Positions 1 to 64,000 of a stretch of DNA of 64,000 nt are shown here, piece after piece. The stretch spans positions 77 through 64,076 of the IMG/VR virus record IMGVR_UViG_3300037088_000771; one strand, 5' to 3'. The notes beneath the pieces were generated by a model. That model had not been told where the DNA came from. It worked only from the letters and a program-made list of their open reading frames with translations, and did no database searches. Every line of letters starts with the position of its first letter. The first letter of the stretch is position 1. This DNA comes from a virus (Duplodnaviria > Caudoviricetes). The position numbers were made by a program, and so were the translations under genes.

Positions 1-100
1 CCGAAAGCAAGTAGGTTACTGGTGCAGCGGGGTTCGAGACCCCAACCTTGATGGTTCGTTCCTGACAGGGCATGGTTGCAAAAAACAGTTCGGAGAAAAT

Positions 101-180
101 GGTGCGTTGTGCTCACTTGGCGTGAGAACTTGGCTGTCACCCATGTAAAATTAGGGGTTCGAACCCCCTACGCACCGCCA
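101..180 (+). tRNA. tRNA-Asp(GTC)
   Basis: Cloverleaf; anticodon loop ct-GTC-ac; GTTCGAA T-loop; encoded CCA. Confidence 0.85.
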
Positions 181-220
181 CTTACCCTTATTTTACTGTT
201 ATAGCGGTAAAAATGTAAGG

Positions 221-315
221 AAAAGTGCCATATATGATACTATAATGTGATTTTCACATCAAATTTACCGTTATAACAGTAAAAAGTGCCATATATGATA
301 CTATAATGTGATTTT
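221..315. repeat. 34-bp direct repeat x2 (61-bp period) with interleaved imperfect palindromes
   Basis: aaaagtgccatatatgatactataatgtgatttt at 221-254 and 282-315. Confidence 0.85.
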
Positions 316-326
316 TTTGACAAAAT

Positions 327-401
327 GCTGCTGTCTTCTAAATAGGATAGGAAAATAGACCTTCAATCTATTAAATGTGGGTTCGAATCCCATCGGCAGT
401 A
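327..401 (+). tRNA. tRNA-Glu(TTC), C33 variant
   Basis: Acceptor gctgctg/cggcagt; anticodon arm ataga-ccTTCaa-tctat. Confidence 0.75.
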
Positions 402-504
402 CAAATTGAATTGATGTCTTTCATGCATATACGTATATGAGAAAGAAAAAATGCCGTTACAGGGATGGGCACATCGTTGATGGCGGTATTCATCAATTCA
501 AGAC

Positions 505-577
505 GCTCGATTCTTCTAATGGCAAAGGAAAGCTGACTCTCAATCAGTTAACAGCAGTTCGATTCTGCTATCGAGTA
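505..577 (+). tRNA. tRNA-Glu(CTC)
   Basis: gctga-ctCTCaa-tcagt; T arm agcag-ttcgatt-ctgct. Confidence 0.85.
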
Positions 578-582
578 CAAAT

Positions 583-657
583 GTTCGGTTCGTCTAATGG
601 TTAGGACGCAAGGTTTTCATCCTTGCAATAGGGGTTCGATTCCCCTACCGAATACCA
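583..657 (+). tRNA. tRNA-Glu(TTC)
   Basis: caagg-ttTTCat-ccttg; encoded CCA. Confidence 0.9.
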
Positions 658-770
658 AACAGGGTATATTATCCCCAAAATTGGAGAAAGAGGGGAAAGT
701 ATGCCCCAAATTAGAAAGTGTTGCATATTATCAACAAAAATGCCAGTTATGATGATAATATACAACAAAT

Positions 771-854
771 AGGAGTTTAGCTCAGTTGGTTCAGAGCACC
801 TGCCTTACAAGCAGGGGGCGAAAGTTTACGTGGGTTCGAATCCCTCAACTCCTA
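771..854 (+). tRNA. tRNA-Val(TAC), long variable arm
   Basis: cctgc-ctTACaa-gcagg; extra ggc-gaaa-gtt arm. Confidence 0.85.
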
Positions 855-860
855 CAAATT

Positions 861-934
861 GCATCTTTAACTCAGTCTGGGAGAGTGTCTGTATTACAAG
901 CAGAAAGTCGGGGGTTCAAACCCCTCAAGATGCA
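861..934 (+). tRNA. tRNA-Val(TAC)
   Basis: tctgt-atTACaa-gcaga; acceptor gcatctt/aagatgc. Confidence 0.8.
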
Positions 935-1032
935 CAAAGGTGAAGGTCCGCACACAGGGGCGGACCTCACCCACATAGGCATAATAACCGATAAAGAGTA
1001 TTTATCGGCTCTACAACCGATAAAGAGTAAAT

Positions 1033-1116
1033 CCGATTGTGATGGAATTGGCAGACATGCATGGCTAAGAACCATGTGCCGTAACAGGTTTGTGGGTTCG
1101 ACTCCCACCAATCGGA
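1033..1116 (+). tRNA. tRNA-Leu(AAG)
   Basis: catgg-ctAAGaa-ccatg; long variable arm; A73. Confidence 0.85.
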
Positions 1117-1163
1117 CAATTTTTAGTAGACATGATAGTATTTATAAACAAATATGCCTACTA

Positions 1164-1628
1164 ATGAGAAATAGTTATAATAAAGAAATGATTGAATCTG
1201 CAGTTGCATCAAGTATGTGCTGGGCAGATGTATGTAGAAAATTGGGAGTACAACCAATGACTGGTTCACAAACACATTTGAAAAAAAGAGCGTGTGATTT
1301 TAATATAGATTATTCGCATTTTACTGGTAGTGGACACAAAAAAGGAAAAACATACGAAAAAAAAGATGCATTGGAATATTGTTTTAACGGTAGTACAATT
1401 AGCTCACATAAATTAAAAAACAAATTAATACGTGACGGATATAAAGAAAAACGTTGTGAAAAATGTAAAAACGATAAGTGGATGGGTGAAGACATTCCAT
1501 TAGAACTTCATCATATTGACAGTAACCATTTTAATAACGAATTAAAAAATCTTGTAATTCTTTGTGCTAATTGTCACGCAATTGAAGATGCAAAAATACA
1601 ACAACCTGTCGTGGCGCAACTGGAGTAA
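1164..1628 (+). CDS. HNH homing endonuclease
   Basis: CxxC...LELHHIDSNHFNN...LVILCANCH motif; likely start ATG 1164 (the ORF-track extension runs through tRNA genes). Confidence 0.85.
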   Translation: MRNSYNKEMIESAVASSMCWADVCRKLGVQPMTGSQTHLKKRACDFNIDYSHFTGSGHKKGKTYEKKDALEYCFNGSTISSHKLKNKLIRDGYKEKRCEKCKNDKWMGEDIPLELHHIDSNHFNNELKNLVILCANCHAIEDAKIQQPVVAQLE

Positions 1629-1688
1629 GACGCACGTGTTTTAGAAGCACGCCTTAATTGGATGTGGGTTCGAGTCCCACCGACAGGA
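1605..1688 (+). tRNA. tRNA-Leu(TAG)
   Basis: cgtgt-ttTAGaa-gcacg; overlaps the HNH stop. Confidence 0.85.
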
Positions 1689-1694
1689 CAACAA

Positions 1695-1769
1695 GCGGAT
1701 GTGCTGGAACTGGCATACAGGTTAGCCTCAGAAACTAATATTTTGTGGGTTCGAGTCCCATCATCCGCA
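1695..1769 (+). tRNA. tRNA-Leu(CAG), short variable arm
   Basis: Loop ctCAGaa; acceptor gcggatg/catccgc. Confidence 0.8.
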
Positions 1770-1775
1770 CTAAAT

Positions 1776-1849
1776 GCCCCGTTGACGTAATTGGCAACCG
1801 TACCTGTCTTAAAAGCAGTTTTCTCTCAGTTCGAGTCTGAGACGGGGTA
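1776..1849 (+). tRNA. tRNA-Leu(TAA), short variable arm
   Basis: Loop ctTAAaa; T arm ctcag-ttcgagt-ctgag. Confidence 0.8.
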
Positions 1850-1986
1850 CAAAGGTGAATGTATTCGCTGTTTGCAGCAGCAATGCCACCTGTGCCGAAT
1901 GATTCGTAGAGGGAAAAGTAGTACTTTCGAATACACCATGTATCTGCAACATCTGATGGTGGTTGAATCATTAAAAAGGCACACAT

Positions 1987-2060
1987 GGGGGATTCGCTTA
2001 GTTGGCTAAAGCATCTGCTTTGCACGCAGAAGATCAAGGGTTCGACTCCCTTATCCTCCA
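1987..2060 (+). tRNA. tRNA-Ala(TGC)
   Basis: tctgc-ttTGCac-gcaga; G3:U70. Confidence 0.9.
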
Positions 2061-2161
2061 CATAGGACTGTTTAAAGTTTTCATAGGGTATAGGTTTACC
2101 GCAAGGTTTACTGAACTGCTTAGAAAACTCAGGTGATGGCTGGTTAATGCGCATCACACAC

Positions 2162-2234
2162 GGGGCAGTGGTGACAACGGCTAACACGGTAGACCTGCAA
2201 TCTGTAAATGAGGGTTCGATTCCCTTCTGCTCCA
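2162..2234 (+). tRNA. tRNA-Ala(TGC), C33 variant
   Basis: gtaga-ccTGCaa-tctgt; G3:U70 confirms Ala. Confidence 0.8.
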
Positions 2235-2310
2235 CGTATCTCCCAAAGGGAGAAAACAATGGCTGTACGCATGCCGTAATTGCGCAATCCACTCACGGGG
2301 TGGATTTTAT

Positions 2311-2391
2311 ACGTATGTTGCCGAGTGGTCAAAGGCGATGGTCTCCAAAACCATTCCGAAAGGTTCGTGGGTTCGAATCCTACCATACGTG
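2311..2391 (+). tRNA. tRNA-Trp(CCA)
   Basis: atggt-ctCCAaa-accat; small cc-gaaa-gg variable hairpin. Confidence 0.85.
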
Positions 2392-2428
2392 CTAAAAATC
2401 AGATTATTATGAAAACGCAAAAAGCAAT

Positions 2429-2860
2429 GTGCATCCTAATAGGATGCTTACCAGAGAGGAAAAGAGACGTAGAAGGCACAGTGATGAATTTAATAAAATC
2501 TTCACATTCTTCTTAAAATCTTATCGACACAAAATACTTGATTTTTCAGGTATTGAAGTAAAAACAATAATGAACATTAATGAAGACGATGGTAAAGTCT
2601 GTTTCAAAAAATTCGACAATGGTGAATATAAAGGTATTGATTCAATATCAACCAGACATCCAAACATATTAAAAGGTGTAATTGTCGGAAAAAAATCATG
2701 GGGTTTACATGTAAAAATGTGGTCTGAAGGTATCTCTGAAGGTACATTTACCAAACGAGAAATTTTACAACAATTTATAGATAATAAAATTGAAATTCCA
2801 GAGCCGTTTTTAATTGATTTTGATAACACAATATTTAAAAAATTTCGAATGAAGCAATAG
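2429..2860 (+). CDS. hypothetical protein
   Basis: 143-aa ORF with phage-typical composition; start uncertain. Confidence 0.6.
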   Translation: MHPNRMLTREEKRRRRHSDEFNKIFTFFLKSYRHKILDFSGIEVKTIMNINEDDGKVCFKKFDNGEYKGIDSISTRHPNILKGVIVGKKSWGLHVKMWSEGISEGTFTKREILQQFIDNKIEIPEPFLIDFDNTIFKKFRMKQ

Positions 2861-2996
2861 TAAAAATCGCAGTTGTATGCAGCAGGTTGGCGTTCTGTCC
2901 AAAAGAACTAAAAGCACAACTACCACTGAGGGCAGTAATGTACCCAAACGCAATATCAGTTAGCTGCATACTATTGCTTCAAAAACTCAGAAATTT

Positions 2997-3025
2997 TGTA
3001 ACCTTTTCATTTTTTTTACGTATAA
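2997..3025 (+). promoter_or_regulatory. ECF-sigma-like promoter TGTAAC-N16/17-CGTATAA
   Basis: Same bipartite motif at 33289, 35711, 45395 (+) and 53357-53386, 55144-55172 (-), each upstream of a gene or RNA. Confidence 0.7.
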
Positions 3026-3050
3026 TAGGTATTTAAATAAAACCGTAACT

Positions 3051-3470
3051 ATGAAAAAGTTTTTAACATTAATTTTATTGCTTGTATCATTGACAGCATT
3101 TTCTCAGAAACAACATGAGAAATTTTATCAAAACATTGCTGCTGAACGCATGCATGGAAGAACTGAAGTTGTATTAGATGACAGAACTCGTGCAGATATT
3201 GTGACTGACACATTTGCAATTGAAGTTGAATTTGCTCATAAATGGGCAGAAAGTATTGGACAATCATTACATTATGCACACAAACTTCATAAAAAAGCAG
3301 GTATTGTATTAATTACTGACGGAAGAAAAGACGATAGATTTGTTCAGATATTAATGCCTGATGCAGTTGAACTTGGCATTACCGTTTGGGTTATATTCAT
3401 TAATGATAATAGCTGGGGAAAGGTTGAACCACTCATACAAAAAGACAGTACAGTGAAATTTATTTACTAA
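3051..3470 (+). CDS. signal-peptide protein with PD-(D/E)xK-like motif
   Basis: MKKFLTLILLLVSLTAFSQ leader; RADIVTD..AIEVEFAHKWAESIGQSLHY. Confidence 0.6.
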   Translation: MKKFLTLILLLVSLTAFSQKQHEKFYQNIAAERMHGRTEVVLDDRTRADIVTDTFAIEVEFAHKWAESIGQSLHYAHKLHKKAGIVLITDGRKDDRFVQILMPDAVELGITVWVIFINDNSWGKVEPLIQKDSTVKFIY

Positions 3471-3512
3471 TCTGTTGCATATCTCAAAATAAAAAACTAA
3501 TTTTGACACCTT

Positions 3513-4247
3513 ATGTTAATTATAAGTAAGAAAAAGGATTATTATGATGGTGTCGTTGGCACTATGGGTGTTGACAAAACCATTGTCTACAATCGTGATA
3601 CGGTTGAACTTGAAAACAATTTATTACCAAAACCATTCAAAGTATCCAGAGGTTATTGGGGTTTAAATCATCGTGAAAATCCTTTTCATGAACTAATCTA
3701 TCACAGCATTAATAAAGAAAAGAGAAACGTTTGTGATGAATATGCTCATTTTATCATAGGGTTCTGCGGAAAATTGTATATTGGTTGGAAACTTTACACT
3801 GAAATTGATACTGAAACTCATGCTATAAGCACCGAAATAACATATGATGCTGAATTCATGAAAACTATTTTAGAAGTAAAAAGCTGGCATGGTAATCTGG
3901 ATGATAGTATCAAATACATTTTAACTTATGATGCATTACCAATATTCAGATTTTTAAAAGTACCTGTTTTTATTTATGACGGAGATTTTGATAGAAAAAC
4001 TTTTGATAAAAGACGTAGCATTTATAACAGTCATAAACCAAAATTCTTAATTAATCCACTTTTGAAGGATTATGAATTTTATAAAGTATTCGATACATTT
4101 CAAGCATTTCAAGAAGTATCAATGTTTATGGGTGGAGTACTTGGTGCAGGTGAAAAGGAAATAACTGAAGTGGCTGATAAATATAAGATTACACAACACG
4201 GATTCAATAAATTTAGTTTTAGAAAAGATAAAGAAATAAAAAAATGA
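3513..4247 (+). CDS. hypothetical phage protein
   Basis: 244-aa ORF; KDYYD N-terminus and HGF..SFRK C-terminus. Confidence 0.7.
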   Translation: MLIISKKKDYYDGVVGTMGVDKTIVYNRDTVELENNLLPKPFKVSRGYWGLNHRENPFHELIYHSINKEKRNVCDEYAHFIIGFCGKLYIGWKLYTEIDTETHAISTEITYDAEFMKTILEVKSWHGNLDDSIKYILTYDALPIFRFLKVPVFIYDGDFDRKTFDKRRSIYNSHKPKFLINPLLKDYEFYKVFDTFQAFQEVSMFMGGVLGAGEKEITEVADKYKITQHGFNKFSFRKDKEIKK

Positions 4248-5240
4248 AAGTAAAAATAGGTGACAAAATTGTAAACGCTGAAGATGAACCAATTATGATC
4301 ATTTTCAGTAATGCTGAAGAAAGATTAACCGTTGCTAATCATTTAAAAAGCATGCCAGATGATAATCTTAAGTATTGCATGTTTAATGAATCAACTGCAA
4401 GTCGAGAAGAAGTGAAAAAATTCATGAAAATATGAAAAAGTCAATTCTTGAAAAATATGGCAATAAAGAGGTTAATCCAAAATATTATGGTACTGTTACA
4501 ATAAGCGGTAGTTCTACTGGAATGACAAACACGTTAACCAGAAAAGAATTTCAAGAAGGTAAACAGGGTTTGGTTTGGATGGACAATATAACAGGCAAAC
4601 TTGTTTTCAAAGACGATGAACAACCACTTGGCATAATGGAACAGATCAGATTAGAACAAGTCAATAAACCACCTGTAAGAGTTGAAGAAGAATTTAAAAG
4701 AATGAACGAAGCAAACAGAAAACAAAAAAATATTACTTTATATGGTGGATTTGAGTTCATTGAAAAATTAAGAAAAGCATTACCAAAGAAATATTTTAAA
4801 TAAAATGGCAGATTCAGATTACGGTACTCCTTTTGATAACAAAAAGAAAAAGGAAATGATTCAACAGCGATGTGTAATGATTAAAAACATATCAGGTCAA
4901 GACAATGTTGCGATTGGAATATGTGGTGCATATACATGTGCAAAAACAAATAAAGATGGAATGTTTAGTTCTCCGTCAGTTTCAAGTGCTTCTAAAGCAG
5001 ATAATTTGCTTAATCAGTTAGCAGCAGAAAATAAAAAATTGACACAAGAAAAAATTAAACTGAATCTTAAGGTATTGGAGTTACAAAAAGAAAATTACAG
5101 TCTTACCCAAGACAATCTTAAGTATAAATTAAAAGCTGAAGAAGAGAAAGGTAAAGTCTGGAAAGATTTAAATAAGAACATCAATAGTATTTATCAAAAA
5201 ATAGTTGACTGGTTTAACAGTTAAGTTCTTTAAAAACAAT

Positions 5241-5590
5241 GGGGGTGTTTTGGCTTTGACAGCATGGCAGACTGGTATAGTAAGCAAGTGGTAGTTGAAT
5301 CGGACTACGTTAAAAAGGTTCAAAACAACAAACGCAGAAGACATAATGTCTATTCCAACTTCTCTCACGAGAGGTAACGCAGTATTCGCAAGAAACGCTG
5401 AACTTGCAATCGCAGCATAGGAAGCAAAAAAATCGGCAAAGAACCTTCCCGCTTGAGGAAGCAAAAGACAAGACGGCTTGTTGATGTTCCGCAAACATCA
5501 GATATTTCGCTGAATCAGAAAATTCAGATAAACTTGTAGAAAACATATTGATCGCATGTTTGGACCGGGGTTCGACTCCCCGCACTTCCA
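5241..5590 (+). ncRNA. ssrA: tmRNA
   Basis: 5' gggggtg..tttgac; 3' ggaccggggttcgactccccgcacttcca; G3:U pair; tag ORF 5334-5420 AEDIMSIPTSLTRGNAVFARNAELAIAA*. Confidence 0.92.
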
Positions 5591-5610
5591 CTAACAAACA
5601 AAAATGAGCA

Positions 5611-6039
5611 ATGGCACATGATTACAAAGCAATGGAAAAAAAGCTGGATGAATTCATAAAATCTCCAGAAGGCATTGCATTTTTTGCAAAAGAACGCAAG
5701 AAAGAAGAGCTTAAACTCAAACGTTTTGTCCGTTTTGAAGAATGGTTAAAACATAATGACTTTGAAGCACTAATATCCAGATTAATTCTGGAGCATGGTG
5801 AAGAATGGAGAGAAAAATGCTACCACAAAGGTTATGAACCGTATTCAAACAACAAATTATCATTTCTTATTGATTATGTAAGTCATAATTATGAAGAAAT
5901 AAGCGTTTCACAACTTGAAAATATGTTCAACACTCAAATATGGTTCTTTAAAGGATATTATTTTAGAATTATGCATGGTCAAGGAAGTGTATTTGATTTA
6001 TATAATGGGAGTGATTTTAAACATTTATTAAGTGCATGA
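5611..6039 (+). CDS. hypothetical protein
   Basis: 142-aa ORF, ATGA-coupled to the next gene. Confidence 0.7.
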   Translation: MAHDYKAMEKKLDEFIKSPEGIAFFAKERKKEELKLKRFVRFEEWLKHNDFEALISRLILEHGEEWREKCYHKGYEPYSNNKLSFLIDYVSHNYEEISVSQLENMFNTQIWFFKGYYFRIMHGQGSVFDLYNGSDFKHLLSA

Positions 6040-6344
6040 CAACATACAATAAATTAGTTAGAGATAAAATTCTTAAAATACTAAAAAAATCTGGAGTAAA
6101 GTATAAATATCATATTGCAAAAGACAATACAGAATATCTTACCAAACTTTACGAAAAACTACAAGAAGAAATTGGTGAATTTAAAGAAAAACCAAGTGTT
6201 GAAGAATTTGCAGACATATTAGAAGTAATAGAAGCAATTGGTAAATTTCATAAATTTGAACTACCCGACATTAAAATAATAAAAACAAACAAAAAATTAG
6301 AACGTGGTAGTTTTGACAACAGAATAATACTTGAAGAATCATAA
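6036..6344 (+). CDS. MazG-like nucleoside triphosphate pyrophosphohydrolase
   Basis: YNKLVRDKI...KLQEE...EEFADILEV...ERGSF. Confidence 0.8.
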   Translation: MTTYNKLVRDKILKILKKSGVKYKYHIAKDNTEYLTKLYEKLQEEIGEFKEKPSVEEFADILEVIEAIGKFHKFELPDIKIIKTNKKLERGSFDNRIILEES

Positions 6345-6347
6345 ACT

Positions 6348-6432
6348 GGCGAAGTGGTGGAATTGGTAGACACGCAGGACTTAAAATCCTGTGGGCAGTG
6401 CGCCCGTGTGGGTTCGAGTCCCATCTTCGCTA
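6348..6432 (+). tRNA. tRNA-Leu(TAA)
   Basis: cagga-ctTAAaa-tcctg; long variable arm. Confidence 0.92.
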
Positions 6433-6843
6433 CTATTTATATAAATAAAACAATGAAAAGATCAAATATTCCAATAGATGTTTTATACGAAGAATGTATA
6501 AAAGCAGTAAGAAAAGAAATTCGAAAGGATTGTTATCAGGAAGCAAAAGAGATCATCAAATTAGCTTCAGATGAAGATTGTAGAGAATTTCTTAGATACT
6601 TTAAAGAAGATAAAGGCAATATTTGTTGCTTGGTTCTTGATAGAATAAAACGTGATTTAATTGCAGAAGGCAAAATAACGTTAAATGAAAATGATAATTT
6701 TGGAAAACCTTTGATATGGTAAAAGTAATTAAAGGCAATAAGCCAATACCACAAGATGATGATTGTCATTGCGGAAAACCACTTAGAGTGAATGACCCTG
6801 CAAAAAAGAAAATTATCAGAGTTGTAAAGAAAAAATAGTCTAC

Positions 6844-6925
6844 CCTCATGTGGGGGAACTGGTAGACCCGCACGCCTCAAAAGCGTGTGCCGAAAGGCGT
6901 GTCGGTTCGACTCCGACCATGAGGA
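6844..6925 (+). tRNA. tRNA-Leu(CAA)
   Basis: cacgc-ctCAAaa-gcgtg; long variable arm. Confidence 0.92.
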
Positions 6926-7014
6926 CAATTGAATAATTATTAGTATTTATTTAAAACTAAAAGTATGAAAAGAGGATTTGATTTCTTGTAACGCTCTAAT
7001 GCGTATACAAGATT

Positions 7015-7311
7015 ATGAAAGCAAAAACAATTGAGCAAACATCCACTAATCGTGGAGAATTTAATCGTGCATACAAGCACTATTTAGAAAAAAAAGGTAA
7101 GATTCATTGTTCATACTGTGCATATCACCGTTGTGAAAACGGTTGCGGAACAAAAATGTATGGTAGTTTAATTGGCGAAAGAATGAGATATCCTAACTGG
7201 AAACTTGTTTCAAAACAACCAAAACAATGGATAAAAAAACCCATCAAAAAAAGAATTAAATATTATGGTGGGTATCAAAGAACATATGTTGAGATTACTT
7301 TCTCAACATAA
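7015..7311 (+). CDS. basic Cys/His phage protein (CSYC..H..EN; NWK...KQW)
   Basis: 98-aa ORF preceded by a short upstream ORF. Confidence 0.7.
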   Translation: MKAKTIEQTSTNRGEFNRAYKHYLEKKGKIHCSYCAYHRCENGCGTKMYGSLIGERMRYPNWKLVSKQPKQWIKKPIKKRIKYYGGYQRTYVEITFST

Positions 7312-7314
7312 TAT

Positions 7315-7387
7315 TGCGACATCGCTCCAATGGCTAAGACACTTCTCTCATAAGGAAGGAATCAGGGTTCGATTCCCTGTGTCGCAA
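7315..7387 (+). tRNA. tRNA(CAT), probably Ile2, otherwise elongator Met
   Basis: cttct-ctCATaa-ggaag; anticodon stem identical to Ile(GAT) at 25322. Confidence 0.8.
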
Positions 7388-7391
7388 CAAA

Positions 7392-7413
7392 AAACCCGTC
7401 ATTTGACGGGTTT
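7392..7413. terminator. bidirectional intrinsic terminator
   Basis: aaacccgtca-tt-tgacgggttt between convergent units. Confidence 0.65.
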
Positions 7414-7427
7414 AAAATTCCAACATG

Positions 7428-7736
7428 TTATGCTGTAGGTGGTGTAGGGGGTGTTTTCTTAAACAACTTCTGTATATTAAGTCCTTTTATAAGAACATAA
7501 TATAAAACCATTGCATATAACCACAACCTAACAACAAGAGTAGCAAATCCTGCACCTGTTCTACCCTTAAGCGTCCAAAACGCAAGTAAAAGAACAAGAA
7601 AATTAGCAATCTCTTTCCAATTTTTCTTAATCCAAGCAAGTTCTTGTCCCAAGAACCATGTTTTGAATTTTAACCATAAACCTTTTAGCCAAGGCAGCAC
7701 AACTCCTTTAAACCAAGCTACAATTTTTTTCCACAT
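7428..7736 (-). CDS. membrane protein
   Basis: Amphipathic N-terminus and two hydrophobic segments. Confidence 0.65.
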   Translation of the reverse strand: MWKKIVAWFKGVVLPWLKGLWLKFKTWFLGQELAWIKKNWKEIANFLVLLLAFWTLKGRTGAGFATLVVRLWLYAMVLYYVLIKGLNIQKLFKKTPPTPPTA

Positions 7737-7764
7737 AATTATTTAATTTTATATAAAATTATTT

Positions 7765-8148
7765 TTATTGTTGAGCAGGGTTTATTTTATATGATCTTGC
7801 ACCCATACTCGATTGTTTGCCTGTTGGTACAATCATACCACTTTTAATTAATTCATTTGCAAGTTCTTCATTCTCGCTCCAACTTTTTAGAAAGAATTCA
7901 TTTTGTGGCAAATCTTTTGATTCTGGAAGATTGACCGACACATCAGCGTACGGTCCTTCTTCGTCCACCAAGCCTACGAATAATGCGCCATTCATGTAAT
8001 GATCAAAAGAAAAACTTACTGGTGTTTCTTCACCTGATAAATTAAGTGTAAATGCCTTACCTTGAACTCCTTCATTTAATCGTGGCATAAATGTTTTATC
8101 AAGTCTACCCATGACTTCGAAAAGTCTTTTTTTGTCCGTTGTCTTCAT
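7765..8148 (-). CDS. DUF4313-like protein
   Basis: Y.NG.L.V.L...PYADVSVNLP...ENE motif. Confidence 0.55.
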   Translation of the reverse strand: MKTTDKKRLFEVMGRLDKTFMPRLNEGVQGKAFTLNLSGEETPVSFSFDHYMNGALFVGLVDEEGPYADVSVNLPESKDLPQNEFFLKSWSENEELANELIKSGMIVPTGKQSSMGARSYKINPAQQ

Positions 8149-8150
8149 AA

Positions 8151-8603
8151 TTAATATTGATTTTCTTCATCGAAAAAAGTCACTCTACATACCTTAGTTT
8201 TAAAATCAAAATCTAATGATTGTACATATAATGTTTTACCAAGACGAAGAATTGCATCTGCTACACTAAATTTCCAAGGAAATTCTGCAATATCCTTTTC
8301 GTTCTCCTGTTCAACTTCATCTGATTGTTTGTTAAGTAATACCATTTTATAAGTACCAACAACATTATCTCCTTCAACAACGAAATTTTCAACACCGTAA
8401 TCATTTAACCAGAATGATATGTGCCATGTGATAAATATATCACTTTCACTTATATCAATATCAAAGTCATTTGAAAACGCTTCATAATTATAAAATGAAG
8501 AATTTTTTATCTCCTGACGAAATTGAAAATTTTGGTGTTCAAAAGAATATGCTTCTTTAAGCAATTTTACATACTCTTCGTGAATAATATTATTTATTTT
8601 CAT
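8151..8603 (-). CDS. hypothetical protein with IIxEE N-terminal motif
   Basis: 150-aa ORF; AGTATTTATA motif upstream on the minus strand. Confidence 0.65.
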   Translation of the reverse strand: MKINNIIHEEYVKLLKEAYSFEHQNFQFRQEIKNSSFYNYEAFSNDFDIDISESDIFITWHISFWLNDYGVENFVVEGDNVVGTYKMVLLNKQSDEVEQENEKDIAEFPWKFSVADAILRLGKTLYVQSLDFDFKTKVCRVTFFDEENQY

Positions 8604-8678
8604 TAATCGCTTAATTTTCTATAAATACTCTATGATACTTTAAAATTCTTTTATATATTTGCAAACTAATGTAATAAA

Positions 8679-9203
8679 ATGATTAATGAAGTTAACCAGA
8701 AACATCCAAGTGCAAAAACATGTATAAAACAAATACCTGCAGGATTTAAGATAGTTGACAAATATTTCACATGGTATCAAGGCACAAAAAATTTAGATAT
8801 AGGTGGTGGGAAATATGACTTGATGACTGAAGAATTATTGAAGAAAGGTGTAACTAATTTGGTGTTTGACCCGTATAATAGAACTTGGCAACATAATCTA
8901 TGGGCATGTCAAATGGCTCTTGATGGAGTACATGGTGTTCATAGTGTAACGATCTTTAACGTATTGAATGTAATAGAAAATCTTTCAGACCAGTTGCATG
9001 TATTAAATCTGGCTAAACAGTTTCTTCTTAATGGCGGGGTAATTTATGTCAGATCAACTTATATGAATCCAGCAAAAGTTTCTGGAGTTACCAAATCGGG
9101 AACTTTTCAACATTATAAGACACAGAAAGAGTATTTGGAGATTGTGCAAATGGTATTTCCAAATGCAAAAATAATGCACGGATTGATAATAGCACATAAA
9201 TGA
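8679..9203 (+). CDS. SAM-dependent methyltransferase
   Basis: LDIGGG motif I, FDPYN, NVLNVI. Confidence 0.75.
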   Translation: MINEVNQKHPSAKTCIKQIPAGFKIVDKYFTWYQGTKNLDIGGGKYDLMTEELLKKGVTNLVFDPYNRTWQHNLWACQMALDGVHGVHSVTIFNVLNVIENLSDQLHVLNLAKQFLLNGGVIYVRSTYMNPAKVSGVTKSGTFQHYKTQKEYLEIVQMVFPNAKIMHGLIIAHK

Positions 9204-10234
9204 AAGAAAAAGAAGAACTTCATATAAATGAAGAACATTGGAAAAATATGTCGCCAATTGAATTAGAACATTTTGCTTGGGAAATTTTCATACATTACAG
9301 AAAAGAAGGATTTCCGTATTATCCAACAGATATGAAAAGCAGAAAGAAGGACTTTGAGAGTTTAATGAAGTATGACTTTAAAAGATTATTTGTTGGAAGT
9401 GCAATAATGCAATCAATGCACGGATTAGGACTTGCGTGGTCATATTTTCCACACTCGTTCAATGTTAAGTCAAATGATAAGATGACACCTTATGAGGCAT
9501 TCATGAATGATTTGATCTTCATGAAAGTCATAAGAAAAAGATTGCAGATAGGCACATACATAACAGATTCTGGTATAAGGAAAATGCTGAAGATATATAC
9601 TGGAGTTCAAGGTGTATCGAATTTCAGACCAACAGCAGCAGCATGCATTTATGATCGATTTGCGAAGGGCGGAGTAGTCTGGGATATGTCAGGTGGTTGG
9701 GGTGGTAGATTGCTTGGTGCAATTGCTGCAAAGGTCAGATTTTACTTTGCAACCGAACCAGCAACACTTACATATAATGGTTTGGCAGAAATGGCATATG
9801 ATTTGGGCAGTAGTATAGGTTACGAGATATTTAAATTAGGAAGCGAAGAGTATCGTCCAGTGAAAGAAAGTTTGGACTTGTGTTTTACTTCACCACCATA
9901 TTTTGATCTTGAAAAATATGCTGATGAATCAACCCAAAGTTATGTTAAGTTTAATAACAAACAGGCATGGATTGACGGATTTTTAAGACCAACATTTGAG
10001 AATTGTTTTTATGGTTTAAAACAGGGTGGCTATATGTTGATCAATATTGCAGATGTTAAAGGCAAACACAATATTAATTTAGAATTGGAAACAATAATAA
10101 CTGCTGAGAGTGTTGGTTTTACACATGAAGACACACTTCAATTAGCACTTTCAAATGTGAATTTGCGAGACAATGGTACGAACTTTAATTACAAGTATGA
10201 ACCTATTTATGTATTTAAGAAATGGAAAAGTTAA
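9200..10234 (+). CDS. DNA amino-methyltransferase
   Basis: NFRPT, DMSGGWGGRL, FTSPPYF. Confidence 0.85.
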   Translation: MKEKEELHINEEHWKNMSPIELEHFAWEIFIHYRKEGFPYYPTDMKSRKKDFESLMKYDFKRLFVGSAIMQSMHGLGLAWSYFPHSFNVKSNDKMTPYEAFMNDLIFMKVIRKRLQIGTYITDSGIRKMLKIYTGVQGVSNFRPTAAACIYDRFAKGGVVWDMSGGWGGRLLGAIAAKVRFYFATEPATLTYNGLAEMAYDLGSSIGYEIFKLGSEEYRPVKESLDLCFTSPPYFDLEKYADESTQSYVKFNNKQAWIDGFLRPTFENCFYGLKQGGYMLINIADVKGKHNINLELETIITAESVGFTHEDTLQLALSNVNLRDNGTNFNYKYEPIYVFKKWKS

Positions 10235-11316
10235 AGAAAATCGATTGGAAAGTTTTGCAGGAGTATGTTGATAACAGCTTAATTATTGCAAACAAGCACC
10301 CAGAATTAGATATCTGGATTCTTAACTATTCCCCAAAGGTTCAGTCTAAGAAGTTCTGGGACGAATACACTTTGTCTTGTCGTGGTTTAGTGATCGATGC
10401 TGAAGGTAACATCTTAGCACGTCCGTTTGAAAAATTCAAGAACTACGAAGAATATGACCCAGCAACAATTGACTGGTCAGAATACTTTGATGTATTTGAA
10501 AAGATGGATGGTTCACTTATTATATTGTTCTACTACGAGCCAAGAATGAAGTGGATTGTAGCTTCAAGAGGGTCATTTATTTCAGAACAGGCACTTGAAG
10601 CACAGAAGATGCTTACTTTGACAGACTATGAAAAGCTGAACACAGAAAGCACATATTTGTTTGAAGTATTGTATCCAGAAAACCGTATTGTTGTTGACTA
10701 TGGTGAAAGACGAGAACTCGTGTTACTTGCAGTTATCGACACTGTTTCTGGTAATGAATTATCTCACGACACAGTAAGCGAGACATATTCAAAGTACTTT
10801 ACTGTTGTAAAGAAATTTCAGTTCAAGACTTTCAATGAATTGAGAGAAATGATTATAAGTGGTGAAGATAACAAGGAAGGTTTTGTTGTTAGATTTGCAA
10901 GCGGTTTAAGAATGAAGATGAAATATGCTGAATACTGCAGACTGCACGTGATCTTAACAAACGTTTCAAACTTAACTGTTTGGGAACACCTGATGAACCA
11001 CTATGATTTTGACGCACTTTATGACAGAGTGCCTGATGAATTTTACAACTGGTTGAAAAAAACAATTAAAATCATCCAGACTGATTTCAATGAAATCGAA
11101 AGAGTGGCATTGAAAGAATTTATCAGAATTTACTATGTGAATGGTATTGGAATTAATGGCAATAAAAAAGATTTTGCAATGGAGGCAATGAAGACAGAAT
11201 ACCAGTCAATATTGTTTAAATTGTATGATAAACGATCATATGACGATATCATTTGGAAAATGGTAAGACCAATCTACAGCAAACCTTTCCGAGACGGGTT
11301 TGAATATAGCGTCTAA
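10222..11316 (+). CDS. RNA ligase, T4 RnlA family
   Basis: CRGLV..G..ARPFEKF, EKMDGS, NRIVVDY, EGFVV. Confidence 0.9.
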   Translation: MEKLKKIDWKVLQEYVDNSLIIANKHPELDIWILNYSPKVQSKKFWDEYTLSCRGLVIDAEGNILARPFEKFKNYEEYDPATIDWSEYFDVFEKMDGSLIILFYYEPRMKWIVASRGSFISEQALEAQKMLTLTDYEKLNTESTYLFEVLYPENRIVVDYGERRELVLLAVIDTVSGNELSHDTVSETYSKYFTVVKKFQFKTFNELREMIISGEDNKEGFVVRFASGLRMKMKYAEYCRLHVILTNVSNLTVWEHLMNHYDFDALYDRVPDEFYNWLKKTIKIIQTDFNEIERVALKEFIRIYYVNGIGINGNKKDFAMEAMKTEYQSILFKLYDKRSYDDIIWKMVRPIYSKPFRDGFEYSV

Positions 11317-11366
11317 GCGAAGAGAAATCTTCGCTTTTTTTATGTATTTATAGTAAACTATTTACT

Positions 11367-12155
11367 ATGAGTATATTTACCATTTTAACTAAAACTGAGA
11401 CAACCCCTCAAAGAAAATTCGGTTGGAAACGTGACTTACACGATCAAAATGACTTTAAATTTAAAGTAATAGCACCTGTACCAACACCACCAATAGTTGA
11501 TCTTACATCATTCTGTCCACCTGTATATGATCAGGGTGATCTTGGTAGTTGTACTGCAAATGCTTTGGCTGCAGCATATGAGTTTGAAAAAATGAAACAA
11601 CAACAACCATATTTTATGCCTTCACGACTTTTCATTTATTACAATGAAAGAGTAATGGAAAAGACAGTGAAATCAGATGCAGGTGCAGCACTCAGAGACG
11701 GTATTAAATCACTGGATACTCAAGGTGTTTGTCCTGAAGACATGTGGGCATATAATGTTAAGAAATTCGCAAGTAAACCATCTTGCAGATGTTATTCAAC
11801 AGCAAAGAAAAATGAAATAAAAGAATATCTTAGTGTTAATCACACATCAATTGATGATATAAGACAATGTTTTGCACAAGGTTATCCAATTGCATTTGGT
11901 ATCAGTGTTTATGAATCATTCATGTCAGATGAAGTTAAAAAAACAGGTATTGTACCAATGCCAAAACCAGACGAATCACTTGAAGGTGGTCATGCAATAT
12001 TGGGAGTAGGATATAATGACACTAAAAGAATGGTACTTGTTAGAAATAGTTGGGGCACAGAATGGGGACTTAAAGGATATTTCTTATTACCATACGAATA
12101 TATTACTTCTACTCAATTAGCATCAGACTTTTGGACAATTAGATTGGTAGCATAA
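11367..12155 (+). CDS. papain-like C1 cysteine peptidase
   Basis: DQGDLGSCTANA, GGHA, RNSWG.WG..GYF. Confidence 0.92.
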   Translation: MSIFTILTKTETTPQRKFGWKRDLHDQNDFKFKVIAPVPTPPIVDLTSFCPPVYDQGDLGSCTANALAAAYEFEKMKQQQPYFMPSRLFIYYNERVMEKTVKSDAGAALRDGIKSLDTQGVCPEDMWAYNVKKFASKPSCRCYSTAKKNEIKEYLSVNHTSIDDIRQCFAQGYPIAFGISVYESFMSDEVKKTGIVPMPKPDESLEGGHAILGVGYNDTKRMVLVRNSWGTEWGLKGYFLLPYEYITSTQLASDFWTIRLVA

Positions 12156-12692
12156 ATGAAAAATCTCGTAGATATCATAAGAGAAGAATATAATCACACT
12201 AATTATTTAAAGTGGAAACGACAAAACGTAACACTCAGGGGTGTACGTGGTAATGTCGGCACACCTAATAGTGAAGATGGAGAAGGAAATTTCTTAACTG
12301 CTTTTGGTGATGTGCTGGGTAGAGGTTTATATACGGCTGCTTTAAGCAATAAAGGAATGGCAAAATCATACGGCAAATTATATTATGTAATGAATGCTAT
12401 ACCAAAACATCCGATGGTTTTCAATACTTTAAATGATTGGCAAATCTGGTTTGGCAATACACTTGTGGGCGATTATGCAAAACAAAGGGGTGCAAACTAT
12501 CCAGACAAACGAATTTTCAATGCCGAAACAACCATTGAAAAAGAAATGCAGAAGCGTGGTTATGACGGAATTATAATAAGAGGAAGAGAAATGGTTAACT
12601 TCACACCACCCGATAATGTAATGTATTTCACTAATGAACAAGAATTAATGAATTATTATGAAATCGTAATTGAAAAAAATATTGAAAATTAA
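12156..12692 (+). CDS. putative ADP-ribosyltransferase-like protein
   Basis: LRG...GRGLYT...GYDGII...E.V.F pattern; IIREE N-terminus. Confidence 0.45.
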   Translation: MKNLVDIIREEYNHTNYLKWKRQNVTLRGVRGNVGTPNSEDGEGNFLTAFGDVLGRGLYTAALSNKGMAKSYGKLYYVMNAIPKHPMVFNTLNDWQIWFGNTLVGDYAKQRGANYPDKRIFNAETTIEKEMQKRGYDGIIIRGREMVNFTPPDNVMYFTNEQELMNYYEIVIEKNIEN

Positions 12693-13141
12693 TGAATGTC
12701 TTAAACATTATAAAAGAGGAAATTAATAAATTTGTTTCTGAATCATATGAAGATGTCGGGATTGATTACATTATGAATGATTCAAAGAAATTAAAGGATT
12801 ATCAAGATTATAAGAATAAAAAAATTATTAATGGTATTACATATCTTAATTTTGCAAGCACATTTGATGACGATTGGTATATTTGGAATACAATAAAAGC
12901 ATTTGATAATATTGACGGTACTGAAGTTGGAAATGTTTCATACGGCAAAGAAAAAGAAAATGATATATTAAAAGCAACGATAGATGTAAGACCAGATAAA
13001 AGAAGATTGGGCATTGGTAGTAATATGTATAAATGGATTGAAGAATTAACAGGCGAAAAACTTTACCCCGATGCGCCTCATAGTCAATTGGCTGCAAAAT
13101 TTTGGAATAGTCCAAAAAGAACTTTTGGTTATGATAAATAA
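12692..13141 (+). CDS. GNAT-family acetyltransferase
   Basis: VRPDKRRLGIGS motif A; AAKFW. Confidence 0.75.
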   Translation: MNVLNIIKEEINKFVSESYEDVGIDYIMNDSKKLKDYQDYKNKKIINGITYLNFASTFDDDWYIWNTIKAFDNIDGTEVGNVSYGKEKENDILKATIDVRPDKRRLGIGSNMYKWIEELTGEKLYPDAPHSQLAAKFWNSPKRTFGYDK

Positions 13142-13192
13142 AATAATTTAAAAATAACTGTATTTTTATTTGGAAATGTCGTATTTATAAAA

Positions 13193-13200
13193 TACATTTG
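13193..13200 (+). promoter_or_regulatory. Bacteroidota sigma-A -7 element (TAnnTTTG)
   Basis: tacatttg with upstream tttg; same box at 24625, 32987, 36832 and before several other genes. Confidence 0.65.
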
Positions 13201-13238
13201 TCACCTGAAGTATTAACAAATAGATAAAGAACAAAACA

Positions 13239-13331
13239 ATGAGAACGTTTGGTACATATTATTACGGTAAAAAATCTTATAAGAAACAGCTTATAGGAAT
13301 CGGGAATACTATGACCAAAGGTAAAAGATAA
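13239..13331 (+). CDS. Tyr/Lys-rich attenuator leader peptide (30 aa)
   Basis: MRTFGTYYYGKKSYKKQLIGIGNTMTKGKR*, followed by a terminator and Lys/Tyr tRNAs. Confidence 0.8.
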   Translation: MRTFGTYYYGKKSYKKQLIGIGNTMTKGKR

Positions 13332-13360
13332 CTTTCGTACTTTTTTTCATAATTAAGATT

Positions 13361-13389
13361 AACCCGATTCGCAAGATCGGGTTTTTTTT
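13361..13389 (+). terminator. attenuator terminator
   Basis: aacccgattc-gcaa-gatcgggtt plus T run; 5' arm complementary to gaatcggg in the leader (13297-13304). Confidence 0.85.
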
Positions 13390-13518
13390 GCATAAAAACG
13401 CATATTCTTGCATAAAAACGCATAGATTATGAAAAACAGGTAGAAAATGACATATTTTATGAAAAACAGTTATTTGTTATGAAAAACGTTTAAAAAACGA
13501 TAGTTTTTGTGAAAAACG
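13389..13518. repeat. short degenerate repeats (tgcataaaaacgcata x2; t(a/g)tgaaaaac x4)
   Basis: Visible between the terminator and the first tRNA-Lys. Confidence 0.7.
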
Positions 13519-13523
13519 GGTTT

Positions 13524-13596
13524 GCGCTCGTAACTCAGTTGGTAGAGTAACGGACCTTTAATCCGTGAGTCAAGGGTTCGACCCCCTTCGGGCGCA
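13524..13596 (+). tRNA. tRNA-Lys(TTT), C33 variant
   Basis: acgga-ccTTTaa-tccgt. Confidence 0.85.
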
Positions 13597-13649
13597 CTGA
13601 GGTAGAATTTAGGTATTTTCTGTATCCCTGATAACTGAAATATCCACAC

Positions 13650-13721
13650 CCACTCGTAGCAAAGTGGCTATGCTACCGCCCTTTAAGCGGACTCACGTAG
13701 GTTCGATTCCTACCGAGTGGA
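13650..13721 (+). tRNA. tRNA-Lys(TTT), C33 variant
   Basis: ccgc-ccTTTaa-gcgg; acceptor ccactcg/cgagtgg. Confidence 0.8.
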
Positions 13722-13726
13722 CAACT

Positions 13727-13808
13727 GGAAATGTTGGGTGCTGGAATACCCAAGAGTCTGTAAAACTCCCGCTTCGGCATGTTGGTTCGAGTCCAACCAT
13801 TTCCACCA
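13727..13808 (+). tRNA. tRNA-Tyr(GTA)
   Basis: gagt-ctGTAaa-actc; variable arm; CCA. Confidence 0.88.
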
Positions 13809-13813
13809 AATTT

Positions 13814-13899
13814 GGGATTGCGCTATCGTGGGAGAGATAGGCTGGTCTGTAAAACCAGTGCCATTGGCTGAGTGGGTTCGAATCCCACCAATCCCACCA
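13814..13899 (+). tRNA. tRNA-Tyr(GTA)
   Basis: ctggt-ctGTAaa-accag; CCA. Confidence 0.88.
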
Positions 13900-13901
13900 A
13901 T

Positions 13902-13973
13902 ACATTCGTAGCAAAACGGTTATGCTCCCGCCCCTTAAGCGGACAGACGTGGGTTCGACCCCCACCGAATGCA
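13902..13973 (+). tRNA. tRNA-Lys(CTT), C33 variant
   Basis: ccgc-ccCTTaa-gcgg; 1:72 mismatch. Confidence 0.75.
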
Positions 13974-14383
13974 CAAAATTTTTATTATGGAAACAATTAA
14001 AACAATTGTAAACGGAACAGAAGCAACTTTAAGCCACATATGTAATGGCAAAGCATGCTTCAAGATTATGACAGCAGAACACAGTTATCAACTTGAAATT
14101 GACTTGATGGATTCTGAGTGGAAAGACGTGTACGTATATCCAGTATACAAGACAATTACTTTAATGCGCTGGATACGAAAAGGCATTGAAAAAGATGATG
14201 ATTCATTCATCATGCTAAAATAATTTCTCAGTAGATCATGGAAACTTACAAAATTTATTTTTTGTAAGTTTTTTTATTTCAATAAGTTATAATTTTTATT
14301 TAGTCTAAATTAAAATTATCTTGCTTTTTTAATTAAAAGTATTTATATTTACAAAAATAATTTTATGCTTAAGTTTATGAAAA

Positions 14384-15235
14384 ATGGCAGATAAAAAAAA
14401 GAAAAAAGTCACCACAACTGTAGTGACAACCGTTACTGAAGAAACAATCGTTCCAGTTAACGAGAAAACTCATATCATTTGTATCCTTGACCGTAGTGGT
14501 TCAATGAGAAGTATTATAGGTGCTTCTATTAGTGGATTCAATGAATTTCTTGGAAAACAAAAAGCATTACCAGATAAAGCAACAATTTCGGTTGTATTAT
14601 TTGATGATCGCTATGAACCTCTTTTTGATAATATAGATATCAAAAAAGTAGAAGACCTTACATTGGAAGTTTGGACTCCAAGAGGCATGACAGCATTGTA
14701 TGATGCTATTGGTAAAACAATTAATATTGAAAAAGCAAAACTCGCTAAACTTGGTGACGAAGCACCTTCAAAAGTATTAGTTTGTATCGTAACTGACGGT
14801 GAAGAAAACGACAGCAAAGAATACAAAGGCGAAGAAGGCAGAAAACAAATCGTTAAACTCATTAAAGAATGTGAAAAAGAAGATTGGAACTTCTTATATC
14901 TTGCAGCAAATCAAGACGCATTTGCAGTTGGTAGCGGTTTTGGTATAAGTCGTGGCAACACTATTACATATAATGCAACCCCACAAGGCGTATCACATAT
15001 GAGTGCAACACTTAACTGTGTTTCTACTTCTTACAGAGGTATGAGTGCAAACAGTGGTGATTTCCAGAAGAAATCAAAATCATTGATTGCTGACAATGAA
15101 CCAGAAGATGATAAAAATGACCCACAAAACCTAACTGGTAGTATTACCACAACAGGTGTTGCTGGTGGAAATTTTACTATTACAAACAGTAATCAATCAA
15201 ATACTGCTGTTCTTGACCCAAAAGATAAAAAGTAA
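14384..15235 (+). CDS. vWA domain protein
   Basis: ILDRSGSM MIDAS, TALYDAIG, VTDGEEN. Confidence 0.9.
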   Translation: MADKKKKKVTTTVVTTVTEETIVPVNEKTHIICILDRSGSMRSIIGASISGFNEFLGKQKALPDKATISVVLFDDRYEPLFDNIDIKKVEDLTLEVWTPRGMTALYDAIGKTINIEKAKLAKLGDEAPSKVLVCIVTDGEENDSKEYKGEEGRKQIVKLIKECEKEDWNFLYLAANQDAFAVGSGFGISRGNTITYNATPQGVSHMSATLNCVSTSYRGMSANSGDFQKKSKSLIADNEPEDDKNDPQNLTGSITTTGVAGGNFTITNSNQSNTAVLDPKDKK

Positions 15236-15424
15236 TTTCTGTTTTTATATTAAATCCGTTTTTTTTAAGGGGTGCTTTTTGCACCCTTTTTTATTTAAAA
15301 GTGTATGCCTGAATGATTTAAAAATTATTTAATTATTATTAATAATAATTGATTAAAACCTTGTATTTATGATAGCTTATCGATATATTTGCATTCATAA
15401 ATTTTATAAAAAATTATTAATTCT

Positions 15425-17980
15425 ATGCCTAATAAAAATCTCAAAAGTTTTTCCAAACAAGAAGTCGAAAAATCAACATTACAATATTTTAATCTTGATG
15501 AATTAGCTGCCCACGTTTGGATGAAAAAATATTGCTTAAAAGACGAAAAAAATTACTACGAACTCAATCCAGACGACATGCATCATCGTATTGCAAAAGA
15601 AATTGCAAGAACAGAAGCAAAATATCCCAACCCAATCTCCGAAGAAGATGTTTACGATTCAATAAAAAATTTTGAAAGAATTATACCGCAAGGTTCACCA
15701 ATGTCAGGCATTGGCAATAATCTTCAGGTTGTAAGTCTCTCTAATTGTTTTGTTGTGGGTAATGATGGAGAAAGTGACAGTTATGGCGGTATTTTGAAAC
15801 TTGATCAAGAAGTCGTACAATTAGAAAAGAGACGTGGCGGTGTTGGTACTGACTTATCATTTATAAGACCTTCTGGAAGTCCTGTAAAGAACTCTGCAAT
15901 CACTTCTACAGGCGTTGTACCTTTCATGGAGAGATATTCTAATACAACAAAAGAAGTGGCACAGGATGGTCGTAGAGGGGCATTAATGTTATCTATCTCA
16001 ATCAAGCATCCTGACAGCGAAAAATTTATTGATGCTAAGTTTGAACAAGGTAAAGTTACAGGTGCAAACGTGTCGGTAAAAGTCACTGACGACTTCATGA
16101 ATTCAGTCGTACACGGCACAACATTTCAACAACAATTTCCCATAACTGGTAATAATCCTAAAGTGGTTAAAAGTGTTGACGCATTAAAAATCTGGAACAA
16201 AATTATTCATAATGCATGGCGTTCAGCCGAACCCGGTGTTCTATTCTGGGATGCTGTTCTTCGTGAAAGTATACCTGATTGTTATGCTGATTTAGGTTTT
16301 AAAACAACGTCAACCAATCCTTGTGGTGAAATACCATTATGTAATGATGATAGCTGTCGTTTATTATCATTGAATTTATTTGGTTATGTTAAATTTCCGT
16401 TTACTAAAGATGCTTATTTTGATTGGGATATGTTCATAAAAGACGTAATACTTGCTATGCGTTACATGGACGATATTGTTGATCTTGAAATCGAAAAAAT
16501 TGATGCAATTCTTGCTAAAATAAAATCAGACCCTGAAGACGAATTTCTTAAGATATATGAAATTAAACTCTGGGAAAGAATTAAAGATAAAACAAAGAAA
16601 GGTCGTAGAACTGGATTAGGCGTAACAGCAGAAGGCGACATGCTTGCTTCTATTGGACTCAGATATGGTACTGAAGAAGCAACAACGTTCAGTGTTGAAG
16701 TACATAAAACATTGAAGTTAAATGCATATAGATCAAGTGTTATAATGGCACAAGAACGTGGTGCATTTCCAATATATGATGCTGAAAGAGAAATAAATAA
16801 TCCTTTTATAACAAGAATTCTGGAAGAAGATGAAGTATTATATGCTGAAATGGTTACTTATGGCAGAAGAAACATTGCTTTACTTACCATAGCACCAACT
16901 GGTACAGCCAGCTTAATGACACAAACAACTTCTGGTATTGAACCACTTTTTGCTGCATTTTATAAAAGACGCAGAAAGATCAATCCACAAGAGAAAGACG
17001 TTAAAATTAATTTCGTTGACGAAGAAGGTATTGCATGGCAAGAGTATCCTGTATTTCACCTTAAATTTGAAATGTGGCTTCAAGCAAACGGATATGATGT
17101 TGATATAGTTAAATCAATGGATGACAATCAGCTTAATGAGATTGTTAAGAAATCACCTTATTATAAAGCAACCGCAAATGATGTTGATTGGGTAAAGAAA
17201 GTTGAAATGCAAGGTCGTATACAAAAACATGTTGATCATAGTATTTCAGTAACAGTCAATCTACCAAAAGATATCAGCGAAGAAATGGTTGCAAAAATAT
17301 ATGTGACTGGTTGGAAATTTAAATGCAAAGGAATGACTGTTTATCGTGATGGCAGTCGTAGTGGTGTGCTTATTGCTGATGATTCAAAGAAAGAAGAAAA
17401 ACTCCAAGAAAATAATGCACCCAAACGTCCTAAAAGATTAAAAGGTGAGATACATCGTTTTCAGAATAATCTTGAAAAATGGATTGCAGTTGTGGGTATG
17501 AAAGATGGTAGACCATATGAAATATTCACTGGTAAACTTGAAAACGGATTGAGTAAATTACCACCACATGTAAAAGAATGTGAAGTTGTTAAAAACATTA
17601 TTGAAGGTGTTGATGCAGAAGGCAAACCTACCAGAACCAAACGATATGACATTGAATATGTTGACTCTGATGGTGTAAAACAAACGCATACAGGACTTAA
17701 TCACGCATTCAATCCTGAATTCTGGAACTATGCAAAACTGATCTCAGGTATAATGAGACACGGAATGCCAATACTTAAACAGTATGAACTTATTGACTCA
17801 CTTAACTTTAGTCAGGATTATATCAATACATGGAAGAATGGTGTGGCACGTGTGATCAAAAGATATATTAAAGATGGTGAGAAAGGTAGAGGTAGATGCA
17901 CAGAATGTGGTAGCGAAGAGTTGATATATAGCGAAGGTTGCCTAATATGTAAATCATGCGGAAGCAGTAAATGCGGATAA
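15425..17980 (+). CDS. nrdJ: class II (adenosylcobalamin-dependent) ribonucleotide reductase
   Basis: SLSNCFV, QDGRRGA, TNPCGE, TIAPTGT, YRDGSR, C-terminal Zn ribbon; no beta subunit nearby. Confidence 0.9.
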   Translation: MPNKNLKSFSKQEVEKSTLQYFNLDELAAHVWMKKYCLKDEKNYYELNPDDMHHRIAKEIARTEAKYPNPISEEDVYDSIKNFERIIPQGSPMSGIGNNLQVVSLSNCFVVGNDGESDSYGGILKLDQEVVQLEKRRGGVGTDLSFIRPSGSPVKNSAITSTGVVPFMERYSNTTKEVAQDGRRGALMLSISIKHPDSEKFIDAKFEQGKVTGANVSVKVTDDFMNSVVHGTTFQQQFPITGNNPKVVKSVDALKIWNKIIHNAWRSAEPGVLFWDAVLRESIPDCYADLGFKTTSTNPCGEIPLCNDDSCRLLSLNLFGYVKFPFTKDAYFDWDMFIKDVILAMRYMDDIVDLEIEKIDAILAKIKSDPEDEFLKIYEIKLWERIKDKTKKGRRTGLGVTAEGDMLASIGLRYGTEEATTFSVEVHKTLKLNAYRSSVIMAQERGAFPIYDAEREINNPFITRILEEDEVLYAEMVTYGRRNIALLTIAPTGTASLMTQTTSGIEPLFAAFYKRRRKINPQEKDVKINFVDEEGIAWQEYPVFHLKFEMWLQANGYDVDIVKSMDDNQLNEIVKKSPYYKATANDVDWVKKVEMQGRIQKHVDHSISVTVNLPKDISEEMVAKIYVTGWKFKCKGMTVYRDGSRSGVLIADDSKKEEKLQENNAPKRPKRLKGEIHRFQNNLEKWIAVVGMKDGRPYEIFTGKLENGLSKLPPHVKECEVVKNIIEGVDAEGKPTRTKRYDIEYVDSDGVKQTHTGLNHAFNPEFWNYAKLISGIMRHGMPILKQYELIDSLNFSQDYINTWKNGVARVIKRYIKDGEKGRGRCTECGSEELIYSEGCLICKSCGSSKCG

Positions 17981-18166
17981 TTATGCCAAAGACAAACATT
18001 AATGACATATTTAAGAAAGGAGCAAAGTTTAAAGTAAGAAAACTTGACTTTAATGACCCAGAAGTTATTAAGATGGTTAATGCTGTTAAAGAAGAACAGA
18101 AAAAAATCTTAAAAAGAAAAGAAATTGATTGGGAAAAAATGCGTAATACTGTGATTAATATTTAAT

Positions 18167-18421
18167 ATGCCGAAAACAAAATATAGTCATAAGTATTTTA
18201 AAAATATTGATTGTAAATATTTTCCATGTCACAAAATAAAAAATGATGGTTTTTTTAATTGTTTATTCTGTTTTTGTCCATTATTTTTGGATAAAAACTG
18301 TGGTGGTAAGTATTTATTGATAAATGAAATAAAAGATTGTAGCGATTGTACAATTGTTCATAATAAAGCAGGATATAAATTTATTTGCTCAAAATTGAAA
18401 AAAAGTACAAAAGTTCTTTGA
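18167..18421 (+). CDS. cysteine-rich small-domain protein
   Basis: CKYFPCH..FNCLFCFCPL..CGG..KDCSDC..H. Confidence 0.8.
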   Translation: MPKTKYSHKYFKNIDCKYFPCHKIKNDGFFNCLFCFCPLFLDKNCGGKYLLINEIKDCSDCTIVHNKAGYKFICSKLKKSTKVL

Positions 18422-18707
18422 AATTAAATTTAATTGTAATATATTTGCTTTCTAAAATCAGTTGAATATGATTATACAAGAAAGCAAACTTGTTAGAAAA
18501 GTTTCGCCAGCGCATAGTGAATTTCAAAATTACGGCTATGTTGACGGATATTTTCTAACTATTGATGATTTAGCCAGACTCGTAAGAGATTTTCAAGCAG
18601 ACTGCCACGATGGTTTTGTTAGCAACGATAAATCTTACATTAAAGCATGGCTAAGTAAACATAACCAAATTGTAAAAAATAAATAACTGTAATATAAAAT
18701 TAATTGT

Positions 18708-20948
18708 ATGAAAAAAAATGTAAAATTCGATGAAAACTATTATCTCATTTCTCAAGAAGCTAATAGTACAGCAACTGTAGAAGTTGCAAAAAAAACAAAC
18801 CACATTTTCGTGGTAGACGTATCTGGCTCAATGTCATGGGAACTCCCAAAAATCAGAACACAATTGAAAAATAAACTTTCCAACATTATGAAGGAAGGTG
18901 ATACCATTACTATTGTGTGGTTCTCAGGCAGCAGGGATGCTGGAATCCTCAAAGAAGAAGTTGAAGTAAAATCACTTAAAACTTTATCCGATCTACATGA
19001 TGCAATTGACAAATGGCTTCGTCCAGTTGGCTTAACTGCATTCTTAAAACCACTTGAACTCGTTAAAGAAGTCATTGGTAGAATCAGAAAGAACAGACCT
19101 GACAGTGTGTTCTCAATGATCTTTCTTACCGATGGTTGCAACAACGATTGTCCTTGGAATGACGTAATTAAAACACTCAAATCACTTGAGGTTGAAATCG
19201 CTTCTTCAACATTCGTTGAATACGGTTATTATGCTGATTCACGTGCATTAACCCAAATGGCAAGCGTTCTTGGCGGTGAAAAAATCAGTTGTGACGGTTT
19301 CGATGACTTCGAACCAATGTTTGATGCAAAAATTTCATCAAGCGTTTATGGTGGCAAGAAAATCATTGTTAATATTACCGACAAATACCTTTATGACTTC
19401 GCATTTAGCGTTGGAAAAGACGGTAGCGTGTTACTATACAACATAGCCGACAACAAAATCATGGTTGGTAGTGATGTTAAGGAAATTTATTTCTTCAGTC
19501 CTAATGGAGTTGGTGGCGGAACAATCATAGATGGTGCACTTTACGCTGCAATTTATGTTCTTTCAGATAAACTTCTGAATGACGATGCAGAGAAAGTTTT
19601 TTATGCACTTGGTGACAACTATTATTATAGAATGTTGGCAAATGCTTTTGGAAAACAGAAACTCAATTCATTTAAAGCAGCCATTAAAGAATGTGTTGCC
19701 GATGTATCAAAAAGATTTCTTGATGGTGGAAAAGCAGCAATACAGAAAGTCCCTGATGATGCATATTGTTTGATGAATCTTATCGAAGATTTGGGAAATA
19801 CTGAAGGTTGTTTGTTTTACAAAGGACATCCTGATTTCAATTACAATCTTATTGGTAGAAAACGTGTTGCAAGGGGTGAAAATTTATCAGAAACTGATAA
19901 GAAAAGATTGTCTGAAGCAAAGAATGTTGAAGAAATCAGCAAGATCACAGAAGAACTCAAACAGAAAAATGTTGAAATTAAGTTCGTAGATTCTAACCCA
20001 AACAGAGGTTATCCTCTTACAGTCTTAGTATGGAATGAAAAACGTGCAAATCTTTCTATTCGTGTTTATATTGAAGGTGAAGCAATTATACCAGAAAACA
20101 AATTTGGTATTGAAAAAGTTGCTTCTTTCAGATACAAAACATATACCATTATTAAAGATGGTATCGTGAACATTAAGAAACTTCCAGTAACATGGTCACC
20201 TGAATTAGATCAATTATTGGTGAAATATGGTGTCAGTCATAACATAGACTTAGCAAATAAAGTAGTTGTTATTGATTTTACCAGTTTACCACTTATTAAC
20301 AGGGGAATGGTAAGAAGTATTTCAGCTAAAGGTCTTGCAATTCAGGAGTGGGAACTTCAGAAGTTACAGGCAGACAAAAAGGTTTACGATTATTTCAGGA
20401 AATCATTGTTTCCAAAAGAAAGTAAGTCATTTGTTGAACTGCTTGGTCAGGAAGCTGCTGATTGGCTCAAAACAATCGGAGTTACTGATTACAATGGCTT
20501 TGCACCATTGACAGATGCTGAAGAATCAACTGACTTTTATATGTCAGTCAATCTTGAAACTAAAATCAAAGGTTTCTCTTCATTACCAAAGGTTGAAGAC
20601 GTTATCGCCAAACTTAAAGACGGTAAACCTCTTAAGCCAACCGAATTGATCATGTCTGACGCAGTGAAGAAATATCAAACACAGCTTGAATCTGACATGT
20701 ACAAATCATTGAATGAAGAACAACAGAAAGGTGTGTTGAAAACATATCTTATCACCAAGTCTGACATTTTGAACAAAAAGAGAAGAAAAGCATTACAGGA
20801 GATCGCACAGATCAAATTCTCGCTTATTCTTTCTAAGAAATGGTTTACTGAATTCAAAACATTCGATGAAAATAAACTAAGTCTTAAACTTGACGGTCAG
20901 GATTTGGAGTTTACCTTCGATCTAAGTGAAAAAGAAGAAAAAATCTAA
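18708..20948 (+). CDS. large vWA domain protein
   Basis: VVDVSGSM MIDAS and FLTDG; 746 aa. Confidence 0.85.
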   Translation: MKKNVKFDENYYLISQEANSTATVEVAKKTNHIFVVDVSGSMSWELPKIRTQLKNKLSNIMKEGDTITIVWFSGSRDAGILKEEVEVKSLKTLSDLHDAIDKWLRPVGLTAFLKPLELVKEVIGRIRKNRPDSVFSMIFLTDGCNNDCPWNDVIKTLKSLEVEIASSTFVEYGYYADSRALTQMASVLGGEKISCDGFDDFEPMFDAKISSSVYGGKKIIVNITDKYLYDFAFSVGKDGSVLLYNIADNKIMVGSDVKEIYFFSPNGVGGGTIIDGALYAAIYVLSDKLLNDDAEKVFYALGDNYYYRMLANAFGKQKLNSFKAAIKECVADVSKRFLDGGKAAIQKVPDDAYCLMNLIEDLGNTEGCLFYKGHPDFNYNLIGRKRVARGENLSETDKKRLSEAKNVEEISKITEELKQKNVEIKFVDSNPNRGYPLTVLVWNEKRANLSIRVYIEGEAIIPENKFGIEKVASFRYKTYTIIKDGIVNIKKLPVTWSPELDQLLVKYGVSHNIDLANKVVVIDFTSLPLINRGMVRSISAKGLAIQEWELQKLQADKKVYDYFRKSLFPKESKSFVELLGQEAADWLKTIGVTDYNGFAPLTDAEESTDFYMSVNLETKIKGFSSLPKVEDVIAKLKDGKPLKPTELIMSDAVKKYQTQLESDMYKSLNEEQQKGVLKTYLITKSDILNKKRRKALQEIAQIKFSLILSKKWFTEFKTFDENKLSLKLDGQDLEFTFDLSEKEEKI

Positions 20949-20970
20949 GTATCTTCATAATTAAAGATTA

Positions 20971-20998
20971 AACCCCAAAGAAATTTGGGGTTTTTTTG
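20971..20998 (+). terminator. intrinsic terminator
   Basis: aaaccccaaa-gaaa-tttggggttttttt. Confidence 0.75.
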
Positions 20999-21032
20999 TT
21001 ATGAAAACTATTTATTAAAAATGTATGCTCAT

Positions 21033-24000
21033 ATGAGTTTATTATCCGAAAGTAAACGCTTTAACGATTTCACTCCAGAAGAGAAACGTCAAATATTCAA
21101 TGTTTTCACACAATCATATGTAAAGGCAACTGGTGCTTCATGGGATGAAAGAAAATTTTACAGTCGTGCTGGTGAATGGTTATTCTTTGGTGACCCAACA
21201 GGTTTTATAACTCTTAGACCACAAAAGAGTGGATATTATAAACTTACTGGTGTTGCTGGCAGTCCAAAGGCAATAATGAGAGCAATGCAAGAATTAACAG
21301 CAACTAATTATCCTATCTGGGGTATGCTCACACAAGATTTGGCAAATATGTTAATCAAAAGATTTGGTTTCAGGATGCCAAACAGACTTGAAGGATTTAT
21401 AATTAGTAAATTAATATCAAATAACGTATTCGGAAACGTAGAATTTAAACGTAATCCAGATGGTAGTATAACATTTAATTATGCTGATGTTGGCGAAGCT
21501 ACAAAAGTGTTTGTGGGTAGTAAAGAATATTATAGAAAAGTAAGAATGGATGTCGTTAAAAGAGTGTTTACTGGAAAACCTGCAGCAAATGAAGAAATTA
21601 ATGAAGACGTTCTTGATGAAAAAAGAGCAGTTGAAAATTATTTTGAAGATAGTTTTAAATTAGTGTCTGAATACCTTAGAAGATATGGGTATGAGAATAC
21701 ATATGCTTCATTCAGAAAAACAGCAAACACTACATTTATTAATCGTAGTAACAGTTATAGTACACCGACTGGTTTTTATATGTATCCGTTTAAGAATTAC
21801 GCAGAAAAAATTGCAGCAAGTACAGATATGCAGACATTTATGAAAGTGTTTCCATTTACTCCTGATAGTAAGTTTTGTTTTTTATTTACGATAGCAAATT
21901 ACGATAACCTTTTATCTTCATTAAATCCTGATGTTGAAAAAATTCACGGATATGTAAGAAAAATTAAAGAAATATACGGTAAAAAAAAACCTGCAATTGC
22001 CACACTCTGTGATTTATATTTTACACCCGAAGGTTTTACTTCAAGAGCAGGATATAGTCATAAAAATGAGTTTCAAAAATTCTGGATATTTTTATACGAA
22101 ATAGCTTTTGAATTAAGAAATAATAATGCCAAATATGAACCAGATAAGTACGAAAGTAATTATCAAGAACGTCCTTCATCAATTACAATAATTGCCAATG
22201 ACATTGGTCTTGCTGGATTTATTGATGATGGTTGTCAAAGCATTATTCATGGTGGCGAACCATGTCAGGGTGTTTTACTTAGCAACGTAAGAGAAACACT
22301 TAGTAATTTAAGAATTGTGCCTATATATCAGAAATATGATGCTCCATTACCTATTGATAATCCAGACGCACCAACAGGTAATTCAGAAGAAAATAGAAAT
22401 AAATATCAAAAATATCTTGCAGGAAAATTACAGGCAAGAAGTGTTTCGATTCTTGGAAATGAGTATCAAAGTGCAATAAAAAATCGTATGCCTTTTATCG
22501 TTTTCTTTAATGATTACACACCACTTTATATTGACAGAGACGGAAATAAAACAGTAAGAGGTCTTGATGCAGAAAAAATAATTGCTACTGACCGAAATGC
22601 AGACGAATATGATGATACTATGAAGACAAAACGTACAGCATATATTAATTCATTATTCAATACCAAGTATGATGAAGTGCGTCCATTTGGTAAATATGGC
22701 GGTGATATAGCTTTTGCAATTGGTACTGACGGCACATATTCGTTTATTAATAAAGAAGGAAAACCTGATATTACTGATGTTGACATACTAAAGATTACTG
22801 ACAGTAAAACACGTGCAATATATCTTAATCAAATACGTGGCGAAGACATATATGATAGTGTTGGTAGTTTTGGTGAATTTGGCGGAGAACTTGCAAGAGC
22901 ACAAACACTTGAAGGTACTACAGTCTATATTAACAAAGCTGGTGATTCAGATATATCAAAAATCGATGTTACCAAAGTTACTGACAGTAGCAGTCGTGCA
23001 CTCATAATTAATCAGAAATTAGGTAAAAAGATTTACAGTAATGTTGGTGACTTTAATAAATTTGGTCAGGGCATTGCTGTAGCATATAGTGAAAAAACTG
23101 GCGGACAAATATTCATTAATACAGAAGGTAGACCAAGCATAAAAGGTGTTAAAATAATAAGTATTAATGATAGTACTTTACGAGCAGTATATTTTAATCA
23201 AAAATTTCATAAAAAAACCTTTAGTTTTATTGGTAATTATGATAAATATGGTGCTGGTATTGCAATAGGAAAATATGTAAGTAGTGGTGACTTAGTTTTT
23301 ATTAATACATTGGGTCAACCTGCTCTTGATCAAGTAGATATTGACAAAATTGATGATACTAATATTCGTGCATTATATTTGAATCAAAAATTCGGCACAG
23401 ACTTCACATCTGTTGGTATATTTGACAGAATTGGTGATAATGTTGCATTTGCTGTTCGTGAAGGTGGTGAAGTTGTATTCATTGACAGAGAAGGCAAACC
23501 AAACATGGGTAATGTTAATATTCATGATATTAGTGACAGTCATATTCGTGCAGTATATGTAAATAAATTATTAAATACAGACTATACACATATCGGCAGA
23601 TTTGGTGAACTTGGCGGTGATGTTGCATTTGCTACTAATCCTGAAAACTTAACTTATGAGTTTATTAATAAAGAAGGTAAAAAAGACACCACAGGCGTTG
23701 AATTAGATAAAATAAGAGACGCAGCAACAAGAGCAGCATATTTTAATCAAAAATATGGTACAAAATATGAAAGTGTTGGTGATTTTAGTACATATGGTGA
23801 GAATGCTGCAAAGGCATTTGAACCAGAAAAAGGTAGATTTTTCATTAATAGAGAAGGTGTGCCAGATACTTCTGGTGTAGATATAAATGAACTTGATGAT
23901 TCATATGATCGTGCCACAGTTTATAATCAAAGATTTGGTACAAATTATGATGAAATAGGTAAATTCAATGTATATGGCAAAGGTATTGCAGTAGCAAATG

Positions 24001-24581
24001 ATGTTGAAGGAAAAAGAAATTTTGTTAATAATAAAGGTAAAAAAACAACTGTTGGTGTTAATATAAAGACGCTTCCTGACTCACTTCATGCGCTATATAT
24101 CAATCAAAAATATAAGAAAGATTATAAAACAATTAGTGGTTTTGGACAATATGGTGAAAATGCTGGAATTGCACGAACTAAAGACAATAGAAACATTTTT
24201 ATTAACAGAGAAGGCAAACCAGATATTACTGGTGTTGACCCCGAAAAAATAAAAAATATGAACAGTAATGTAAAAGCAACATATTTTAATACAATAAACG
24301 GTACTAATTTTAGCGACATTTATGAATCACTAACAAATAATCAAACAAATGTACTTTTTGCAACTATACCAAATAGTGGTGGTTATGCATTTGTTGACAA
24401 TAAAGGAAAACCAACAATAAAGATTAAAAATTTACAAATGCTCAAAGATCAATATGGTGAAACTACTGTTAACGACATAATTAAAACTACGAAAAAAATG
24501 TTAAGTGGTGAATTTAAAGAAAATTATTCTCCGTTACATTCACTTATAAATGAAGAACTTGTAAATTATTTTCAAAATTAG
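21033..24581 (+). CDS. large protein with ~10 WG-like ~60-aa repeats
   Basis: Repeated RA.Y.N..FGT.Y..VG.F..YG..IA.A....FIN.EG.P; start ATG 21021 or 21033. Confidence 0.8.
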   Translation: MSLLSESKRFNDFTPEEKRQIFNVFTQSYVKATGASWDERKFYSRAGEWLFFGDPTGFITLRPQKSGYYKLTGVAGSPKAIMRAMQELTATNYPIWGMLTQDLANMLIKRFGFRMPNRLEGFIISKLISNNVFGNVEFKRNPDGSITFNYADVGEATKVFVGSKEYYRKVRMDVVKRVFTGKPAANEEINEDVLDEKRAVENYFEDSFKLVSEYLRRYGYENTYASFRKTANTTFINRSNSYSTPTGFYMYPFKNYAEKIAASTDMQTFMKVFPFTPDSKFCFLFTIANYDNLLSSLNPDVEKIHGYVRKIKEIYGKKKPAIATLCDLYFTPEGFTSRAGYSHKNEFQKFWIFLYEIAFELRNNNAKYEPDKYESNYQERPSSITIIANDIGLAGFIDDGCQSIIHGGEPCQGVLLSNVRETLSNLRIVPIYQKYDAPLPIDNPDAPTGNSEENRNKYQKYLAGKLQARSVSILGNEYQSAIKNRMPFIVFFNDYTPLYIDRDGNKTVRGLDAEKIIATDRNADEYDDTMKTKRTAYINSLFNTKYDEVRPFGKYGGDIAFAIGTDGTYSFINKEGKPDITDVDILKITDSKTRAIYLNQIRGEDIYDSVGSFGEFGGELARAQTLEGTTVYINKAGDSDISKIDVTKVTDSSSRALIINQKLGKKIYSNVGDFNKFGQGIAVAYSEKTGGQIFINTEGRPSIKGVKIISINDSTLRAVYFNQKFHKKTFSFIGNYDKYGAGIAIGKYVSSGDLVFINTLGQPALDQVDIDKIDDTNIRALYLNQKFGTDFTSVGIFDRIGDNVAFAVREGGEVVFIDREGKPNMGNVNIHDISDSHIRAVYVNKLLNTDYTHIGRFGELGGDVAFATNPENLTYEFINKEGKKDTTGVELDKIRDAATRAAYFNQKYGTKYESVGDFSTYGENAAKAFEPEKGRFFINREGVPDTSGVDINELDDSYDRATVYNQRFGTNYDEIGKFNVYGKGIAVANDVEGKRNFVNNKGKKTTVGVNIKTLPDSLHALYINQKYKKDYKTISGFGQYGENAGIARTKDNRNIFINREGKPDITGVDPEKIKNMNSNVKATYFNTINGTNFSDIYESLTNNQTNVLFATIPNSGGYAFVDNKGKPTIKIKNLQMLKDQYGETTVNDIIKTTKKMLSGEFKENYSPLHSLINEELVNYFQN

Positions 24582-24673
24582 TGTAAAAAAAATGTAAAAA
24601 AGTTGCAGATAACAAAACTTTATTTACCTTTGCAGAGTATTTAAATGAAAACGAACTTATATTTTTAAAACAA

Positions 24674-24808
24674 ATGAAAACGTACAGGACAATATCAGAA
24701 GATTTCACATCGACCTCAAGTCGTAGTGGAAATGGTATATGCTGTTCAATTTTTACAGGCAGAAATAATGCAGATACGGGTTCTGGTTTTAAAGACATCA
24801 TTGACTGA
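24674..24808 (+). CDS. Thr/Ser/Cys/Asn/Ile/Phe/Gly/Arg-rich attenuator leader peptide (44 aa)
   Basis: MKTYRTISEDFTSTSSRSGNGICCSIFTGRNNADTGSGFKDIID*, followed by a terminator and a matching tRNA array. Confidence 0.8.
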   Translation: MKTYRTISEDFTSTSSRSGNGICCSIFTGRNNADTGSGFKDIID

Positions 24809-24830
24809 TAATTTTAAAACTTTATAAAAG

Positions 24831-24862
24831 AGAACCCGATTCGCAAGATTCGGGTTTTTTTG
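24831..24862 (+). terminator. attenuator terminator
   Basis: aacccgattc-gcaa-gattcgggtt plus T run; 5' arm agaacccg complementary to cgggttct in the leader (24777-24784). Confidence 0.85.
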
Positions 24863-24874
24863 TTCTTTGCATAA

Positions 24875-24945
24875 GTCGGAATAGTTCAGGGGTAGAACGT
24901 CTGTGTGGTATTCAGGCAACATCGGTTCGAATCCGATTTTCGGCT
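24875..24945 (+). tRNA. tRNA-Thr(GGT), divergent
   Basis: tctgt-gtGGTat-tcagg; T arm atcgg-ttcgaat-ccgat. Confidence 0.65.
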
Positions 24946-25038
24946 CAAATATAAGTCTTATAGCTTATAAACACCGTATATAAGGTTTGCATCTTATGTA
25001 CAACACTGTAAGGTGTTCATTGACATGTTGGAATTTTT

Positions 25039-25113
25039 GCACAGATGGTCGAGTGGTCAAAGGCAACGGTCTGCAAAACCGTACAACCGTGGGTTCGAAT
25101 CCCACTCTGTGCT
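25039..25113 (+). tRNA. tRNA-Cys(GCA)
   Basis: acggt-ctGCAaa-accgt; U73. Confidence 0.92.
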
Positions 25114-25239
25114 CAAACATTACTTAGTAGTCGTATGCTATTGGACACTTTGGGCGATTGAACTCCAGAGTCAACAGAGATAGACAGACAAAAGTGTAGT
25201 GGGTGTGTGTATCGTACAATCCGCAATGGCACACCAAAT

Positions 25240-25315
25240 GGGTTGGTAGTGCCATAATGGTTAAAACGGCTGTCCGTTAAACAGCGAGATGTAGGTTCGA
25301 CTCCTACCCGACCCG
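25240..25315 (+). tRNA. tRNA-Asn(GTT), C33 variant
   Basis: gctgt-ccGTTaa-acagc; G73. Confidence 0.8.
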
Positions 25316-25321
25316 CAAAAT

Positions 25322-25395
25322 TGTCTCTTAGCTCAGTTGGTTAGAGCACTTCTCTGATAAGGAAGGGGTCGTCAGTCCAAGTCTGACAGAGACAA
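25322..25395 (+). tRNA. tRNA-Ile(GAT)
   Basis: cttct-ctGATaa-ggaag. Confidence 0.88.
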
Positions 25396-25458
25396 CGAGC
25401 AGACCGTTAGAATTTCATAGGCACTGAATTAGAAGTGGAGAGCATAGAAATTCAAAAT

Positions 25459-25539
25459 AGTGATGTGGATGAGTGGTATAGTCACCAGTCTGATAAACTG
25501 GCTCGCAAGAGGACGTGGGTTCAAATCCCACCGTCACTA
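25459..25539 (+). tRNA. tRNA-Ile(GAT), long variable arm
   Basis: ccagt-ctGATaa-actgg; ctc-gcaa-gag arm. Confidence 0.85.
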
Positions 25540-25573
25540 CAAATCGCAGACGTGCGATCTTATGTTGCAACAT

Positions 25574-25662
25574 AAAACGATTACTTATTGTTAGCATAGC
25601 TGGCAATGCTGCTCTGTGAATGGGTGAAGGTGAGTTCAAGTCTCACAGGTAAGAGTCGTTTT
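25574..25662 (+). ncRNA. tRNA-like element, anticodon undetermined
   Basis: D-like arm agca..tgct, T arm gtgag-ttcaagt-ctcac, extended acceptor stem. Confidence 0.45.
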
Positions 25663-25666
25663 GTAT

Positions 25667-25753
25667 GGAGAGTTGTCAGAGTGGTCTAATGAGGCGGTCT
25701 TGAAAACCGTTGGGCGGGTAACCGCCCCGTGGGTTCGAATCCTACGCTCTCCG
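25667..25753 (+). tRNA. tRNA-Ser(TGA)
   Basis: gcggt-ctTGAaa-accgt; long arm; G73. Confidence 0.92.
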
Positions 25754-25857
25754 CAAATTACGAATGGGAAAGTAGTTAGCGGTACTTAGTTGGGATAATA
25801 CTAAGTCAAGATGCACTGACCACTATTATCGAGTATAATAAAAAGTTCGTAATATTT

Positions 25858-25951
25858 GGATGGTTAAGCAGCTATATTGGAATGGCGACATGTCCTGAAA
25901 ACATGGTTTCGGTTTTAATAACTGGATGGGGGTCAGGTCCTCAATCATCCG
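25858..25951 (+). tRNA. tRNA-Ser(TGA), divergent C33 variant
   Basis: catgt-ccTGAaa-acatg; long arm; G73; atypical T loop. Confidence 0.6.
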
Positions 25952-26015
25952 CAATGGTCTTTGGGCGTTCTCCCGTGTCCAAGGATAGCAAATACAAAAT
26001 GTAAACGGGAGTCAT

Positions 26016-26102
26016 GGAGAGTTGACAGAGTGGTTATTGTAACAGTCCGCTAAACTGTGGGTGACGAAAGTTGCCCCGTAGGTTCGAACCCTACACTCTC
26101 CG
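26016..26102 (+). tRNA. tRNA-Ser(GCT), C33 variant
   Basis: acagt-ccGCTaa-actgt; long arm; G73. Confidence 0.85.
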
Positions 26103-26338
26103 CAAAGTCAAGCGAAATGGGTTATCATCACTTGACCTATGCATCTGAAATTGTGGTCATGACACTATGAGGATGTAAAAGTTCTGGGTTGCATAAGACG
26201 CTGCCCTAATGTTCAGCAGGAAGTTTTGTACTTGCATCTGGCAATGCGAATAGTACTCTATGGACTCCGAGACATATTAAAGATAGTTGCAATGCTGTCG
26301 GGAATCGTGAGTATAAGGCTCACACCAGAACTTAATTT

Positions 26339-26410
26339 GAGGACTTAGCTGAGTTGGTTTAGCGATGCTCTGAAAAGGCATAGAGACAGGTTCAATCCCT
26401 GTAGTCCCCA
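26339..26410 (+). tRNA. tRNA-Phe(GAA)
   Basis: atgct-ctGAAaa-ggcat. Confidence 0.8.
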
Positions 26411-26459
26411 CGCAGTCGGTTCGCACTATACGTAAAATGAATGAGTAGGAAGTGCACTT

Positions 26460-26535
26460 GGGGAGATAGTTTACAATGAGCAAAACGTCTGCTATTCGAA
26501 GAGCAGATAAAGAGGTTTAAATCCTTTTCTCTCCG
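26460..26535 (+). tRNA. tRNA-like gene with expanded (8-nt) anticodon loop
   Basis: Acceptor ggggaga/tctctcc; tctgct-attcgaag-agcaga; degenerate T loop. Confidence 0.5.
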
Positions 26536-26540
26536 CAACT

Positions 26541-26613
26541 GGTGTCGTAGCTCCAATGGTAGAGCGCAAGCCTGAAGAGCTTGGCGTTGGTGGTTCGAGT
26601 CCACCCGATACCA
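26541..26613 (+). tRNA. tRNA-Phe(GAA)
   Basis: caagc-ctGAAga-gcttg. Confidence 0.9.
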
Positions 26614-26701
26614 CTCCTTCCTTCTAAACAGGGTAATCACCCTATCAGGTCGCCAGATTGCAAATGACCTCTCTACGAAAGTAAGCAGAAATCTGGCAAA
26701 C

Positions 26702-26777
26702 GCAGAAGAAGCTCATGTGGTCGAGTGTCAGCCTTCCAAGCTGAATGTAGCGGGTTCGAATCCCGTCTTCTGCTCCA
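26702..26777 (+). tRNA. tRNA-Gly(TCC)
   Basis: tcagc-ctTCCaa-gctga; U73-CCA. Confidence 0.9.
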
Positions 26778-26778
26778 T

Positions 26779-26850
26779 GCGAAATATAGCTTAATTGGTA
26801 AAGTGTCTGGCTTCCACCCAGAAGAAGCGGTTCGAACCCGATATTTCGCA
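26779..26850 (+). tRNA. tRNA-Gly(TCC)
   Basis: tctgg-ctTCCac-ccaga. Confidence 0.75.
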
Positions 26851-27133
26851 CAAAACACTTGTAATAAAGAATATTTTCATTATCTTTGATAAAATTTATA
26901 GCTATGAAAGAAGGATGGAAATACGTTTTATTAGAGTATAATTACATCACCTACTGTCAAGGTACTGCAGATCGCAATCACGGACAAGCATTAATACACT
27001 GTCCAGAAGACTGCAGTTTCAATAACATTAGATCAACATTATTTAATGCTAAACATCGTGAAGGCGATTACGAAATAGACATTAAGAGTGTAAAAGATGT
27101 AACCATCGATTGGGGTAAAAGTTATTCCTAAAC

Positions 27134-27170
27134 AGTGACGTAGCTAAATGGTGACGGCAGTTGTCTTTAT
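27134..27170 (+). pseudogene. 5' half of a tRNA gene
   Basis: agtgacg-ta-gct-aaatggtgac-ggc-a-gttgt-ct; breaks off just before an endonuclease gene. Confidence 0.5.
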
Positions 27171-27204
27171 TTAATTTCACAGTATTTATAGTAAAATATT
27201 AAGT

Positions 27205-27951
27205 ATGGATAATGAAAATTTTGAGAAAAAAAATATTACACTAAACATTGAATGGCTACAAATTGACGGTAAATATAAATGTCCACATTGTGGTTTGAAC
27301 TATTCGAAAATGGGAATATGCTCTCACATTAACATAAAGCATTTGAATGGTAAACATAATAATAATTTGGTTTCCCATAATAAAATGGTGAGTGACGGAA
27401 AATTGCCAAGAAACAAAAATCAATATGAATTAGCAAGAGAACGTGGTGAAGAATATACCTTATCAGTAGAATCGAGAAAAAAAATGAGTAAATTAAAAAC
27501 TGGACAAAATGTTAGCAAGGAGACTCGTGAAAAAATATCTAAAACACGAAGCAAATATTTGGAAGAAATTGGTGGCGGTGGATTTACTAAGATTAAATGG
27601 TATAAAATAAACAACATAAAGAATGTGGAGTTTATTGTAAGAGGCAAATGGGAATTAGAATTAGCCGAAATACTGAATAAGGAAAAAATATATTGGATTA
27701 GAAAACAGTATCTTACATACACGAAGAATGAAATCACCAAGACTTATTGTCCAGATTTTTATCTTCCAGATTATAATATCTACATCGAAGTTAAAGGATA
27801 TTATTCTCAAATTGATAAGGAAAAAATTGCGCTCGTTCTCGAAAAAAATAATATTAATTTACAGATGGTATTTGATAAAGACTTATCTGAAATAAGGAAG
27901 ATTGGAATTAAAAAATATTGGGATGTATCTGCTTTGTCTTATACACAATAG
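27205..27951 (+). CDS. homing endonuclease (Zn finger, NUMOD3-like repeats, PD-(D/E)xK)
   Basis: CPHC..H...H; S.E(S/T)R.K(M/I)S repeats; YCPDFYLPDYNIYIEVKG. Confidence 0.85.
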   Translation: MDNENFEKKNITLNIEWLQIDGKYKCPHCGLNYSKMGICSHINIKHLNGKHNNNLVSHNKMVSDGKLPRNKNQYELARERGEEYTLSVESRKKMSKLKTGQNVSKETREKISKTRSKYLEEIGGGGFTKIKWYKINNIKNVEFIVRGKWELELAEILNKEKIYWIRKQYLTYTKNEITKTYCPDFYLPDYNIYIEVKGYYSQIDKEKIALVLEKNNINLQMVFDKDLSEIRKIGIKKYWDVSALSYTQ

Positions 27952-27997
27952 AAACAGTAATGGTCACATGTGGGTTCGACTCCCACCATCCCAACCA
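27919..27997 (+). tRNA. atypical D-arm-less tRNA-Ile(TAT)
   Basis: Acceptor tgggatg/catccca+ACCA; ttgt-ctTATac-acaa; normal T arm; no D arm. Confidence 0.6.
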
Positions 27998-28000
27998 AAT

Positions 28001-28075
28001 GCATCGGTAGCTCAGTGGTAGAGCAATTGACTGTTAATCAATTGGTCGCAGGTTCGACCCCTGCCCGGTGCGCCA
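28001..28075 (+). tRNA. tRNA-Asn(GTT)
   Basis: attga-ctGTTaa-tcaat; G73-CCA. Confidence 0.93.
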
Positions 28076-28403
28076 ATTAAAACACTGACACTATTTATTA
28101 TAGTATGTAAAAATAATGTTAGTGTTTTAATTAAAAGACAAATATGGAATCTAAAAGTGTTGCTTGGGAAATCGAATATAAAATAACTGGTAGCGATAGA
28201 ATTTATATAATGAGAATAGACCTTCACTTTAATAAAGTAAAAAATATTGCCAAATGGTTCAGGATGACACACAGTGGAAAAAATGGTCAAAAGGATTGTG
28301 AATTTATTAATGCAAAAATAATTGAAGAAAATGTTTAAATATCCAAAATTAACAGAAAAGCATTTTTTCTGGATTAGAATTATAAAACTTTTAAATAAAA
28401 AGG

Positions 28404-28757
28404 ATGAAAAAATATCTCTTTGTAGGCGAAGAAAGAAGTGAAATGGCAAAAAAAATGAATGTCACATGGGTTGACAAACGTTTATGTGCTGGTCATCTTT
28501 CCAAAGCAGTTGAAGCAATAGGAATCGATTGGAGTGAATGTGCCTTTAAAAACGTTTTTGAAGACGATATTAACGAGATCAGGACTTTTGAAGGAGTAGT
28601 TATAGCAATGGGAAGAAAGGTGGAGAGAGAGCTTAAAAAGGAGCAAATAAAGCATGAATTCATTTATCACCCAGCAACGAGAGGAACTGTAAGAATTATT
28701 GAAAATTATAAAGCACACGTGAAAGAACAAATAGCACACATAGTAACGCCAGAATAA
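28404..28757 (+). CDS. uracil-DNA glycosylase-like fold protein
   Basis: LFVGE...VIAMG...HPA motif pattern. Confidence 0.45.
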   Translation: MKKYLFVGEERSEMAKKMNVTWVDKRLCAGHLSKAVEAIGIDWSECAFKNVFEDDINEIRTFEGVVIAMGRKVERELKKEQIKHEFIYHPATRGTVRIIENYKAHVKEQIAHIVTPE

Positions 28758-28821
28758 CTTTAATTGGTAGAGTGCCTGATTCGTATTCAGGGGGTTGCGG
28801 GTTCGAATCCTGTTTCTGGCT
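28748..28821 (+). tRNA. tRNA-Thr(CGT)
   Basis: cctga-ttCGTat-tcagg. Confidence 0.88.
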
Positions 28822-28833
28822 CAAAGAATAAAT

Positions 28834-28917
28834 GCCGATATCGCATAGTGGTCGATTGCACCGGTTTTGTAAACCGGATGGTAAAACGCATCGGGGGTTC
28901 GAATCCCTCTATCGGCT
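28834..28917 (+). tRNA. tRNA-Thr(TGT), long variable arm
   Basis: ccggt-ttTGTaa-accgg. Confidence 0.88.
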
Positions 28918-29153
28918 CAAATTTTAAATTAAATTATCATGGACAAAATGCCAAGTGAAAATCATGAAGAAAAGTTTCTGAAGAAACTTCAATCAAGAGC
29001 AAAAAAGTTTGTTGATCTAACACCTTATTTTATAAAAGTTGCAATTGTCACAATAATTGTGTTTCTTTGCTCAATGTTTGTGTGGTATAGTGTCATGAGA
29101 CCCGACCCAAGCAAACCAGTAATTGAAAACATTATTGATCAATTTAAAAAGAA

Positions 29154-29705
29154 ATGAGCAAAAGAGAAATTAGAAAAAACAAAGTTCCACACGAATTCTT
29201 CATAACAAAAGGATTTGGTACAGATGCTTATGAAAAACACGCAGGTGCTTATCACATGGCTCTTTACGATGCTGGGATTGCAAATTTTAACATCCAGACA
29301 TATAGTTCAGTACTATCACCAAATGCTGAGTTACTTTCTCTTGATGAAATTGATCTTGACGATTATGGAAGTGAAATGAAATGCATAATGTCTTGTGAAT
29401 TTGGAGAATTTGGTGAATATATCAGCGCAGGTATTGCTTACGCATGGATGTATAAGGATGAAAATTTCGACAAGAAATTTGGCGGATTGGTTTGTGAAGT
29501 TCATGGAAAATTCGCAATTGATATGCTCGAAGAAAGACTCTATTTGGTTTTAAGTAATTTATTTGAAAAGACTTATAAAAACCAAGGATTATTTCTGGGA
29601 GAACCACAGCTAATGACACAAGGTGGTTCAGTACCAAACAACATAAGATACGGATGCGCACTGGTTTCAATGTGCTTTGTAAATTATGAAATAATTGAAA
29701 AATAA
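29154..29705 (+). CDS. pyruvoyl-dependent arginine decarboxylase
   Basis: VP..FF.T.G.G...AL.DAGI.NFNI..YSSV cleavage motif; GLVCE. Confidence 0.85.
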   Translation: MSKREIRKNKVPHEFFITKGFGTDAYEKHAGAYHMALYDAGIANFNIQTYSSVLSPNAELLSLDEIDLDDYGSEMKCIMSCEFGEFGEYISAGIAYAWMYKDENFDKKFGGLVCEVHGKFAIDMLEERLYLVLSNLFEKTYKNQGLFLGEPQLMTQGGSVPNNIRYGCALVSMCFVNYEIIEK

Positions 29706-29707
29706 TT

Positions 29708-29779
29708 GCCCCTATAGTACAACGGATAGTACAGAGGTCTTCTAAACCACGGATTGGGGTTCGATTCCCCGTAGGGGTA
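29708..29779 (+). tRNA. tRNA-Arg(TCT)
   Basis: Loop ctTCTaa; D loop with A20. Confidence 0.88.
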
Positions 29780-29793
29780 CTAAAAAATAATAA

Positions 29794-30042
29794 ATGAGAA
29801 CTGTAATTTGTACGAAATGTAACGAAGTAATTGCAGTACCAGATCATCAAGATTTTGTGATCTGCTGTAATGAAGTAATTTATGCACCTTATGAAAAAGA
29901 TGTTGATATTTTCTTTAATGAATTATCAAATCCTTCTAAACCCAATGAAGCACTGAAAAAAGCTGCAACACGATATAAAAAACGAACTGATGAAACACAC
30001 AATTGTGAAAATGAAACACCCGATGGTGTATGTCGAAAATAA
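29794..30042 (+). CDS. Zn-finger protein with DUF1778/TacA-like C-terminal motif
   Basis: CTKC..CC, then DIFFNELSNPSKPNEALKKAATRY. Confidence 0.55.
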   Translation: MRTVICTKCNEVIAVPDHQDFVICCNEVIYAPYEKDVDIFFNELSNPSKPNEALKKAATRYKKRTDETHNCENETPDGVCRK

Positions 30043-30366
30043 AAAAGAATTTACAATGGAAGGTTATGCCTTTCTTGACGAAACAGGAAATACAATCATA
30101 ATTGTGTATGGAGAAGGACGCAGAGACGACATGGACAAGTATTTAACTAATGATGGCGATTTAATTAATATCAAATATAAAATTATTGATTTATGTCAAA
30201 AGCAAGAGTTGTTATAACGGTTGAAAGAGAAAAAGAATTTACCAATGAAGAAGTTAAAGAAATAATGGAAGACATTAAAGCAAGACTTCAAGGACATTTT
30301 ACTAAAACAATTGAACCGTTAAAGACTGCAAGTTTGAATATTGGTTATGAAAAAGTAAATTAACAT

Positions 30367-30438
30367 GCTCCCATAGTATAATGGATAGAATTGGGGTTTC
30401 CTAAACCTTAGATTCGGGTTCGATTCCCGATGGGAGTA
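30367..30438 (+). tRNA. tRNA-Arg(CCT)
   Basis: ggggt-ttCCTaa-acctt. Confidence 0.88.
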
Positions 30439-30653
30439 CTAAGAATAAATAAAATGATTGACTTTTCAAAAATGACACCTGAATTATATAAAAAAGTTCA
30501 GAACACAAGAGTGACGGTTGAAAGAATAAAAAGAGAAGTTGCAATGCTTAGATTTGATGACGATTATACTGAAGAATGTGAAGAAGAAATCAAAGCATTA
30601 AGCGAAAAATGTAAAGAATTTGATGAATTTTTAAAAGAATATGAAATATAAAT

Positions 30654-30726
30654 GCCTTTGTAGTTCAATGGATAGAACGGGAGTCTTCGAAACTCCTTGT
30701 TGCGGGTTCGACTCCTGCCAAGGGTA
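30654..30726 (+). tRNA. tRNA-Arg(TCG)
   Basis: ggagt-ctTCGaa-actcc. Confidence 0.9.
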
Positions 30727-30905
30727 CAAAAAACCCCAATAATTGGGGTTTATAACACAATAAAAAGTAATGAAAACACGTAAAATAGATTATAAATCAA
30801 AAAAGTGGTTACAAGGATTAGAAAAGGTACGTAAGCAAAACGAATTACTGTCTGAACAATCAAAACCCGATACTCAGAAAATGAGAAAAAGGTTTACAAT
30901 ATAAT

Positions 30906-30979
30906 GCTCTCATGGCGCAACTGGATAACGCACCACGCTACGAACGTGGAGATTGGGGGTTCGAATCCCTCTGGGGGTA
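30906..30979 (+). tRNA. tRNA-Arg(ACG)
   Basis: ccacg-ctACGaa-cgtgg. Confidence 0.9.
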
Positions 30980-31770
30980 CTAAAGTTTTAAAATGACTAA
31001 AGATAGTGAACTTGATATCTTGACTGATTTTTTACTTGATTGGAGTAAAGCAAATGATTTTTCAATAGTTTTACCAAACTGTGATGATGAAGATAAGATA
31101 ATCGATTTTATAAACATTAACTTGAAAACAAAAACTATTTATATCGGTGAATTAGGTATTGAAGAACTGTTAACTGAAGTTGGATAATTTTAATTAAAAT
31201 TGTATATTATGGAAACTGAAAAAGGTTGGGTCAATATTCACATTGACGTTTACACAAAGAAACTATTTATTTCTAATCATCCTTACCCAAGTAAAGAAGA
31301 AGCCGAAAAAGGTATCTTCATTGGCGGGACAATTGAAAAAGTAGGATGTTTTGAAATTGAATATACTAAACTACCTTCTCCTAATGAGACGTTTAAAAAT
31401 GCAAAGATAAATGAAAATTAAAACTAAAAATATGAAGTATCTCAACACATCGTAATTACCATTCTTGCTATGGTAAATTGCGATTGAAATGTTATTTAGA
31501 CAAACAAAAAAGCAAGAAAAGCTGGAACTCGTAAAAGATGATGCATATTACAGAAAGCATCCGAAAATTATGAGACTTTGGTTTGTGGAAATCACGTCTA
31601 CGGATAGTGAAATCCAAAAGTTTTACGTTAGTGCCATGACTCAATTTGATGCCTATGAAAAGGCTGATGGTTACAAGTATTGGCTTGCTGACGAAAGACT
31701 TAAAAATAAGTTGAGTACTTTTAGGCTAATGCCTTAAAGGATTAAAATTGCAGGGGAAACTCTGCAACAT

Positions 31771-31842
31771 GTGTCAGTAGTTTAATTGGATAGAACAGCT
31801 TCCAGACGGTTGCTTGTGAGGGTTCAAGTCCCTTCTGATACA
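31771..31842 (+). tRNA. tRNA-like gene with degenerate anticodon arm
   Basis: Good acceptor gtgtcag/ctgatac, D and T arms; mismatched anticodon arm gcttccagacggttgc. Confidence 0.55.
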
Positions 31843-31894
31843 CTAAAATAAAAAAATTCTTTCATGATTGCATAATTATAACTATATTTGCAGT

Positions 31895-32287
31895 ATGAAT
31901 ACAGATTTAAAAGGTGAACATTGTGAATATATTGCAGTACTTCGATTAATGAAAGCTGGGTATATTTTATCGAGACCAGTCAATAAATGTAGATATGATC
32001 TAATTGCTGATGACAGAAAAGGTCATTTACTAAGAGTGCAAGTAAAAACAGCAAACGTTAAAAAAAATTATATTGAGTTTAGAACAGCATCGGTTTCTAA
32101 GAGTGGTCATAAACAATATACCAGCGATGAAATTGATTACTTTGCTGTGGTTGAAATAGAAACTGAAAACGTATATATTATTGATGTTAAAGAATGTTCG
32201 AAAGAAACACAAAGATTACGAATTACCAATCCATTAAATAATCAAAAAAAATGCATATTATTTGCAAAAGATTTTTTGCTGGAATAA
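31895..32287 (+). CDS. PD-(D/E)xK homing endonuclease (group I intron-associated family)
   Basis: KGE..E...RYDLI.D...RVQVKT...Y..DEIDYF. Confidence 0.85.
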   Translation: MNTDLKGEHCEYIAVLRLMKAGYILSRPVNKCRYDLIADDRKGHLLRVQVKTANVKKNYIEFRTASVSKSGHKQYTSDEIDYFAVVEIETENVYIIDVKECSKETQRLRITNPLNNQKKCILFAKDFLLE

Positions 32288-32293
32288 CAACAT

Positions 32294-32368
32294 GCGAGAT
32301 TAGCTCAGTGGTAGAGCAGGAACTTGCCAAGTTTCAGGTCGAGAGTTCAAATCCCATATCTCGCTCCA
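32294..32368 (+). tRNA. tRNA-Gly(GCC)
   Basis: ggaac-ttGCCaa-gtttc; U73-CCA. Confidence 0.88.
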
Positions 32369-32484
32369 AATAGATGTGTAACATGGCATAGACCTACCCC
32401 ACATATCGACAATTCTTGTTCAATTTATGCCCTTTGTTCACGGAACTTGAACAAACGCATAAATTGAACAGATTTGATTATCAA

Positions 32485-32922
32485 CTACTTAGAAGATTTT
32501 AAATATTCAATTGCATTCATTAACACTTCTTCACTCTCCTTTAATTTACCAATTGCTGAATTGCAATCTGGACATAAAAGACCTCTAACTTTTCGAGTTT
32601 TGTGATCATGATCAACATATAAACCGCTTACAGTACCTAATGGTTTTGGTGTTTTACAGATTGCACATTTTCCTTCCTGAGAATTATAAAATTGAATATA
32701 TTCATCATAAGTTATATTGTAACGAGTTTTAAGCATTCTAACCAGTGCTGCTTTTGCATCATAAGGTTTTATTACTCTTGGTTTTCTTGGCTTGGGGACA
32801 TATCTATTAAGATTTGCTTCTGCTTCACATTCTTTACACCAAGATTGACGACCTCTTTTCAGACCTTTTCTTTCTCTGAAGCATTCTTCGTCTTTATCTT
32901 TTTTACATTTTGTACAATACAT
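32485..32922 (-). CDS. endonuclease VII-family homing endonuclease
   Basis: Q.GKCAIC...VDHDH.T..VRGLLC..CN..IG. Confidence 0.9.
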   Translation of the reverse strand: MYCTKCKKDKDEECFRERKGLKRGRQSWCKECEAEANLNRYVPKPRKPRVIKPYDAKAALVRMLKTRYNITYDEYIQFYNSQEGKCAICKTPKPLGTVSGLYVDHDHKTRKVRGLLCPDCNSAIGKLKESEEVLMNAIEYLKSSK

Positions 32923-33008
32923 AATTTAAATTCATTATAAATAGTATAATTTTTGAACAAATAACAATTTTGAACAAATATTTTATTACATTTGCATAAA
33001 TTTCAAAG

Positions 33009-33277
33009 AATAACAAAGAGGATTCATCGCTTGTTGACCTTCGGGATTATGCCTTCGGGCAGACAACAAGAGGAAGTTCAGAACACCATTGCTAACTGCG
33101 GGAGGCTGTGTCTAAGTTAAGCCAAACTCGAAAGAGTAGGACTTTTTTTCGGCAGCCGTTACCACCGCACAGGGTGCAACTTAAACAGACTTAGAGGGAA
33201 AGCAACTCTATGATAGTCGGGTTAAGGCATAGATAAATGATGAAATAAAACAAAATTCTGGCTACGCTCATGTTATT
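33009..33277 (+). ncRNA. rnpB: RNase P RNA (minimal, phage-encoded)
   Basis: P1 aataaca..gag/ctc.tgttatt; P2 ttcatcg/tgatgaa; P3 cttgttg/caacaag; CR-I gaggaagttcagaacacc; CR-IV agataaatgat; CR-V acaaaattctggctac. Confidence 0.8.
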
Positions 33278-33337
33278 TTTTGATTTTTTGTAACTTATAT
33301 CAATTCTTTTTCGTATAATTGCAAAACAATTTAAAGT

Positions 33338-33799
33338 ATGACAAACTTTCTATTCAATGACGGTGGCAGAATGTCTGCTGGTTTTAAAGGACAAACAGGT
33401 GATTGCGTTACACGTGCAATTACAATCGTTACACAGAAACCATATCAAGAAGTCTATGACGCAATGAATGAACTCAGCAAAAACGAAAAGTTGGGTTACA
33501 GAAAAGAAAAAAGCATGTATGGCACTAAATATGTAAAAGTAAGTGCTGCCCGAACAGGTGTTGTAAAAAAAGTCTATGATAAATATCTCAAAGAACTTGG
33601 ATATACATGGAAAGCAACAATGGGAATCGGTACTGGCTGCAGAGTTCATCTTTTAAAAGAAGAATTACCAGCAGGTAGAATCATTGCCAGTCTTTCAAGA
33701 CACTTGGTTGCAGTTATTGATGGTGTGATTAATGACACACACGATTGTTCAAGAGACGGTAAAAGATGTGTTTATGGATATTATATAAAAGAATCATGA
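33338..33799 (+). CDS. conserved phage protein (GDCVTRAI family)
   Basis: DGGR..GDCV.RAI...HL.AVIDG...DT.D. Confidence 0.7.
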   Translation: MTNFLFNDGGRMSAGFKGQTGDCVTRAITIVTQKPYQEVYDAMNELSKNEKLGYRKEKSMYGTKYVKVSAARTGVVKKVYDKYLKELGYTWKATMGIGTGCRVHLLKEELPAGRIIASLSRHLVAVIDGVINDTHDCSRDGKRCVYGYYIKES

Positions 33800-33976
33800 C
33801 AGCAGAAAGCAAATTGAGAAAGGTCGCTAAGAAACTCCATTGGGGTAGAGGCGGTGGTTTTTTAAAAAGTTATGGTAAAGGCATTAAGCGTCTGGATTTC
33901 TTCAATGCATCACAAAGACAAGCAATAAAAAAAGAAACACGTAACGAAATTAATAACGAAATTTAGAAATAAAAAA

Positions 33977-34357
33977 ATGGAAACAAATCCGAAATTATTC
34001 GCAATAGCCGATACCCTGTCGAAACTGACAGTATTAGAAGCAAAAGAATTGGTTAATATTCTTGAAAACGACTATGGCATCAAACCCGCTAATGTATCTG
34101 TACCTGTTGGAATAGTGCCAACAGTTGAAGTTGTTATCCCAGAACAGACTGAATTCGATGTTTATTTGAAAGAAGTTGGTGGACAGAAACTGCAGATAAT
34201 CAAAAAAACTAAAGAATTAAGAAATTTAACTCTCATTGAAGCAAAAACATTAGTTGAGAGTGCTCCATGTAAAATATTGGAAAAAGCATCAAAAGAAAAT
34301 GCAACATTGTTTAAAACCGAATTAGAAATTTTTGGTGCAGTAATTGAAATAAGATAA
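33977..34357 (+). CDS. rplL: ribosomal protein bL12 (L7/L12)
   Basis: LTVLEAKELV..LE..YGI N-domain; EQTEFDV.L...G..KL..IK...L.EAK.LVESAP C-domain. Confidence 0.9.
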   Translation: METNPKLFAIADTLSKLTVLEAKELVNILENDYGIKPANVSVPVGIVPTVEVVIPEQTEFDVYLKEVGGQKLQIIKKTKELRNLTLIEAKTLVESAPCKILEKASKENATLFKTELEIFGAVIEIR

Positions 34358-35491
34358 CAATGAGTAAAGAACTTTGGGAAATATTAGTACCTGCATCCAA
34401 TAATAAGGAGAAAGAATTTACCTATGAGCATCACAAGGCATGGGATACATTCGTAAAAGACCTTACTGGTGGTGTAACAATCATGAAAACTGCAAAAGGT
34501 CAGTGGGTAAGTCCTACTGGTGAATTATATATTGACAGGATGATTCCTTGCAGGATTGCATGCACCAGACACGAAATATTTCAGATAATTAAATTCACAA
34601 TGGAACATTATTCTCAGGAAGCAATTATGGCATTTAAAATCAGTGATGAAGTGATTATTGCACACAAAGATAATTTTCCTGAAGAATATCCAATGCCTGA
34701 ACTTCCACACTTTATGCAAGGCGTATATCAATACACCGACAATTGGGGAAGACGTGTGTATAAAAACGGAGCAGGTCAATTAGGTTTATTAGGTTAAATT
34801 TAAAATAAATAATCATGGGCATGTTTAGTGAAGCAAACGCAAGTGCAAATGCAGAACAATTAGAAAAAATTATTCTGGATTTAATGAAAGGTGATCGTTG
34901 GTCAGATTGCAGAAGTGCAGCCAGAGGCGTTGCAAAAGAAAAATTATATTCTTGGTATCTCAGTGAATGCTCAGAAGCATTTGAAAAACCAAATCCCGAA
35001 ATTGTAAAAGAATTCGGAAACGAAAAATAAGATGACATGGATATGCAAAGTATTTTAACAGATTTTCTTCACTATCTATATGAAAACGATATTGATATTC
35101 GTGATGAAAAATATGACTGGCAATTTCTCACCAAGGATTTTCTCGATAAAGGTGGATATGCCAATATGACAAAAGCAGAACTGAAAAGAGCGTTAAAACT
35201 AATTAATTATAAAGAAAATAATAATATGAAACTATATCTTTTCGACCCAAATGATTGGGGCATGCGATTTTTCGTAATGGCAGAAAATAAAATTGAGGCA
35301 CATAAATATCTTTTGGCATTTATTCAAAGCAAAATAGATGACCCTATGGAAAATACCTATAAAGATATGAATGAAGAAGATTTAGAAATATGGAAAAATG
35401 TTAATCCATTGGATGCAAATTCATTTCCACAAAAATATTCTTTAAAAGAATTTGAAGCAGGAACTGTTAAAGAATCAGAATTGGCTTAATT

Positions 35492-35581
35492 GGAGAGTTG
35501 GGTGAGTTGGCTTAAACCACCAGTTTGCTAAACTGACGTGCGGGGTAACCCGCACCGAGGGTTCGAATCCCTCACTCTCCG
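35492..35581 (+). tRNA. tRNA-Ser(GCT)
   Basis: Loop ttGCTaa; long arm; G73. Confidence 0.92.
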
Positions 35582-35586
35582 CAGAC

Positions 35587-35676
35587 TGCGGATTAGAGAA
35601 GTTGGTCTATCTCACTGGTCTCATAAGCCAGAACTCCCATAAGGGGTCAGGGGTTCGAATCCCTTATCCGCTACCA
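35587..35676 (+). tRNA. tRNA-Met(CAT), initiator-like, long variable arm
   Basis: ctggt-ctCATaa-gccag; U1xU72 mismatch; CCA. Confidence 0.8.
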
Positions 35677-36714
35677 AAGAAATTCCAACATGAAAAATTT
35701 TCAATCTTTTTGTAACTTTTACTTATTTATATACGTATAAGTAGAAAATTAAGAATTATGAAAAACCAGTTGAAAGTTGAAATTACAGAAATGTTTGTTG
35801 CAAAACCTGATAAAGACAGGATTTATTTCGGCTGCATTAAAAGAAGCAGAAACGAAAAAGGCGAAATGAATCTTTTTAGTCGTATTGCTATGCCCGATGG
35901 CGGTGTATTGTGTGCAAATGAAACTGATCAGTTAATTCTTGCAAAAAATCTTAATAGCATGGCGATTATGATACTTGATAAAAACATTCATAATGATACT
36001 GGTAAATCAGTAATATTAGAATATCCGAATCATTTTACCATACCATTTTCATATGATTTCAACAGAATGTTTTTAAATTAGATGAAAGATTTTGAACTTC
36101 TTAAACGTACTTACCCTGTTTCCGAATGCCCACGTATTTGTGATGGATATTTTTATATTATAATAAATAGCACTCCAGAAGAAAGAAAGGAGTGGGGTAT
36201 TGATGTGAATGAATTACAAAGAACAATAACAACTGGTGAAAAGTACATTTATCAGGTAGCAAAAGAAAACGGAGAATTTAAAACAATGTGTTTGTGTTTT
36301 ACAAACTATGCAATAATAAGGAAGAGAATATTTAAATTGGAGGACGAATAAAATGGAAGAAGAATTAAACATAATAAAAGAAAAAATTAATTCACTGCCT
36401 GTGACTACCATACCTGTAAATTATTGGGAAGATAAAAAATATAAACCATATACCGTTAAATTGGTAAAGTTGGATGATGTTTTGAAGATACTTCAATTAA
36501 TAAAAAACTTAGAATTAGAATGAAAGCACTTGTTAAAATTAATGTAAGAAAAGAGTTACCATTAGAATTACAAACGGTAACCACCGATGTTGGTGAATGC
36601 TATTACAGTCATGTTCATTTACAATGGTTTCATGCTGAAAATAACATGCCTTTTGATGTAAATGAAACGAAACCTCATACATGGGAGAAACTGGTTAGAG
36701 CAGTAGAATAAAAC

Positions 36715-36788
36715 GCTTCCGGGGCTGGGTGGCAAAAGGCATTGGTCTCTAAAACCAATTTGTGCAGGTTCGATTCCTGTCGGAAGTA
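36715..36788 (+). tRNA. amber suppressor tRNA (CTA)
   Basis: ttggt-ctCTAaa-accaa; acceptor gcttccg/cggaagt; T arm gcagg-ttcgatt-cctgt. Confidence 0.85.
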
Positions 36789-36894
36789 CAAAAATAAATG
36801 AAGAATAATTTGGAAATTAAAAAACTTTGACTAATTTTGTATCTCAATAGTATTTATAAGTCTACAGAGTAATATTAATTAACAAAGAAAAACG

Positions 36895-37281
36895 ATGAAA
36901 AACAAAATTTTGATGGATGGTGGCACTGGCTTAATGTAGGTTAAGTTAGTAACAGTCACAAGAAAAGACCTTACTGCAGGTTATCAACTCGTCCAGTCAG
37001 GACACGCAATTGCTGAATTCGTTCAGCAGTTTCCCGACAAATTTGCTGAATGGAAACAGCAATCCAATTATCTTATTTCGTTATCTGTCGATAACGAAGA
37101 AAAACTTCAAAGACTATTTTACAAATTACAGGACAATGGTGCTGATGTCGTTGCATTCACAGAACCCGACATTAACGATCAGTTGACCAGTATTTGCTAT
37201 TATGGTACGCCTGAAATGCGCAAGCATACAGATAAGTTAGACTTAGCTCTTAGTGAAGTTGAAGTCGCAACTAATAATTAA
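36895..37281 (+). CDS. PTH2-family peptidyl-tRNA hydrolase with in-frame TAG at codon 15
   Basis: MKNKILMDGGTGLM*VKLVTVTRKDLTAGYQLVQSGHAIAEF...LSVDNEEKL...FTEPDINDQLTSI; absent from the ORF track. Confidence 0.8.
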
Positions 37282-37461
37282 ACTCGCAACTAAATTTTAA
37301 AGCCATGAAACATTTATAGATGACAACCAGACCCCCGTAATGATGTGAGGTTTACCAGATTCGCAATTCGCAAATTGCGAATCGAAAATTGGCAATTACT
37401 CAGTGAGAACCAGTTTTAAATAAAAACTAAAATTAATTATTAAAATTTAATACACATTATT

Positions 37462-37794
37462 ATGGAAACAATAGTAAAATTCAATTATTCAAAAATGAAG
37501 GAAGACATTAAAACCAAAGCAGAAGAACAGAAGTTCTTAAAGAATCAGAGAAAAGACGTACATATAGTTGGCGAAAGAAAAATGTCAACAAAAGATGCCA
37601 CATACAAGCATCAGACAAATAGAGAAGACTTACGAATAATGTACGCTGCCTATGGCATCGCCAGAGGTAAGAGTTTTTCTCAGACTGAAAATCATTTTCC
37701 AGAAGTAGATCATCCACTTCAGAAATACCAAAAAACTATCGACAGACTTTTAGAAAAGTATAAGGTACTTGTAAAGGTTGAAACAGTCGAATAA
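37462..37794 (+). CDS. conserved phage protein downstream of PTH2
   Basis: 110 aa; R..YAAYGIARGKSFSQTE motif. Confidence 0.7.
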   Translation: METIVKFNYSKMKEDIKTKAEEQKFLKNQRKDVHIVGERKMSTKDATYKHQTNREDLRIMYAAYGIARGKSFSQTENHFPEVDHPLQKYQKTIDRLLEKYKVLVKVETVE

Positions 37795-37800
37795 AAATAA

Positions 37801-37823
37801 AAAGGGGCAATCGCCCCTTTTTT
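37801..37823 (+). terminator. intrinsic terminator
   Basis: aaaggggc-aatc-gcccctttttt. Confidence 0.75.
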
Positions 37824-38195
37824 CTTGCATATTTGCTACGGATTGTGTAGTTTTACGCAAAATAATATTAGAGTTAACATATATAACATGGTAGATGATA
37901 AAAACGCAACTGGCGCACCGTCAGTTAAAACTCCCGAAGAACTTAAACTTATAGTAAGTGAAATTGATAAAGAAGTTGCAACTGAAGTCGAAGCAGACTT
38001 GGTACAACAGAATCAGGGAGAAACAGAGAAGAAAGAACTTACCGAAGAAGAAAAACGTGCTAAGTTAGTTGAAGCATTAAAACAATCTCACCAGAGATAT
38101 CATCCAAAGAAACAGTTCGGTACTGCATACAAACAAAAAAGGAAAGCAAAAAATCGCACGCAGAAAAAATCACGTAAATCAGCACGCAAGAAATA

Positions 38196-39392
38196 ATGGT
38201 AACAGGATATACAGGAGCAGGTAGTGACTCACCAGAGCATGAACCAACGAAAAAATTTACTGAAGGCAAATTCGCACCAAAATTGTCGATAAAGTCACGC
38301 TATAAGTTAGCTGATGGAAAGCCTTTTGAGAAAAAACCATATATGATGGCTGATATAAAACCTTTAGAAAATTTTGATCAGGATATCTGGTATCCACCTG
38401 TCAGTGGTGATACTCCCAACTATAATATAGTGGGTGATAATCGCATTAAAAAAGTTTTTAAAATACAAGTTGGCAATATACCTGACGATCAAATTGACGA
38501 CTATATAAAAAAGGTTGCTGAGAAGTTCAAGAAAGCAACACAGATTCAACCTGACTTGGATTGTGGGATTTATCCTAACGAAAATGAATTATTTTTACCA
38601 ACTAATATAGAAAAAAACATGGAAAAGAAAATGCCAGAACAACCAGATTTACAAAAAATACATGATGCACTTTATCCTAAGAGAAGTAGTGCTGCTCATT
38701 ACATGCATGTAATACCTAATAGTCATTTTTGGACTGATTTAACACAAATCAGGCAAACAATAGATTATGAACTACAAAGAAGAGTACATGAAGCCGAAGT
38801 CAAAGATAATAACACAATTTATATTGGTGAACCTCTGACTGCAGACTATATTTTAATTGGTCTTGGTAACTCACTTACACATGGCTACAAACTCAAACAA
38901 GATAAAAACGTAAAACTGAATCCTTCACACTTTATTATATTTGATTCTGTTGAAGACATGATTGAATATGTTCAGAGTGAAAGATTTGACTTAGAAAGTT
39001 TTAGTAGTATAATTAGTAATACAATTAATGTTGGATTTAACTTAACAAACGGATTAAAAATGGAAAGAAAAGATGTTTACAAACGCATTGATGGCGAAAG
39101 AAATTATCAGGACATAGTTGGAGAGAGTGGTCAACGTGGCGATTCTCCAGACGAAGAAAAACCTGTATCAGAATGGGTCAATTATATTGAATACCATTTA
39201 AGCAAAGCAAAAGACAAAGTATATCATTTACGTAAAGATGATGCACTTGAAGAATTACGTAAAGTGGCTGCACTGGCAGTTCGTGCTATGGAAATTCATG
39301 GTTGTCCTGAAAGAAGGATGCCAAGTCGTATCGGTAATATAACAATAAATCCCGATGGTACTACATGTAAATGTGGTGATTGTGAAAAATAA
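38196..39392 (+). CDS. multidomain protein: portal-like fragment plus C-terminal MazG-like helices
   Basis: VFKIQVGNIP...KFKK; ERNYQD...LRKVAALAVRAME.HG. Confidence 0.55.
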   Translation: MVTGYTGAGSDSPEHEPTKKFTEGKFAPKLSIKSRYKLADGKPFEKKPYMMADIKPLENFDQDIWYPPVSGDTPNYNIVGDNRIKKVFKIQVGNIPDDQIDDYIKKVAEKFKKATQIQPDLDCGIYPNENELFLPTNIEKNMEKKMPEQPDLQKIHDALYPKRSSAAHYMHVIPNSHFWTDLTQIRQTIDYELQRRVHEAEVKDNNTIYIGEPLTADYILIGLGNSLTHGYKLKQDKNVKLNPSHFIIFDSVEDMIEYVQSERFDLESFSSIISNTINVGFNLTNGLKMERKDVYKRIDGERNYQDIVGESGQRGDSPDEEKPVSEWVNYIEYHLSKAKDKVYHLRKDDALEELRKVAALAVRAMEIHGCPERRMPSRIGNITINPDGTTCKCGDCEK

Positions 39393-40090
39393 TTTAATTA
39401 TAAACTCATAAGAATGAAAAAATTCTGGACAGTAGTAAATACCATTATTGATTGGATTATGAATCTGATATTTACCGCAATACTTTTTGGTGGCGGTGCA
39501 TGGTGTATATGGGAAATTTTTATTAAGTAATGGAAAACATCGATTTAAATAATACGTATTGGGACAGACTAAAAGGATACGTAACTGAACTACGTGTAGA
39601 CGCACGTTGGATTTTACGTGGAAACGATGATGACAAACCCTATGGTTCGCTCAGAATCGTTTCGCATCCTGATCTTCCACCCGGATTTCTACGTGGTATT
39701 TTTAGTTATGTTGTAAAGATTCGTCCTAAAACAAAGGAAGAAAAGATGCAATCCACTGAAGATTATCAAATGGATGTAACCGAACTGGAAGTGTATTCAG
39801 TTGGTGATGATATTAAAACAGAAACCGTAACTGAAGAAGCACCATATAAAAAACTTGAAGAAACGTTTGGCGTAAAAGTATTCGAAAAATGAAATGTCTT
39901 TTATTTAGTATTGAAGAAATACAAGCCTTACTTGTAATAAGTGCTGGTGAAGTACAAAGATATTCAGACATTATAAAAACTCTTCCTGCTGAACGTTCCT
40001 CAATAACGTTTGAAATATTAAAGGCAAAATACGAAGGCAGAGTAAAGACTTTTGAAGAAATGTTAAAATTTGGTAAAGAAATAGACTACA

Positions 40091-40255
40091 ATGATTAAAG
40101 CAATTAGAAAAAGTATTGAAATTTTTGGCAAAGAAAATTTCAGGGTATGGTTAAGTACACCAAACTATGCAATGGGTGGCTTCATGCCAACATATTGGGA
40201 TTGGGATGTTATCTACAACGAATTGGTTAATATTGAATTTGGAGCACTTGCATAA
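40091..40255 (+). CDS. stand-alone Xre/MbcA/ParS toxin-binding domain (DUF2384-like), 54 aa
   Basis: IFGKENFRVWLSTPNYAMGG..P....V.YNEL.NIEFG; below the ORF-track cutoff. Confidence 0.7.
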   Translation: MIKAIRKSIEIFGKENFRVWLSTPNYAMGGFMPTYWDWDVIYNELVNIEFGALA

Positions 40256-40257
40256 TC

Positions 40258-41382
40258 ATGGAAAACATATTTAAAAAGTACGTAATTGCAAACGAATTGA
40301 TTGTAAATCAGGAAGACTGGAGCAATATAGTTCACCTGTATTCTCAAGAATTCATCATTCAAGAAATATCTGATGCAATTGTACTGTTCAATATTAATCT
40401 TCCATATCGTGATCTTATACTGGCAAATGTCAAAGATGAATATTATGCGCTGAAAAATCTAACAGAAACAGAACTATTCAAGCATGGCAAATGGATTAAC
40501 AAGTTTAATTACAAATATTCATTTCTTGATCATTATATCGATCTATCAAATATAGGTAATAAAGCATCTGATTATTTTCATCAGGTTGAACGCTGGAAAT
40601 GTGATGCAACTGGTTATCCTTCTCCACAGAAGACTTGGGAGAATGAAAGATTTAGATTAACACTCTTTAAGGCACTCTTTAGCCTCAAAGTCAAAGAGAT
40701 CAACCCAACAGTACTCCGCAACTTAATATCGCTTAGAAAGTACATCGCAGCGCAATTCAGACCATCTGTTGCCAAAACAATTTATGATATATATAAACCT
40801 AACACCGTTTTGGATTTCAGCATGGGTTGGGGTGACAGATTACTTGCTGCACATGCTTCACGTTACGTAAAGAGATATGTTGGCATTGACCCGAATATTA
40901 ATTTATTTGAAGGTTATGGTAAACAGATCAGAGCATATGATGCAATCTGGGGCAAAATAAAAGAAATTAATCCTATTTGTGGACGTGCAGAAGATGAAAA
41001 TTTACGATTAGGTGACCAGTTTGACATGATATTTACTTCACCACCGTACTTCGACAAAGAGAAATATGATCAAAGCGATCAGCAGTCATATAAAATGTAT
41101 CATGGATTTGATTCTTGGATGAAAGATTTTTTATTTAAATCCATTGAACTCAGAAGCGAGAACCTTAAGAGTGGCGGACTTCTCATTATCAATATCAGCG
41201 ACATTTATACAAGAAAGAAATTATACCCGATTTGTGACGGCATGAATGACTTCATTGCAAGCACAGGTCTATATGATTATGTTGGTGCTATTGGACTCAG
41301 AATGCCCAAGAGACCAATGAGTATATCATCAGATACTGTTGGAATGTTTGGAGAACCTATATGGATATGGAAAAAGAAATAA
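40258..41382 (+). CDS. DNA amino-methyltransferase
   Basis: QFRPS, LDFSMGWGDRL, FTSPPYF; paralog of 9200-10234. Confidence 0.85.
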   Translation: MENIFKKYVIANELIVNQEDWSNIVHLYSQEFIIQEISDAIVLFNINLPYRDLILANVKDEYYALKNLTETELFKHGKWINKFNYKYSFLDHYIDLSNIGNKASDYFHQVERWKCDATGYPSPQKTWENERFRLTLFKALFSLKVKEINPTVLRNLISLRKYIAAQFRPSVAKTIYDIYKPNTVLDFSMGWGDRLLAAHASRYVKRYVGIDPNINLFEGYGKQIRAYDAIWGKIKEINPICGRAEDENLRLGDQFDMIFTSPPYFDKEKYDQSDQQSYKMYHGFDSWMKDFLFKSIELRSENLKSGGLLIINISDIYTRKKLYPICDGMNDFIASTGLYDYVGAIGLRMPKRPMSISSDTVGMFGEPIWIWKKK

Positions 41383-41584
41383 TTGAATTGATTGTTGATA
41401 ACACAGGTGTTTCAACTGAACAAGCGAAGATTGTAACAAATGAAATAATAAAACTTCATTTACAATCACAAATTGATTTGCTGGGTACTGTTATTGAACA
41501 CCCAAACAAACCTAACTATAAACGACATGATGTTCTTGACAAAATGAATCAATTAAAAAAGAAATTATATAAAAAACGACAAAT

Positions 41585-42502
41585 ATGAAAAATGAGAATT
41601 TAGTAAAAGAAATAATAATGGAAAACAACGAGAAAAAGAAAGAAAAAAGTTCTGAAAAGGACACTACTGCAACAACTGGCAAAGGTTCTGGTCTTAGATT
41701 CAATAAAGGAAAACAAAGATACGATTTAGTTGAACCACATGCATTTGCAGATTTTGTCCAAGTTCTTACGGATGGAGCAGAAAAATATTTTGACCGTAAT
41801 TGGGAAAACGGATTATCTTGGACTTCTGTACTGGCATCACTTAAAAGGCATATTGCTGCTATTGAAAGAGGCGAAGATTATGATAAAGAAAGCGGTAGAT
41901 TACATATTGCTCACGCAGCTTGTAATGTACATTTCCTCAATGCATTCTATTACACCTTTCCACAGGGTGATGATAGACCAAAAAGATATCTTAAACTACC
42001 AAAAATCGGCTTAGATTTAGATGGTGTTATTGCTAACTGGACAGAAGCATGGAATAAATTATATCCTGAAGTAGAAGTATCGCCAAATTCTTGGTATCTC
42101 GACAGAAAGGTTGGTAAAAGGTTTCAGGCAATGCGTGAAGCAGGTACTCTGGATGATTTTTATTTAAATAATGTAGAACCATTAATGAGTCCAGAAGACT
42201 TGCCTTTTGAACCACATTGCTACATAACATCAAGACCAGTATCCAAAGAAGTGTCTGAGGCATGGCTTGACAAACATCATTTTCCTGCAAAACCAGTATA
42301 TAGTATAGAGGTTCGTCAAAGTAAAGTTCAGGTCGCTAAAGACGCTGGTGTAGAAATATTTGTGGATGATTCATTTGAAAATTTTGTAGAATTAAACAAT
42401 GGAGGTATCTTTACATACTTATACTCAGCACCTTGGAATTTAAAACATGATGTTGGTCATATGAGAATTAAGTCATTGAAGGACATACCGTTACTGAAGT
42501 AA
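41585..42502 (+). CDS. dATP/dGTP diphosphohydrolase (DUF5664) fused to a HAD 5'-nucleotidase domain
   Basis: GK.RYDL..GA.KY...NW..G...D.ESG..H.AHAACN; DLDGV, ITSR, FVDD. Confidence 0.85.
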   Translation: MKNENLVKEIIMENNEKKKEKSSEKDTTATTGKGSGLRFNKGKQRYDLVEPHAFADFVQVLTDGAEKYFDRNWENGLSWTSVLASLKRHIAAIERGEDYDKESGRLHIAHAACNVHFLNAFYYTFPQGDDRPKRYLKLPKIGLDLDGVIANWTEAWNKLYPEVEVSPNSWYLDRKVGKRFQAMREAGTLDDFYLNNVEPLMSPEDLPFEPHCYITSRPVSKEVSEAWLDKHHFPAKPVYSIEVRQSKVQVAKDAGVEIFVDDSFENFVELNNGGIFTYLYSAPWNLKHDVGHMRIKSLKDIPLLK

Positions 42503-42600
42503 ATAAAATACCTGTTTTTTATTGTTTTTACGTATTAACCGTCATTTTTTAGTATTTATAAATGACGGTTAATTACATTTAGTGATAAAACGATAAAACA

Positions 42601-43077
42601 ATGGGAAACATTTTTTCAGACATAACAGAAGACATAGAATTAAAACCAACCAAATCTAAGAAGGTAATAAAATGGGTTATTAGGATTGCTGTACTTTTAA
42701 TTTGCGGAGCATTTATATTGGGTCAAATTAAAATAAAAAGTCTTAATAAAGTAGGTAATTTTGAAAAAACCTTACAAGAAAACACACAGGCAGTTAAAGA
42801 CTTAAAACAAGAAACAGAAAATGGTTTTAAAGCAGTTAACGGTAGAATTGACAAAGTATATGATGATGGTCTTAAAGAATTTAACAGTTTTCAAGATTTC
42901 AACAAAAAGCAATTAATAATGGTTATTGATTATGGACAGACAAATAAAAATCTTCTAAAACAAATGCTTGAATTAAACTCCATAGAAAAATCTAAAGCTG
43001 TTGAAAGCAATCTGGAACAAGCAAAAACACAAAAAGATACATTCAACATTGTAGTAAAACCTATGCCAAAAAAGTAA
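42601..43077 (+). CDS. membrane-anchored coiled-coil protein
   Basis: One TM segment followed by a coiled coil. Confidence 0.6.
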   Translation: MGNIFSDITEDIELKPTKSKKVIKWVIRIAVLLICGAFILGQIKIKSLNKVGNFEKTLQENTQAVKDLKQETENGFKAVNGRIDKVYDDGLKEFNSFQDFNKKQLIMVIDYGQTNKNLLKQMLELNSIEKSKAVESNLEQAKTQKDTFNIVVKPMPKK

Positions 43078-43430
43078 TTACTTTTATTTAAAAACATAAA
43101 ACACATGGGAATATTTCCAACTGCTTATAGCAAAGAAGGATTCATTGAATTTCTTCAAAAGAATCATGTAAATGAAACAATTATTGAAAAATTTAAATTT
43201 TTACCTGAAAATGTCAAAAAAAATAAGCACCTTTACGCAATAAATATTTTATGTACTTGGTATAACACTGGTGATACACATTACAACTTTGAATTAAACT
43301 ATTATTCGGAAGATCAGATTGAATATTTGTTTCCTTTTAAAGTCTTCACCAATGTTGAAACAAGTATTGATAATTTAACTTGTGATTTAGTTGCTGGTAA
43401 ATATATTAAGAAGCCAGAAAAATTAAAATA

Positions 43431-44060
43431 ATGAAAATTTGTATTATATCTGATACTCATAATAAACATAAGCGTTTAGGCAAATTGCCAGATGCGGATG
43501 TTGTTATTCATTGTGGTGACTTTACCAGTGTTGGTCATAGTCATGAAATTGTTGATTTTATGAAATGGTACTCTATGCTTCCACATAACCATAAACTCAT
43601 TATTGCTGGAAATCATGACATGCTTTTTGAAAATAGTCGTTTATTGGCATTAGAAAAAGTACCAAAGAACGTAATTTATTTGGAAGATAGTGGTATAGAA
43701 ATCGAAGGAGTAAAATTCTATGGTTCACCAGTACAATTACCATTTATGAATTGGGCATTCAATCGTCCTGAAGAAAAACTTGTACAACATTGGCAAGCAA
43801 TTCCAGATGATACTGATGTACTAATTACACATAGTGCACCACATAGTATCATGGATTTCGGCATATATAGTAATCATCATACTGGCTCACCATCATTATA
43901 TTGGGAGGTTATGAATAGAATTAAACCCAAAATACATTGTTTCGGGCATGTTCATAGCGGGTATGGCATTAAAATAATTGAAAATACAACATTCATTAAT
44001 GCCAGTAATCTTAATGACGATTACTTATGTGTGAATGCGCCAGTAGTTATTGAAATATAA
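43431..44060 (+). CDS. metallophosphoesterase (MPPED-like)
   Basis: SDTH, HCGD, GNHD, THS.P, FGHVH. Confidence 0.92.
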   Translation: MKICIISDTHNKHKRLGKLPDADVVIHCGDFTSVGHSHEIVDFMKWYSMLPHNHKLIIAGNHDMLFENSRLLALEKVPKNVIYLEDSGIEIEGVKFYGSPVQLPFMNWAFNRPEEKLVQHWQAIPDDTDVLITHSAPHSIMDFGIYSNHHTGSPSLYWEVMNRIKPKIHCFGHVHSGYGIKIIENTTFINASNLNDDYLCVNAPVVIEI

Positions 44061-44118
44061 AAGCCAGACACACTGGCTTTTTTCTTTTAATTTAAACTAT
44101 TTATATGAAATTTGTTTT

Positions 44119-44985
44119 ATGAAATTCATAAACACTATTATAAAGGAAGAATTTGTTAAATTACTCAAAGAAATCAATTATAGTCATGATGATGATATTG
44201 ATTACACACAATTTGAGAGAGAAGATGAATTGAAACGAAGTTTGTTTGACGATTTTCTTTATCATAACACACCAGATTTTACTAAGCATGTCCCTTGGAG
44301 TGTTGTACCGTTTCCCAGACTAAAAAAGATTTGGGAAGATTTTATGACATATGGCTCAGTCAGAGATACGAAAGGCTTAGAAATAATTGAAGACTTGATG
44401 ATTGAAAATACCAGCAAAGTTAGTATTTTTACAAACTTAGCAGGTCATACACAATGGGGAGATCAGGAAGCACTTGATGAAAATATTGGGTATTGGGTAG
44501 ATCAGCAACTAAATTGTTTATTCAAGCCACAAAAGGTTGATACAAATCAACTTGAAATACCATATGATAATCCTAAAAGCGGTTATAAACAAAAACAACC
44601 AGTACCTGAAGCCGAACCATGTAGCACAGAAATACATCCATTCATTCAAGAATACTTTGACGACAATTATAATCCAGAATCAATGGATAGAGAAGATATT
44701 AGGGGTATGCTTTATGATTTAATGAGTGGTAGATTTTTTGACTATTACATGAATGACCCTGAAGGTAGAATGGGTGGCTTTATTAGTGATTATGGTTTAA
44801 AACCACTTGAAGAACTACTTGTACAGTTATTAAGAGCAACCAGTCCAGAAGAAAAATTACTCCTTATTGACAGAATGCTCAATGTTGTACACCAACGTTC
44901 AGACATTGCAGACTGGTTTGTTGAAGGTGGTTCACACGCATTAGCTCAATTAAGTGGCTCACCAACACAAGTAGAACAACAATAA
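44119..44985 (+). CDS. hypothetical protein with IIKEE N-terminal motif
   Basis: Long ORF with upstream tatttata motif. Confidence 0.7.
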   Translation: MKFINTIIKEEFVKLLKEINYSHDDDIDYTQFEREDELKRSLFDDFLYHNTPDFTKHVPWSVVPFPRLKKIWEDFMTYGSVRDTKGLEIIEDLMIENTSKVSIFTNLAGHTQWGDQEALDENIGYWVDQQLNCLFKPQKVDTNQLEIPYDNPKSGYKQKQPVPEAEPCSTEIHPFIQEYFDDNYNPESMDREDIRGMLYDLMSGRFFDYYMNDPEGRMGGFISDYGLKPLEELLVQLLRATSPEEKLLLIDRMLNVVHQRSDIADWFVEGGSHALAQLSGSPTQVEQQ

Positions 44986-45453
44986 TTTTAATTAAAATCA
45001 ATCCTTTTACGACATTCGCTCTATTTATGGTAAAAATTATTTTACGATAAATTATAATCAGTATGAATATCAACGAATTATTCGACAAGATACATGAAAG
45101 TGGATTGTCAGAAAGTCTAAAGGGAGAATTAATAGTAAAAGGAAATTGTATAATCTGGACATACGATTTAAATAAAAATAGTGAAGAAATCGAAGCACCT
45201 GTTGATGAAGACGGTGAAGAACCAGAATTCAGCTTTGAATCATCAAGTCCTGAAGAATTATTACTTGAAGCATACACTGAAGACTTAGAAAAACTTCAGG
45301 AGTTTCTTGACGAAAATGAAGAGACAGAAAACTGGACATTCTCAGAGCCAGAAACCAGCGATACAATAATTTCTTTCAGAATTTTCTAAAATTATGTAAC
45401 TATATGGATTTGTTTTCGTATAATTGCATATAATTATATTAAACAAATCTATT

Positions 45454-46458
45454 ATGGGTGGAAGAGCATTAAACAAGTATGGTGTTCATACTGAAAGAAA
45501 GAACACTGACGAATTTCGAAAAATCGGATACGAACTCCAAACACGTGTCAAAGAAGACTTGGTGTACAATACTGCCATTGTCACTTGTTATCGCACAAAA
45601 GCTGATCACGGTGACTTGGATTTATTAATTTGTGTTCCTGACAATAATATTGTTAATTGGAGAAATTATATTGAGAATGTATTTAAACCACAAGCTATTT
45701 ACAGTAATGGTGGCGTACATTCATTCGATTATCAGGGATTTCAAGTAGATTTTATTCCTATACTTGAAACTAAATGGGAATCAGCATTGGTTTACTTTTC
45801 ATATGACCCGCTTGGCAACATCATGGGTAAAACTTATCATAAGTTTAATTTGTCATATGGCTGGGAAGGTCTGTTCTATAAGTATAGAAATGGAAGAGGT
45901 ACACACTCAAAGAATATCCTGCTTACTAATGATGTAAGAAGAATATTTGACTTTGGTGGTTACGACTATGACAGATACTTAAAAGGTTTTGACACACTTG
46001 AAGAAATCTATAAGTTTGCAATCGATGGTAAATATTTTGACACAGAAATGTTTCAAATGGAAAACCTTAAAAGTATAGATAAAAAAAGAAATCGTAGACG
46101 TGGCTCATATCACCAATTCTTAGAATATCTTAAGAGTTACAACATTCATACCAGTTATCTTTTTGAAGAAGACAAAGACATGTATATCCTTGACATTGAT
46201 ACTGCATTTCCAGAAGCAAATCTTTTAGAACAGCTTCATGATTTACAAGTACAAGATGAACTTGATCAGGCACTTGCAGAAAAATTCAACGGAAACGTTG
46301 TTATGGAATGGCTACCTGAACTTAAAGGAAAAGCATTAGGTGTTGCTATGGGTAACTTTAAAAGAACATTAGATGATGATTATAATTGGATGATCACTGA
46401 TCTGCCGATTAGTGACATTCGTGATTTATTTATGAAAATTTACAATGGAGAAAAATAA
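45454..46458 (+). CDS. nucleotidyltransferase-fold phage protein
   Basis: K.DHGDLDLL and QVDFI motifs. Confidence 0.65.
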   Translation: MGGRALNKYGVHTERKNTDEFRKIGYELQTRVKEDLVYNTAIVTCYRTKADHGDLDLLICVPDNNIVNWRNYIENVFKPQAIYSNGGVHSFDYQGFQVDFIPILETKWESALVYFSYDPLGNIMGKTYHKFNLSYGWEGLFYKYRNGRGTHSKNILLTNDVRRIFDFGGYDYDRYLKGFDTLEEIYKFAIDGKYFDTEMFQMENLKSIDKKRNRRRGSYHQFLEYLKSYNIHTSYLFEEDKDMYILDIDTAFPEANLLEQLHDLQVQDELDQALAEKFNGNVVMEWLPELKGKALGVAMGNFKRTLDDDYNWMITDLPISDIRDLFMKIYNGEK

Positions 46459-47314
46459 TATCTTACAAGTAGGTAGTAAAAATCTTAGCACAGAGAACTG
46501 GAAAGTATACCACCCGAATGGACGGCATATGTTTACATGTGGCGAAAAGAAAGCATTCTGGTATCTGGAGAGAAATCTGGCTAAGACCATCAATGGCGAA
46601 AGATCGATTAAATTAACTTTCGAACCTAAAGGCAATGGCTTTGAGGATAACGAAATATTTGGTCGCTCAATTCGTATTGTACAATGCGTTGTCACTGGTA
46701 TTAGTGACGGTCTGCAACGGCATCATATTGTGCCTTATTGCTATCGTACATATTTTCCTGAACAGTACAAATCAAAGAATCATCATGACGTGGTTTTAAT
46801 GAATTTCGAAATACATTCAGAATATGAACAAAAAGCAAATGTATTTAAAGACGAAGTTGCCAAAATATATGATGTAAAAACAATTGGTGAACTTAATACT
46901 GAGTACACAGCTAAACTACGTGAACTTGGTAAGCCAAATGCTATTATATTGAACACCATTCATTCATTGTTCAAGACTTATGGTAGATTGTCACAAGAAG
47001 CAATACTGGAGAAATTACAATATCTTGCTGACAATACTTGCATACCTTTTGAAACATTGAAGAAATATAACTATATTCAATTTTATAAGTTGTATTTGCT
47101 GTTAAGAAAACAACACATTGATGAACTCTATCATTTCAAAATTGATTATCGTAAAGAATTTGATCATGGTTATCATGTTGTACAAAAACTTGACACAGAA
47201 GATAAAATCGAAGAATTTGTAAAACTCTGGAGAAATCATTTTGTTGACACAATGCAACCACTTTTCATGCCCACTGGCTGGTCAGTTGATTTTCGTATTA
47301 AAACAAAAATATAA
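46445..47314 (+). CDS. HNH-like protein resembling the EXD2 C-terminal region
   Basis: KA.WYL...LA, L.FEP.G, CVV.G, RHHIVP.CYR.YFP...KS.N.HDVVL. Confidence 0.6.
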   Translation: MEKNNILQVGSKNLSTENWKVYHPNGRHMFTCGEKKAFWYLERNLAKTINGERSIKLTFEPKGNGFEDNEIFGRSIRIVQCVVTGISDGLQRHHIVPYCYRTYFPEQYKSKNHHDVVLMNFEIHSEYEQKANVFKDEVAKIYDVKTIGELNTEYTAKLRELGKPNAIILNTIHSLFKTYGRLSQEAILEKLQYLADNTCIPFETLKKYNYIQFYKLYLLLRKQHIDELYHFKIDYRKEFDHGYHVVQKLDTEDKIEEFVKLWRNHFVDTMQPLFMPTGWSVDFRIKTKI

Positions 47315-47373
47315 AAACTGTTGCAAATAACAATTATATTGATTAATATTGTATTCTAAAATAAATAAAGTAT

Positions 47374-47853
47374 ATGAAACTTCACAAAGCACTTAAATTA
47401 AGAAAAAAATTAGTTGGCGACATCGCACGTCTGAAAACTCAAATTCAAACAAAGAATTCATATTCAGAGGATTCACTCGATGCAACTAAGTATAACGTAC
47501 CAAAACTGTACGAAGAATTAAAAGGTAAGATCAATGATTTGATTGGATTGAAGTATGCAATCAATGAAGCAAACCGTGAAATTCAGGCAAGCATTTACAC
47601 GATTTCAGAATATAAAGCACTTATTGCTTTCTGGAATGAAGTGCCTATTAAAGAAGGTAAACAGATGGTAGGTTATTCTGATATAACAACAATTCAATAC
47701 TGTGTTCAGATTGATGAAGCTGCACGTAATCAAATGGTTGCAGAATTTCAGACAAAAGTAGATGCACTACAAGAAGAAATTGACACATTCAATTACACCA
47801 CTGACATTCCTTGGGGAGAAGAAGAAATAGTCCCTAAAGAAGAAGTACAGTAA
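47374..47853 (+). CDS. DIP1984-like coiled-coil protein
   Basis: MKL.KALK.RK...LK.AI..AN...D.LQ..ID.FN..T. Confidence 0.6.
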   Translation: MKLHKALKLRKKLVGDIARLKTQIQTKNSYSEDSLDATKYNVPKLYEELKGKINDLIGLKYAINEANREIQASIYTISEYKALIAFWNEVPIKEGKQMVGYSDITTIQYCVQIDEAARNQMVAEFQTKVDALQEEIDTFNYTTDIPWGEEEIVPKEEVQ

Positions 47854-48053
47854 GAAAAACTGGAGTGTGTGATCGAGTAACAATTAAAGTTAAATTTTGG
47901 GCAATTACATTGCTTCTGAATGGTAAACGATAGCGAATAAGAATGTTCAATAATCATGGATTCATATCGTCAAAATTTAAGCCTCAAAACTTAAAACTCA
48001 TTTAAATTTACTTTATTTGCCAAAGGCACACACTTCTTTTATTTAAAAACACT

Positions 48054-49175
48054 ATGATCACAGACATAAAATTTGATTTTGATGACATTCTGATAGTACC
48101 TGACGTTCGTTCAGATATTAGTAGTCGTTATAAAGACATTACATTACCTGAAATATTTCCACTATTTACAGCACCAATGGATACGGTGGTTGATCTTAAG
48201 AATATGGATTATTTTATGGACGGCAAAATCAATGTTACTCTACCAAGAACCATAAAATATGATCAATTCAAAGAATATGTACGTAATGAAAACATGCAGT
48301 TCTATGATAAAGTGTTTATTAGTCTGGGATTCAACGATATTTTAGAACACGTACCAACAATGTTTTTAAGATTTCACAGTAATGCACATATTCTTATTGA
48401 CGTTGCTAATGGTCACATGGAAAAAATTGTTGAATTTGCAAAGATGATTAAAAAATTCAGACCAGACATTAAGATTATGGTTGGAAATATAGCCAATCCA
48501 GAAACATATACTTGGTATGCACAACAAAACTGTGTTGATTATATCAGGGTTGGTATTGGTAATGGTGGTGGGTGTTTAACAACCAAACAGAGTGGTGTTG
48601 GTCATCCGATGGCATCGTTAATTAATGAAACATATCACGCAAAACAAAGATTTATTGATGATCAGGCAGAAGGTGCACTTCTTAACAGAAATAATCCAGA
48701 CAGCATAATAAAGCGTAAAATAGTTACTTGTCTTCCTGAAATTGTTGCTGATGGCGGTATGAAGGATTATTCTGATGTTATTAAGGCATTTGCACTTGGA
48801 GCAGACTATGTTATGCTTGGTTCGATATTTAATAAGGCATTGGAGAGTGCAGGAAAAAATTATCTTTATAAAATAAGATTAAACAACAGACTTGCCAGAT
48901 ATTTTTACGATAAAGGTTATCCTGTAAAGAAGTATTTCAGAGGCATGAGCACCAAGGAAGCGCAGAAAGCTATGGGAAAGACCAAAATAAAGACTTCTGA
49001 GGGCATTGTAAGATACAGGAAGGTAGAATATCATCTGGACGGTTGGATTGAAAATTTCGAACATTACCTACGAAATGCAATGAGTTATGCAAACGCAAAA
49101 ACATTAGATGAATTTATTGGTAGGGCAGACCTTTGCCAAATAACAAAAAGCGCATATGATAGATTTAACAAGTAA
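48054..49175 (+). CDS. IMP dehydrogenase / GMP reductase family protein
   Basis: TAPMDTV, IDVANGH, RVGIG.GGGCLT, IVADGG, GADYVMLGS, RGMS. Confidence 0.9.
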   Translation: MITDIKFDFDDILIVPDVRSDISSRYKDITLPEIFPLFTAPMDTVVDLKNMDYFMDGKINVTLPRTIKYDQFKEYVRNENMQFYDKVFISLGFNDILEHVPTMFLRFHSNAHILIDVANGHMEKIVEFAKMIKKFRPDIKIMVGNIANPETYTWYAQQNCVDYIRVGIGNGGGCLTTKQSGVGHPMASLINETYHAKQRFIDDQAEGALLNRNNPDSIIKRKIVTCLPEIVADGGMKDYSDVIKAFALGADYVMLGSIFNKALESAGKNYLYKIRLNNRLARYFYDKGYPVKKYFRGMSTKEAQKAMGKTKIKTSEGIVRYRKVEYHLDGWIENFEHYLRNAMSYANAKTLDEFIGRADLCQITKSAYDRFNK

Positions 49176-50236
49176 AAAACCAGAAGAAATTAATGCTCTT
49201 ATCCAAAAATGGTTACCAGCATTACAGGACAGCAAAGTTGCTCCAGAACATTACCTTCAGATTGCATACATTATTGACATTGCGACAGTGCATATTAAGG
49301 ATATGTATAATGAGTTGACACCTGAGTGGAAAGCATGGTGTATTGTTATGCTAAGAGACTTATATAAAAAGAATAAGATTAATAATGATTCAGATATTAC
49401 GAATATTATTGATGATTTTATCAATGACTACAACTTAAATTATGAATCATATTGTGGTTATATGGCTTCAGCGAGCGAATATGATCAGCAAAGAGGATTT
49501 GTTCATGGTTATACATTAAAAAAGGGTAGATAAACTACCCTTTCTCTTATTATGTTAACTCCAGTTCCGCTAATTGATCTTCATATTTTAGCTTCAATAT
49601 TTCCAAGTTTTCTTTTTTCTTGTCAGAAATCTTATACTTTACAAAATTTGCAATTTTTACTTCAAGTTCAGCAATCTTATGTTCAAGAATTTCCTTGTCT
49701 CTTTCTTTACTCATGGTAGTAGTATTTAATTTAAATTTATTTTACTATAAATACTAATAACTCTTGCTTTTTCACAGAACATAGCTTATATTTGAACTTT
49801 ATATTTTAATTATGGAAAACTACATTAAATATCAAAGGTTTGTAAAACAAACCACGGAAGATAAAATACAAGAATTTTTTGACGAATTAATTCAAGGTGG
49901 CTGGGATATAATTTATTACAGCGAATTCGTTGAAACCAAAAGAAACATTAATGCACAATCAAGCACAGGCGCAGTAACAAATGAAAATATCTTTAGACTT
50001 ATTGCGGTTTGTGGTAAAAAAGCTAACTTAATTAAAAATGTTTTATGAGCAAAGATTCTGGTTATTTAGTTGAAACAAAGACAGGTAAACAAGGCAGAAC
50101 TTTTCATCGTGAAAGATTACTCAATGGTAAGCTGATTGTTTACGTTGAAGTTGAAGAAGAAGAAAAAATAGAAATGAAAAAATTTCTATGCGACCCTCAG
50201 ACGGTAAAAATAATTGGATATGTAGATTAATTAAAC

Positions 50237-50647
50237 ATGGACGACTTAAAATTAGACCTAAACCACACATACTTATTAAGATATGGTTGTACAGACACTG
50301 TGTCTTCATTAACTATCTTAATGATAACTGATAAAGCGTATAAAGTTCGCTGGAACGGTAGCGGTGCAGAAACTTGGGAATTAAAAAGACGCATATATTC
50401 TGACTATTCATTAGTTGAAGATATTAGCGATTTTGTTGCATCCAAACCAGAAAACCTTAAATTTGATATTATTTATAAAGATGTTGATGTAAAATGGCAT
50501 CCATACTTCTTGGTTGAAGAAAACTGTAAAGTATGTGGTGGCTCTGGACAGGTGGCAAATTTCGAATCAACTGCAGGTACTAAAATATGCCCTGCTTGCA
50601 ACGGTAGTGGCAAAGCATCCAAAAGAGTAGACCTTTTATTTGACTAA
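50237..50647 (+). CDS. protein with DnaJ-type CxxCxGxG Zn finger
   Basis: CKVCGGSG and CPACNGSG. Confidence 0.65.
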   Translation: MDDLKLDLNHTYLLRYGCTDTVSSLTILMITDKAYKVRWNGSGAETWELKRRIYSDYSLVEDISDFVASKPENLKFDIIYKDVDVKWHPYFLVEENCKVCGGSGQVANFESTAGTKICPACNGSGKASKRVDLLFD

Positions 50648-50688
50648 CCATTTACAAGTCTTCTTAGTATTTATTGAAAACTGTTTCA

Positions 50689-51345
50689 ATGAATCAAAGA
50701 CTATTGGCAATCATCAGAGAAGAAATCGAAAACTGGTTCAATGATGATGATCAGGGTGTTCTTAATGCATATAACGATAAGTTCATGAGTACCAATGCTC
50801 CCCCAGCAGCAGTTGCTCCAGCACAACAAAAGCAACAGCCAAGAATGGATGGTGAATTAGTTAGTTATGTCACAAAAGAATGGTCAAGACAGTTACCTGT
50901 ACCAATACCAATATTTTTAAATCCCAGATCACTTACGGGTGCGGAAGCTGGTGCAAGAGGCGTTTTATTAGGAAACGGTGATTTTTATGTTACGCCTAAA
51001 GCAAACGCAATGCACGACAACATATTGGCAGCACTTGGTGAATTAGGTGTTATACCAATAGCAAAAGCATATCATTATTATGATAACTATCCTGAAGAAT
51101 TTGTTGCAGTAGAAAGAATTTTTAACACAAATACATTTGGTCAGTCATCTGCTTATGATGAATTTCCAGAATTCTATCAAGAAATATTCAATATTGGTAA
51201 TGAAAACCAACCATTTCATTTCAAACCAGTGCCAATTGACGGCAATATAAATGAAATAGAAAGTCCTTTAGACCCTAATTTTCAGATATCATACTTTCCA
51301 CAAGGATATGACGCTGGTATTGTCAACGAAATTGCAAAAAAATAG
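50689..51345 (+). CDS. hypothetical protein with IIREE N-terminal motif
   Basis: ORF preceded by agtatttatt. Confidence 0.65.
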   Translation: MNQRLLAIIREEIENWFNDDDQGVLNAYNDKFMSTNAPPAAVAPAQQKQQPRMDGELVSYVTKEWSRQLPVPIPIFLNPRSLTGAEAGARGVLLGNGDFYVTPKANAMHDNILAALGELGVIPIAKAYHYYDNYPEEFVAVERIFNTNTFGQSSAYDEFPEFYQEIFNIGNENQPFHFKPVPIDGNINEIESPLDPNFQISYFPQGYDAGIVNEIAKK

Positions 51346-51666
51346 GGTATAAACCCTAATTTTTTCTAATTTTTCTTAATAGTTGCCTGAGAATCAATAA
51401 TTCTTCGGTCTGGGGTCTTCAACACACCATTTTCTATAAAGATCAACTTTTCTCTTCATATCTCTTGCTTTTTTCTGCAGTTCATCCAAAGATGTTGCAA
51501 GCAAAACTTCGTTTATTGGGACACCACTTGGCGAACTATCATCAAGATATCTACCAAGGAAAGCATTGCCACTGTCGGCAAGTTTGTGCATTTCAGGAGA
51601 GTTAGGATATAACTCTTTAACTTCTCTGATTAATTCTGGTGAATACATATTTATAAATTTAATGGG

Positions 51667-52440
51667 TTACAATTGATCAAATTCTGGTATCCAACGTTTT
51701 GGAAGCCTTCTGAACTTAAAGGTTTTAGTTTCAAGTTCTTCTTCAGTTAACACAGAATCACTATATGGTCTGACTTGGGTTTTCTTACCCTTCTTTCTTT
51801 CCTTGATTGATACATCAAAAACACCGACATCATCTTTCCAAAAATACCAAATATCTCGATTCTGACCATAATGCCATAGACTAAGATTGTAAAAATAATG
51901 AGTGTAATTCTTTTTCAGATATTCTTGGACTTCACGCACATATCCTTTGAGAACAAAGTTGCCTTTGTATTTAGAGTACACAAAACATAAACAATATGCG
52001 CCACCAGCCATACCAGATTTTCCATCGGCAGGTATTTCAATGACAGGATATTTTTTATTTAAAAGTGAACGTTGTCTTTTTTCGTAGATTTTCACGGCTT
52101 GATCTCTGTAAAATGCATAATTATCAACATCAGTGATACTTTTCTTTTCTTCAAGTGTAAGTTCTCTCTTAAATCTCAAGCCAGTGTTACTTAGAAATAC
52201 CTGCCAAGCAATTTTTTCAATTTCCTGCATTTTATTAAATTTATCAATGTTTTCTTTTGGAAAAAGAGAAGTACCAGCAAATTTTGAAAATAAGTCTTCT
52301 GGTTCTTTTGGCTTTGGCAGACTTGAACTTGGTCTGTCATTACAAACCTTATGCTCACCGCATAATTCACATTGACCTATGGATTTACAGAGACTTTCAG
52401 GGTATCCGTTTTTCTTTGCACAATCATTACAATAAAACAT
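51667..52440 (-). CDS. hypothetical protein with N-terminal Cys-rich domain
   Basis: 257-aa ORF, CNDC...CELC..CND. Confidence 0.65.
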   Translation of the reverse strand: MFYCNDCAKKNGYPESLCKSIGQCELCGEHKVCNDRPSSSLPKPKEPEDLFSKFAGTSLFPKENIDKFNKMQEIEKIAWQVFLSNTGLRFKRELTLEEKKSITDVDNYAFYRDQAVKIYEKRQRSLLNKKYPVIEIPADGKSGMAGGAYCLCFVYSKYKGNFVLKGYVREVQEYLKKNYTHYFYNLSLWHYGQNRDIWYFWKDDVGVFDVSIKERKKGKKTQVRPYSDSVLTEEELETKTFKFRRLPKRWIPEFDQL

Positions 52441-52617
52441 ATCTTATTAATTTAAGTTTCAAAAAAAGTTTAGGAAGGCACAGAAATATATCGATCAGTT
52501 ATGCGTTTATATTTAGACCAAATTCCTGTGCCTTCGGGTCAGTTATGCGTTATATATAAGACCACCCATCTGCTTGAAGGGCAAAGTTACCCTTGGAGCA
52601 GAACCTAAACAATGTTG

Positions 52618-52774
52618 TGGGGACGGAGGGTGTCGAACCCCCAGAGTCTGCTGTTCTTCATGATAACCAATTTCGAACTTGTCTACCACTATCACCAACC
52701 TACCAACGACTTAGTATACTCCATCGTTTCACCTGACTAACGTCAGGCAGCTTTACCAATTTGCTTACGTCCCC
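52618..52774 (-). ncRNA. tRNA-like RNA with large internal insertion
   Basis: Acceptor ggggacg/cgtcccc+A, D arm agc-aaattggtaaa-gct, T arm ggggg-ttcgaca-ccctc; ~157 nt. Confidence 0.7.
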
Positions 52775-52788
52775 GTAAATTTTAAAAT

Positions 52789-53195
52789 AATGAAACGGTG
52801 TGTTGTTACACCAAATGCTCTTAGGACTGCCATAAGCGTTGAAAAAGAGAGCTTAACTAATACACTCTCAAGCTGATTTCCCTCTCGTACTTTCACGCCA
52901 AGGCTATCTCGTAACCTCTAATCTTAATTCCAACATCCTCTCGTATTTGGAACTTACTTATTGCATAACTACTAACCTGCAATATCTCCCCAGCCACGTT
53001 GGATGTCTCGGTATTTCGACCTAAACCGCTACTGTATGAAGAATTTTCAGCTTTCGTTTTCCGATGGCTCTACGTGCGAACCCTATAGTTAGATACCGCC
53101 CACGCTTGTCAACGCTGTATCAGCATAATACAGTTTAACTTCCATTGGCAACTCTTTGAATGATGGCTACTTCCAAGCCTACATTCCGCCTCATT
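52789..53195 (-). ncRNA. large ncRNA with 23S rRNA-like modules
   Basis: Terminal stem aatgaggcgg/ccgtttcatt; split uL11-binding-domain sequence; AGUACGAGAGG sarcin-ricin-like loop; no credible ORF. Confidence 0.8.
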
Positions 53196-53219
53196 AACTT
53201 TTTCAAAGAACTTTATTTG

Positions 53220-53345
53220 TGGTTCAAGAAGGAATCGAACCTCCTGATACATGCGTTTCAGATATCACTCCACACACAACCCGATCTCCAACCATCCATC
53301 AAACTAATTATGCATTTTCATTTGACTTCTGGTGATCGTTGAACC
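53220..53345 (-). ncRNA. RNA with tRNA-like acceptor/T-arm domain
   Basis: ggttcaa/ttgaacc+A; T arm ggagg-ttcgatt-ccttc; non-cloverleaf interior. Confidence 0.65.
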
Positions 53346-54402
53346 GTTATGAAACCTTATACGAATAATCATTATAAAAGGTTACACTTTTTTTAAAAAA
53401 ACTTGAAAATGTCTTTTACACTTTCCTGCATATACCTGAGTTTCTTCTACTTTCACATTATAATCGTTACTTACATTAAAAAACATTGTGCCAATATTTT
53501 CAGGTAACCCATCTGGATAAGGTGTTGTAATACTAAACCAGAGATTCTTACCAAGTCCACTGTCTTCAACAGTAAAACTATCATTTTTCATCAACTCTAA
53601 CGCCAGATTAAGATGCTTATACAAATCAATCTCTTCTTTTTCGTGTTTAAGAGAAGTGTTAATATTTAACATTCTGTCATCAAATACATCCAACATAGTT
53701 ATCTACTCTTTTAATTCTGTTCCTGTATGAGTTATTATGAAGTTTACTTTAATGTATTCAATTGGTTTTACTGGTTGAAAATAAATATTAAGAATACTAT
53801 TCTTAACATCGAGTTTTTCCTTTATTTCACCAATTAATTCACCTTTATAGTAACATTTATTTTCTTCATCAATGCTATACTTAGCAGCATGCTTTAAATC
53901 GTTACAGATCGCAGCTAATATTAAATTATTTATAATCATAAGTTAATTTTTTTATACAGCAAATGTAAGTATTCTTTATTTAAAATCATAATATTTTATA
54001 ATTTTTCATGTCCAGAAAAGTATTTATATCTGTAACAGAGGTAAATAACTTTTGCCTATGACAGATATTAAACTCAAAGATATTAAAGATTCTTTCTTTC
54101 TCTTCTTCGCTCAAATGTTATCGTTTGCCATCATTACTATAAACTATCGTGCCGTAGCACAAGCAAGTTATGTTTGGTCAGTATTGACCGATTTTGTTGT
54201 TGCTGGTCTGTCATATTTTGTAGTGAAAAAAATTGCTAAATCAAAAGACAGTAAAGCACAATGGATAGGTTTTACAATTGGCAGTGGATTGGGTACAGCA
54301 ATCGGTATTTGGATTTCTAAAATTATTCTTGGTCAATAAGCAGCATTTATATATTCGTGTCGTCTTTAAGTAAAAATAATCTTTTATTTAAAAACAACAA
54401 TC

Positions 54403-54627
54403 ATGGCAACTTTAAAAAAAACAAAGAAAAGAGTATTCGCTGGAGTTTGTGGCGGTATAGCCAAATTCATAGACCCAGATATCAACCCACTTGGAATAAG
54501 ACTATTATGGTTTTTCGTTGCATTATTTCACCCCTTCACTATGTTATTGATTTACCTATTCTTAGCAGCAACACTCAGAACAGAATTGTCAATCTTCACT
54601 GATGATAAAACTAAAGCAGAGGTTTAA
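54403..54627 (+). CDS. PspC-domain membrane protein
   Basis: FAGVCGGIA..I......IRL.W.........IY. Confidence 0.85.
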   Translation: MATLKKTKKRVFAGVCGGIAKFIDPDINPLGIRLLWFFVALFHPFTMLLIYLFLAATLRTELSIFTDDKTKAEV

Positions 54628-54685
54628 ATTATCATGATAATGTAAAATATATTTTACAAATATGCACCTTTTTGTAAAATATATT

Positions 54686-55114
54686 TTACGTTATACTATA
54701 ATCTGCTATGGTATGAATGGCTGCTCCTGCTTCCAAACCAACACACATTTGAAGCAATAAATGCCAATTGATTGCTTTGACAATATGCAAGTCACCTTTA
54801 AAGGAAAATATTATGATTGGTATTATGCTGAGATATAATACTCTTATTATCGTCCCAATCACTAATCCATGCGTAAATACACTACGGTGATGAAACATTA
54901 ATTGATATGGTATCCAGATCATTTTAAACACCCACCAACGATTATATGGTGCACTGTTTGCATCCAAATCACCGTTAAACATAAAAGAAGCAAAAAGATA
55001 ACACCCAAGAATAAATCCTGTTGTTAACAAATTCTTTGTCAGATAATAAGTTACTCCTGCAACAATTGGCGCAGCAACTACTGTTATAATGTCATGTGTT
55101 TTTCCGTTCGGCAT
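54686..55114 (-). CDS. DUF2227-like metal-binding membrane protein
   Basis: MP.GKTHD, DLD, W.PY...HRS..THG..IGT, H...D. Confidence 0.8.
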   Translation of the reverse strand: MPNGKTHDIITVVAAPIVAGVTYYLTKNLLTTGFILGCYLFASFMFNGDLDANSAPYNRWWVFKMIWIPYQLMFHHRSVFTHGLVIGTIIRVLYLSIIPIIIFSFKGDLHIVKAINWHLLLQMCVGLEAGAAIHTIADYSIT

Positions 55115-55213
55115 AGTTCTTCAATTTATTTATTAATATGCCATTATACGCAAAACATTTAAAAAGGTTACAATTTTAACAGTCTTTTTAAGTATTTATG
55201 ATAAATTACAAGC

Positions 55214-56197
55214 ATGCTAACATTTCAATCACACCCAGATGAAGTTAAGGAAATGCAGAATATTATTAATTCTGGCAAATACTTTTCAGTTACATTTATA
55301 AAGAAAGATGGCTCGATCAGATATGTAAACGGTCATAAAATAATATATCAAAGCACTTCTCCTGACACCGAAAACAGGGGCAAATTTGATAGATTGACTT
55401 CTAATATATTATTGGTGTGGGACAACAACAGAGTGAATGACATGACAGGCGAAAAGGGACAATATATCTCAGTGACATTAAGTAGGTTATTATATTTTAA
55501 AGCAGGACAATTCGTTCGTGATTACACACAGGAAAATGCTGATGCTATCCGTGCTGCTGGCATAACACCAGAACAAATAGAACAAATAAAAACGAAAATG
55601 AAAATAGACGGTATAGTACAAGAAGAAATTCAAAGTCTTTATGAAGCACCTGATTACAATAAAGTTCTTGGTAAAGTAATTGCAACCACACAACAAATGA
55701 TTGATCAGGCAAGAGCAGATGATATAACAGCAATAGAACCTGATAGTACTTGGGAAACCATGTATCAATTCGAAAGCATAAGACTCATGACCACTCAATT
55801 AGTAATAAAATATCTCGAAAATGCTGGTAGAGGCTGGGAGAAAAAAACAGATGTAACTAACTTAACACAAGACAGAACCAGAGAATTCATGGATTCAAAA
55901 GCAGTGATTTCTTGGATTAGAAGAGCAATAAGAAAAGGTTATACTGCAGAACGCAGAGACATGAAAGCACAAGACAAATTAAATTTACAAGAAGCACCCG
56001 AATTATTAACAATGGTAACACTTGGTGAATACATGTCAAGAACTGACCCGAATCTTACTCCAGAAGATGCAACAGCACTTTTACAGAAAGAATATCAAAC
56101 AGGCGGTGATGAAGCAGTTGCAAAAATGTTTCGTGAAGTTTCATTAGGTACAGACTTACAAATACTCGGCAGAGGTAAATATGCATTTAAATTTTAA
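55214..56197 (+). CDS. protein with N-terminal SH3/WYL-like domain
   Basis: FSVTFIKKDGSIR motif. Confidence 0.55.
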   Translation: MLTFQSHPDEVKEMQNIINSGKYFSVTFIKKDGSIRYVNGHKIIYQSTSPDTENRGKFDRLTSNILLVWDNNRVNDMTGEKGQYISVTLSRLLYFKAGQFVRDYTQENADAIRAAGITPEQIEQIKTKMKIDGIVQEEIQSLYEAPDYNKVLGKVIATTQQMIDQARADDITAIEPDSTWETMYQFESIRLMTTQLVIKYLENAGRGWEKKTDVTNLTQDRTREFMDSKAVISWIRRAIRKGYTAERRDMKAQDKLNLQEAPELLTMVTLGEYMSRTDPNLTPEDATALLQKEYQTGGDEAVAKMFREVSLGTDLQILGRGKYAFKF

Positions 56198-57152
56198 AAA
56201 AATGTCATCAACTTATTCATATATAAAGAAAAACGACTATAATCTTATGGACAATTTCTATCTTGTTTTAATTAAAAACACTGGTGAAGTAATTCACAAC
56301 ATATTTGCAACATCCCATAAGGACTTGATTGCGAAATACATTACTCCTGAAGATGTAAGAGATAGAACATACTTCAAAGCAACATTCACCCCAAAAGAAG
56401 GGTGTAGACTTGATGACATTGACAACTATCAACTTCTATTCAATGAAGTATATATACCAGAATGGTTTAGTGGCGAACTTGAAAAAGATGTAAAAAGACT
56501 ATTAAGACATATAATTGGTTCAATGATCATAAAGAATCACAGACAATTATTACTACACGAAGGTGGTATCTTAGTTGGTAAAGGCATGGTAAGCGAAATG
56601 AAACACTCCATTATATTTGCTATGTATGATGAATCAGTTATAGATGTGCTTGACAATAGTTCTGAAGTTCGTTACATGACAGATGATTGCTTTATTGTTG
56701 ATATGAGAGATTCTACAAGGGTCGAAGAAATGCTCGGTTTTTCCAAGGTAAAACAAATGCACAATTATAGTAAGATCATTAAAATGTACGGGCAAGCAAA
56801 AGTTGGAGAAATGTTTGATAATTCACGTATTGCAATGCTTAAAGGCGATGCCAATATTCTTGAAATGCATGATGCTTCACAAGCTGACAGACTCAAACAC
56901 CTGTCATGTGTATCTGAAATGCATGGTCACTCAGTAATCGAAGAAATGTGGGATTGGACATTGGTTGAAAAAATGTTTGATCAGAGCCGTATAAATTATA
57001 TGGACGAAGACAGTAAAGTACTTGAAATGCACGATGAATCAATGATTGAAATGATGGCAGGTAATGCAATCGTTGAAAAACTTTGCGAGAATTCTCTTGT
57101 ACGTAAACTCACTAACGCAGCCAAAATTCTTGAACAAAAATTAAATAATTAA
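56181..57152 (+). CDS. Met-rich 11-residue-repeat (beta-helix-like) protein
   Basis: Repeated M.(D/G).S.(I/V)..M units in the C-terminal half; start uncertain. Confidence 0.7.
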   Translation: MHLNFKKMSSTYSYIKKNDYNLMDNFYLVLIKNTGEVIHNIFATSHKDLIAKYITPEDVRDRTYFKATFTPKEGCRLDDIDNYQLLFNEVYIPEWFSGELEKDVKRLLRHIIGSMIIKNHRQLLLHEGGILVGKGMVSEMKHSIIFAMYDESVIDVLDNSSEVRYMTDDCFIVDMRDSTRVEEMLGFSKVKQMHNYSKIIKMYGQAKVGEMFDNSRIAMLKGDANILEMHDASQADRLKHLSCVSEMHGHSVIEEMWDWTLVEKMFDQSRINYMDEDSKVLEMHDESMIEMMAGNAIVEKLCENSLVRKLTNAAKILEQKLNN

Positions 57153-59956
57153 AAATATCTTTGGTTTTTAATTTCAATTGCATATCTTTGTCGGTGCAAA
57201 TAGATATGCTATGAAAAATAAAATTAAGAAAATCCTTTTAGAAACCCTCAAGTCAGCATATGACGGTGGAAATATTGATGATGGTGGTATCATGGGCGGT
57301 GATAATGCCGTTGATCAACTTTATGACCTCTTTGTTGATGAAGCAACATTTGTGAGACATCTTGAAAATCCAGAAGTCCCATACCAAGAAAAGCCAAAGA
57401 AAATTGGTGATATTCTTTACACGAACCCCAAGACTGGCAAAACTCAAAAACTTTTTGATACTCTAATTCCTGTTTATACTGTCAGATGTACTGAGCCAAT
57501 AGTAATTGGTGATAAAGGTTGTGCTGTTTTTATACATGTGGGAGCTATCACTAAAGAAGAAGCAATTGATAAGGCAATAAAAAACAAAGAATTCACCAGC
57601 CATATCAGGATGAAAGATTTTGATAAAAAATATCTCACTGTTTATCAATCAACAGGTAATTACGTAATTGGTAAAGTAGAATATTTTGAAGGTGATGAAA
57701 GACTGTGAAAATTTATATAAAGAAATATAATTATCAAACTGTCGAAGGCAAACTGACACGCACAGAAATACCACAGAGTTGGGTATATCAGTTATTTGTA
57801 AATATAATTTTATTTTTATTTAAGACAATTAATTTTAGACACGTTTATAATAAAGATGAATATAATAGGTTAGTTGTGAAAGAAATACTGGACATAAGAG
57901 GCTTACGCACATGCGCATATGAGGGAATTGGTGGTCAGATTTATATTTCACAATTTTTATTTAAAATAGGAAAATATTATATATGATAGTAATAGATAAG
58001 AACACATTAAGCGAACAACAACTGAGAGATATAACAAAAAATTATATCGGTATCAGGTACAGAACAAATAAAGATGGTAGCTTTGATGCATATCTCAATA
58101 TCTTCACTATATTTGCAGATATTTATAAGAAAATAAAAAACATATTCTCATGAAGATAATAAAACTTGACGACAATAATCCATACACATATCAACTATAT
58201 GACGCACTGGATGGAATTTTTTTCTTTGCTGCAGAATACCTGCCTTGGATATTTCTTAAAAAAGTTTATCTGGACGGCAAAGAACTACAATTGCCAAGAC
58301 TAATTACAAAGAAACATTTGGACTCTATTGATATTGACACACAAACATTAATGAACGAACTAAATAAATAATTATGAAAAATTCTATTGAGATATTCAAA
58401 ATGAATGGTAAAAGAAAAATTTATTCAATTATTATTTCAAAAGGTACTGATGATGTAAATGGTATCGTTAGCTTTCAGCCACAAGAGTATAACGAAGAAA
58501 ATCCTCAAGTAAAAATTATTATTAGTGGATTATTTTTTTCGGAGCATTTAAAAACTGGTTGCAAAGATTGTAATGCATTCTATAATGATTTTGGAACAAA
58601 TAAATCATGGTACATTAAATTTGACGATAAAGCATTTCCATTAGATTTAAAAGAATTTAATGGACGAAAATTTGATAAGAACTGGTTAACTGAAACACAC
58701 GGATATTATTTAAATGGAACTACTTTTAAATTTAAATTGTTAAGTTGGAAATAAAATGGAAGACAACTATATGGTTCATTTAGAATCAACAAACAGTGTT
58801 AAAATTATAAATCTTGAGACACAGGATTTAAGATTACCACCACCAGACCTTGAATAAATAACTAAATAAATAATTATGGAATCACCAGAAGTAAAAAAGC
58901 AAAAACTTGTTGCACAGTTAGTTGCAGTAGCAAGTAAAATTGCTGGAGAAAACAGAATCGGTAAGGCAAACTACGTTGTAGTCCCTGACAAAAACATTGA
59001 AGCCATTGCAAGAAAATTCAGCATAACAGTTGAAGCAGCACAGCAATTACTTGCAGATTATTTTGCATCAGAATTAAATAAATAATATTATGGCAAAGAC
59101 ATATCATTACGCAATAGTAAACAAAAACGGTAATCTGGTTTGCCTTGAAGGTAACCTACCTATCTATTGGAACAAAGCCGTTGCAATCAGAGAAAGAATT
59201 GAAAGGTGTGGAGATTCTGACAGAATTGTTAGAATAAGAATATCAGACCTTACAAAATTATTTGAACCAAACAAGTTAGCACAAAATAATTAAACACATG
59301 GAAAATAAATTTCAAATAGAACTCGAACAGCTTATCAATAAGCATTCAGTTGAAAGCGAAAGTAACACCCCTGATTTCATTCTTGCTGAGTATCTGGGCA
59401 ATTGTCTCAATATATTCAACATTGCAATAATGAGACGTGAATCATGGTATGGTAGAAATTCTTCATCAAAAAAAGTGGCTACTGCTGAAGATGAAGCAAT
59501 AATGCTTGAAAAAGCAGCATATGATCACAATTATAATAACTATTGTGCCAGATTAACATTAGGCATACGTCCAGCAATGACACCCTATGAACTGCTTGAT
59601 TATGATTTTGGTCGTGTAAGATCAGCTTCAGAAAGAGAAGCAATAAAAAGAATATTAGAAGAAAGAAATGCAAATTACGATACCAGCAACAATGCTTATA
59701 ACGATTGGGAAATTACATTAGTAAAAACCAATGGTTGCCTTTGTGGTCATAATGGTAAAACCATAACATATGGTAGTTCAATTGAGACAGTAAAGGTTAG
59801 AGATAAATTTTATGGAATAGGACAGAGAGTTAATGATGACGGTGTTATTGAAAAATTCGCAATTGTTGCATGTGGTAGAGTAAACGTAACTGTAAAGTAT
59901 AATCTCAATTGTCCGTTTAAATATTACAGAAAAACATTTGACATCGTAAATCTTTA

Positions 59957-60607
59957 ATGAAACATTATCCAGACATAAAATACTATGGTGATTATTGGAG
60001 TTTACCTGTAATTGCATTCGAAAAACTCGATGGTAGTAACCTTCGTTTCGAATACAGTCACAAAAGAGGCTTCTATAAATTCGGCACAAGGCAAATGATG
60101 ATCGACAGGTCTTCAACACCCTTTGGCTTTGCCATTGACTTATTTCTGGAAAAATATGAGAAAAATCTCTTTGAAATATTTAAAAGCAAAGACTACAGAA
60201 ATTCTCTTGCTTTTGTTTGTTTCGCAGAACTCTATGGGTTCAAGTCAGAATTCGGACAGCATGAGTTTGGAAACGATGTGTTTGATATTACCCTGTTTGA
60301 TGTAAGCGAGTACAAACATGGTCTGATATCACCACGACAGTTTGTAAACGACTTTCAAAGTGTGGGCATACCAAAGGTTATTTATGAAGGAAACCTTAAC
60401 AGAGACTTCGTAAATAGGGTTAAAACAAATGAATTTAGTTTAAAGGAAGGTGTGGTAGCCAAAGGCACTATCCCAAGAAAAAAATCTGGAGAAAATCTTT
60501 ACTACTGCAAGATCAAAACAGACGGTTGGTTCGAACGTTTAAGAGCAAGAAGACCAGACCTATATAATGTTGAATCTAAACAATTACTTCACGATACAAA
60601 AGAATAA
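59957..60607 (+). CDS. ATP-dependent RNA ligase-family protein
   Basis: EKLDGSN motif I, FAELYG, LFDV, EGVV, KIKT. Confidence 0.8.
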   Translation: MKHYPDIKYYGDYWSLPVIAFEKLDGSNLRFEYSHKRGFYKFGTRQMMIDRSSTPFGFAIDLFLEKYEKNLFEIFKSKDYRNSLAFVCFAELYGFKSEFGQHEFGNDVFDITLFDVSEYKHGLISPRQFVNDFQSVGIPKVIYEGNLNRDFVNRVKTNEFSLKEGVVAKGTIPRKKSGENLYYCKIKTDGWFERLRARRPDLYNVESKQLLHDTKE

Positions 60608-62649
60608 TTATGGGAAGCAGATATACAAAGAGCATACCGAATTCAGTTTATTTCTGGAAATGTGGTGGATGGTGGGCAGGACCGTTCGTGAAACCACAAA
60701 AGGGTCGTCCCTGTGTTGAATACAATCTCGTACCAGTTACTCCAGTTAAAAAAGGTCTTACCCAGAAAGAACTTGACGATCTTAGAAACTGGCTTCAGTC
60801 AGATGAAGGCAAAAAAGTTATAAAAGAGAGTCTGGATAAAGCGGATGCTGTCAGTAGAATTATTGACAGTATGAATAATATCGACCCAAAAATATTAAAT
60901 GAACCCTTTAATATATAATATCATGAGTGAAGTAAGAAAATTAGGTAAAATTGGCACTGTAGACATATATTATGATGAATACATTGAGAAAAATAATTTC
61001 TTTTTCGGCTGGAGAGGCGATACACCACAAGAATCAGGGATGATCTTTGTACCATATGAAAAGATGAAAGAATGTGAAGGTGTCCCATTACCAGATATCA
61101 ATGACCCAAAAGAACAAGGAGATTTAATTAAAAGAACAAATATCCATTTTATGATAGGCAGCAGCGAAGACTTCGAAGACTATAAGAAAGCATTGGCACT
61201 TTATATGAAACAACAGGAAATAAATTGTTTTGATAATAATATATTTAATTTTATACAAAAAGGTATATGAAAGAAACTGTTAAAGAACTCGAAAAAAAGT
61301 TAAAAGAACTTAGCGATAAATCCATAAACTTTATTAAGGCAATGGATGCACTTGCACTTATTGGTTTTGAAGATGTTGAAAAGAAAAGAAAAATGATCGA
61401 TGATCTTCGCCAAATGGAACACAAGGTAGGTGAAAAAAGACAAAACGTTATTGATGCCATCGGTGCACTGCAGAAAGTTTGTACACATACTTATCCTGAT
61501 GGTAAATCTGCATTTAGAGGTAGTGGTAATGATAGTCACTATTCATACGAGAAATGTGAAATTTGTGGTAAAGAAGAAAAATGCTAAATGAAATACGATT
61601 TCAGTCACCCAGATGCACTAAATACTTGGGCAGTAATTGTCCCAGATGAATATCCGCAAAAATTTGACTGGATGCCATGCCTTGAAACTGGTGGGTTCAA
61701 CCTGACAGTAGGTAAACAATATCGCAATATCGGATATTCTTCAATGGGTAACAGACTCTGGGTGATCGATGATAAAGAAAAACTAATATTAGTAAATTTA
61801 AAATGCTTTATAAATTATGTTTGCAAATTTAATTGCGTTTAACGCAGTAGAAGGTAAAACTTCAAGTGGTAGTGTTGAATTCTCTGGCAATCCCAATGAT
61901 GTAATTCAACTGATGATTAACGGACACAAATACATTTTTGATTGTACTGGTAAATTACAGTATTCTTCAGAAATGGATAGTTGCATAAACCTTAATAATC
62001 AAAAAGGCACATGCGCAAAAATAAATAATTTTGCACAAGTATATCCTAAATCAGAATAACAATGGAAACAAAAGACTATATACTTGAATTTCTTTTAGAA
62101 AGATCAAACACAACTCGCTTTGAAGAAGTTACAGACGTGATACTTAAAGACTGTGATGACTCACATGGTGGAGCAGGAGAACATTATATAGTAACTGTCA
62201 AAGTTCATATACCTGACTTTAGTTTTACTTCAGGTAACCAAACCAAAATAGTTGAAATGAAATGTCTTGTGAATGTAAAACAATTTAATCAATTTGTAGA
62301 AAAACGTAATGCAATAATTTGGTTATAATATTTATGTCATGGAAGAAAAAAGAGAAGTCAAAACATTTGAACTGGACTATAAATGTCCCAAATGTGGCAT
62401 AGGTTATATGCGTCCAACAGGCATAGCAGTTGGTGGTACTCCAATGCAATATCCTCACAGGTGCAATAACTGTGAGTATCATAAGATTATACATGGTTAT
62501 ATGTACCCTTACCTTGTTTATGAACCAAAACATAATGGTATAATTGTTATTATGGATGGTGCTGTAGAACATTTGCAAGGTAAAGACTATGTTGAACCAA
62601 CAAATCAAGTTATAATTAATGATTATGTAACTAAACCCTGTAGCAAATA

Positions 62650-63591
62650 ATGGAAACACAACCAACCAATAAAGTAAATATCTATGGTATTAAGAACGGT
62701 AAGAACTTTCATTACATAGGTAAAACCGTAAGAACTGCCAAAGAAGATGGTTCAATGAATAATTCTGACATTCATTACCGTTATACAAGCGATAAAATAA
62801 ACGATCTGTTTAGCGATAATACAAACATAACAGTTATCAAGGTCGTGGACGAAGATGTTTGGTACAGCGAAAAACTTCACGAAGTAGTTGAATTCTACAA
62901 TAAACAACACCCTCTTGTAAATGCACAGTGGATGTGCGAAGGCAAAAATGGTTATTGGGAAGGCAAGACAAGAGACAAATATACAATTACAAGATTATCT
63001 GAGAGTAAATTCAAGAGAGTATACCAGTACGATGATAAAGGTGATTTAGTTAAAGTCTGGCGATCTGGCAAAGCTGCAGCCATAATGGTATTTAAAGATT
63101 ATCAGGTTGTCAAGGGTAGTGCTTGCAGTGAATTATATTCAATCTTAAGATCAAAAGGATTAAAGAATAAATTTAGACACGGTTGCTATTGGTTCAGAGA
63201 AGAAGATTTAAAAATAATGTATAACCCTAACCCAATACCTAAACATATTTATCTTTATGAAATTGATTTAGAACAACATAAGAAAAGATCATACGTTAGA
63301 AGACATACTGTCATTGAGAACATGATGAAGGCATGCATTCTTCATTATGACACTGAAGGTCATGTGATATTCACTTATAAAAATACTGCACATGCTGCTT
63401 ATATGCTAAAGACAACTATGTGTATCATACAGAAACTTTGCAGAGGTATAAAAAATAACGATTATTATATTCTGAAGTACGGAGAAAAAAGTTTACAACC
63501 AGTCGGTGAGAAATATCCAGAATATACCGTAGAACCTTTGAGACAAACCAGAAGAAAAACTTATACAAAAAGGGGTATAAAATATATATAG
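62650..63591 (+). CDS. GIY-YIG-like / NUMOD1 homing endonuclease-like protein
   Basis: IYGI...HYIGKT N-terminus; VYQYD..G.LVK.W.S...AA repeats. Confidence 0.65.
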   Translation: METQPTNKVNIYGIKNGKNFHYIGKTVRTAKEDGSMNNSDIHYRYTSDKINDLFSDNTNITVIKVVDEDVWYSEKLHEVVEFYNKQHPLVNAQWMCEGKNGYWEGKTRDKYTITRLSESKFKRVYQYDDKGDLVKVWRSGKAAAIMVFKDYQVVKGSACSELYSILRSKGLKNKFRHGCYWFREEDLKIMYNPNPIPKHIYLYEIDLEQHKKRSYVRRHTVIENMMKACILHYDTEGHVIFTYKNTAHAAYMLKTTMCIIQKLCRGIKNNDYYILKYGEKSLQPVGEKYPEYTVEPLRQTRRKTYTKRGIKYI

Positions 63592-63636
63592 AGATTTTAT
63601 TAACATGAAAATAGTATTTATTATAAACTTGTTAAT

Positions 63637-64000
63637 ATGGATTTAAATAAAGTCATCAAAGAAGAATATATGGATTTAAATAGTGTCATTGTCTGGCACG
63701 GAAGCACCAAAAAATTTTATATGTTTGATATGAGTATGGTTGGCACAGGCGATCAGAATAGTCTTGGTGGCTGGGGTATATACTTCTCTGACAACAGGGC
63801 AGTAAGTCAAAGATATTATCTGCCAAGCGGTCAGTTAAAACAATATAAAATAAGATCAGGAGAATATTTCAACTTAGATAGTAATATCGATCAGAGCGAT
63901 AATGCAAGAATGCTTACAATGCTCAAAAGATTAAACGTATCTGAAAAAGATTTACAAGAATTCGATGAAACCTATGTAAACGGTGACAACTATTCAGCTA
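63637..64000 (+). CDS. ADP-ribosyltransferase-like protein (truncated by window end)
   Basis: MDLNKVIKEEY...WHGS...FD....GTG....GWGIYFSDN..VS..Y. Confidence 0.6.
   Translation, partial: MDLNKVIKEEYMDLNSVIVWHGSTKKFYMFDMSMVGTGDQNSLGGWGIYFSDNRAVSQRYYLPSGQLKQYKIRSGEYFNLDSNIDQSDNARMLTMLKRLNVSEKDLQEFDETYVNGDNYSA

Follow-up and report, generated by a model that had tools for sequence, protein, structure and literature searches.

A putative leader-peptide attenuator ahead of lysine and tyrosine tRNA genes in a phage genome

Transcription attenuators governed by the translation of a leader peptide are a familiar element of amino-acid operons, in which they are represented by the leaders trpL, hisL, pheL and leuL as well as the multivalent thrL and ilvGMEDA. 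The phenylalanyl-tRNA synthetase operon pheST also has an attenuator, with the leader pheM, that responds to the charging of its cognate tRNA, and T-box riboswitches bind uncharged tRNA directly, so that translation is not needed. For tRNA genes, the published modes of expression control are strong constitutive promoters or, in a bacterial array, a repressor. The accessible text of PMC3082878 treats pheL as an attenuator leader, and the part of PMC11555353 available to us describes overexpression of the phage T5 tRNA-Tyr from a strong promoter. The accessory tRNA array of the Anabaena trn operon is, according to the accessible part of PMC8421152, silent until translation is impaired, and its control has been ascribed to direct repeats in the promoter and the TrcR repressor (PMC8421152, PMC10272220, both in the portions available). 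A full-text search, with subscription journals and supplements outside its reach, returned no published case in which a leader peptide attenuates the transcription of tRNA genes.

We analysed a 64,000-nt stretch of the genome of a giant Caudoviricetes phage (the window), in which five tRNA genes are preceded on the plus strand by a compact arrangement at 13169-13391 that comprises a promoter-like motif, a 30-codon ORF, a 1:2 hairpin, an 8-nt antiterminator complement and an intrinsic terminator. Judging from the sequence, this arrangement is probably a ribosome-mediated (leader-peptide) transcription attenuator that controls read-through from about 13169-13200 into the Lys and Tyr tRNA genes and senses the decoding of the codons that its own tRNAs serve. 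The parts of the candidate attenuator, the mutual exclusivity of its predicted pairings and its conservation are established by sequence and comparison. The promoter-like site, recognized by motif match, consists of TTTG (13169-13172), 20 nt and TACATTTG (13193-13200), a pattern that may correspond to the Bacteroidota -33/-7 consensus; this block is kept in homologues of the Lys/Tyr module. There are 42 copies of TAnnTTTG in the window, 13 of which, including the one at the leader, have TTG 19-21 nt upstream, and other sites of this composite form lie ahead of the ORFs at 3513, 15425, 18462 and 49812. The leader ORF (13239-13331; 30 codons and TAA, translated by program) encodes the peptide MRTFGTYYYGKKSYKKQLIGIGNTMTKGKR, with its stop codon at 13329, downstream of segment 2. 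Codons 7-16 (13257-13286; TAT TAT TAC GGT AAA AAA TCT TAT AAG AAA) spell the putative regulatory run YYYGKKSYKK, in which Tyr or Lys occupies 8 of 10 positions; none of 11,825 ten-residue windows from the 47 long ORFs of the window holds at least eight Lys or Tyr, and among 423 small ORFs in its six frames the leader alone reaches 8 of 10.

The minimum free energy (MFE) fold of 13201-13395 (-42 kcal/mol, z = -4.81, equalled by 0 of 200 shuffles) pairs segment 1 (13248-13283), the 5' arm of the 1:2 or anti-antiterminator hairpin, with segment 2 (13290-13319), its 3' arm. Segment 2 includes the antiterminator core gaatcggg (13297-13304), of which cccgattc (13363-13370), within the terminator 5' arm that forms segment 3 (13361-13370), is the exact reverse complement; an 8-nt complement arose by chance in 94 of 5000 and 31 of 2000 dinucleotide shuffles and in 2 of 408 window tiles. 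The 3:4 terminator (13361-13383) has nine pairs and a loop of five, and segment 4 (13375-13389) joins its 3' arm (13375-13383) to a T run of eight, the first two T of which double as the last two bases of the stem. The only near copy of this terminator in the window lies at 24833-24855, against a chance expectation of 0, and differs by three ungapped mismatches, due to one extra T. Since six of the eight nucleotides of the segment 2 core are also paired within 1:2, the 1:2 and 2:3 pairings are mutually exclusive, and segment 3 lies inside the terminator arm. The original prediction had described much of this: the 8 of 10 Tyr or Lys codons agree with the translation of 13239-13331, its 1:2 pairs are recovered exactly by the MFE fold, its gaatcggg/cccgattc antiterminator is indeed an exact complement, and the nearly identical second terminator that it mentioned was found at 24833-24855.

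How the transcript is predicted to fold depends on its length and on the ribosome. The nascent transcript to 13372, which lacks segment 4, folds without a ribosome as 1:2 with segment 3 free, and a footprint of 29-35 nt on any of four Tyr/Lys positions converts this fold into the 2:3 helix, at -18.7 kcal/mol over 13289-13372; a ribosome on the last Lys codon would extend to 13297, the first base of segment 2. Once the leader is full-length, each of the four stalled states retains the terminator (-25.1 to -28.7 kcal/mol, versus -22.9 with 2:3 forced), and equilibrium folds of the whole masked leader lacked the antiterminator both in the Lys/Tyr module (hereafter module D) and in a second module of the window (module E), only nascent-transcript folds giving 2:3. 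Because the terminator persists in the full-length equilibrium folds, the proposed switch of module D must be kinetic. Under adequate supply, a ribosome would traverse the Tyr/Lys codons and reach the stop at 13329, 1:2 would re-form behind it, segment 3 would pair with segment 4 and RNA polymerase would stop at 13389. If charged Lys or Tyr tRNA were scarce, the ribosome would stall within 13257-13286 and cover segment 1, freeing segment 2 (13297-13304) to pair with segment 3 once this is transcribed, and with 2:3 formed the terminator would be blocked and the polymerase would continue into five tRNA genes and a 78-codon ORF. A leader that is not translated would form 1:2, followed by termination. 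Because the products are tRNAs that relieve the stall, the net circuit would amount to a negative-feedback loop that supplies on demand. Equipped with other codons, the device also heads the other tRNA arrays of the phage lineage.

The controlled block begins with two tRNA-Lys(UUU) genes (13524-13597 and 13650-13722), both with the loop CCUUUAA (C33) and both found by ARAGORN and Rfam, and continues with two tRNA-Tyr(GUA) genes (13727-13808 and 13814-13899) that have a long variable arm and an encoded CCA; both were called by ARAGORN, the former by ARAGORN only, being below the Rfam tRNA gathering score. ARAGORN reads the series as Lys(ttt), Lys(ttt), Tyr(gta), Tyr(gta) and Leu(taa), and in the Rfam tRNA alignment the fifth gene (13902-13973), which is 81% identical to the second Lys gene, has the anticodon loop CCCUUAA, that is, Lys(CUU) with C33. 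We therefore uphold the composition of three Lys and two Tyr genes put forward at the outset, the fifth being Lys(CUU) by Rfam though Leu(UAA) by ARAGORN; ARAGORN calls a Lys(ctt) gene in the Lys/Tyr blocks of relatives, which is not established as an ortholog of the fifth gene. Position 33 of tRNA is near-universally U, and across the ten tabulated module-D loci C33 occurs in 12 of 26 Lys tRNAs versus 0 of 14 Tyr tRNAs. The 78-codon ORF (13987-14223, from the program's ORF list) lies within the same terminator-bounded unit and matches no Pfam or PHROG family; a terminator-like hairpin and T run predicted at 14243-14276 would end the unit. A blastn search against GenBank phages gave no record that spans the leader, the matches being to tRNA-Tyr and RNR only, and the tRNA-Tyr at 13814-13899 is 75-80% identical to annotated Bacillus phage tRNA-Tyr genes. 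An RNA search listed 11 runs, 9 with part of the stretch and each with at most 8% of its words; among the contigs of the 4 runs inspected, RNA of identical sequence came to one 151-nt metatranscriptome contig over 14022-14172, and the pieces from relatives were below 95% identity. As these contigs give no starts, ends or levels, they are silent on transcription.

Homologues of module D were collected by a scan with the flanking proteins (L001, L002), a scan with a 17-mer of the terminator (L004, L013), inspection of regions of a 363-kb relative, G002 (L026), and a scan with the spacer-repeat motif from outside the leader (L029-L039); most were recovered by a probe lying outside the leader. Left out of the alignment were L029, which lies in another context, L030, which resembles L039 but has its leader truncated at the contig end, and three exact duplicates (L013 and L033 of L026, L032 of L001), and L005, L008, L009, L011, L012, L014 and L016 were dropped as GC-rich chance matches to the 17-mer without tRNAs. 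All 12 aligned homologues have a leader ORF of 28-30 codons from the same ATG, the core YY(Y/F)GKKSYKK (F in 3), both gaatcggg and cccgattc, and the terminator stem with a variable loop and inner 3' arm; the ends of the peptide differ freely in sequence and in length, as does the spacer between stop codon and terminator. Lys and Tyr tRNAs are the cargo at every module-D locus, in differing order and copy number and with two odd ARAGORN calls (L037 and L038); the Y-to-F change at codon 9 in three homologues is not accompanied by a Phe tRNA in the cargo. The 1:2 helix comprises 27 pairs in the alignment, with 93.5% and 99.1% of cells paired in its two helices, and one pair of the hairpin alternates between G-C and A-U (5 versus 7 sequences). 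Within module D, covariation falls short of proving the hairpin: of its 36 pairs, 24 are invariant and no more than two change on both sides, one of them unpaired in 7 of 12 sequences. The 2:3 helix is by itself uninformative in this respect, because all eight of its pairs are invariant in 12 of 12 sequences. Covariation across phage homologues, suggested in the original prediction as a check, thus came out weak in module D and nil for its 2:3 helix, and it was met with in another module of the lineage, module B, where a three-way change was found.

Module E (24602-24860, plus strand) contains a promoter-like site, the leader MKTYRTISEDFTSTSSRSGNGICCSIFTGRNNADTGSGFKDIID, the antiterminator cgggttct (24777-24784) and a terminator, 15 nt past which lie tRNA genes for Thr, Cys, Asn, Ile, Ser, Phe and Gly. 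Its leader has 31 of 43 residues in the amino-acid set of its array, versus 15.9 expected (P = 3e-6), and a run of 19 of 21 that is equalled in 0 of 11,308 proteome windows; its codons ATA, ACA/ACG and GGT/GGC have no matching anticodon in its own array. In G002, a leader with ..PQPQQHPQ.. precedes array A (Pro x3, His x2, Gln x3) and a leader with ..DILVAVLMVDVLLWAAEEDDLCVVG precedes array B (Asp, Glu, Val, Leu, Ala and Trp tRNAs). When the four leaders were tabulated against the four arrays, each was enriched in its own set alone (P = 3.5e-4, 3.2e-6, 6.4e-3 and 4.7e-5; all off-diagonals at least 0.07), and the true assignment scored best of the 24 possible. Each module carries, in the 3' part of the leader, an exact complement of 8-11 nt to the terminator 5' arm, the length of which was matched, module by module, in 31, 16, 36, 4, 25 and 0 of 2000 shuffles. 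Segments 2/3/4 of module B read TAGTCGGGT / ACCCGACTA / TAGTCGGGT in G002 and G001 and CAGTCGGGT / ACCCGACTG / CAGTCGGGT in G005, all three having changed together. Between the terminator and the first tRNA of modules A, B and E lie 15-45 nt, and read-through is therefore the only visible source of the transcript. Together, the four leader-headed tRNA arrays of the lineage cover 18 amino acids.

Module D differs in the roughly 130 nt between its terminator and its first tRNA, where a repeat search found six phased A-tract units (TTGCATAAAAAC x2, RTGAAAAAC x4; 13388-13519, plus strand) at spacings of 20, 17, 30, 20 and 30 nt. All 12 homologues carry the array, with 5-7 units, and it is unique within the contig of the window and within G002, and the RNA of this spacer is not unusually structured (fold z = -0.9). 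Mini-ORFs of the form (M/V)KNxY in the spacer (in the window MKNR, MKNSYLL and MKNV, each followed by a stop) have no conserved lengths or stops and are regarded here as incidental to the DNA repeat. In one contig of a relative, probably of DNA, 74 other letters link 13319 to 13522, which may represent a version that lacks the array.

The repeat array could carry a promoter or an operator, that is, hide a second promoter for the tRNAs, and on this possibility rests a reading, unlikely in our estimation, in which promoter, hairpin and terminator are a free-standing small gene (an sRNA or a 30-residue peptide) and the tRNAs are expressed from a promoter or protein-controlled site in 13388-13519. 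The layout of the array is kept in 12 of 12 homologues, its last unit always lying 4-10 nt before the first tRNA, and a distant phage fragment contains three copies of the 20-mer that abut a tRNA-Lys(CUU) in the opposite orientation, as for a site acting at the DNA level; the Anabaena tRNA operon, moreover, is controlled through promoter direct repeats (PMC8421152) and the TrcR repressor (PMC10272220), as far as the available parts of these papers go. However, neither a sigma-70-like nor a TTG-N19-21-TAnnTTTG match lies on the plus strand of the array, modules A, B and E share the leader-terminator design without an array and without room for a promoter, and an sRNA gives no reason for the match between each of the four leaders and the amino acids of its own array; being unique in the 363-kb relative, the array is not a general tRNA promoter. 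It is very unlikely, in turn, that behind a translated leader the hairpin acts as a leaky terminator of constitutive activity or as an element of pre-tRNA processing or stability, with a codon match that stems from descent or composition. Such a reading would suit the thermodynamic advantage of the terminator on the full transcript and the presence of the antiterminator in the unstalled MFE fold of module E of G002, from which it follows that the balance differs between modules, yet it fits poorly with a segment 2 that is identical in all 12 homologues amid changes in the adjoining codons and that spells ATC and GGG codons despite a genome of 33.6% GC. The three-way covariation of module B, which preserves 2:3 as well as 3:4, and a stop codon held within two codons next to variable C-terminal residues also argue against it.

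The original prediction had gone on to an inducible counter-defence module, and the nuclease facts that it invoked (tRNA-Lys as the target of PrrC and AriB, tRNA-Tyr as that of PtuAB) hold: in the accessible parts of the papers, AriB of PARIS degrades tRNA-Lys (PMC11464382), PtuAB degrades tRNA-Tyr and phage tRNA-Lys counters PrrC170 (PMC11555353). We nevertheless consider a dedicated switch that answers anticodon nucleases hitting tRNA-Lys and tRNA-Tyr highly improbable. Nucleases of this kind are known and are countered by Lys and Tyr tRNAs of phages (PMC11464382, PMC11555353, as far as available), and the C33 Lys tRNAs recall the nuclease-evading anticodon-loop variants proposed in PMC10264068, although the accessible portion of that paper contains neither 'U33' nor 'position 33'. 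Against this stands the finding that the device also heads Pro/His/Gln, Asp/Glu/Val/Leu/Ala/Trp and Thr/Cys/Asn/Ile/Ser/Phe/Gly arrays and so is not specific to known nuclease targets; with four arrays and 18 amino acids, it is better described as a putative general sensor of slow decoding, with nuclease attack as one possible trigger of several. The attenuator part of the interpretation is well supported by the conservation in 12 of 12 homologues, the three more codon-matched modules and the three-way covariation, and the counter-defence step would be a possible, though not a specific, reading. As a tentative extension, which we hold to be possible but doubtful, the four codon-matched attenuators may form a homeostat of the tRNA pool for each isotype, in which slow decoding of its own codons alone would turn an array on and its own products would turn it off, with the Lys/Tyr module also triggered by nucleases and releasing a burst of phage tRNA, about half of the Lys species of which have C33 and may escape cleavage, and with the repeat array as a second, protein-mediated input.

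If the attenuator reading is true, control in the style of the trp operon would extend to a new target class, tRNA genes, and the ribosome itself would sense when tRNA runs short, for each amino-acid group on its own. It would also offer a testable link of tRNA-targeting defences or host shut-off to phage tRNA expression, and the modules could serve as compact, codon-programmable sensors of decoding speed.

To conclude, the locus shares features with several described systems. Like module D, the tRNA region of T5, set against PARIS, retron-Eco7 and PrrC, encodes Lys and Tyr tRNAs, which in T5 make good the losses to host nucleases, but a sensing leader is not described in the available part of PMC11555353. 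The Anabaena trn operon, unlike the circuit proposed for module D, does not sense by isotype, and the accessible part of PMC8421152 contains none of the terms 'attenuat', 'leader peptide' and 'terminator'. At 13388-13519 there are direct repeats, with no promoter consensus within. In module D, a short ORF with a run of cognate codons lies between the promoter-like site and a terminator that precedes the controlled genes, and the predicted folds give exclusive 1:2, 2:3 and 3:4 pairings with the codons placed such that a stall would free segment 2. T-boxes resemble the proposed device in that the charging of a specific tRNA sets the choice between terminator and antiterminator, and Rfam gave no T-box or other family above chance in 13100-13523; a permissive scan of 13100-14050 found only the tRNA clan significant, with C0465 and a toxic-sRNA model on the terminator alone at E 0.7-2. 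The pheST operon with pheM likewise places a gene of the translation apparatus under leader-peptide attenuation, although it encodes a bacterial synthetase, responds to a single amino acid and contains no tRNA genes. Closest in design are the attenuators of amino-acid operons, which, like module D, have a promoter, a short ORF with regulatory codons in segment 1, exclusive 1:2, 2:3 and 3:4 pairings and a terminator before the genes, and whose multi-amino-acid thr and ilv leaders parallel both the Lys and Tyr leader and the seven-amino-acid leader of the window. In the leaders of these operons the ribosome masks segment 2, whereas the stop codon of module D lies beyond it, so that termination would rely on 1:2 re-forming behind the ribosome. 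The genes behind the terminator are five tRNA genes and a family-less 78-codon ORF rather than the biosynthesis genes of the narrow trp/his type, and unlike the amino-acid operons with their biosynthetic enzymes, module D would control phage tRNA genes, the output of which replenishes the very molecule that is sensed.

Within the window, a 64-kb piece (33.6% GC) of a very large phage that covers nearly all of its contig, ARAGORN finds 45 tRNA genes and one tmRNA; the 363-kb relative G002 is rated complete. The Lys/Tyr locus opens, by motif match, with a promoter-like element (TTTG at 13169-13172, 20 nt, then TACATTTG at 13193-13200), followed by an A-rich leader, an ORF (13239-13331) encoding MRTFGTYYYGKKSYKKQLIGIGNTMTKGKR, a hairpin and T run forming the putative terminator (13361-13389), a 130-nt repeat array (13388-13519), five tRNA genes (13524-13973), and a 78-codon ORF that precedes a second terminator-like hairpin (14243-14276). 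The form TTG-N19-21-TAnnTTTG, probably the Bacteroidota -33/-7 promoter consensus, accounts for 13 of the 42 TAnnTTTG sites in the window, several of the 13 lying immediately upstream of long ORFs. The tmRNA (5241-5593) and a CUA-anticodon tRNA of amber-suppressor type (36715-36789; labeled Pyl by ARAGORN) also occur in G002.

The leader has the features expected from the original prediction of a Tyr/Lys attenuator. Its run of 8 Tyr or Lys codons in 10 is unmatched in 11,825 windows of long ORFs and unique among 423 small ORFs. The minimum-energy fold of 13201-13395 (-42 kcal/mol, z = -4.81; 0 of 200 shuffles as stable) reproduces the proposed hairpin between segments 1 and 2 together with the terminator (3:4), and the proposed 2:3 antiterminator is an exact complement, gaatcggg (13297-13304) against cccgattc (13363-13370), of a length reached by chance in 94/5000 and 31/2000 shuffles and in 2/408 window tiles. 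Since six of the eight gaatcggg bases are also engaged in 1:2 and the partner lies within the terminator arm, the three pairings are mutually exclusive. The fifth tRNA is Lys(CUU), as had been read, by its Rfam alignment (the ARAGORN call is Leu[taa]), and the Lys/Tyr blocks of relatives also include a gene that ARAGORN calls Lys(ctt).

Homologues were collected with a flanking protein (two loci, L001 and L002), with a terminator 17-mer (two Lys/Tyr loci, L004 and L013, and four loci with Cys/Asn/Ile arrays, three of which have the full leader; seven further matches were discarded as chance hits), and with a spacer-repeat motif outside the leader (11 metagenome loci). Once duplicates had been removed, along with a truncated copy and a locus in a different context, 12 distinct sequences were left for alignment, all of which have an ORF of 28 to 30 codons with an identical start, the core YY(Y/F)GKKSYKK, and both gaatcggg and cccgattc, while the terminal residues of the leader at either end vary freely, as do the sequence and length of the stretch from stop codon to terminator and, in the terminator itself, the loop and the inner part of the 3' arm. 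The final two Lys codons (13281-13286; columns 91-96 of alignment A1) are one AAG and one AAA, in either order, in 11 of the 12, a rule that might let the leader go on sensing tRNA-Lys(CUU) along with tRNA-Lys(UUU). Apart from two doubtful ARAGORN calls, the cargo of these loci consists of Lys and Tyr tRNAs in shifting order and number. In the alignment, 96.5% of cells are paired, compared with 37 to 53% when the partner is slid; covariation is thin (24 of 36 pairs are invariant), with only one pair switching cleanly between G-C (five sequences) and A-U (seven).

The strongest evidence for the attenuator reading is the generality of the design. In a second module of the window, a promoter-like motif resembling that of the Lys/Tyr locus (24602-24632) is followed by a leader (MKTYRTISEDFTSTSSRSGNGICCSIFTGRNNADTGSGFKDIID), by the antiterminator cgggttct, whose complement lies in the terminator arm, by the terminator itself, and, starting 15 nt past it, by tRNAs for Thr, Cys, Asn, Ile, Ser, Phe, and Gly; 31 of the 43 leader residues after Met fall within the amino acid set of the array, against 15.9 expected (P = 3e-6). 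G002 provides two more: module A, in which a leader with PQPQQHPQ precedes tRNAs for Pro (three), His (two), and Gln (three) and gaatgggg stands opposite ccccattc, and module B, in which the leader MKNLFDILVAVLMVDVLLWAAEEDDLCVVG precedes Asp, Glu, Val, Leu, Ala, and Trp tRNAs and gtagtcgggt stands opposite the terminator arm. In a 4 x 4 table of leaders against arrays, each leader is enriched for its own array only, and the true pairing scores best among the 24 assignments. The window lacks its own module B leader because the contig begins inside the first tRNA-Asp; the leader is present in G005, a 95%-identical relative. Segments 2, 3, and 4 are CAGTCGGGT, ACCCGACTG, and CAGTCGGGT in G005 and TAGTCGGGT, ACCCGACTA, and TAGTCGGGT in G002 and G001, a three-way compensatory change that, judged from sequence, preserves both antiterminator and terminator. 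With the first tRNA only 15 to 45 nt past the terminator in these three sister modules, there is no room for a separate promoter.

The sole near twin of the Lys/Tyr terminator, for which a near-identical copy had been claimed, is at 24833, and the terminator at 20950-20996, 3' of an ORF (18708-20948), has the upstream context TTCATAATTAA[A]GATTAA[A]CCC in common with the attenuator terminator (13345-13365). Modules of terminator context seem to be reused. Within the arrays, one tRNA in the Asp-to-Trp array of G002 (L026, 3185-3265) has, by ARAGORN, a four-base anticodon (taag), and the second array of the window holds a tRNA-like match (26460-26535) found by Rfam only (35.2 bits), without an ARAGORN call.

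Folding suggests how the Lys/Tyr switch would operate. In nascent RNA folded to 13372 without a ribosome, 1:2 is formed and segment 3 is free; when a ribosome is modeled over Tyr 7-9, Lys 11-12, Tyr 14, or Lys 15-16, the predicted pairing is that of segments 2 and 3. On the finished RNA the terminator state is favored by a calculated 2 to 6 kcal/mol, so the choice must be co-transcriptional, as it likewise is in classical attenuators. Because segment 2 lies upstream of the leader stop codon, termination when supply is good should depend on 1:2 re-forming behind the ribosome. The modeled set point seems to vary from module to module and from genome to genome. At the Thr/Cys/Asn array of G002 (L027, 6151-6218), the antiterminator complement is 11 to 12 nt long and appears in the minimum-energy fold without a stall.

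The original prediction also proposed an inducible counter-defence module. The facts cited for it, that PrrC and AriB cut tRNA-Lys and that PtuAB degrades tRNA-Tyr, agree with the literature, but the device is common to arrays for 18 amino acids and is therefore a general sensor of slow decoding, of which defence is one possible trigger. Across ten tabulated loci, C33 is found in 12 of 26 Lys tRNAs versus 0 of 14 Tyr tRNAs. All Lys tRNAs of the window (13524-13597, 13650-13722, and 13902-13973) carry C33, with the loops CCUUUAA and CCCUUAA, and Lys tRNAs with C33 and U33 occur together in 8 of the 10 loci, the window and L002 being the exceptions.

The repeat array (13388-13519), a reason for caution about the attenuator reading, comprises six phased A-tract units, two of TTGCATAAAAAC and four of RTGAAAAAC, spaced by 20, 17, 30, 20, and 30 nt. 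It is unique within the contig and within G002, and its layout is kept in all 12 homologues, where it always ends immediately upstream of the first tRNA. Its candidate roles are operator, curved DNA, and second promoter; folding of 13388-13519 found no unusual RNA structure, and no match to the promoter consensus was found on its plus strand. In a distant phage fragment (L029, 1409-1470, minus strand), three copies of the array 20-mer in reverse orientation directly abut a tRNA-Lys(CUU) at its 5' end and follow an ORF that by eye resembles a homing endonuclease. In full-text literature searches, no account turned up of tRNA genes controlled by leader-peptide attenuation; in Anabaena, a tRNA operon is under the control of repeats at its promoter and of the repressor TrcR (PMC8421152, PMC10272220).

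Follow-up and report, generated by a model that had tools for sequence, protein, structure and literature searches.

A predicted multi-amino-acid leader-peptide attenuator upstream of a phage tRNA block, with parallel copies matched to other blocks

Within a 64,000-nucleotide stretch of Caudoviricetes DNA (IMG/VR record IMGVR_UViG_3300037088_000771; hereafter the window), we identified an element that is very probably a ribosome-mediated (leader-peptide) transcription attenuator of the trp/thr/ilv type, controlling a phage tRNA transcription unit (module D; Table 1). This reading draws on the anatomy of the locus, the composition statistics of its leader, its conservation, the co-variation of leaders with tRNA blocks and the complementary segments of the transcript; we infer that the leader is translated, which way the switch works, how far the regulated transcript extends and what triggers it in nature. 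In this giant phage a tRNA set is probably made only when the matching codons are read slowly. Leader-peptide attenuation is, to our knowledge, a textbook mechanism of amino-acid biosynthetic operons and of a few synthetase operons; in the present case, judging from sequence, it appears to regulate the tRNA genes themselves, in a virus and in parallel copies that track the tRNAs following them.

As we envisage the mechanism, transcription would start from a Bacteroidota-type promoter at ~24.63 kb and a ribosome would translate the 44-codon leader. With all Thr, Ser, Cys, Asn, Ile, Phe, Gly and Arg aminoacyl-tRNAs plentiful, the ribosome would cross the 22 control codons and region 2, and with region 2 covered the terminator (24828-24861) would fold and halt transcription 14 nt before the first tRNA. 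Should any one of these eight tRNA kinds be scarce, the ribosome would stall within 24704-24769 and leave region 2 free to pair with the terminator 5' arm, so that RNA polymerase would enter the tRNA genes. The net effect would be negative feedback on decoding capacity, the tRNA block being made on demand. The same device, fitted with other control codons, would operate before a Lys/Tyr block in the window, and before Pro/His/Gln and Asp/Glu/Val/Leu/Ala/Trp blocks in relatives. Candidate causes of stalling are host anticodon nucleases, host shut-off and codon-usage mismatch, the first of which was the trigger favoured in a preliminary description of this locus and was drawn from the field of phage-tRNA counter-defence.

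The anatomy reported in that description was recovered almost entirely. The TAnnTTTG box placed at 24625 lies at 24625-24632 with a TTG 19 nt upstream, the proposed 44-codon ORF (24674-24808) begins with ATG and ends in two stop codons, and the intrinsic terminator claimed at 24831-24862 is a strong hairpin with a U-run at 24828-24861. The 22 consecutive codons said to be limited to eight amino acids are indeed so limited (codons 11-32). The leader segment reported as able to pair with the terminator 5' arm (24777-24784, 8 nt) is the exact complement of 24831-24838. We assign the upstream element as a promoter on the basis of its position and its conservation, the element being kept in genomes G001, G002, G005 and L036. 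Between region 2 and the terminator, folding predicts a hairpin over the stop codon that would juxtapose regions 2 and 3, and this hairpin is retained despite altered sequence in G005 and L036. Shine-Dalgarno motifs are unused (2 of 46 long ORFs, compared with 6.4% of random 16-mers) and the regions upstream of ORFs are A-rich, which fits a host and promoter of the Bacteroidota type. The order of promoter box, short ORF, terminator and tRNAs recurred in all nine modules examined. Among the 20 listed sequencing runs that contain this DNA, none is recorded as RNA.

Table 1. Predicted features of modules D and C, in window coordinates
Feature	Position	Strand	Description
Putative promoter, module D	24602..24632	+	TTG (-33-like), 19-nt spacer, TAnnTTTG (-7-like), Bacteroidota type
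Leader ORF, module D	24674..24808	+	ATG, 44 codons, TGA then TAA
Control-codon run, module D	24704..24769	+	Codons 11-32, 22 consecutive, only Thr/Ser/Cys/Asn/Ile/Phe/Gly/Arg
Region 2 (putative antiterminator strand within the D ORF)	24773..24785	+	Complementary to terminator 5' arm
Hairpin over stop codon, between region 2 and terminator	24786..24820	+	Predicted by folding
Intrinsic terminator (regions 3 and 4), module D	24828..24861	+	Core stem 24832-24857, U7 run 24855-24861
tRNA block D	24875..32368	+	Thr, Cys, Asn, Ile x2, Ser x3, Phe x2, Gly x2, Asn, Thr x2, Arg x4, atypical 'Leu(cag)', Gly
Putative promoter, module C	13169..13200	+	TTTG, 20-nt spacer, TAnnTTTG
Leader ORF, module C	13239..13331	+	30 codons; codons 7-16 (13257-13286) are 8/10 Tyr or Lys
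Terminator, module C	13361..13389	+	U8 run; region 2 at ~13297-13305 within ORF
tRNA block C	13524..13972	+	Lys(ttt) x2, Tyr(gta) x2, Lys(ctt)

Downstream of the module D terminator, ARAGORN found 21 tRNA genes (24875-32368), interspersed with several ORFs (endonuclease-like, PvlArgDC). The claim that every tRNA with a readable anticodon in this block belongs to the leader's eight amino acids held for 20 of the 21 and failed for one, the 73-nt 'Leu(cag)' at 31771-31843, which is atypical. The first of these genes, a tRNA-Thr (24875), starts 14 nt past the terminator with no promoter box between the two, and no strong plus-strand terminator was found between 24855 and 37818. The block contains further TAnnTTTG boxes (26881, 30549 and 31883) which, should they act as internal promoters, would let the distal tRNAs escape the attenuator.

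The composition of the leader was compared with a background set of 681 ATG-initiated ORFs of 20-50 aa drawn from all six frames. The D run (at least 22 own-class residues in a 44-aa peptide; P ~7e-8 given the phage's own amino-acid frequencies) ranked 1/681, and of the 43 residues that follow the initiating Met, 34 are among the block's eight amino acids (binomial P=4e-7). Comparable own-class runs in the leaders of modules A (P = 3.7e-8) and B (P = 6e-6) each ranked 1/681 for their class, as did the eight own-class codons in the ten-codon window of the C leader (iid P=8e-5), whose control run is interrupted by Gly and Ser. At the level of individual codons, the synonymous codons listed in the preliminary description are present in the D leader, and the broad sampling read into them exceeds codon usage only marginally and in D only (P=0.04). 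Cognate codons occur in this leader for 14 of the 16 anticodon species of block D, where resampling gave 11.8 on average (P=0.04), with none for the Arg(tcg) tRNA. Synonymous-codon tuning is at most marginal (P=0.04 and 0.07 for D) and was not significant in the other modules.

A second module within the window, module C, repeats the arrangement before a Lys/Tyr block, and its terminator shares an identical 17-nt core with that of module D (2 matches against 0.08 expected; 2 reached in 0 of 100 shuffles), which indicates that the arrangement at D is not due to chance. AT-rich phage DNA yields many small ORFs and hairpins from which a match could be picked afterwards, the boundaries of the block's amino-acid set were chosen in the preliminary description, and the TAnnTTTG box by itself occurs in the window no more often than expected (94 times, with 102 expected). 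Even so, leaders rank first of the 681 ORFs in all four classes, random pairing would assign all seven independent leaders to their cognate blocks with a probability of only ~3e-5 ((1/4)^4 x (1/5)^3), and the region is more conserved than the adjacent coding sequence. An origin by chance is refuted at the level of the tests run, and the probability we leave to it is negligible.

Homologous modules allowed the match between leaders and tRNA blocks to be followed across genomes. Modules C and D are present in the close relatives G001, G002 and G005, D also in L036, and the same three close relatives carry modules A (Pro/His/Gln) and B (Asp/Glu/Val/Leu/Ala/Trp). In the five genomes compared, the ORF, terminator and antiterminator segment of module D were all kept, and mean pairwise nucleotide identity reached 84% across the leader ORF and 82% across the terminator region, whereas the final 600 nt of the upstream gene averaged 56%. 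The tRNAs of G006, a distant relative of 321 kb, are grouped differently, and the composition of the three leaders in that genome has shifted to match: the leader of its Arg/Leu/Gln block has 12 consecutive Leu/Arg/Gln codons, covering 6/6 anticodon species, and those of its Lys/Ile/Val and Tyr/Pro/Ser/Trp/Glu blocks match each block. The cognate block scored best for all seven leaders (scan scores of 3.7-10.3 for cognate blocks and no more than 2.7 for non-cognate ones), so the proposal of a multi-amino-acid attenuator mirroring its tRNA array withstood the refutation test posed in the preliminary description and found support in conservation and composition, as it did in fold geometry. The correspondence has exceptions, as ARAGORN calls neither a Val nor an Ala tRNA in block B of G002, although Val and Ala codons persist in that block's leader, and the control run of the G006 b4 leader is interrupted by His and Ala. 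Other tRNA groups have no leader, namely tmRNA/Leu/Leu/Met and Ser/Met/suppressor in the window and blocks 1 and 3 of G006.

The same comparisons bear on whether the small ORFs instead have peptide products with a function of their own, for example a small regulator or the Ser/Thr/Cys-rich precursor of a modified peptide, with a coincidental tRNA match and an ordinary terminator as the hairpin. Such a function would account for the richness of the D leader in Ser, Thr and Cys and for the good conservation of the leader peptide among close relatives, but what is conserved is the nucleotide sequence, non-coding parts included, and paralogous leaders have a common architecture with no similarity of peptide. 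The D leader peptide had no match in Pfam or NCBIfam, seven independent leaders match their own blocks, and the close spacing of terminator and tRNA with no intervening promoter box also argues against a peptide product, an explanation that we consider very unlikely.

Attenuation of the kind favoured here depends on an alternative pairing, which the RNA is predicted to be able to form. The duplex between region 2 and the terminator 5' arm of module D has a predicted dG of -14.4 kcal/mol, a value matched by 4 of 300 dinucleotide-shuffled versions of the ORF. In all nine modules (seven of them independent), an ORF segment 3' of the control codons is complementary to the module's own terminator 5' arm (dG -10 to -20 kcal/mol), and the shuffles doing as well numbered 18, 4, 2, 1, 24, 0, 9, 3 and 1 of 300 each, that is, nine or fewer in 7 of the 9. 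In module D of G001, where the 5' arm has changed, it pairs perfectly with region 2 (12 bp) and more weakly with the 3' arm, and the pairing with region 2 is the minimum-free-energy fold.

The geometry was tested in seven modules with co-transcriptional fold models in which the ribosome footprint was masked. The probability that region 3 was paired upstream was 0.44-0.93 for A-site positions at almost every control codon, and with the ribosome over region 2 it dropped to 0.02-0.66, the drop starting over the final few codons of each control run. As modelled, then, the alternative structures have the geometry expected of attenuation, in which a ribosome on the control codons frees the antiterminator and a ribosome that has passed them blocks it. 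Equilibrium folding of D with the full terminator included gave a noisy picture, and a trp-like 1:2 'off' state was predicted in A and C only.

Without a ribosome, the antiterminator was already favoured at equilibrium in five of the seven modelled modules (D, 0.89; B, 0.93; the three G006 modules, 0.67-0.74), a result that would suit the same RNA switch run by an opposite or otherwise different logic. The leader might sense general translation activity rather than the supply of particular tRNAs, for example being on by default early in infection, until ribosomes load, and off once translation is vigorous, with the codon match a by-product of block-specific tuning. A sensor of that kind needs no block-specific codons, however, yet each of the seven leaders scored best with its cognate block and leader content shifts with tRNA grouping in G006; we regard this logic as improbable, though less so than a peptide function.

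The predicted codon-specific attenuation of tRNA genes shares several features with the enterobacterial leader attenuators, which include trpL, hisL, pheL and leuL as well as multivalent examples such as thr (Thr + Ile) and ilvGMEDA/ilvBN (Ile, Val, Leu). In both, a short ORF, here of predicted translation, lies between promoter and intrinsic terminator, and its control codons represent two or more amino acids. On the 3' side of those codons is an antiterminator strand, here predicted, that excludes the terminator when paired, and the position of the ribosome, here modelled, selects the structure. The phage modules differ in that they would control tRNA genes rather than biosynthetic enzymes, closing a loop on tRNA supply and not amino-acid supply, that up to eight amino acids are represented per leader, that the device is phage-encoded with several parallel copies partitioning the amino acids, and that only some modules are predicted to form a 1:2 'off' hairpin. 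The Rfam Thr, Trp, Phe, His and Leu leader families did not reach their gathering scores (Thr_leader 19.1 vs 55, Trp_leader 16 vs 41, Phe_leader 15 vs 55), the sub-threshold matches covering the terminator part only.

T-box riboswitches and the pheST-type attenuator precede aminoacyl-tRNA synthetase genes, and like the phage modules they use transcription attenuation to report tRNA charging or supply and control a component of the translation apparatus. The T-box differs in binding one uncharged tRNA by a single specifier codon without a ribosome, whereas the phage sensor is a multi-codon ORF, predicted to be translated, and the output is tRNA genes. The agreement of downstream anticodons with leader codons could nevertheless reflect direct pairing of those codons with uncharged tRNA anticodons, with no ribosome involved. 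No Rfam leader or riboswitch family scored at gathering threshold anywhere in the window, the T-box covariance model included, and with the E-value limit relaxed to 10 the two leader regions (24560-24880 and 13140-13530) likewise gave no match to the T-box or any other riboswitch family. The control codons stand in one frame from the ATG to the stop codons in all homologues, and a T-box reads one specifier codon rather than 8-22, leaving direct sensing exceedingly unlikely.

A cellular parallel is the trn operon of Anabaena sp. PCC 7120, a long, silent tRNA array induced by translational stress and repressed by TrcR (PMC8421152, PMC10272220). As we propose for the phage, an accessory tRNA array is there kept off until translation is impaired; the Anabaena system is cellular, not of a phage, and it is controlled by a promoter-binding protein repressor (PMC10272220). 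The terms 'attenuat' and 'leader' do not occur in PMC8421152, nor do 'attenuat' and 'leader peptide' in PMC10272220. Phage tRNAs have been presented as countermeasures to tRNA-cleaving host defences (PMC10264068, PMC11464382), and these reports, as far as their available parts extend, offer a motive for replacement tRNAs while their topic is tRNA function and not transcription control. The literature searched yielded no published account of leader-peptide attenuators gating phage tRNA arrays.

Counting modules A and B of the relatives, we propose that 19 amino acids are divided among four gated regulons. A more far-reaching reading, which we advance tentatively and hold to be rather doubtful, would see a complete modular decoding-capacity homeostat, with ~55 tRNA genes sorted by amino acid into attenuator-gated regulons and four tripwire leaders monitoring 19 amino acids. 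It would have evolved as an inducible counter-defence in which removal of particular tRNAs by a host anticodon nuclease, or by the phage's own host shut-off, turns on only the matching block, and the C33 anticodon loops of several tRNAs would form its second half. If attenuation is confirmed, large phages would regulate tRNA arrays by demand rather than constitutively. The leader would then read out the expected shortage, which bears on the 50-year-old question of the purpose of phage tRNAs. In uncultured jumbo phages, such leaders would offer a simple signature from which transcription units and tRNA identity could be predicted. The modules would also amount to compact natural sensors that take several inputs and respond to decoding speed, and might be put to use as reporters.

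Two further points concern tRNA annotation in the window. An extra tRNA-like gene with an anticodon loop of 8 nt lies at 26460-26535. For the last tRNA of block C, we rejected the ARAGORN name Leu(taa) as the gene aligns with the Lys(ctt) genes of three relatives, and the Lys/Tyr make-up of the C leader agrees with this re-reading as Lys.

Module D, which heads the tRNA block between 24875 and 32368 (block D), carries every element that the preliminary description had listed for it, from the promoter box, leader ORF and terminator to the 8-nt complement and the 22-codon run. The segment 24777-24784 (8 nt) is the exact complement of 24831-24838, and codons 11-32 of the leader encode only Thr, Ser, Cys, Asn, Ile, Phe, Gly and Arg. 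With the phage's own amino-acid frequencies as the chance model, under which these eight amino acids account for 42% of residues, a run of at least 22 own-class residues in a 44-residue peptide has a probability of ~7e-8. A set of 681 ORFs with an ATG start and 20-50 codons was collected in six frames from the window and 52 kb of a relative, and within it the D leader obtained the top score in its class (7.2), equalled by its orthologue in the relative (7.2), with the best other ORF at 3.9; chance was weighed as an explanation for the composition and rejected.

Features of the window with their positions
Feature	Position	Strand	Remarks
tmRNA gene	5241-5591	+	Rfam, 112 bits
Module C promoter, TTTG-N20-TAnnTTTG			upstream of the C leader ORF and of the terminator core at 13361
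Module C leader ORF	13239-13331		30 codons
Repeated words behind module C	13395-13520		module-C terminator to first tRNA-Lys
Fifth block-C tRNA	13903-13972	+	Lys(ctt)
Module D TAnnTTTG box	24625-24632	+	TTG 19 nt upstream
Module D leader ORF	24674-24808	+	ATG start, 44 codons, two stop codons at end
Module D terminator	24828-24861	+	strong hairpin, then seven U; tRNA-Thr starts 14 nt further on
14-nt word	25020-25033		directly 5' of tRNA-Cys
tRNA-like gene	26460-26535		Rfam, 35 bits
Phage endonuclease I-like protein gene	27205-27951		among block-D tRNAs
Pyruvoyl-dependent arginine decarboxylase homologue	29154-29705		among block-D tRNAs, adjoins Arg tRNAs
'Leu(cag)' tRNA	31771-31843	+	73 nt
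PD-(D/E)XK endonuclease gene	31868-32287		among block-D tRNAs
tRNA with CTA anticodon	36715-36789	+	last in tRNA region

All tRNAs of the array with a readable anticodon had been assigned to the eight leader amino acids, which held for 20 of the 21 called in block D and failed for 'Leu(cag)' at 31771, the only block-D tRNA outside the class and one with no counterpart there in the close relative G001. This gene is of class-I size and atypical, with C33. Arg(tcg) of block D has no cognate codon in the D leader, and isoacceptor-level design is not claimed, synonymous-codon tuning being marginal in D (P=0.04 and 0.07) and showing no effect in the other seven modules. The hairpin plus T-run scan detected no strong + strand terminator between 24855 and 37818, whilst block D itself contains candidate internal promoter boxes, so that the distal Arg tRNAs may depend only partly on the attenuator. 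The 14-nt word next to tRNA-Cys recurs 5' of the first block-B tRNA-Asp, and 5' of tRNA-Cys in relatives, and might serve as a processing signal or internal promoter.

The window has just two copies of the 17-nt D terminator core, one at 24833 and one at 13361 (0.08 copies expected; 0 of 100 shuffles gave two). The second copy belongs to module C, a Lys/Tyr module that a separate earlier note had pointed out and whose leader ORF and terminator core are both present. Tyr or Lys fills 8 of 10 consecutive codons of the C leader, which ranked first of the 681 ORFs (iid P=8e-5), and the module is followed by tRNAs for Lys, Lys, Tyr and Tyr and then by a fifth gene named Leu(taa) by ARAGORN. This name was rejected, as alignment to three relatives identifies the gene as Lys(ctt) with C at position 33, which also lends support to a separate earlier note on C33 tRNAs. 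Both attenuator hairpins were missed by a simple terminator scanner because of an internal bulge, and were recovered by the hairpin plus T-run scan. Several spaced TGAAAAAC-type words, three of them exact copies, occupy the stretch from the module-C terminator to the first tRNA-Lys; G001 and G005 share this pattern, a candidate protein-binding or processing element.

Relatives were sought by a 17-mer scan of viral contigs, which returned 13 loci, six of them from related tRNA-rich phages; the other seven (L004, L007, L008, L010, L011, L013 and L015) were unrelated coding DNA without tRNAs and were dropped. The phages collection yielded matches of tRNA length only and no relative, no tRNA was found in L031/G007, and none in the stretches examined of L038 and L039. 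Among the relatives, G001 is a complete genome of 362,763 bp, to which Rfam gave 55 tRNA matches. G000, G001, G002 and G005 have a syntenic tRNA region, which runs from block A (Pro, His, Gln) and block B (Asp, Glu, Val, Leu, Ala, Trp) through a third group (tmRNA, Leu, Leu, Met), block C (Lys, Tyr) and block D (the eight amino acids) to a sixth group (Ser, Met, amber suppressor). The four block classes plus Met make up all 20 amino acids without overlap. The window's own A and B leaders are missing because the contig begins inside a tRNA. Block A of the relatives is preceded by a promoter box, a 24-codon ORF with 7-8 Pro, Gln and His codons in succession, and a terminator, and block B by an ORF of 30-32 codons, in which Asp, Glu, Val, Leu, Ala and Trp codons form runs of 10-13, and then a terminator; these leaders bear out a separate earlier prediction for the DNA upstream of the window. 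The B leader of G002 retains Val and Ala codons, although no Val or Ala tRNA was called in its block B, and some tRNA groups of the window and of G006, a distant relative, have no leader.

G006, reached via homologues of the 1198-residue protein encoded upstream of the D leader (38% identity), is a complete phage of 320,934 bp whose 32 tRNAs are grouped otherwise than in the window and its close relatives. Three of its five tRNA blocks lie directly behind a terminator, and each such terminator is preceded by a small ORF. The leader before Arg(acg), Leu(aag), Leu(tag), Gln(ctg), Gln(ttg) and Leu(taa) has 12 successive Leu, Arg and Gln codons, 11 of which are read by the block's six tRNAs, with all six anticodons represented. 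Val, Ile or Lys takes up 9 of 12 codons in the leader ORF of the block Lys, Lys, Ile, Val, Ile, and 13 of 15 codons before Tyr, Pro, Pro, Ser, Trp, Ser, Glu come from those five amino acids. When each leader was scored against every block of its genome by a window-scan binomial, the cognate block scored best for all seven leaders (G001, 4/4; G006, 3/3), with scores of 3.7-10.3 for cognate and <=2.7 for non-cognate blocks; random pairing would give this result with a probability of ~3e-5. In these two genomes, leader composition follows the leader's own block, a match that the preliminary description had asked to be checked in related phages. G006 also contains a conserved stem-flanked RNA element behind a promoter box (L032/L033, reverse complement, about 3040-3160 and 13720-13830), which precedes block 1, a block with no leader ORF, and also lies upstream of the b2 leader.

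Each of the nine modules (seven independent) has, 3' of its control codons, an ORF segment (region 2) complementary to the 5' arm of its own terminator, with duplex energies of -10 to -20 kcal/mol. Dinucleotide shuffles of each ORF did as well in 18, 4, 2, 1, 24, 0, 9, 3 and 1 cases per 300, and in a cross matrix of duplexes the cognate pairs were strongest or near-strongest, with the exception of the weak C modules. The D terminator 5' arm of G001 differs from that of the window at two positions; it forms a perfect 12 bp with region 2, its fit to the 3' arm is poorer, and the minimum-free-energy fold of this module is the antiterminator.

Equilibrium folding of the whole leader with the complete terminator and ribosome masks gave an irregular, noisy profile for D, and was replaced by a co-transcriptional model in which the nascent transcript is cut just before the 3' arm and a 30-nt ribosome footprint is masked at each codon. 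The predicted probability that the 5' arm pairs upstream was 0.65-0.93 among the four modules from the window and G001 with the A site on nearly all control codons, dropping to 0.02-0.66 when region 2 comes under the ribosome; for the three G006 modules the modelled values were 0.44-0.85 vs 0.15-0.46. The predicted drop starts over the last few control-run codons in each module. A ribosome on the control codons would leave the 5' arm free for upstream pairing, and the geometry in this model is that of trp/his/thr-type attenuation. A trp-like 1:2 hairpin, which would enforce termination without translation, was predicted for A and C and not clearly for B, D and the G006 modules.

Conservation was measured as mean pairwise nucleotide identity over five genomes (G000, G001, G002, G005 and L036). 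The D leader ORF reached 84%, the stretch from stop codon to U-run 82% and the promoter region 77%, against 56% in the final 600 nt of the protein gene upstream. Changes in the control run among relatives, read from the alignment by eye, fell mostly within the eight amino acids (6 of about 8 distinct changes). Overall, composition, complementary segments, fold models and conservation support the core of the preliminary description, an attenuator with codons mirroring the array, and ribosome-mediated leader-peptide attenuation of a phage tRNA array is very probable. Two further explanations were weighed and rejected: a T-box, the leader RNA having no match to an Rfam leader or T-box family, and small genes that serve to encode a peptide, the D and other leader peptides having no match to a Pfam or NCBIfam family.

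The thr and ilv operons of enterobacteria are governed by multivalent leader-peptide attenuators, and the modules of the window appear to work in the same manner, but control tRNA genes rather than enzymes and belong by sequence to no Rfam leader family. Literature searches over the full main texts of papers found no description of attenuator-controlled tRNA arrays. The nearest functional analogue found in print is a silent tRNA array of Anabaena, reported as induced by translational stress (PMC8421152, PMC10272220) and controlled by a protein repressor, TrcR (PMC10272220). PMC8421152 contains neither 'attenuat' nor 'leader', and PMC10272220 neither 'attenuat' nor 'leader peptide'.

The -33/-7 promoter pattern before all modules, which we take to be of Bacteroidota type, together with missing Shine-Dalgarno motifs, points to a Bacteroidota-like host. 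Shine-Dalgarno motifs precede 2 of 46 long ORFs, vs 6.4% of random 16-mers, and regions upstream of ORFs are 47% A. Within the window, the TAnnTTTG box was not enriched (94 found vs 102 expected) and the full -33/-7 pattern was not significant (6 found vs 3.6 expected; 11 of 100 shuffles reach 6).

The window is nearly all of a 64,076-bp uncultured-virus contig of ~20% completeness (CheckV), with a G+C content of 33.6%, and the sequencing runs containing its DNA are peat and freshwater metagenomes, with no RNA run recorded among them. ARAGORN placed 45 tRNA genes, grouped by amino acid, and a single tmRNA gene in the window, every one of them on the + strand; Rfam backs these calls and adds one tRNA-like gene, and its 39 matches at gathering score in the window include no riboswitch or leader family. 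The tRNA-like gene at 26460 has an 8-nt anticodon loop, with a four-base anticodon according to ARAGORN, and G001 and G006 each carry one similar gene. The phage-encoded tmRNA, which lies between blocks B and C without a leader module, is conserved in G001, G002 and G005. The tRNA with the CTA anticodon, an amber suppressor termed 'Pyl' by ARAGORN, ends the tRNA region and is conserved in this position in G001, G002 and G006.

Follow-up and report, generated by a model that had tools for sequence, protein, structure and literature searches.

A leader stop codon that varies with its neighbouring suppressor tRNA probably gates a PTH2-like gene in phages

What is a tRNA that reads a stop codon doing beside a gene that is interrupted by that same stop? 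The question is raised by a locus in the window, the whole 64,000-nucleotide stretch of giant-phage DNA analysed here. A tRNA with the anticodon CUA precedes a short leader, which ends in TAG and continues in frame into a PTH2-like domain (Table 1). The first-pass annotation proposed that the PTH2-like protein is made only with a working amber suppressor. Comparison with related loci supports this proposal: 85 of the 89 distinct loci carry a leader stop, stop and anticodon have changed together twice, and where a locus holds any tRNA, the one closest to the gene is the matching suppressor in 67 of 72 cases.

The layout of the locus is as first described. The ATG at 36895 opens 14 sense codons, the TAG at 36937–36939 follows, and the 113-codon domain beyond it is intact. 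No ATG, GTG or TTG lies between the TAG and the first conserved motif, as had been stated, and the first in-frame codon of this kind is found 81 codons downstream. The leader belongs to a long class, MKNK(I/V)LMDGG(T/Y)G.., that recurs among relatives, and a 40%-identical lineage (L100) carries the leader MKNYTDGGTGTPM before its TAG. The TAG base, which had been marked for verification, has the same letters in spanning contigs of four other runs (X7, X8, X9 and X10, not flagged as source), an independent check made on assembled contigs and not on raw reads. TAG is otherwise an ordinary stop in the window, ending 8 of the 84 greedy ORFs of at least 80 aa. Promoter motifs had also been claimed for this region. 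The part of the claim that would rest on sigma-70 sites gains no support, since a consensus scan from 36300 to 37600 gives 5 sites against 5.5 expected, and the part that stands is a phage-specific repeat. The exact 10-mer TAGTATTTAT at 36848 occurs 7 times in the window, with one copy some 45 nt ahead of the tmRNA gene, and the longer motif TCAATAGTATTTATAA has 15 matches at up to three mismatches against 4.3 expected. This motif may be a promoter element of the phage.

Table 1. Features of the locus, with positions in the window
Feature	Positions	Strand	Support or remark
Gene A, syntenic upstream gene, ends in TAG	35758–36081	+	Ordinary-stop control
Gene B, syntenic upstream gene, same frame as gene A, TAG-ATG junction	36082–36351	+	
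Amber suppressor tRNA, anticodon CUA	36715–36788	+	ARAGORN and Rfam RF00005
Repeated phage motif TCAATAGTATTTATAA, core TAGTATTTAT	36844–36859	+	Candidate promoter element between tRNA and leader ATG
Leader, ATG and 13 further sense codons (MKNKILMDGGTGLM), in frame with the domain	36895–36936	+	
In-frame TAG, probably programmed; +4 base G (purine)	36937–36939	+	
PTH2-like domain, 113 codons and TAA stop (37279–37281)	36940–37281	+	PF01981

The tRNA proposed for this site is recovered by two programs. ARAGORN calls a tRNA with anticodon CTA at 36715–36789, and the Rfam tRNA model RF00005 scores 51.1 bits over 36715–36788 against a gathering score of 29. It is the single tRNA(CUA) among the 45 tRNAs that ARAGORN finds in the window, and the 'Pyl' label given by that program reflects the anticodon only. 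The cloverleaf is of the elongator type, with a G1-U72 pair and discriminator A73, and is atypical in having G at position 8 and a D stem of 3 bp. Since its anticodon pairs with a stop codon, this cloverleaf tRNA is a nonsense suppressor in structure. It is presumably charged and presumably decodes the stop in vivo, the latter with indirect backing from the covariation of stop and anticodon described below. Relatives have a tRNA in the same position relative to the PTH2-like gene. The suppressors diverge strongly between phages and have A or U as discriminator, so the residue inserted at the stop is not deducible from them, and a search by tRNA similarity scatters the best matches over different tRNA families at 0.65–0.77 identity. 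No GlnRS/GluRS or class IIb synthetase gene is present in G000–G003, which implies a host synthetase. Initiator tRNAs are marked by a mismatch at 1-72 and three G-C pairs at the base of the anticodon stem. A role for tRNA(CUA) as an initiator starting at UAG was considered and rejected: positions 1 and 72 are paired, only two G-C pairs lie beside the loop, all 85 leader-stop loci have an in-frame ATG leader, and two relatives have a TAG inside the domain.

The sequence downstream of the stop encodes a member of the PF01981 PTH2 family, by sequence and by fold. In the HMM search suggested earlier, the read-through product scores 28.1–28.6 bits against a cut-off of 23, matching profile positions 1–81 of 115, and the match begins at the first residue past the TAG. 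The family profile aligns over its full length with PDB 2zv3 (E = 1.5e-9). The AlphaFold2 model of the domain (pLDDT 94, pTM 0.86) gives 13 Foldseek hits at E <= 0.001, all chains of six PTH2-type entries (2zv3, 1q7s, 1wn2, 3erj, 1xty and 1rlk), with TM scores of 0.72–0.78 for the PTH2 hits. The domain is intact and conserved among homologous loci, and R8, Q19, H22, E75, D77 and T83 are invariant across the phage family. In the Sulfolobus enzyme the catalytic residues are Lys, Asp and Thr. Profile alignment sets the invariant E75 opposite the Asp of the archaeal DAG, and the Lys-bearing GKGK loop of archaeal PTH2 falls in a two-residue deletion and is unmatched in the phage profile, so hydrolase activity is putative. 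The phage family thus has the fold and the VxxR.DL...Q..HA motif in common with archaeal and eukaryotic PTH2 (2zv3, 1q7s Bit1, 1xty and 3erj), but shares only 19–24% identity with them, lacks the two GKGK-loop residues and has EPD in place of DAG. As modelled, the product is a real PTH2-fold protein with a putative hydrolase function.

The stop was next followed across homologous loci. The window, 36 viral and 80 metagenome loci gave 117, one of them cut off, and 89 were distinct. In each of the first 12 relatives the domain is preceded by an ATG with a few sense codons and then by a TAG in frame. Among the 89, 83 have a leader TAG, 2 a leader TAA and 4 an ordinary start, so the check on homologs that had been called for finds the stop conserved across loci sharing 30–97% identity. 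The leader varies from 1 to 18 codons, with MK[TAG] common, and the +4 base of the TAG loci is always a purine (G in 52, A in 31).

Two of these loci differ in the identity of the stop. Both TAA loci (L085 and L165) have upstream a tRNA(UUA) that shares 81–85% identity with the CUA tRNAs of loci related to them, whereas a UUA or UCA tRNA is missing from all 83 TAG loci; wherever a suppressor was found, its anticodon matches the stop. A quick IQ-TREE tree of 113 columns, with SH-aLRT as its only support measure and without L098, whose domain is cut at a second TAG, puts L085 and L165 in different clades at SH-aLRT of at least 95%. Stop and anticodon have therefore changed together at least twice. 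Gene B accompanies the module in many loci, and the stop of gene A serves as a control: across 22 distinct junctions it is TAG in 14 and TAA in 8, with the tRNA unchanged. L098 and LR756501 have an additional TAG within the domain, where decoding is required for the fold. The variation in leader length and the covariation of stop with anticodon argue for decoding rather than drop-off.

Gene and suppressor are close neighbours. Of 54 distinct TAG loci with at least 1.5 kb of upstream flank, 48 have a tRNA(CUA) upstream on the same strand and 52 have one anywhere in the locus, at a median distance of 535 nt from the gene. This proximity is seen in phages whose whole genomes hold 33–55 tRNAs each. 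There are exceptions in both directions. No tRNA(CUA) lies within 4 kb in L173, and in the complete genome G006 (locus L094), which has a leader TAG, no CUA anticodon occurs among the roughly 23 Rfam tRNA hits read. Conversely, two of the four distant homologues with ordinary starts still adjoin a tRNA(CUA); cases in which the pairing is kept without a leader stop are L101, L102 and, with a UUA tRNA, Lak-B5. Gating alone thus does not explain the link between gene and tRNA.

By comparison with relatives, the remainder of the genome uses the standard code. In three complete relatives of 349–365 kb (G001–G003), ORFs of at least 100 aa cover 0.84–0.86 of the sequence under code 11 and 0.86–0.87 with TAG as sense. 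This gain of 0.01–0.02 is smaller than that of a TGA-as-sense control, and the same holds for the window. Each of the three has exactly one tRNA(CUA), and TAG ends 62 of their 1220 long ORFs. Leader and gap-filling screens, which replaced a noisy late-start screen and an all-against-all comparison of TAG-read-through ORFs affected by off-frame conservation, returned the PTH2-like ORF as the sole leader-TAG ORF without a canonical start for 17–81 codons, and no other clearly TAG-dependent gene in G001–G003. Back-up stops are not nearer behind TAG-terminated genes (median 7 codons for TAG and TAA, 6 for TGA). An RF-1 domain (PF00472) is found in 0 of 4 records, compared with 10 of 14 control genomes. 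Assignment as a code 15 (TAG-recoded) phage was rejected on the coverage gain and on the PF00472 result. In the protein database this protein is entered with a Q where the TAG stands, which means that TAG was taken for a sense codon by its gene caller. A DNA search of a phage collection with the locus gave no match, and a scan of genome contigs gave three MAG contigs that resemble mis-binned phage, one of them identical to G001 (362,763 bp). A search of RNA runs for the stretch gave none that contains it.

These comparisons, which show a conserved stop, a covarying anticodon, an adjacent tRNA, a standard code elsewhere and a PTH2 fold, suggest the following model. It is probable, with good confidence, that the leader stop is programmed and is decoded by a dedicated suppressor tRNA, which thereby controls whether the PTH2-like enzyme is made. 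The phage would encode one elongator tRNA(CUA), presumably charged by a host synthetase. Translation would start at the leader AUG and reach the UAG after 1–18 codons, just ahead of the first β-strand, which the structural model suggests is a tolerant N-terminal position before the fold begins. Without the suppressor, RF1 would terminate and release a short peptide only; with it, read-through would yield the full PTH2-fold protein, and enzyme output would track suppressor activity relative to RF1.

Other explanations make different use of the same features. The leader could be a separate mini-ORF that ends at the stop, with the PTH2-like ORF begun at the next codon by termination-reinitiation or non-canonical initiation and the tRNA(CUA) unrelated or serving other targets. 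The cluster C mycobacteriophages lend this some weight: GTG directly follows the TAG and is preceded at 7 nt by GAAGG or GGAGG, which resembles a Shine-Dalgarno sequence, the gene of I3, IkeLoa and Myrna is annotated from that GTG, and in this cluster it may start without suppression. Many loci have a near-cognate start, ATA or ATT, directly behind the stop, and G006 pairs a leader TAG with no detected suppressor. Yet the next codon is mostly GTA or GTT, as the +4 G in 52 of 83 loci reflects, and elsewhere ACx, GAx or AAA, all very poor start codons. Nothing in such a scheme needs the anticodon to change with the stop, as it does in both TAA loci and in no TAG locus, while the ordinary stop of gene A swaps TAG and TAA freely; and the TAG within the domain of L098 and LR756501 could not be bypassed by reinitiation. 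This explanation is unlikely, though it is the strongest of the competitors.

A wider use of code 15, for example in late genes beyond this 20% fragment, would make the PTH2-like gene one of many. The Q in the database protein fits such use, as do distant relatives with extra TAG genes (L098, and L092, L093 and L097, where the next gene starts MM[TAG]) and the ORF coverage of L097 and L103, which gains more from TAG as sense than from the TGA control. The three complete close relatives speak against it, with no gain beyond that control and no other clearly TAG-dependent ORF, as does the ordinary use of TAG as a stop in relatives and window. The absence of an RF-1 domain gene is also unlike TAG-recoded phages, for some of which the available text of two studies reports a phage-encoded release factor 2 (10.1101/2021.08.26.457843; PMC13037316). 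Wider recoding is accordingly very improbable. A still smaller chance attaches to UAG encoding pyrrolysine or another special residue, a reading suggested by the anticodon and the ARAGORN name tRNA-Pyl only: the site lies ahead of the fold, at a point where any residue should serve; the tRNAs have ordinary cloverleaf structures and vary greatly from phage to phage; and the site can become TAA with a UUA tRNA. Finally, a lone in-frame stop near the 5' end resembles a fresh nonsense mutation, but a sequencing error or recent pseudogene is refuted by a stop at the same position in 85 of 89 loci, an intact domain and the agreement of four other runs.

Decoding by the adjacent suppressor remains the preferred reading, and its purpose is a separate matter. 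If the gate is real, the favoured rationale is feed-forward coupling, in which capacity for peptidyl-tRNA recycling or tRNA deacylation would rise in proportion to suppression, a process that carries ribosomes beyond normal UAG stops; this is plausible but falls somewhat short of an even chance. A timer or lock that confines the enzyme to cells with an active phage tRNA set is about as likely. More speculative, and rather doubtful, is the idea that suppressor and PTH2-like enzyme form an ancient self-contained module of tRNA-rich phages (mycobacteriophages, Enterobacterales jumbo phages and 600–735 kb megaphages), in which the enzyme would act on the suppressor tRNA or on suppression products as feedback on read-through, and the leader-stop gene would be the seed of genome-wide TAG recoding.

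The same design is present in cultured phages of Salmonella, Acinetobacter, Erwinia, Pectobacterium, Ralstonia and Tenacibaculum, so the mechanism is directly testable in these carriers. Cultured carriers also include Acinetobacter phage ME3, Cronobacter phage GAP32 and the cluster C mycobacteriophages, whose host can be M. smegmatis. The PTH2-like gene is systematically mis-annotated, being missed altogether in Erwinia phage pEa_SNUABM_44 and Ralstonia phage RsoM2USA and cut short in Pectobacterium phage CBB, Tenacibaculum phage pT24 and Salmonella phage Arash. RsoM2USA has a leader TAG and no suppressor within 2.5 kb on either side of the gene, which predicts one elsewhere in the genome; a single tRNA(CUA) is indeed found there among 45 tRNAs, on the same strand as the gene. 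In RaK2, where the gene begins with an ordinary start, none of the 8 tRNAs called by ARAGORN is a suppressor. In the available text of the Arash proteome study, Gp084 and Gp085 are not listed, an absence that carries no weight because the data set covers virions and was searched against the annotated fragments (PMC10585845).

The pair of leader stop and suppressor is a previously unreported form of phage stop-codon recoding in the literature searched. No report of a leader-stop PTH2-like gene was found in the available text of that literature, including PMC5852040, PMC6102473, 10.1101/2021.08.26.457843, PMC13037316 and PMC9262239, a scope that stops short of supplementary tables (XacN1 Table S3 and recoding gene lists) and most subscription journals; the word 'hydrolase' is absent from the main text of 10.1101/2021.08.26.457843. 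For the suppressor tRNAs of jumbo phages that use the standard code, which have been a puzzle, the pair supplies a concrete target, and it is a natural amber switch of one tRNA and one gene, both halves of which co-mutated to ochre twice. It is also a possible intermediate toward full stop-codon recoding and a source of natural suppressor-tRNA and leader parts.

A comparison with known systems places this design among several partial likenesses. The bar minigenes of phage lambda are ORFs of 2–3 codons ending in a stop, a source of the peptidyl-tRNA drop-off that supplies Pth with substrate. The common MK[TAG] leader resembles them, but leaders here range from 1 to 18 codons and their stop covaries with an anticodon. 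In read-through of the Q-beta A1 type, an in-frame stop is read at low efficiency by near-cognate host tRNAs and yields a C-terminal extension. Like the A1 type, the present locus would give a longer functional protein by in-frame read-through; here, in contrast, a dedicated cognate suppressor lies beside the gene and the stop precedes the entire functional domain.

Phage-encoded suppressors bring the comparison closer. Xanthomonas phage XacN1, likewise a jumbo phage rich in tRNAs, combines CUA suppressors with the standard code, and according to the available text its authors were unable to find the genes that these suppressors target (PMC5852040). As described there, read-through was tested at the 3' ends of genes only, whereas the target here is a 5' leader stop. 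XacN1 has the PTH2-like domain fused without a stop to the C-terminus of ORF364, so its own suppressors remain unexplained. Borges et al. propose, in the available text, that recoding regulates the timing of gene translation (10.1101/2021.08.26.457843). The code 15 phages (crAss-like and Lak), as the accessible literature describes them, have a phage tRNA(CUA) that decodes in-frame TAG in a standard-code host, a feature that the present phage probably shares. They differ in that the genome here keeps the standard code, with a single stop-bearing gene and no release-factor gene, and in that the stop sits in a short leader instead of being spread over late genes, with the tRNA adjoining its target.

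The PTH2-like gene of the window carries an in-frame TAG close to its start. The layout proposed in the first-pass annotation, a tRNA with a CUA anticodon followed by a short ATG leader, the stop codon and an uninterrupted 113-codon domain, was confirmed in every part. A search of the read-through product with Pfam PTH2 (PF01981) gave a match above the cut-off (28 versus 23 bits) that opens with the residue immediately following the TAG. The suggested lack of a canonical start before the first conserved motif also held, the earliest in-frame ATG, GTG or TTG lying 81 codons past the TAG. This TAG is not an assembly error, because contigs from four other sequencing runs on peat and lake water (X7-X10, none flagged as the source) carry the same letters at 36937-36939; agreement here is between contigs rather than raw reads. 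The suppressor tRNA of the window folds into an elongator-type cloverleaf; G1 pairs with U72, position 8 is a G and the discriminator base is A.

Coordinates of features in the window and in related loci (L-numbers)
Sequence	Feature	Position	Detail
Window	tRNA, anticodon CUA	36715-36788	ARAGORN; Rfam tRNA 51.1 bits
Window	leader, 14 sense codons	ATG at 36895	just 5' of TAG
Window	in-frame TAG	36937-36939	
Window	PTH2-like domain, 113 codons, then TAA	TAA at 37279-37281	from the codon after TAG
Window	45 tRNA genes	1-36800	ARAGORN
Window	tmRNA, tag AEDIMSIPTSLTRGNAVFARNAELAIAA	5241-5591	
Window	ribosomal protein bL12 gene	33977-34357	Pfam Ribosomal_L12, 72 bits
Window	exact 10-mer TAGTATTTAT, 7 copies	1136, 5185, 6941, 36848, 42550, 50665, 63612	+ strand
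L092/L093	MM[TAG] gene	about 4339-4590	
L097	MM[TAG] gene	4337-4594	
L100	extra PTH2-like copy	3204-3986	leader MKNYTDGGTGTPM[TAG]
L100	intact PTH2-like copy	3983-4339	next after interrupted copy
L203 (Prevotella phage Lak-B5)	PTH2-like gene	4001-4264	no leader stop
L203 (Prevotella phage Lak-B5)	tRNA(UUA)	3341-3413	about 600 nt upstream
L209 (G006)	tRNA-Glu-like gene	3962-4037	
L210 (G006)	tRNA-Glu-like genes	193-266, 338-412	
L213 (G006)	tRNA-Glu-like genes	125-199, 262-336	

In all 12 relatives from a first viral scan the domain is preceded by an in-frame TAG, and this in turn by an ATG and one to three more sense codons. A wider viral scan yielded 36 loci (31 TAG, one TAA, four ordinary starts) and a metagenome scan 80 (78 TAG, one TAA, one lost to a contig end); with the window these make 117 loci, 89 of them distinct. 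Among the distinct loci an ATG leader is followed by TAG in 83 and by TAA in two, so the in-frame stop is conserved among homologues; the remaining four, distant homologues, start at an ordinary ATG. Measured from the stop-nearest ATG, the leader is 1-9 codons long, most commonly MK[TAG]. The window belongs to a long-leader class, MKNK(I/V)LMDGG(T/Y)G..[TAG], which reappears in L100 at 40% identity. In L098 (3947-4348) and megaphage LR756501 (L191, about 4001-4100), a second TAG lies within the domain and must be decoded for folding. Separately, L100 holds an extra copy in which about 35 domain residues are followed by HNH-endonuclease-like sequence.

The matching suppressor accompanies the gene. 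Where at least 1.5 kb of sequence precedes the gene, a tRNA(CUA) lies upstream on its strand in 48 of 54 distinct TAG loci and anywhere in the locus in 52; the median distance from tRNA to gene is 535 nt across distinct TAG loci. Whole genomes contain 33-55 tRNAs; of 72 leader-stop loci with at least one tRNA, 67 have the matching suppressor as the nearest. L173 showed no tRNA(CUA) within 4 kb, and G006, the complete genome holding L094 (leader MT[TAG]), showed no CUA anticodon among roughly 23 Rfam tRNA matches examined. G006 also has five tRNA-Glu-like genes with odd anticodon loops (TATTCAG or TTTTCAG), to which ARAGORN could assign no anticodon. In L101, L102 and Lak-B5 a suppressor tRNA lies beside the PTH2-like gene despite the lack of a leader stop, and this pairing suggests a functional link beyond gating.

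In L085 and L165, the two TAA loci, a tRNA(UUA) lies 886 and 426 nt upstream, respectively, and is 81-85% identical to CUA tRNAs from related loci; UUA and UCA tRNAs are absent from all 83 TAG loci. A quick maximum-likelihood tree (113 columns; L098 excluded) places L085 and L165 in different clades with SH-aLRT of at least 95%, and therefore at least two changes are required. As a control, gene A lies upstream with its ordinary stop at window 36079-36081: among 22 distinct junctions this stop is TAG 14 times and TAA eight times, and it switches without any change in tRNA. The leader stop thus changes solely together with the anticodon, unlike a normal terminator. Gene A's TAG abuts the in-frame ATG of gene B (window 36079-36084), and this AAT-TAG-ATG junction recurs in relatives; given an amber suppressor, TAG-variant junctions could yield an A-B fusion protein.

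Genome-wide recoding of TAG is very unlikely. Three complete genomes of close relatives, G001-G003 (362,763, 348,923 and 364,702 bp), were taken whole. Under code 11, 0.85, 0.86 and 0.84 of their respective lengths fall in ORFs of 100 aa or more; the gain when TAG is taken as sense is 0.01-0.02, below the TGA-sense control. TAG terminates 62 of their 1220 long ORFs. Gap-filling and leader screens found the PTH2-like ORF as the sole leader-TAG ORF without a canonical start for 17-81 codons, and each genome has exactly one tRNA(CUA), 0.3-3.7 kb upstream of it. Apart from this gene, the genome uses the standard code. No genes for an RF-1 domain, bacterial Pth, GlnRS/GluRS or class IIb synthetase were found in the relatives' genomes. 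ORF coverage rises with TAG as sense in L097, L098 and L103, and these and the LR756501 lineage may use TAG more widely. In one subclade, an 85-aa gene just 3' of the PTH2-like gene starts ATG ATG TAG (MM[TAG]I...) and looks like a second leader-stop gene; its L095 homologue has an ordinary start. The G001 contig (L186, JBAZIW010000001.1) was deposited within a 'Candidatus Paceibacterota' MAG and the L188 contig within a Patescibacteria MAG, placements that are probably a binning artefact and just possibly a host hint.

Several cultured phages carry the same arrangement. Because of the leader stop, deposited annotations miss or truncate the gene in MW879343, KU574722, OQ632216, MG752970 and LC168164.

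Leader-stop genes of cultured phages
Phage	Leader	Gene as annotated	tRNA(CUA)
Erwinia phage pEa_SNUABM_44	MTH[TAG]	unannotated	3.5 kb downstream
Pectobacterium phage CBB	MAQ[TAG]	truncated	about 4 kb downstream
Salmonella phage Arash	ML[TAG]	C-terminal fragment only	about 1 kb downstream
Acinetobacter phage ME3	MT[TAG]	from just past leader and stop	about 450 nt upstream
Tenacibaculum phage pT24	MK[TAG]	truncated	2.6 kb upstream
Ralstonia phage RsoM2USA	ML[TAG]	unannotated	elsewhere in genome

The CBB protein also has tblastn matches of 86-99% identity in Cronobacter phage GAP32, Serratia phage BF and Yersinia phages. In RsoM2USA the 2.5 kb on each side of the gene showed no suppressor; the prediction that its whole genome would hold one was borne out by a single tRNA(CUA) among 45 tRNAs, on the gene's strand. 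RaK2 has an ordinary start and no suppressor among eight ARAGORN-called tRNAs, and XacN1 and Xoo-sp13 have the domain as part of a longer ORF, fused without a stop. Cluster C mycobacteriophages have (A/G)TG TAG GTG and, 7 nt 5' of the second start codon, a Shine-Dalgarno-like sequence; a tRNA(CUA) lies 3' of the gene, which may need no suppression there.

On sequence evidence the most economical reading, and a probable one, is that synthesis of the PTH2-like enzyme depends on the suppressor. Translation would initiate at the leader AUG and the adjacent suppressor would read the UAG in competition with RF1; enzyme synthesis would therefore track suppressor activity, output being both conditional on it and graded by it. 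Suppressor tRNAs vary widely between phages, with discriminator A or U, so the inserted residue may differ among phages, and its identity should matter little at the place where the stop lies. The arrangement might match peptidyl-tRNA recycling or deacylation to read-through that the suppressor causes elsewhere, or the leader stop might act as a timer or lock.

The window, a 64-kb piece of an IMG/VR viral contig, is put by CheckV at 20% completeness, which implies a phage of roughly 320 kb; it has 33.6% G+C and almost all its genes on the + strand. Its tRNAs, tmRNA and bL12 gene form a large translation-related region. The repeated 10-mer is probably a phage promoter element: the next called gene start lies roughly 0-65 nt downstream of each copy, the tmRNA and the PTH2-like gene included, and this shared motif hints at their co-regulation.

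That phages encode suppressor tRNAs and that TAG recoding can act in regulation is already known (10.1101/2021.08.26.457843; PMC13037316), and the XacN1 authors could find no targets for its CUA suppressors (PMC5852040). The literature searched, with supplements and most subscription journals outside it, describes neither a PTH2-like gene whose conserved leader stop is paired with an adjacent dedicated suppressor nor covariation of stop codon and tRNA anticodon. An AlphaFold2 model of the protein (37-sequence alignment; pLDDT 94) begins its first strand at residue 2, directly past the stop codon. Its top Foldseek matches are all PTH2 (2zv3, Bit1 (1q7s), 1wn2, 3erj, 1xty and 1rlk; TM 0.72-0.78), and the family profile matches 2zv3 with E = 1.5e-9. 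Activity of the predicted enzyme is at most plausible, because archaeal PTH2 has a lysine-bearing GKGK loop and DAG, to which catalytic residues are assigned, whereas in the phage family the loop is deleted and EPD replaces DAG.

Follow-up and report, generated by a model that had tools for sequence, protein, structure and literature searches.

The GTPase-associated centre (GAC) of 23S rRNA is an autonomous uL11- and thiostrepton-binding domain, and rRNA's sarcin-ricin loop (SRL) is universally conserved. Mimicry of rRNA is an established principle of r-protein feedback: the L10 leader (Rfam RF00557) and the leaders for L1, S15 and L20, which mimic rRNA, are short 5' UTRs that act in cis on r-protein genes. 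We know of no r-protein leader that copies H43/H44. GOLLD and ROOL are large, structured ncRNAs associated with phages and found near tRNA genes; both are Rfam families, and to our knowledge neither has been reported to mimic rRNA. Other phage RNAs imitate host RNA. Phage PhiTE reportedly uses pseudo-ToxI as an RNA mimic against a host suicide system, and phage tRNA arrays serve as replacements for cleaved host tRNAs.

The window analysed here, a 64,000-nt stretch of phage DNA, carries an ncRNA of ~407 nt on the minus strand at 52789-53195. These exact ends come from anchor-based extraction, from closing helix to closing helix, and all features described below lie on the same strand. The carrier is a giant peat-water phage. 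A preliminary description of this DNA had claimed a discrete ncRNA around a split copy of 23S H43/H44 with SRL-type hairpins in its insert. This was borne out by BLAST, covariation and a covariance model (R1), and every string that it quoted was confirmed at its coordinates. No ORF spans 52789-53195 under any of four codes (table 11, TAG=Q, table 4 and TAA=Q), which rules out a protein-coding region in an alternative code. The description had proposed an Rfam search; the Rfam 15 covariance models gave no family in the window at gathering score or at E<=10, LSU rRNA and GOLLD/ROOL included, and three cultured-phage copies gave none at E<=1. A known RNA family (GOLLD, ROOL, RNase P, tmRNA or LSU fragments) was rejected on these grounds, as was a 23S gene or fragment, since no LSU model matched at either threshold and the element has its own closing helix. 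The mimic shares with GOLLD and ROOL a large size, a phage or prophage location and a tRNA neighbourhood, but differs in matching no Rfam model. BLAST against seven real 23S rRNAs detected no more than three short rRNA-like pieces: the 5' half of the GAC, the loop of H44 and the SRL. A copy of the 23S region after H44 within the insert was rejected, as the by-eye likeness of CUGAAAUG was below significance in the same comparison.

From the sequence, the closing helix and both ends look like a self-contained GAC copy made of the H42 tip, H43 and H44. The closing helix, P1, pairs 53186-53195 (5' strand, 23S register 1046-1055) with 52789-52798 (3' strand, register 1104-1113), as the preliminary description had it. 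This is the register of H42 (1051-1055 with 1104-1108), the closing helix of the GAC. P1 is fully paired in the window (10/10) and keeps 7-10 of 10 pairs in the 89 distinct relatives that we collected, despite unrelated sequences, with compensatory change in 8/9 pairs (alignment A1). RNA contigs, described below, end within its 3' strand. The H43-like hairpin (53159-53185, 23S 1056-1082) was recognised by BLAST to real 23S rRNA and by covariation. It has a lower stem (1057-1061/1077-1081), an upper stem of 3 or more bp and a 9-nt loop, and carries G1067 and U1072; its pairs 1058:1080 and 1064:1074 covary among relatives. Identity of the GAC 5' half is 28/32 to E. coli 23S 1057-1088 (BLAST, E 2e-4) and 33/37 to real 23S rRNAs with U1072 (E 8e-9). 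The junction strand (53151-53158, 23S 1083-1090) is near-invariant in the 89 relatives, and A1085, G1087 and A1088 are each found in 89/89, letters that the search patterns favoured. Since those patterns fixed most H43 and junction letters, or tolerated <=7 changes in 28, the near-invariance of the H43 stem and junction is partly an artefact.

The top of H44 (52799-52812, 23S 1090-1103) resembles U1072-type 23S rRNAs, with 16/18 identity to real ones across the loop. Pairs 1091-1100 and 1092-1099 close a G-U-A-A-N-A hexaloop, which in the window is GUAACA above a U1092-A1099 pair. Among the 89 relatives, G1091, G1093, U1094, A1098 and C1100 are each present in 88 or 89, with G1093, U1094 and A1098 in all, and the 1092-1099 pair is always formed, as C-G, U-A or U-G. 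In the tertiary fold of the GAC, known from Draper-laboratory work, 1072 forms a base triple with the pair 1092-1099, and there is a further contact, U1060/A1088. The combinations at 1072/1092/1099 were U/U/A in 47 relatives, U/U/G in 21, C/C/G in 19 and U/C/G in 2. Positions 1072 and 1092 co-vary in 87/89 (U/U 68, C/C 19), with each side retrieved by patterns that left the other side unconstrained. Real 23S rRNAs with U1072 likewise have U1092-A/G1099. At its tertiary contacts the mimic covaries as real rRNA does, as seen in this coupled change; U1060 and A1088 are present in 89/89 and were partly favoured by the search patterns.

Position 1067 is G in 50 of the 89 relatives, A in 37, C in 1 and U in 1. 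The G of the window would presumably weaken thiostrepton binding. Positions 1096 and 1097 vary among relatives as well. The variable positions of the mimic are 1061, 1067 and 1069, the same ones that one paper describes as not conserved and without hydrogen bonds in the GAC tertiary fold (PMC6239185). An arms-race reading of hypervariable tips was rejected, as the 1067-1069 and SRL-loop columns of the gut clade are no more variable than other loops.

Building a covariance model from homologues had also been proposed. R1, built from 30 short relatives with the window excluded, has the ncRNA as its sole match in the window, end to end at 52789-53195 on the minus strand (79.9 bits, E 4e-16). The same model matches real GACs, scoring 57.3 bits with E. 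coli 23S and 62.7 bits with a metagenomic 23S. One covariance model fits both the mimic and the 23S GAC, which also agree in helices and register, in an H43 and a junction that are nearly identical, in the type of H44 hexaloop and in the 1072/(1092-1099) covariation. Unlike the 23S GAC, the mimic is free-standing with its own closing helix, has G1067 in the window and variable exposed tips in the family, and is phage-encoded beside tRNA-like genes. It also differs in a 338-nt insert between 1090 and 1091, which leaves the H44 5' strand (1087-1091) discontinuous.

The insert (52813-53150) is structured, as judged from an RNAalifold consensus and pair counts for the long class, the ~360-400-nt RNAs, of which 30 sequences were aligned. 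In this consensus 97.1% of cells are paired and 53/82 pairs show compensatory change; none of 500 shuffles was as high, and slid controls gave <=15 pairs. Two SRL-type hairpins within it are conserved across long-class clades. Hairpin a (52926-52954), supported by BLAST, pairing and relatives, has a 7-bp stem and the loop AAUAC-GAGA-GGAUG, with 10/10 identity to 23S 2656-2665; the preliminary description had placed its second hairpin here, at 52928-52952. Its stem is paired in 100% of cells, its C-G closing pair is kept in 30/30 and its GAGA loop in 20/30. The gut-clade counterpart matches the SRL in 13/13 positions, and one relative (L052) in 22/24, stem included. Hairpin b (52871-52899), supported by BLAST and relatives, reads AGUA-C-GAGAG-G-GAA on a 4-bp stem and is 11/11 identical to 23S 2654-2664; the SRL-like AGUACGAGAGGG noted earlier is present in it at 52880-52891. 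Relatives have the general form AGUA-N-GAGA(R)-N'-GAA, with a C-G closing pair in the clade of the window and G-C in 24/24 gut-clade RNAs.

Like the SRL itself (H95, E. coli 2653-2667), the mimic has a UAC-GAGA-GGA hairpin with C-G closure, and sister clades have the exact 13-mer. The differences are that hairpin a of the window has A at the position of the bulged G (AAUA versus AGUA) while retaining GAGA and the C-G closure, and that hairpin b, although AGUA and GAA are present, is best read from the comparison as having a 5-nt loop. The loop is also not invariant. Among the 30 long-class RNAs it is CGAGAG in 20, CAAGCG in 4, CGGGAG in 3, CAAGAG in 2 and CAAAAG in 1, so that the tetraloop is non-GAGA in 10/30, 7 of these 10 without GNRA form, and positions 2659, 2660 and 2662 are not conserved. 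A functionally exact copy of the rRNA tips is disfavoured, because position 1067 in the window is G and the SRL tetraloop varies in 10/30.

The preliminary description was right about the GAC 5' half, the H44 loop and the two SRL-type hairpins, while its remaining look-alikes appear to be chance or clade-specific. The H69-like segment (53078-53100) has no BLAST match to 23S 1906-1924 at E<=10, and gut-clade RNAs have another sequence in place of its 8-mer. What had been taken for a third SRL-like ACGAGA hairpin (52901-52917) is an ordinary, variable hairpin (52901-52918) in which 4/7 stem pairs covary; its loop is CGAGA in the window, CUUGU in L146 and GAA in L185. The boxA-like string AGUUCUUUGAAA is present upstream of the element and missing upstream of gut-clade relatives.

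The RNA exists, with conserved ends and a conserved fold. RNA-library contigs from three studies match it at 100% identity over 52791-53100, 52791-53091, 53006-53151 and 53007-53170, and leave the flanks uncovered. Two of them stop at 52791, 2 nt from the predicted 3' end. Together they cover 52791-53170 of the element, and its 5' 25 nt are covered solely by cross-mapping contigs from real rRNA. RNA runs gave no cover of the flanks at 52400-52790 and 53192-53450, which is an absence of cover and not proof of the ends. These contigs indicate presence and not abundance; a role as a sponge would require abundance, and this is counted against such a role. A Sigma-70 promoter scan was uninformative, since it found 4 sites where 4.0 were expected.

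Two tRNA-like elements flank the ncRNA. The upstream one (53220-53294), consisting of an acceptor and a T arm, is a weak match to the tRNA-Sec model (18 bits) and is counted as a flank; in the near-identical copy L146, ARAGORN finds a tRNA-like gene 19 nt upstream. The downstream one (52615-52774) has an insertion of ~120 nt, and its acceptor/T-arm ends match tmRNA/tRNA models. It is kept in the syntenic loci L013 and L016, both without the mimic, and could possibly be a processing site for the 3' end of the ncRNA. A same-strand tRNA lies <=300 nt away in 58/89 relatives, and a tRNA starts <=100 nt downstream in 33/89. This arrangement, together with a 3' hairpin and U-rich tail that scores terminator-like in the window and the precedent of the r-protein leaders, could be explained by a cis element of a tRNA transcription unit, either a leader that senses uL11 or a module for processing or folding, by which expression of the neighbouring tRNA or tRNA-like genes would be regulated or punctuated. 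We consider this very improbable. Three copies (L023, L032 and that of phage XacN1) end in their own strong terminator with no tRNA behind, 31/89 relatives have no tRNA within 300 nt, and the RNA contigs end at the element's own end. In the window, the downstream tRNA-like RNA is followed by a 257-aa protein without a Pfam or PHROG family, and the element does not lie in the 5' UTR of an r-protein gene. The mimic thus shares with r-protein leaders the principle of an RNA copying an rRNA protein-binding site, but it stands alone, is 407 nt long, has no r-protein gene downstream and matches no Rfam leader.

No conserved protein neighbour emerged when 1088 ORFs from 114 loci were clustered: only mobile-element nucleases recur across lineages, an HNH endonuclease in 8 and TnpB in 3. 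The lack of a conserved adjacent partner points to host partners. The HNH genes being the only neighbours common to many lineages, the element might be a selfish or neutral rRNA-derived cassette spread by homing endonucleases or TnpB, or else a generic scaffold reusing common modules. Its presence varies among close relatives, as would be expected of such a cassette. Syntenic relatives, one of them a complete 349-kb genome, do not have the element, which is therefore dispensable for that phage lineage. The SRL core can also be regarded as the sum of two frequent modules, a bulged-G motif and a GNRA loop, and the loop drifts. We nevertheless find a selfish or generic origin the least probable of the explanations considered, since the fold is under strong purifying selection (the 53/82 compensatory pairs and the coupled tertiary triple) and the RNA is found in RNA libraries. 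In addition, the GAC copy is retained across phages of widely differing hosts and habitats, which is hard to explain without function.

The explanation that we favour, with moderate confidence, is that the ncRNA replicates the factor-docking site off the ribosome, captures host uL11 and serves as a decoy or sponge. It would act in trans, off the ribosome. By taking on the GAC tertiary fold, it would bind host uL11 and so imitate the ribosomal factor-docking site, while the insert would enter the H44 5' strand and display the two SRL-type hairpins. Ribosomes would then face competition from this imitation for any molecule that recognises the docking site. The uL11 available to ribosomes would fall, and uL11-dependent signalling, such as RelA activation, would be lowered. 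The ncRNA could also absorb proteins directed at the GAC or the SRL. The 58-nt GAC (E. coli 1051-1108) binds L11 autonomously, and from this analogy we infer that the ncRNA may bind uL11; the effects downstream of uL11 capture would be expected in turn. The interruption of H44 at 1090/1091 is counted against uL11 capture, which needs a free uL11 surface. The rRNA tips that contact factors and thiopeptides are not kept in the family, and this counts against a docking-site replica. The altered SRL tetraloops and the absence of the element from syntenic relatives, both noted above, weigh against it as well.

If the mimicry of the fold can be taken at face value, a portable copy of the factor-docking site, made of RNA, is borne by many large phages. 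If true, phage-host interactions would include a new class, one where the molecule imitated by RNA is rRNA and not tRNA or promoter DNA. A natural, self-folding GAC and SRL construct would also become available to those who study uL11, thiopeptides, translational GTPases and ribotoxins.

The functions proposed in the preliminary description, a toxin decoy or a scaffold for uL11 and GTPases, are both plausible candidates. As a substrate decoy, the RNA would offer naked copies of rRNA targets that absorb SRL nucleases or glycosidases and H44 ADP-ribosyltransferases, with uL11 binding incidental. Host defence or competitor toxins would be soaked up in this way, and ribosomes would keep serving the phage. 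Toxins against exactly the GAC and SRL sites exist. According to one paper, Tre23 ADP-ribosylates 23S H44 within 1095-1098; the paper also cites VapC-mt20 and VapC-mt26 for cleavage of 23S rRNA, and ricin for depurination of the SRL (PMC8661411). The loop letters that such an H44 enzyme would meet are well kept in the mimic, with A1095 in 85/89 relatives (altered in 4/89) beside the constant G1093, U1094 and A1098. The ncRNA also lies amid tRNA and tRNA-like genes, and the two aberrant tRNA-like flanks here could be decoys too. Its patchy, cassette-like occurrence near homing nucleases is typical of accessory counter-defence genes. The concept is that of pseudo-ToxI and the phage tRNA arrays, a phage RNA imitating a host RNA to neutralise a host protein, but the RNA and the target are different and, for the mimic, the target is only putative. 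Several points make a substrate decoy unlikely all the same. The loop of the target would be expected in a decoy, but in the mimic the SRL tetraloop is often altered and 1067, 1096 and 1097 vary. SRL toxins cannot explain the whole family, because 59/89 relatives fall outside the ~360-400-nt class that carries SRL hairpins. No rRNA-targeting anti-phage defence was identified, none is encoded adjoining the element, and competition against tens of thousands of ribosomes would be required.

Another possible explanation is that the GAC copy and the SRL hairpins, joined by the insert, form a free-standing GTPase-activating centre. With host uL11, and here perhaps the phage's own bL12 on host uL10, it would bind EF-G, the EF-Tu ternary complex, IF2, RF3 or RelA. 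Sequestering or activating these GTPases or RelA, or driving futile GTP hydrolysis, would reprogramme translation or the stringent response. Munishkin and Wool reportedly observed, in 1997, EF-G binding to oligonucleotides of both sites. The long class does unite GAC and SRL in one molecule in several divergent clades, and one paper gives these as the two rRNA elements of the factor-binding site (PMC8661411). A bL12 gene is encoded in the window, ~18.5 kb from the ncRNA and on the opposite strand. The link between the ncRNA and this gene, which the preliminary description had drawn, was not supported, as bL12 or uL11 was found in 0/5 near-complete genomes of RNA-carrying phages. The factor-contacting nucleotides (1067; SRL loop 2659, 2660 and 2662) are not conserved, and most family members have no SRL hairpin. 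Moreover, uL10 binds the kink-turn region of H42, which is absent here because P1 spans only the H42 tip. A GTPase-activating centre of this kind is improbable on this evidence. Such a minimal ribosome-in-pieces, if real, would let phages act directly, by means of an RNA, on the translation factors of the host and on its stringent response.

The RNA family is found chiefly in big phages, with tRNA genes as its usual neighbours, and its members vary in size from 119 to 460 nt between G1062 and C1104. A literature search covering the main text of papers found no phage RNA mimicking the GAC or SRL, and we found no described RNA family acting as a portable GAC replica. In a contig scan, 25 of the 80 loci examined had the full mimic and 53 had the 3' word only, a number that we estimate to be near the chance expectation for a degenerate 18-mer. 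The 163-nt copy at L235 has an SRL-like string that is not significant (~0.17 expected by chance).

A search of GenBank phages with the whole 1-kb gap as query gave no match. With a short relative as query, 30 records were found, mostly rRNA-bearing contaminants or bacterial records, and five were true phage genomes. The match in Paenibacillus phage Pd_22F was rejected as a mimic, being contiguous real 23S instead, and in phage XaC1 the 5' half was matched. The mimic was confirmed in Cronobacter phage GAP32, Xanthomonas phage XacN1 and Aeromonas phage 4_4572, where it is unannotated. These copies in cultured phages make the question directly testable. For annotation, such elements could pass for contaminating rRNA in contigs of viruses.

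The mimic occupies positions 52789-53195 (minus strand) of a window that makes up nearly all of a 64-kb viral contig with an estimated completeness of about 20%. The DNA runs holding this stretch bear the labels peat metagenome and freshwater metagenome, and 45 tRNA genes plus a tmRNA gene lie on the plus strand of the window. The mimic sits inside a 940-nt ORF-free gap (52441-53381) bounded by minus-strand genes without assigned function, and no ORF crosses it in any of four codes (tables 11 and 4, TAG=Q and TAA=Q). One plus-strand tRNA (36715-36789) has a CUA anticodon, making it an amber suppressor, and is labelled Pyl by ARAGORN. TAG recoding opens no frame across the mimic; just upstream of it on the minus strand, it turns two ORFs (53382-53696 and 53703-53939) into a single frame of 185 aa. 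The mimic folds with a minimum free energy of -113 kcal/mol, giving z = -2.7 relative to shuffled sequences. A search of Rfam 15, proposed in the preliminary description, matched no known family: nothing reached the gathering score on the element in the whole window, and between 51500 and 54500 at E<=10 nothing fell on it, the sole weak matches being tRNA-like and on its two flanks. The mimic family thus has no Rfam counterpart, and full-text literature searches gave no paper describing such an RNA.

The preliminary description had read the element as a patchwork of 23S rRNA look-alikes, and all the strings it quoted were found where it had placed them. E. coli 23S 1057-1088 is identical to the window at 28 of 32 positions (E 2e-4). 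The likeness is closer to real metagenomic 23S rRNAs with U1072, which match the 5' half of the mimic at 33/37 (E 8e-9) and, in their H44 loop, its 3' end at 16/18. Exact matches to the sarcin-ricin loop (SRL) cover E. coli 23S 2654-2664 (11/11) and 2656-2665 (10/10). The remainder of the mimic showed no likeness above noise to seven real 23S rRNAs. The supposed H69-like stretch had no match in the comparison with real E. coli 23S, and the third hairpin of that description is an ordinary covarying hairpin whose loop is unrelated in the nearest relatives.

Relatives were collected in several ways. A word of 21 letters taken from the H43 copy hit 10 viral contigs, degenerate words for the 5' and 3' parts hit 37 and 91 viral-contig stretches respectively, and a scan of metagenome contigs gave 81 finds. 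Part of the metagenome finds were genuine 23S rRNAs with U1072, which could be told apart because their H44 continues directly from H43, unbroken. In nine of these (L135, L142, L143, L165, L183, L184, L191, L196 and L206), U1072 comes with U1092-A1099, and 1097 is C or U; the window's mimic has this variant of the triple in the GTPase-associated centre (GAC) too. A locus in Paenibacillus phage Pd_22F (L131; MZ092003.1, ~83.4-85.2 kb) was rejected as a mimic: it is a long unannotated stretch that reads as contiguous real Firmicute-type 23S and could stem from host DNA or from misassembly. With both rRNA-like halves as anchors, 126 instances were obtained, or 89 distinct elements, with 119-460 nt between G1062 and C1104. 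All 89 share one plan: the first strand of a closing helix, the H43 copy, a junction strand, an insert that varies in both length and sequence, the H44 top and finally the second strand of that helix. This helix keeps the register of 23S 1046-1055/1104-1113, and 7-10 of its 10 positions are paired in every element, the sequence being free to differ. Among cultured phages, Cronobacter phage GAP32, Xanthomonas phage XacN1 and Aeromonas phage 4_4572 have unannotated copies in intergenic gaps, which a covariance model also matches; XaC1, a relative of XacN1, showed a 5'-half match. In prokaryote genomes, a scan yielded 25 full copies among 80 loci examined, mostly in metagenome-assembled genomes (MAGs) but also in three named strains, two of them with provisional names and the third Flintibacter muris DSM 110149.

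The covariance model derives from 30 short relatives, its structure input being limited to the rRNA-like pairs. It found a single match in the window, exactly 52789-53195 (minus strand) from end to end (79.9 bits, E 4e-16), and it also matches true GACs (57.3 bits for E. coli 23S, 62.7 bits for a metagenomic 23S). Across the 89 elements, pair 1058:1080 occurs as U-A, G-C, A-U and C-G, and 1064:1074 has turned from C-G to G-C in four. Position 1072 is coupled to 1092-1099: U goes with U-A in 47 and with U-G in 21, C goes with C-G in 19, and two elements are exceptions. The way the elements were collected does not explain this coupling, since the search words for either half left the other half unconstrained. 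Real U1072 23S rRNAs show the identical partner change, and the coupling corresponds to the base triple known from the GAC. A paper on GAC folding (PMC6239185) calls A1070 and A1095 invariant in rRNA; they are kept in 87/89 and 85/89 mimics. The most variable positions, 1061, 1067 and 1069, are described in that paper as non-conserved and without hydrogen bonds in the tertiary fold. The near-invariance of letters in H43 and the junction is partly ascertainment, because the search patterns fixed or favoured many of them. From these data we infer securely that the ends of the mimic fold into an autonomous uL11-binding domain.

The GAC domain binds L11 autonomously in vitro. The simplest consequence would therefore be that the mimic captures host uL11 off the ribosome. 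Crystal structures of GAC-L11 exist and are cited in PMC6239185. A uL11-binding decoy or sponge is the reading that we rank first, and we give it an even chance of being correct.

The insert adds a second resemblance in the class to which the window's mimic belongs (~360-400 nt from G1062 to C1104). Thirty distinct long-class members were aligned: the window clade (the window and contigs L146, L185 and L056), a 24-member gut clade of 100-190-kb phage contigs, several from human gut metagenome records, and the singletons L052 and L210. RNAalifold predicted 84 pairs, 53 with compensatory change. With the rRNA-like H44 pairing added, 97.1% of 2414 cells were paired and 53 of 82 pairs changed on both sides. 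In controls, none of 500 shuffles reached any of the five measures, and slid partners gave at most 15 pairs with changes on both sides. Hairpin a (52926-52954, minus strand) consists of a tetraloop closed by C-G on a 7-bp stem, all cells of which are paired. The gut clade carries the exact SRL 13-mer here, L052 matches the SRL including its stem at 22/24 (E 0.002), and the window keeps UAC-GAGA-GGA with A replacing the bulged G. Its loop is GAGA in 20 RNAs, AAGC in four, GGGA in three, AAGA in two and AAAA in one. Hairpin b (52871-52899, minus strand) holds AGUACGAGAGGG, likened to the SRL in the preliminary description. Its class-wide form is AGUA-N-GAGA(R)-N'-GAA, it is closed by C-G in the window clade and by G-C in 24/24 gut-clade RNAs, and its loop is mostly 5 nt, so it is an SRL-type module but no exact copy.

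In the first-ranked reading, such hairpins would complete an imitation of the factor-docking site. A substrate decoy for enzymes attacking H44 or the SRL, our second-ranked reading, is possible at a low probability; toxins against these sites exist (PMC8661411). A trap for translation factors or RelA ranks third and seems unlikely. The tips vary (G1067 in the window, a drifting SRL loop), which speaks against their mimicking rRNA function exactly towards factors, thiopeptides or loop-specific toxins. Exposed loops of the GAC and SRL parts are, within the gut clade, about as variable as other loops, which we read as selection on the fold and not on exact tips. SRL hairpins are absent from 59/89 family members, so the shared function rests on the GAC copy.

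A same-strand tRNA gene lies within 300 nt of 58/89 elements, and within 100 nt downstream in 33/89; other copies carry their own terminator at the end. The window's mimic is flanked by two aberrant tRNA-like elements. One (52615-52774, minus strand) has good acceptor and T arms, with an insertion of ~120 nt replacing the normal anticodon/variable region, and is kept at the syntenic site in L013 and L016, both without the mimic. The other (53220-53294, minus strand), acceptor/T-arm only, is upstream of the mimic by ~25 nt; its equivalent in L146, a near-identical contig, lies 19 nt upstream and is called by ARAGORN as a tRNA with a 4-letter anticodon. That the mimic is a cis-acting leader or processing module ranks fourth and is improbable.

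Four RNA libraries from three studies contained window-identical contigs, at 52791-53100, 52791-53091, 53006-53151 and 53007-53170, and none over the flanks of the mimic. Two stop 2 nt from the predicted 3' end. Such contigs carry no strand, abundance or exact ends and may reflect DNA contamination. We regard them as good evidence for a discrete RNA, though not as final. The short contigs of very high depth over 53151-53184 were rejected as mimic transcripts, since their mismatches and rRNA-like loose ends mark cross-mapping real rRNA.

Syntenic relatives, retrieved through a neighbouring 257-aa protein (69% and 53% identity), retain the tRNA-like RNA on the downstream side without the mimic, and the mimic's 5' motif was not found in the records of five relatives, one a complete 349-kb genome. 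Clustering of 1088 ORFs within 4 kb of 114 copies gave no cross-lineage partner except HNH endonucleases (eight lineages) and TnpB (three). The bL12 gene noted earlier is present in the tRNA-rich half of the window (~34154-34351, plus strand; Ribosomal_L12 domain, 72 bits), but a general partner role is not borne out: none of five near-complete carrier genomes has bL12 or uL11. No uL11 gene was found in the window. Patchy presence, no conserved protein neighbour and no co-occurrence with bL12 or uL11 therefore indicate an accessory cassette acting alone or with host proteins. A selfish cassette or generic scaffold ranks fifth and is very improbable.

The TnpB/IS605 OrfB-type genes adjoin copies at L189 (2707-3864, minus strand), L187 and L293. 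In a MAG labelled Thioploca (L235, 2547-2710 region, minus strand), a 163-nt C-type mimic precedes a tRNA-Thr gene and holds the SRL-like AUUACGAGAGGAAA in its short insert; GAC and SRL may have been paired here independently, but one such match is within chance. Tandem mimics of different types, 10 nt apart, occur on ~880-kb contigs (L149, 5681-5896 and 5907-6391; L162 and L200 likewise). The shorter, of 191 nt, carries C1072. The longer, of 460 nt, combines U1072 with C1092-G1099, and these 460-nt mimics are the sole two exceptions to the triple rule.
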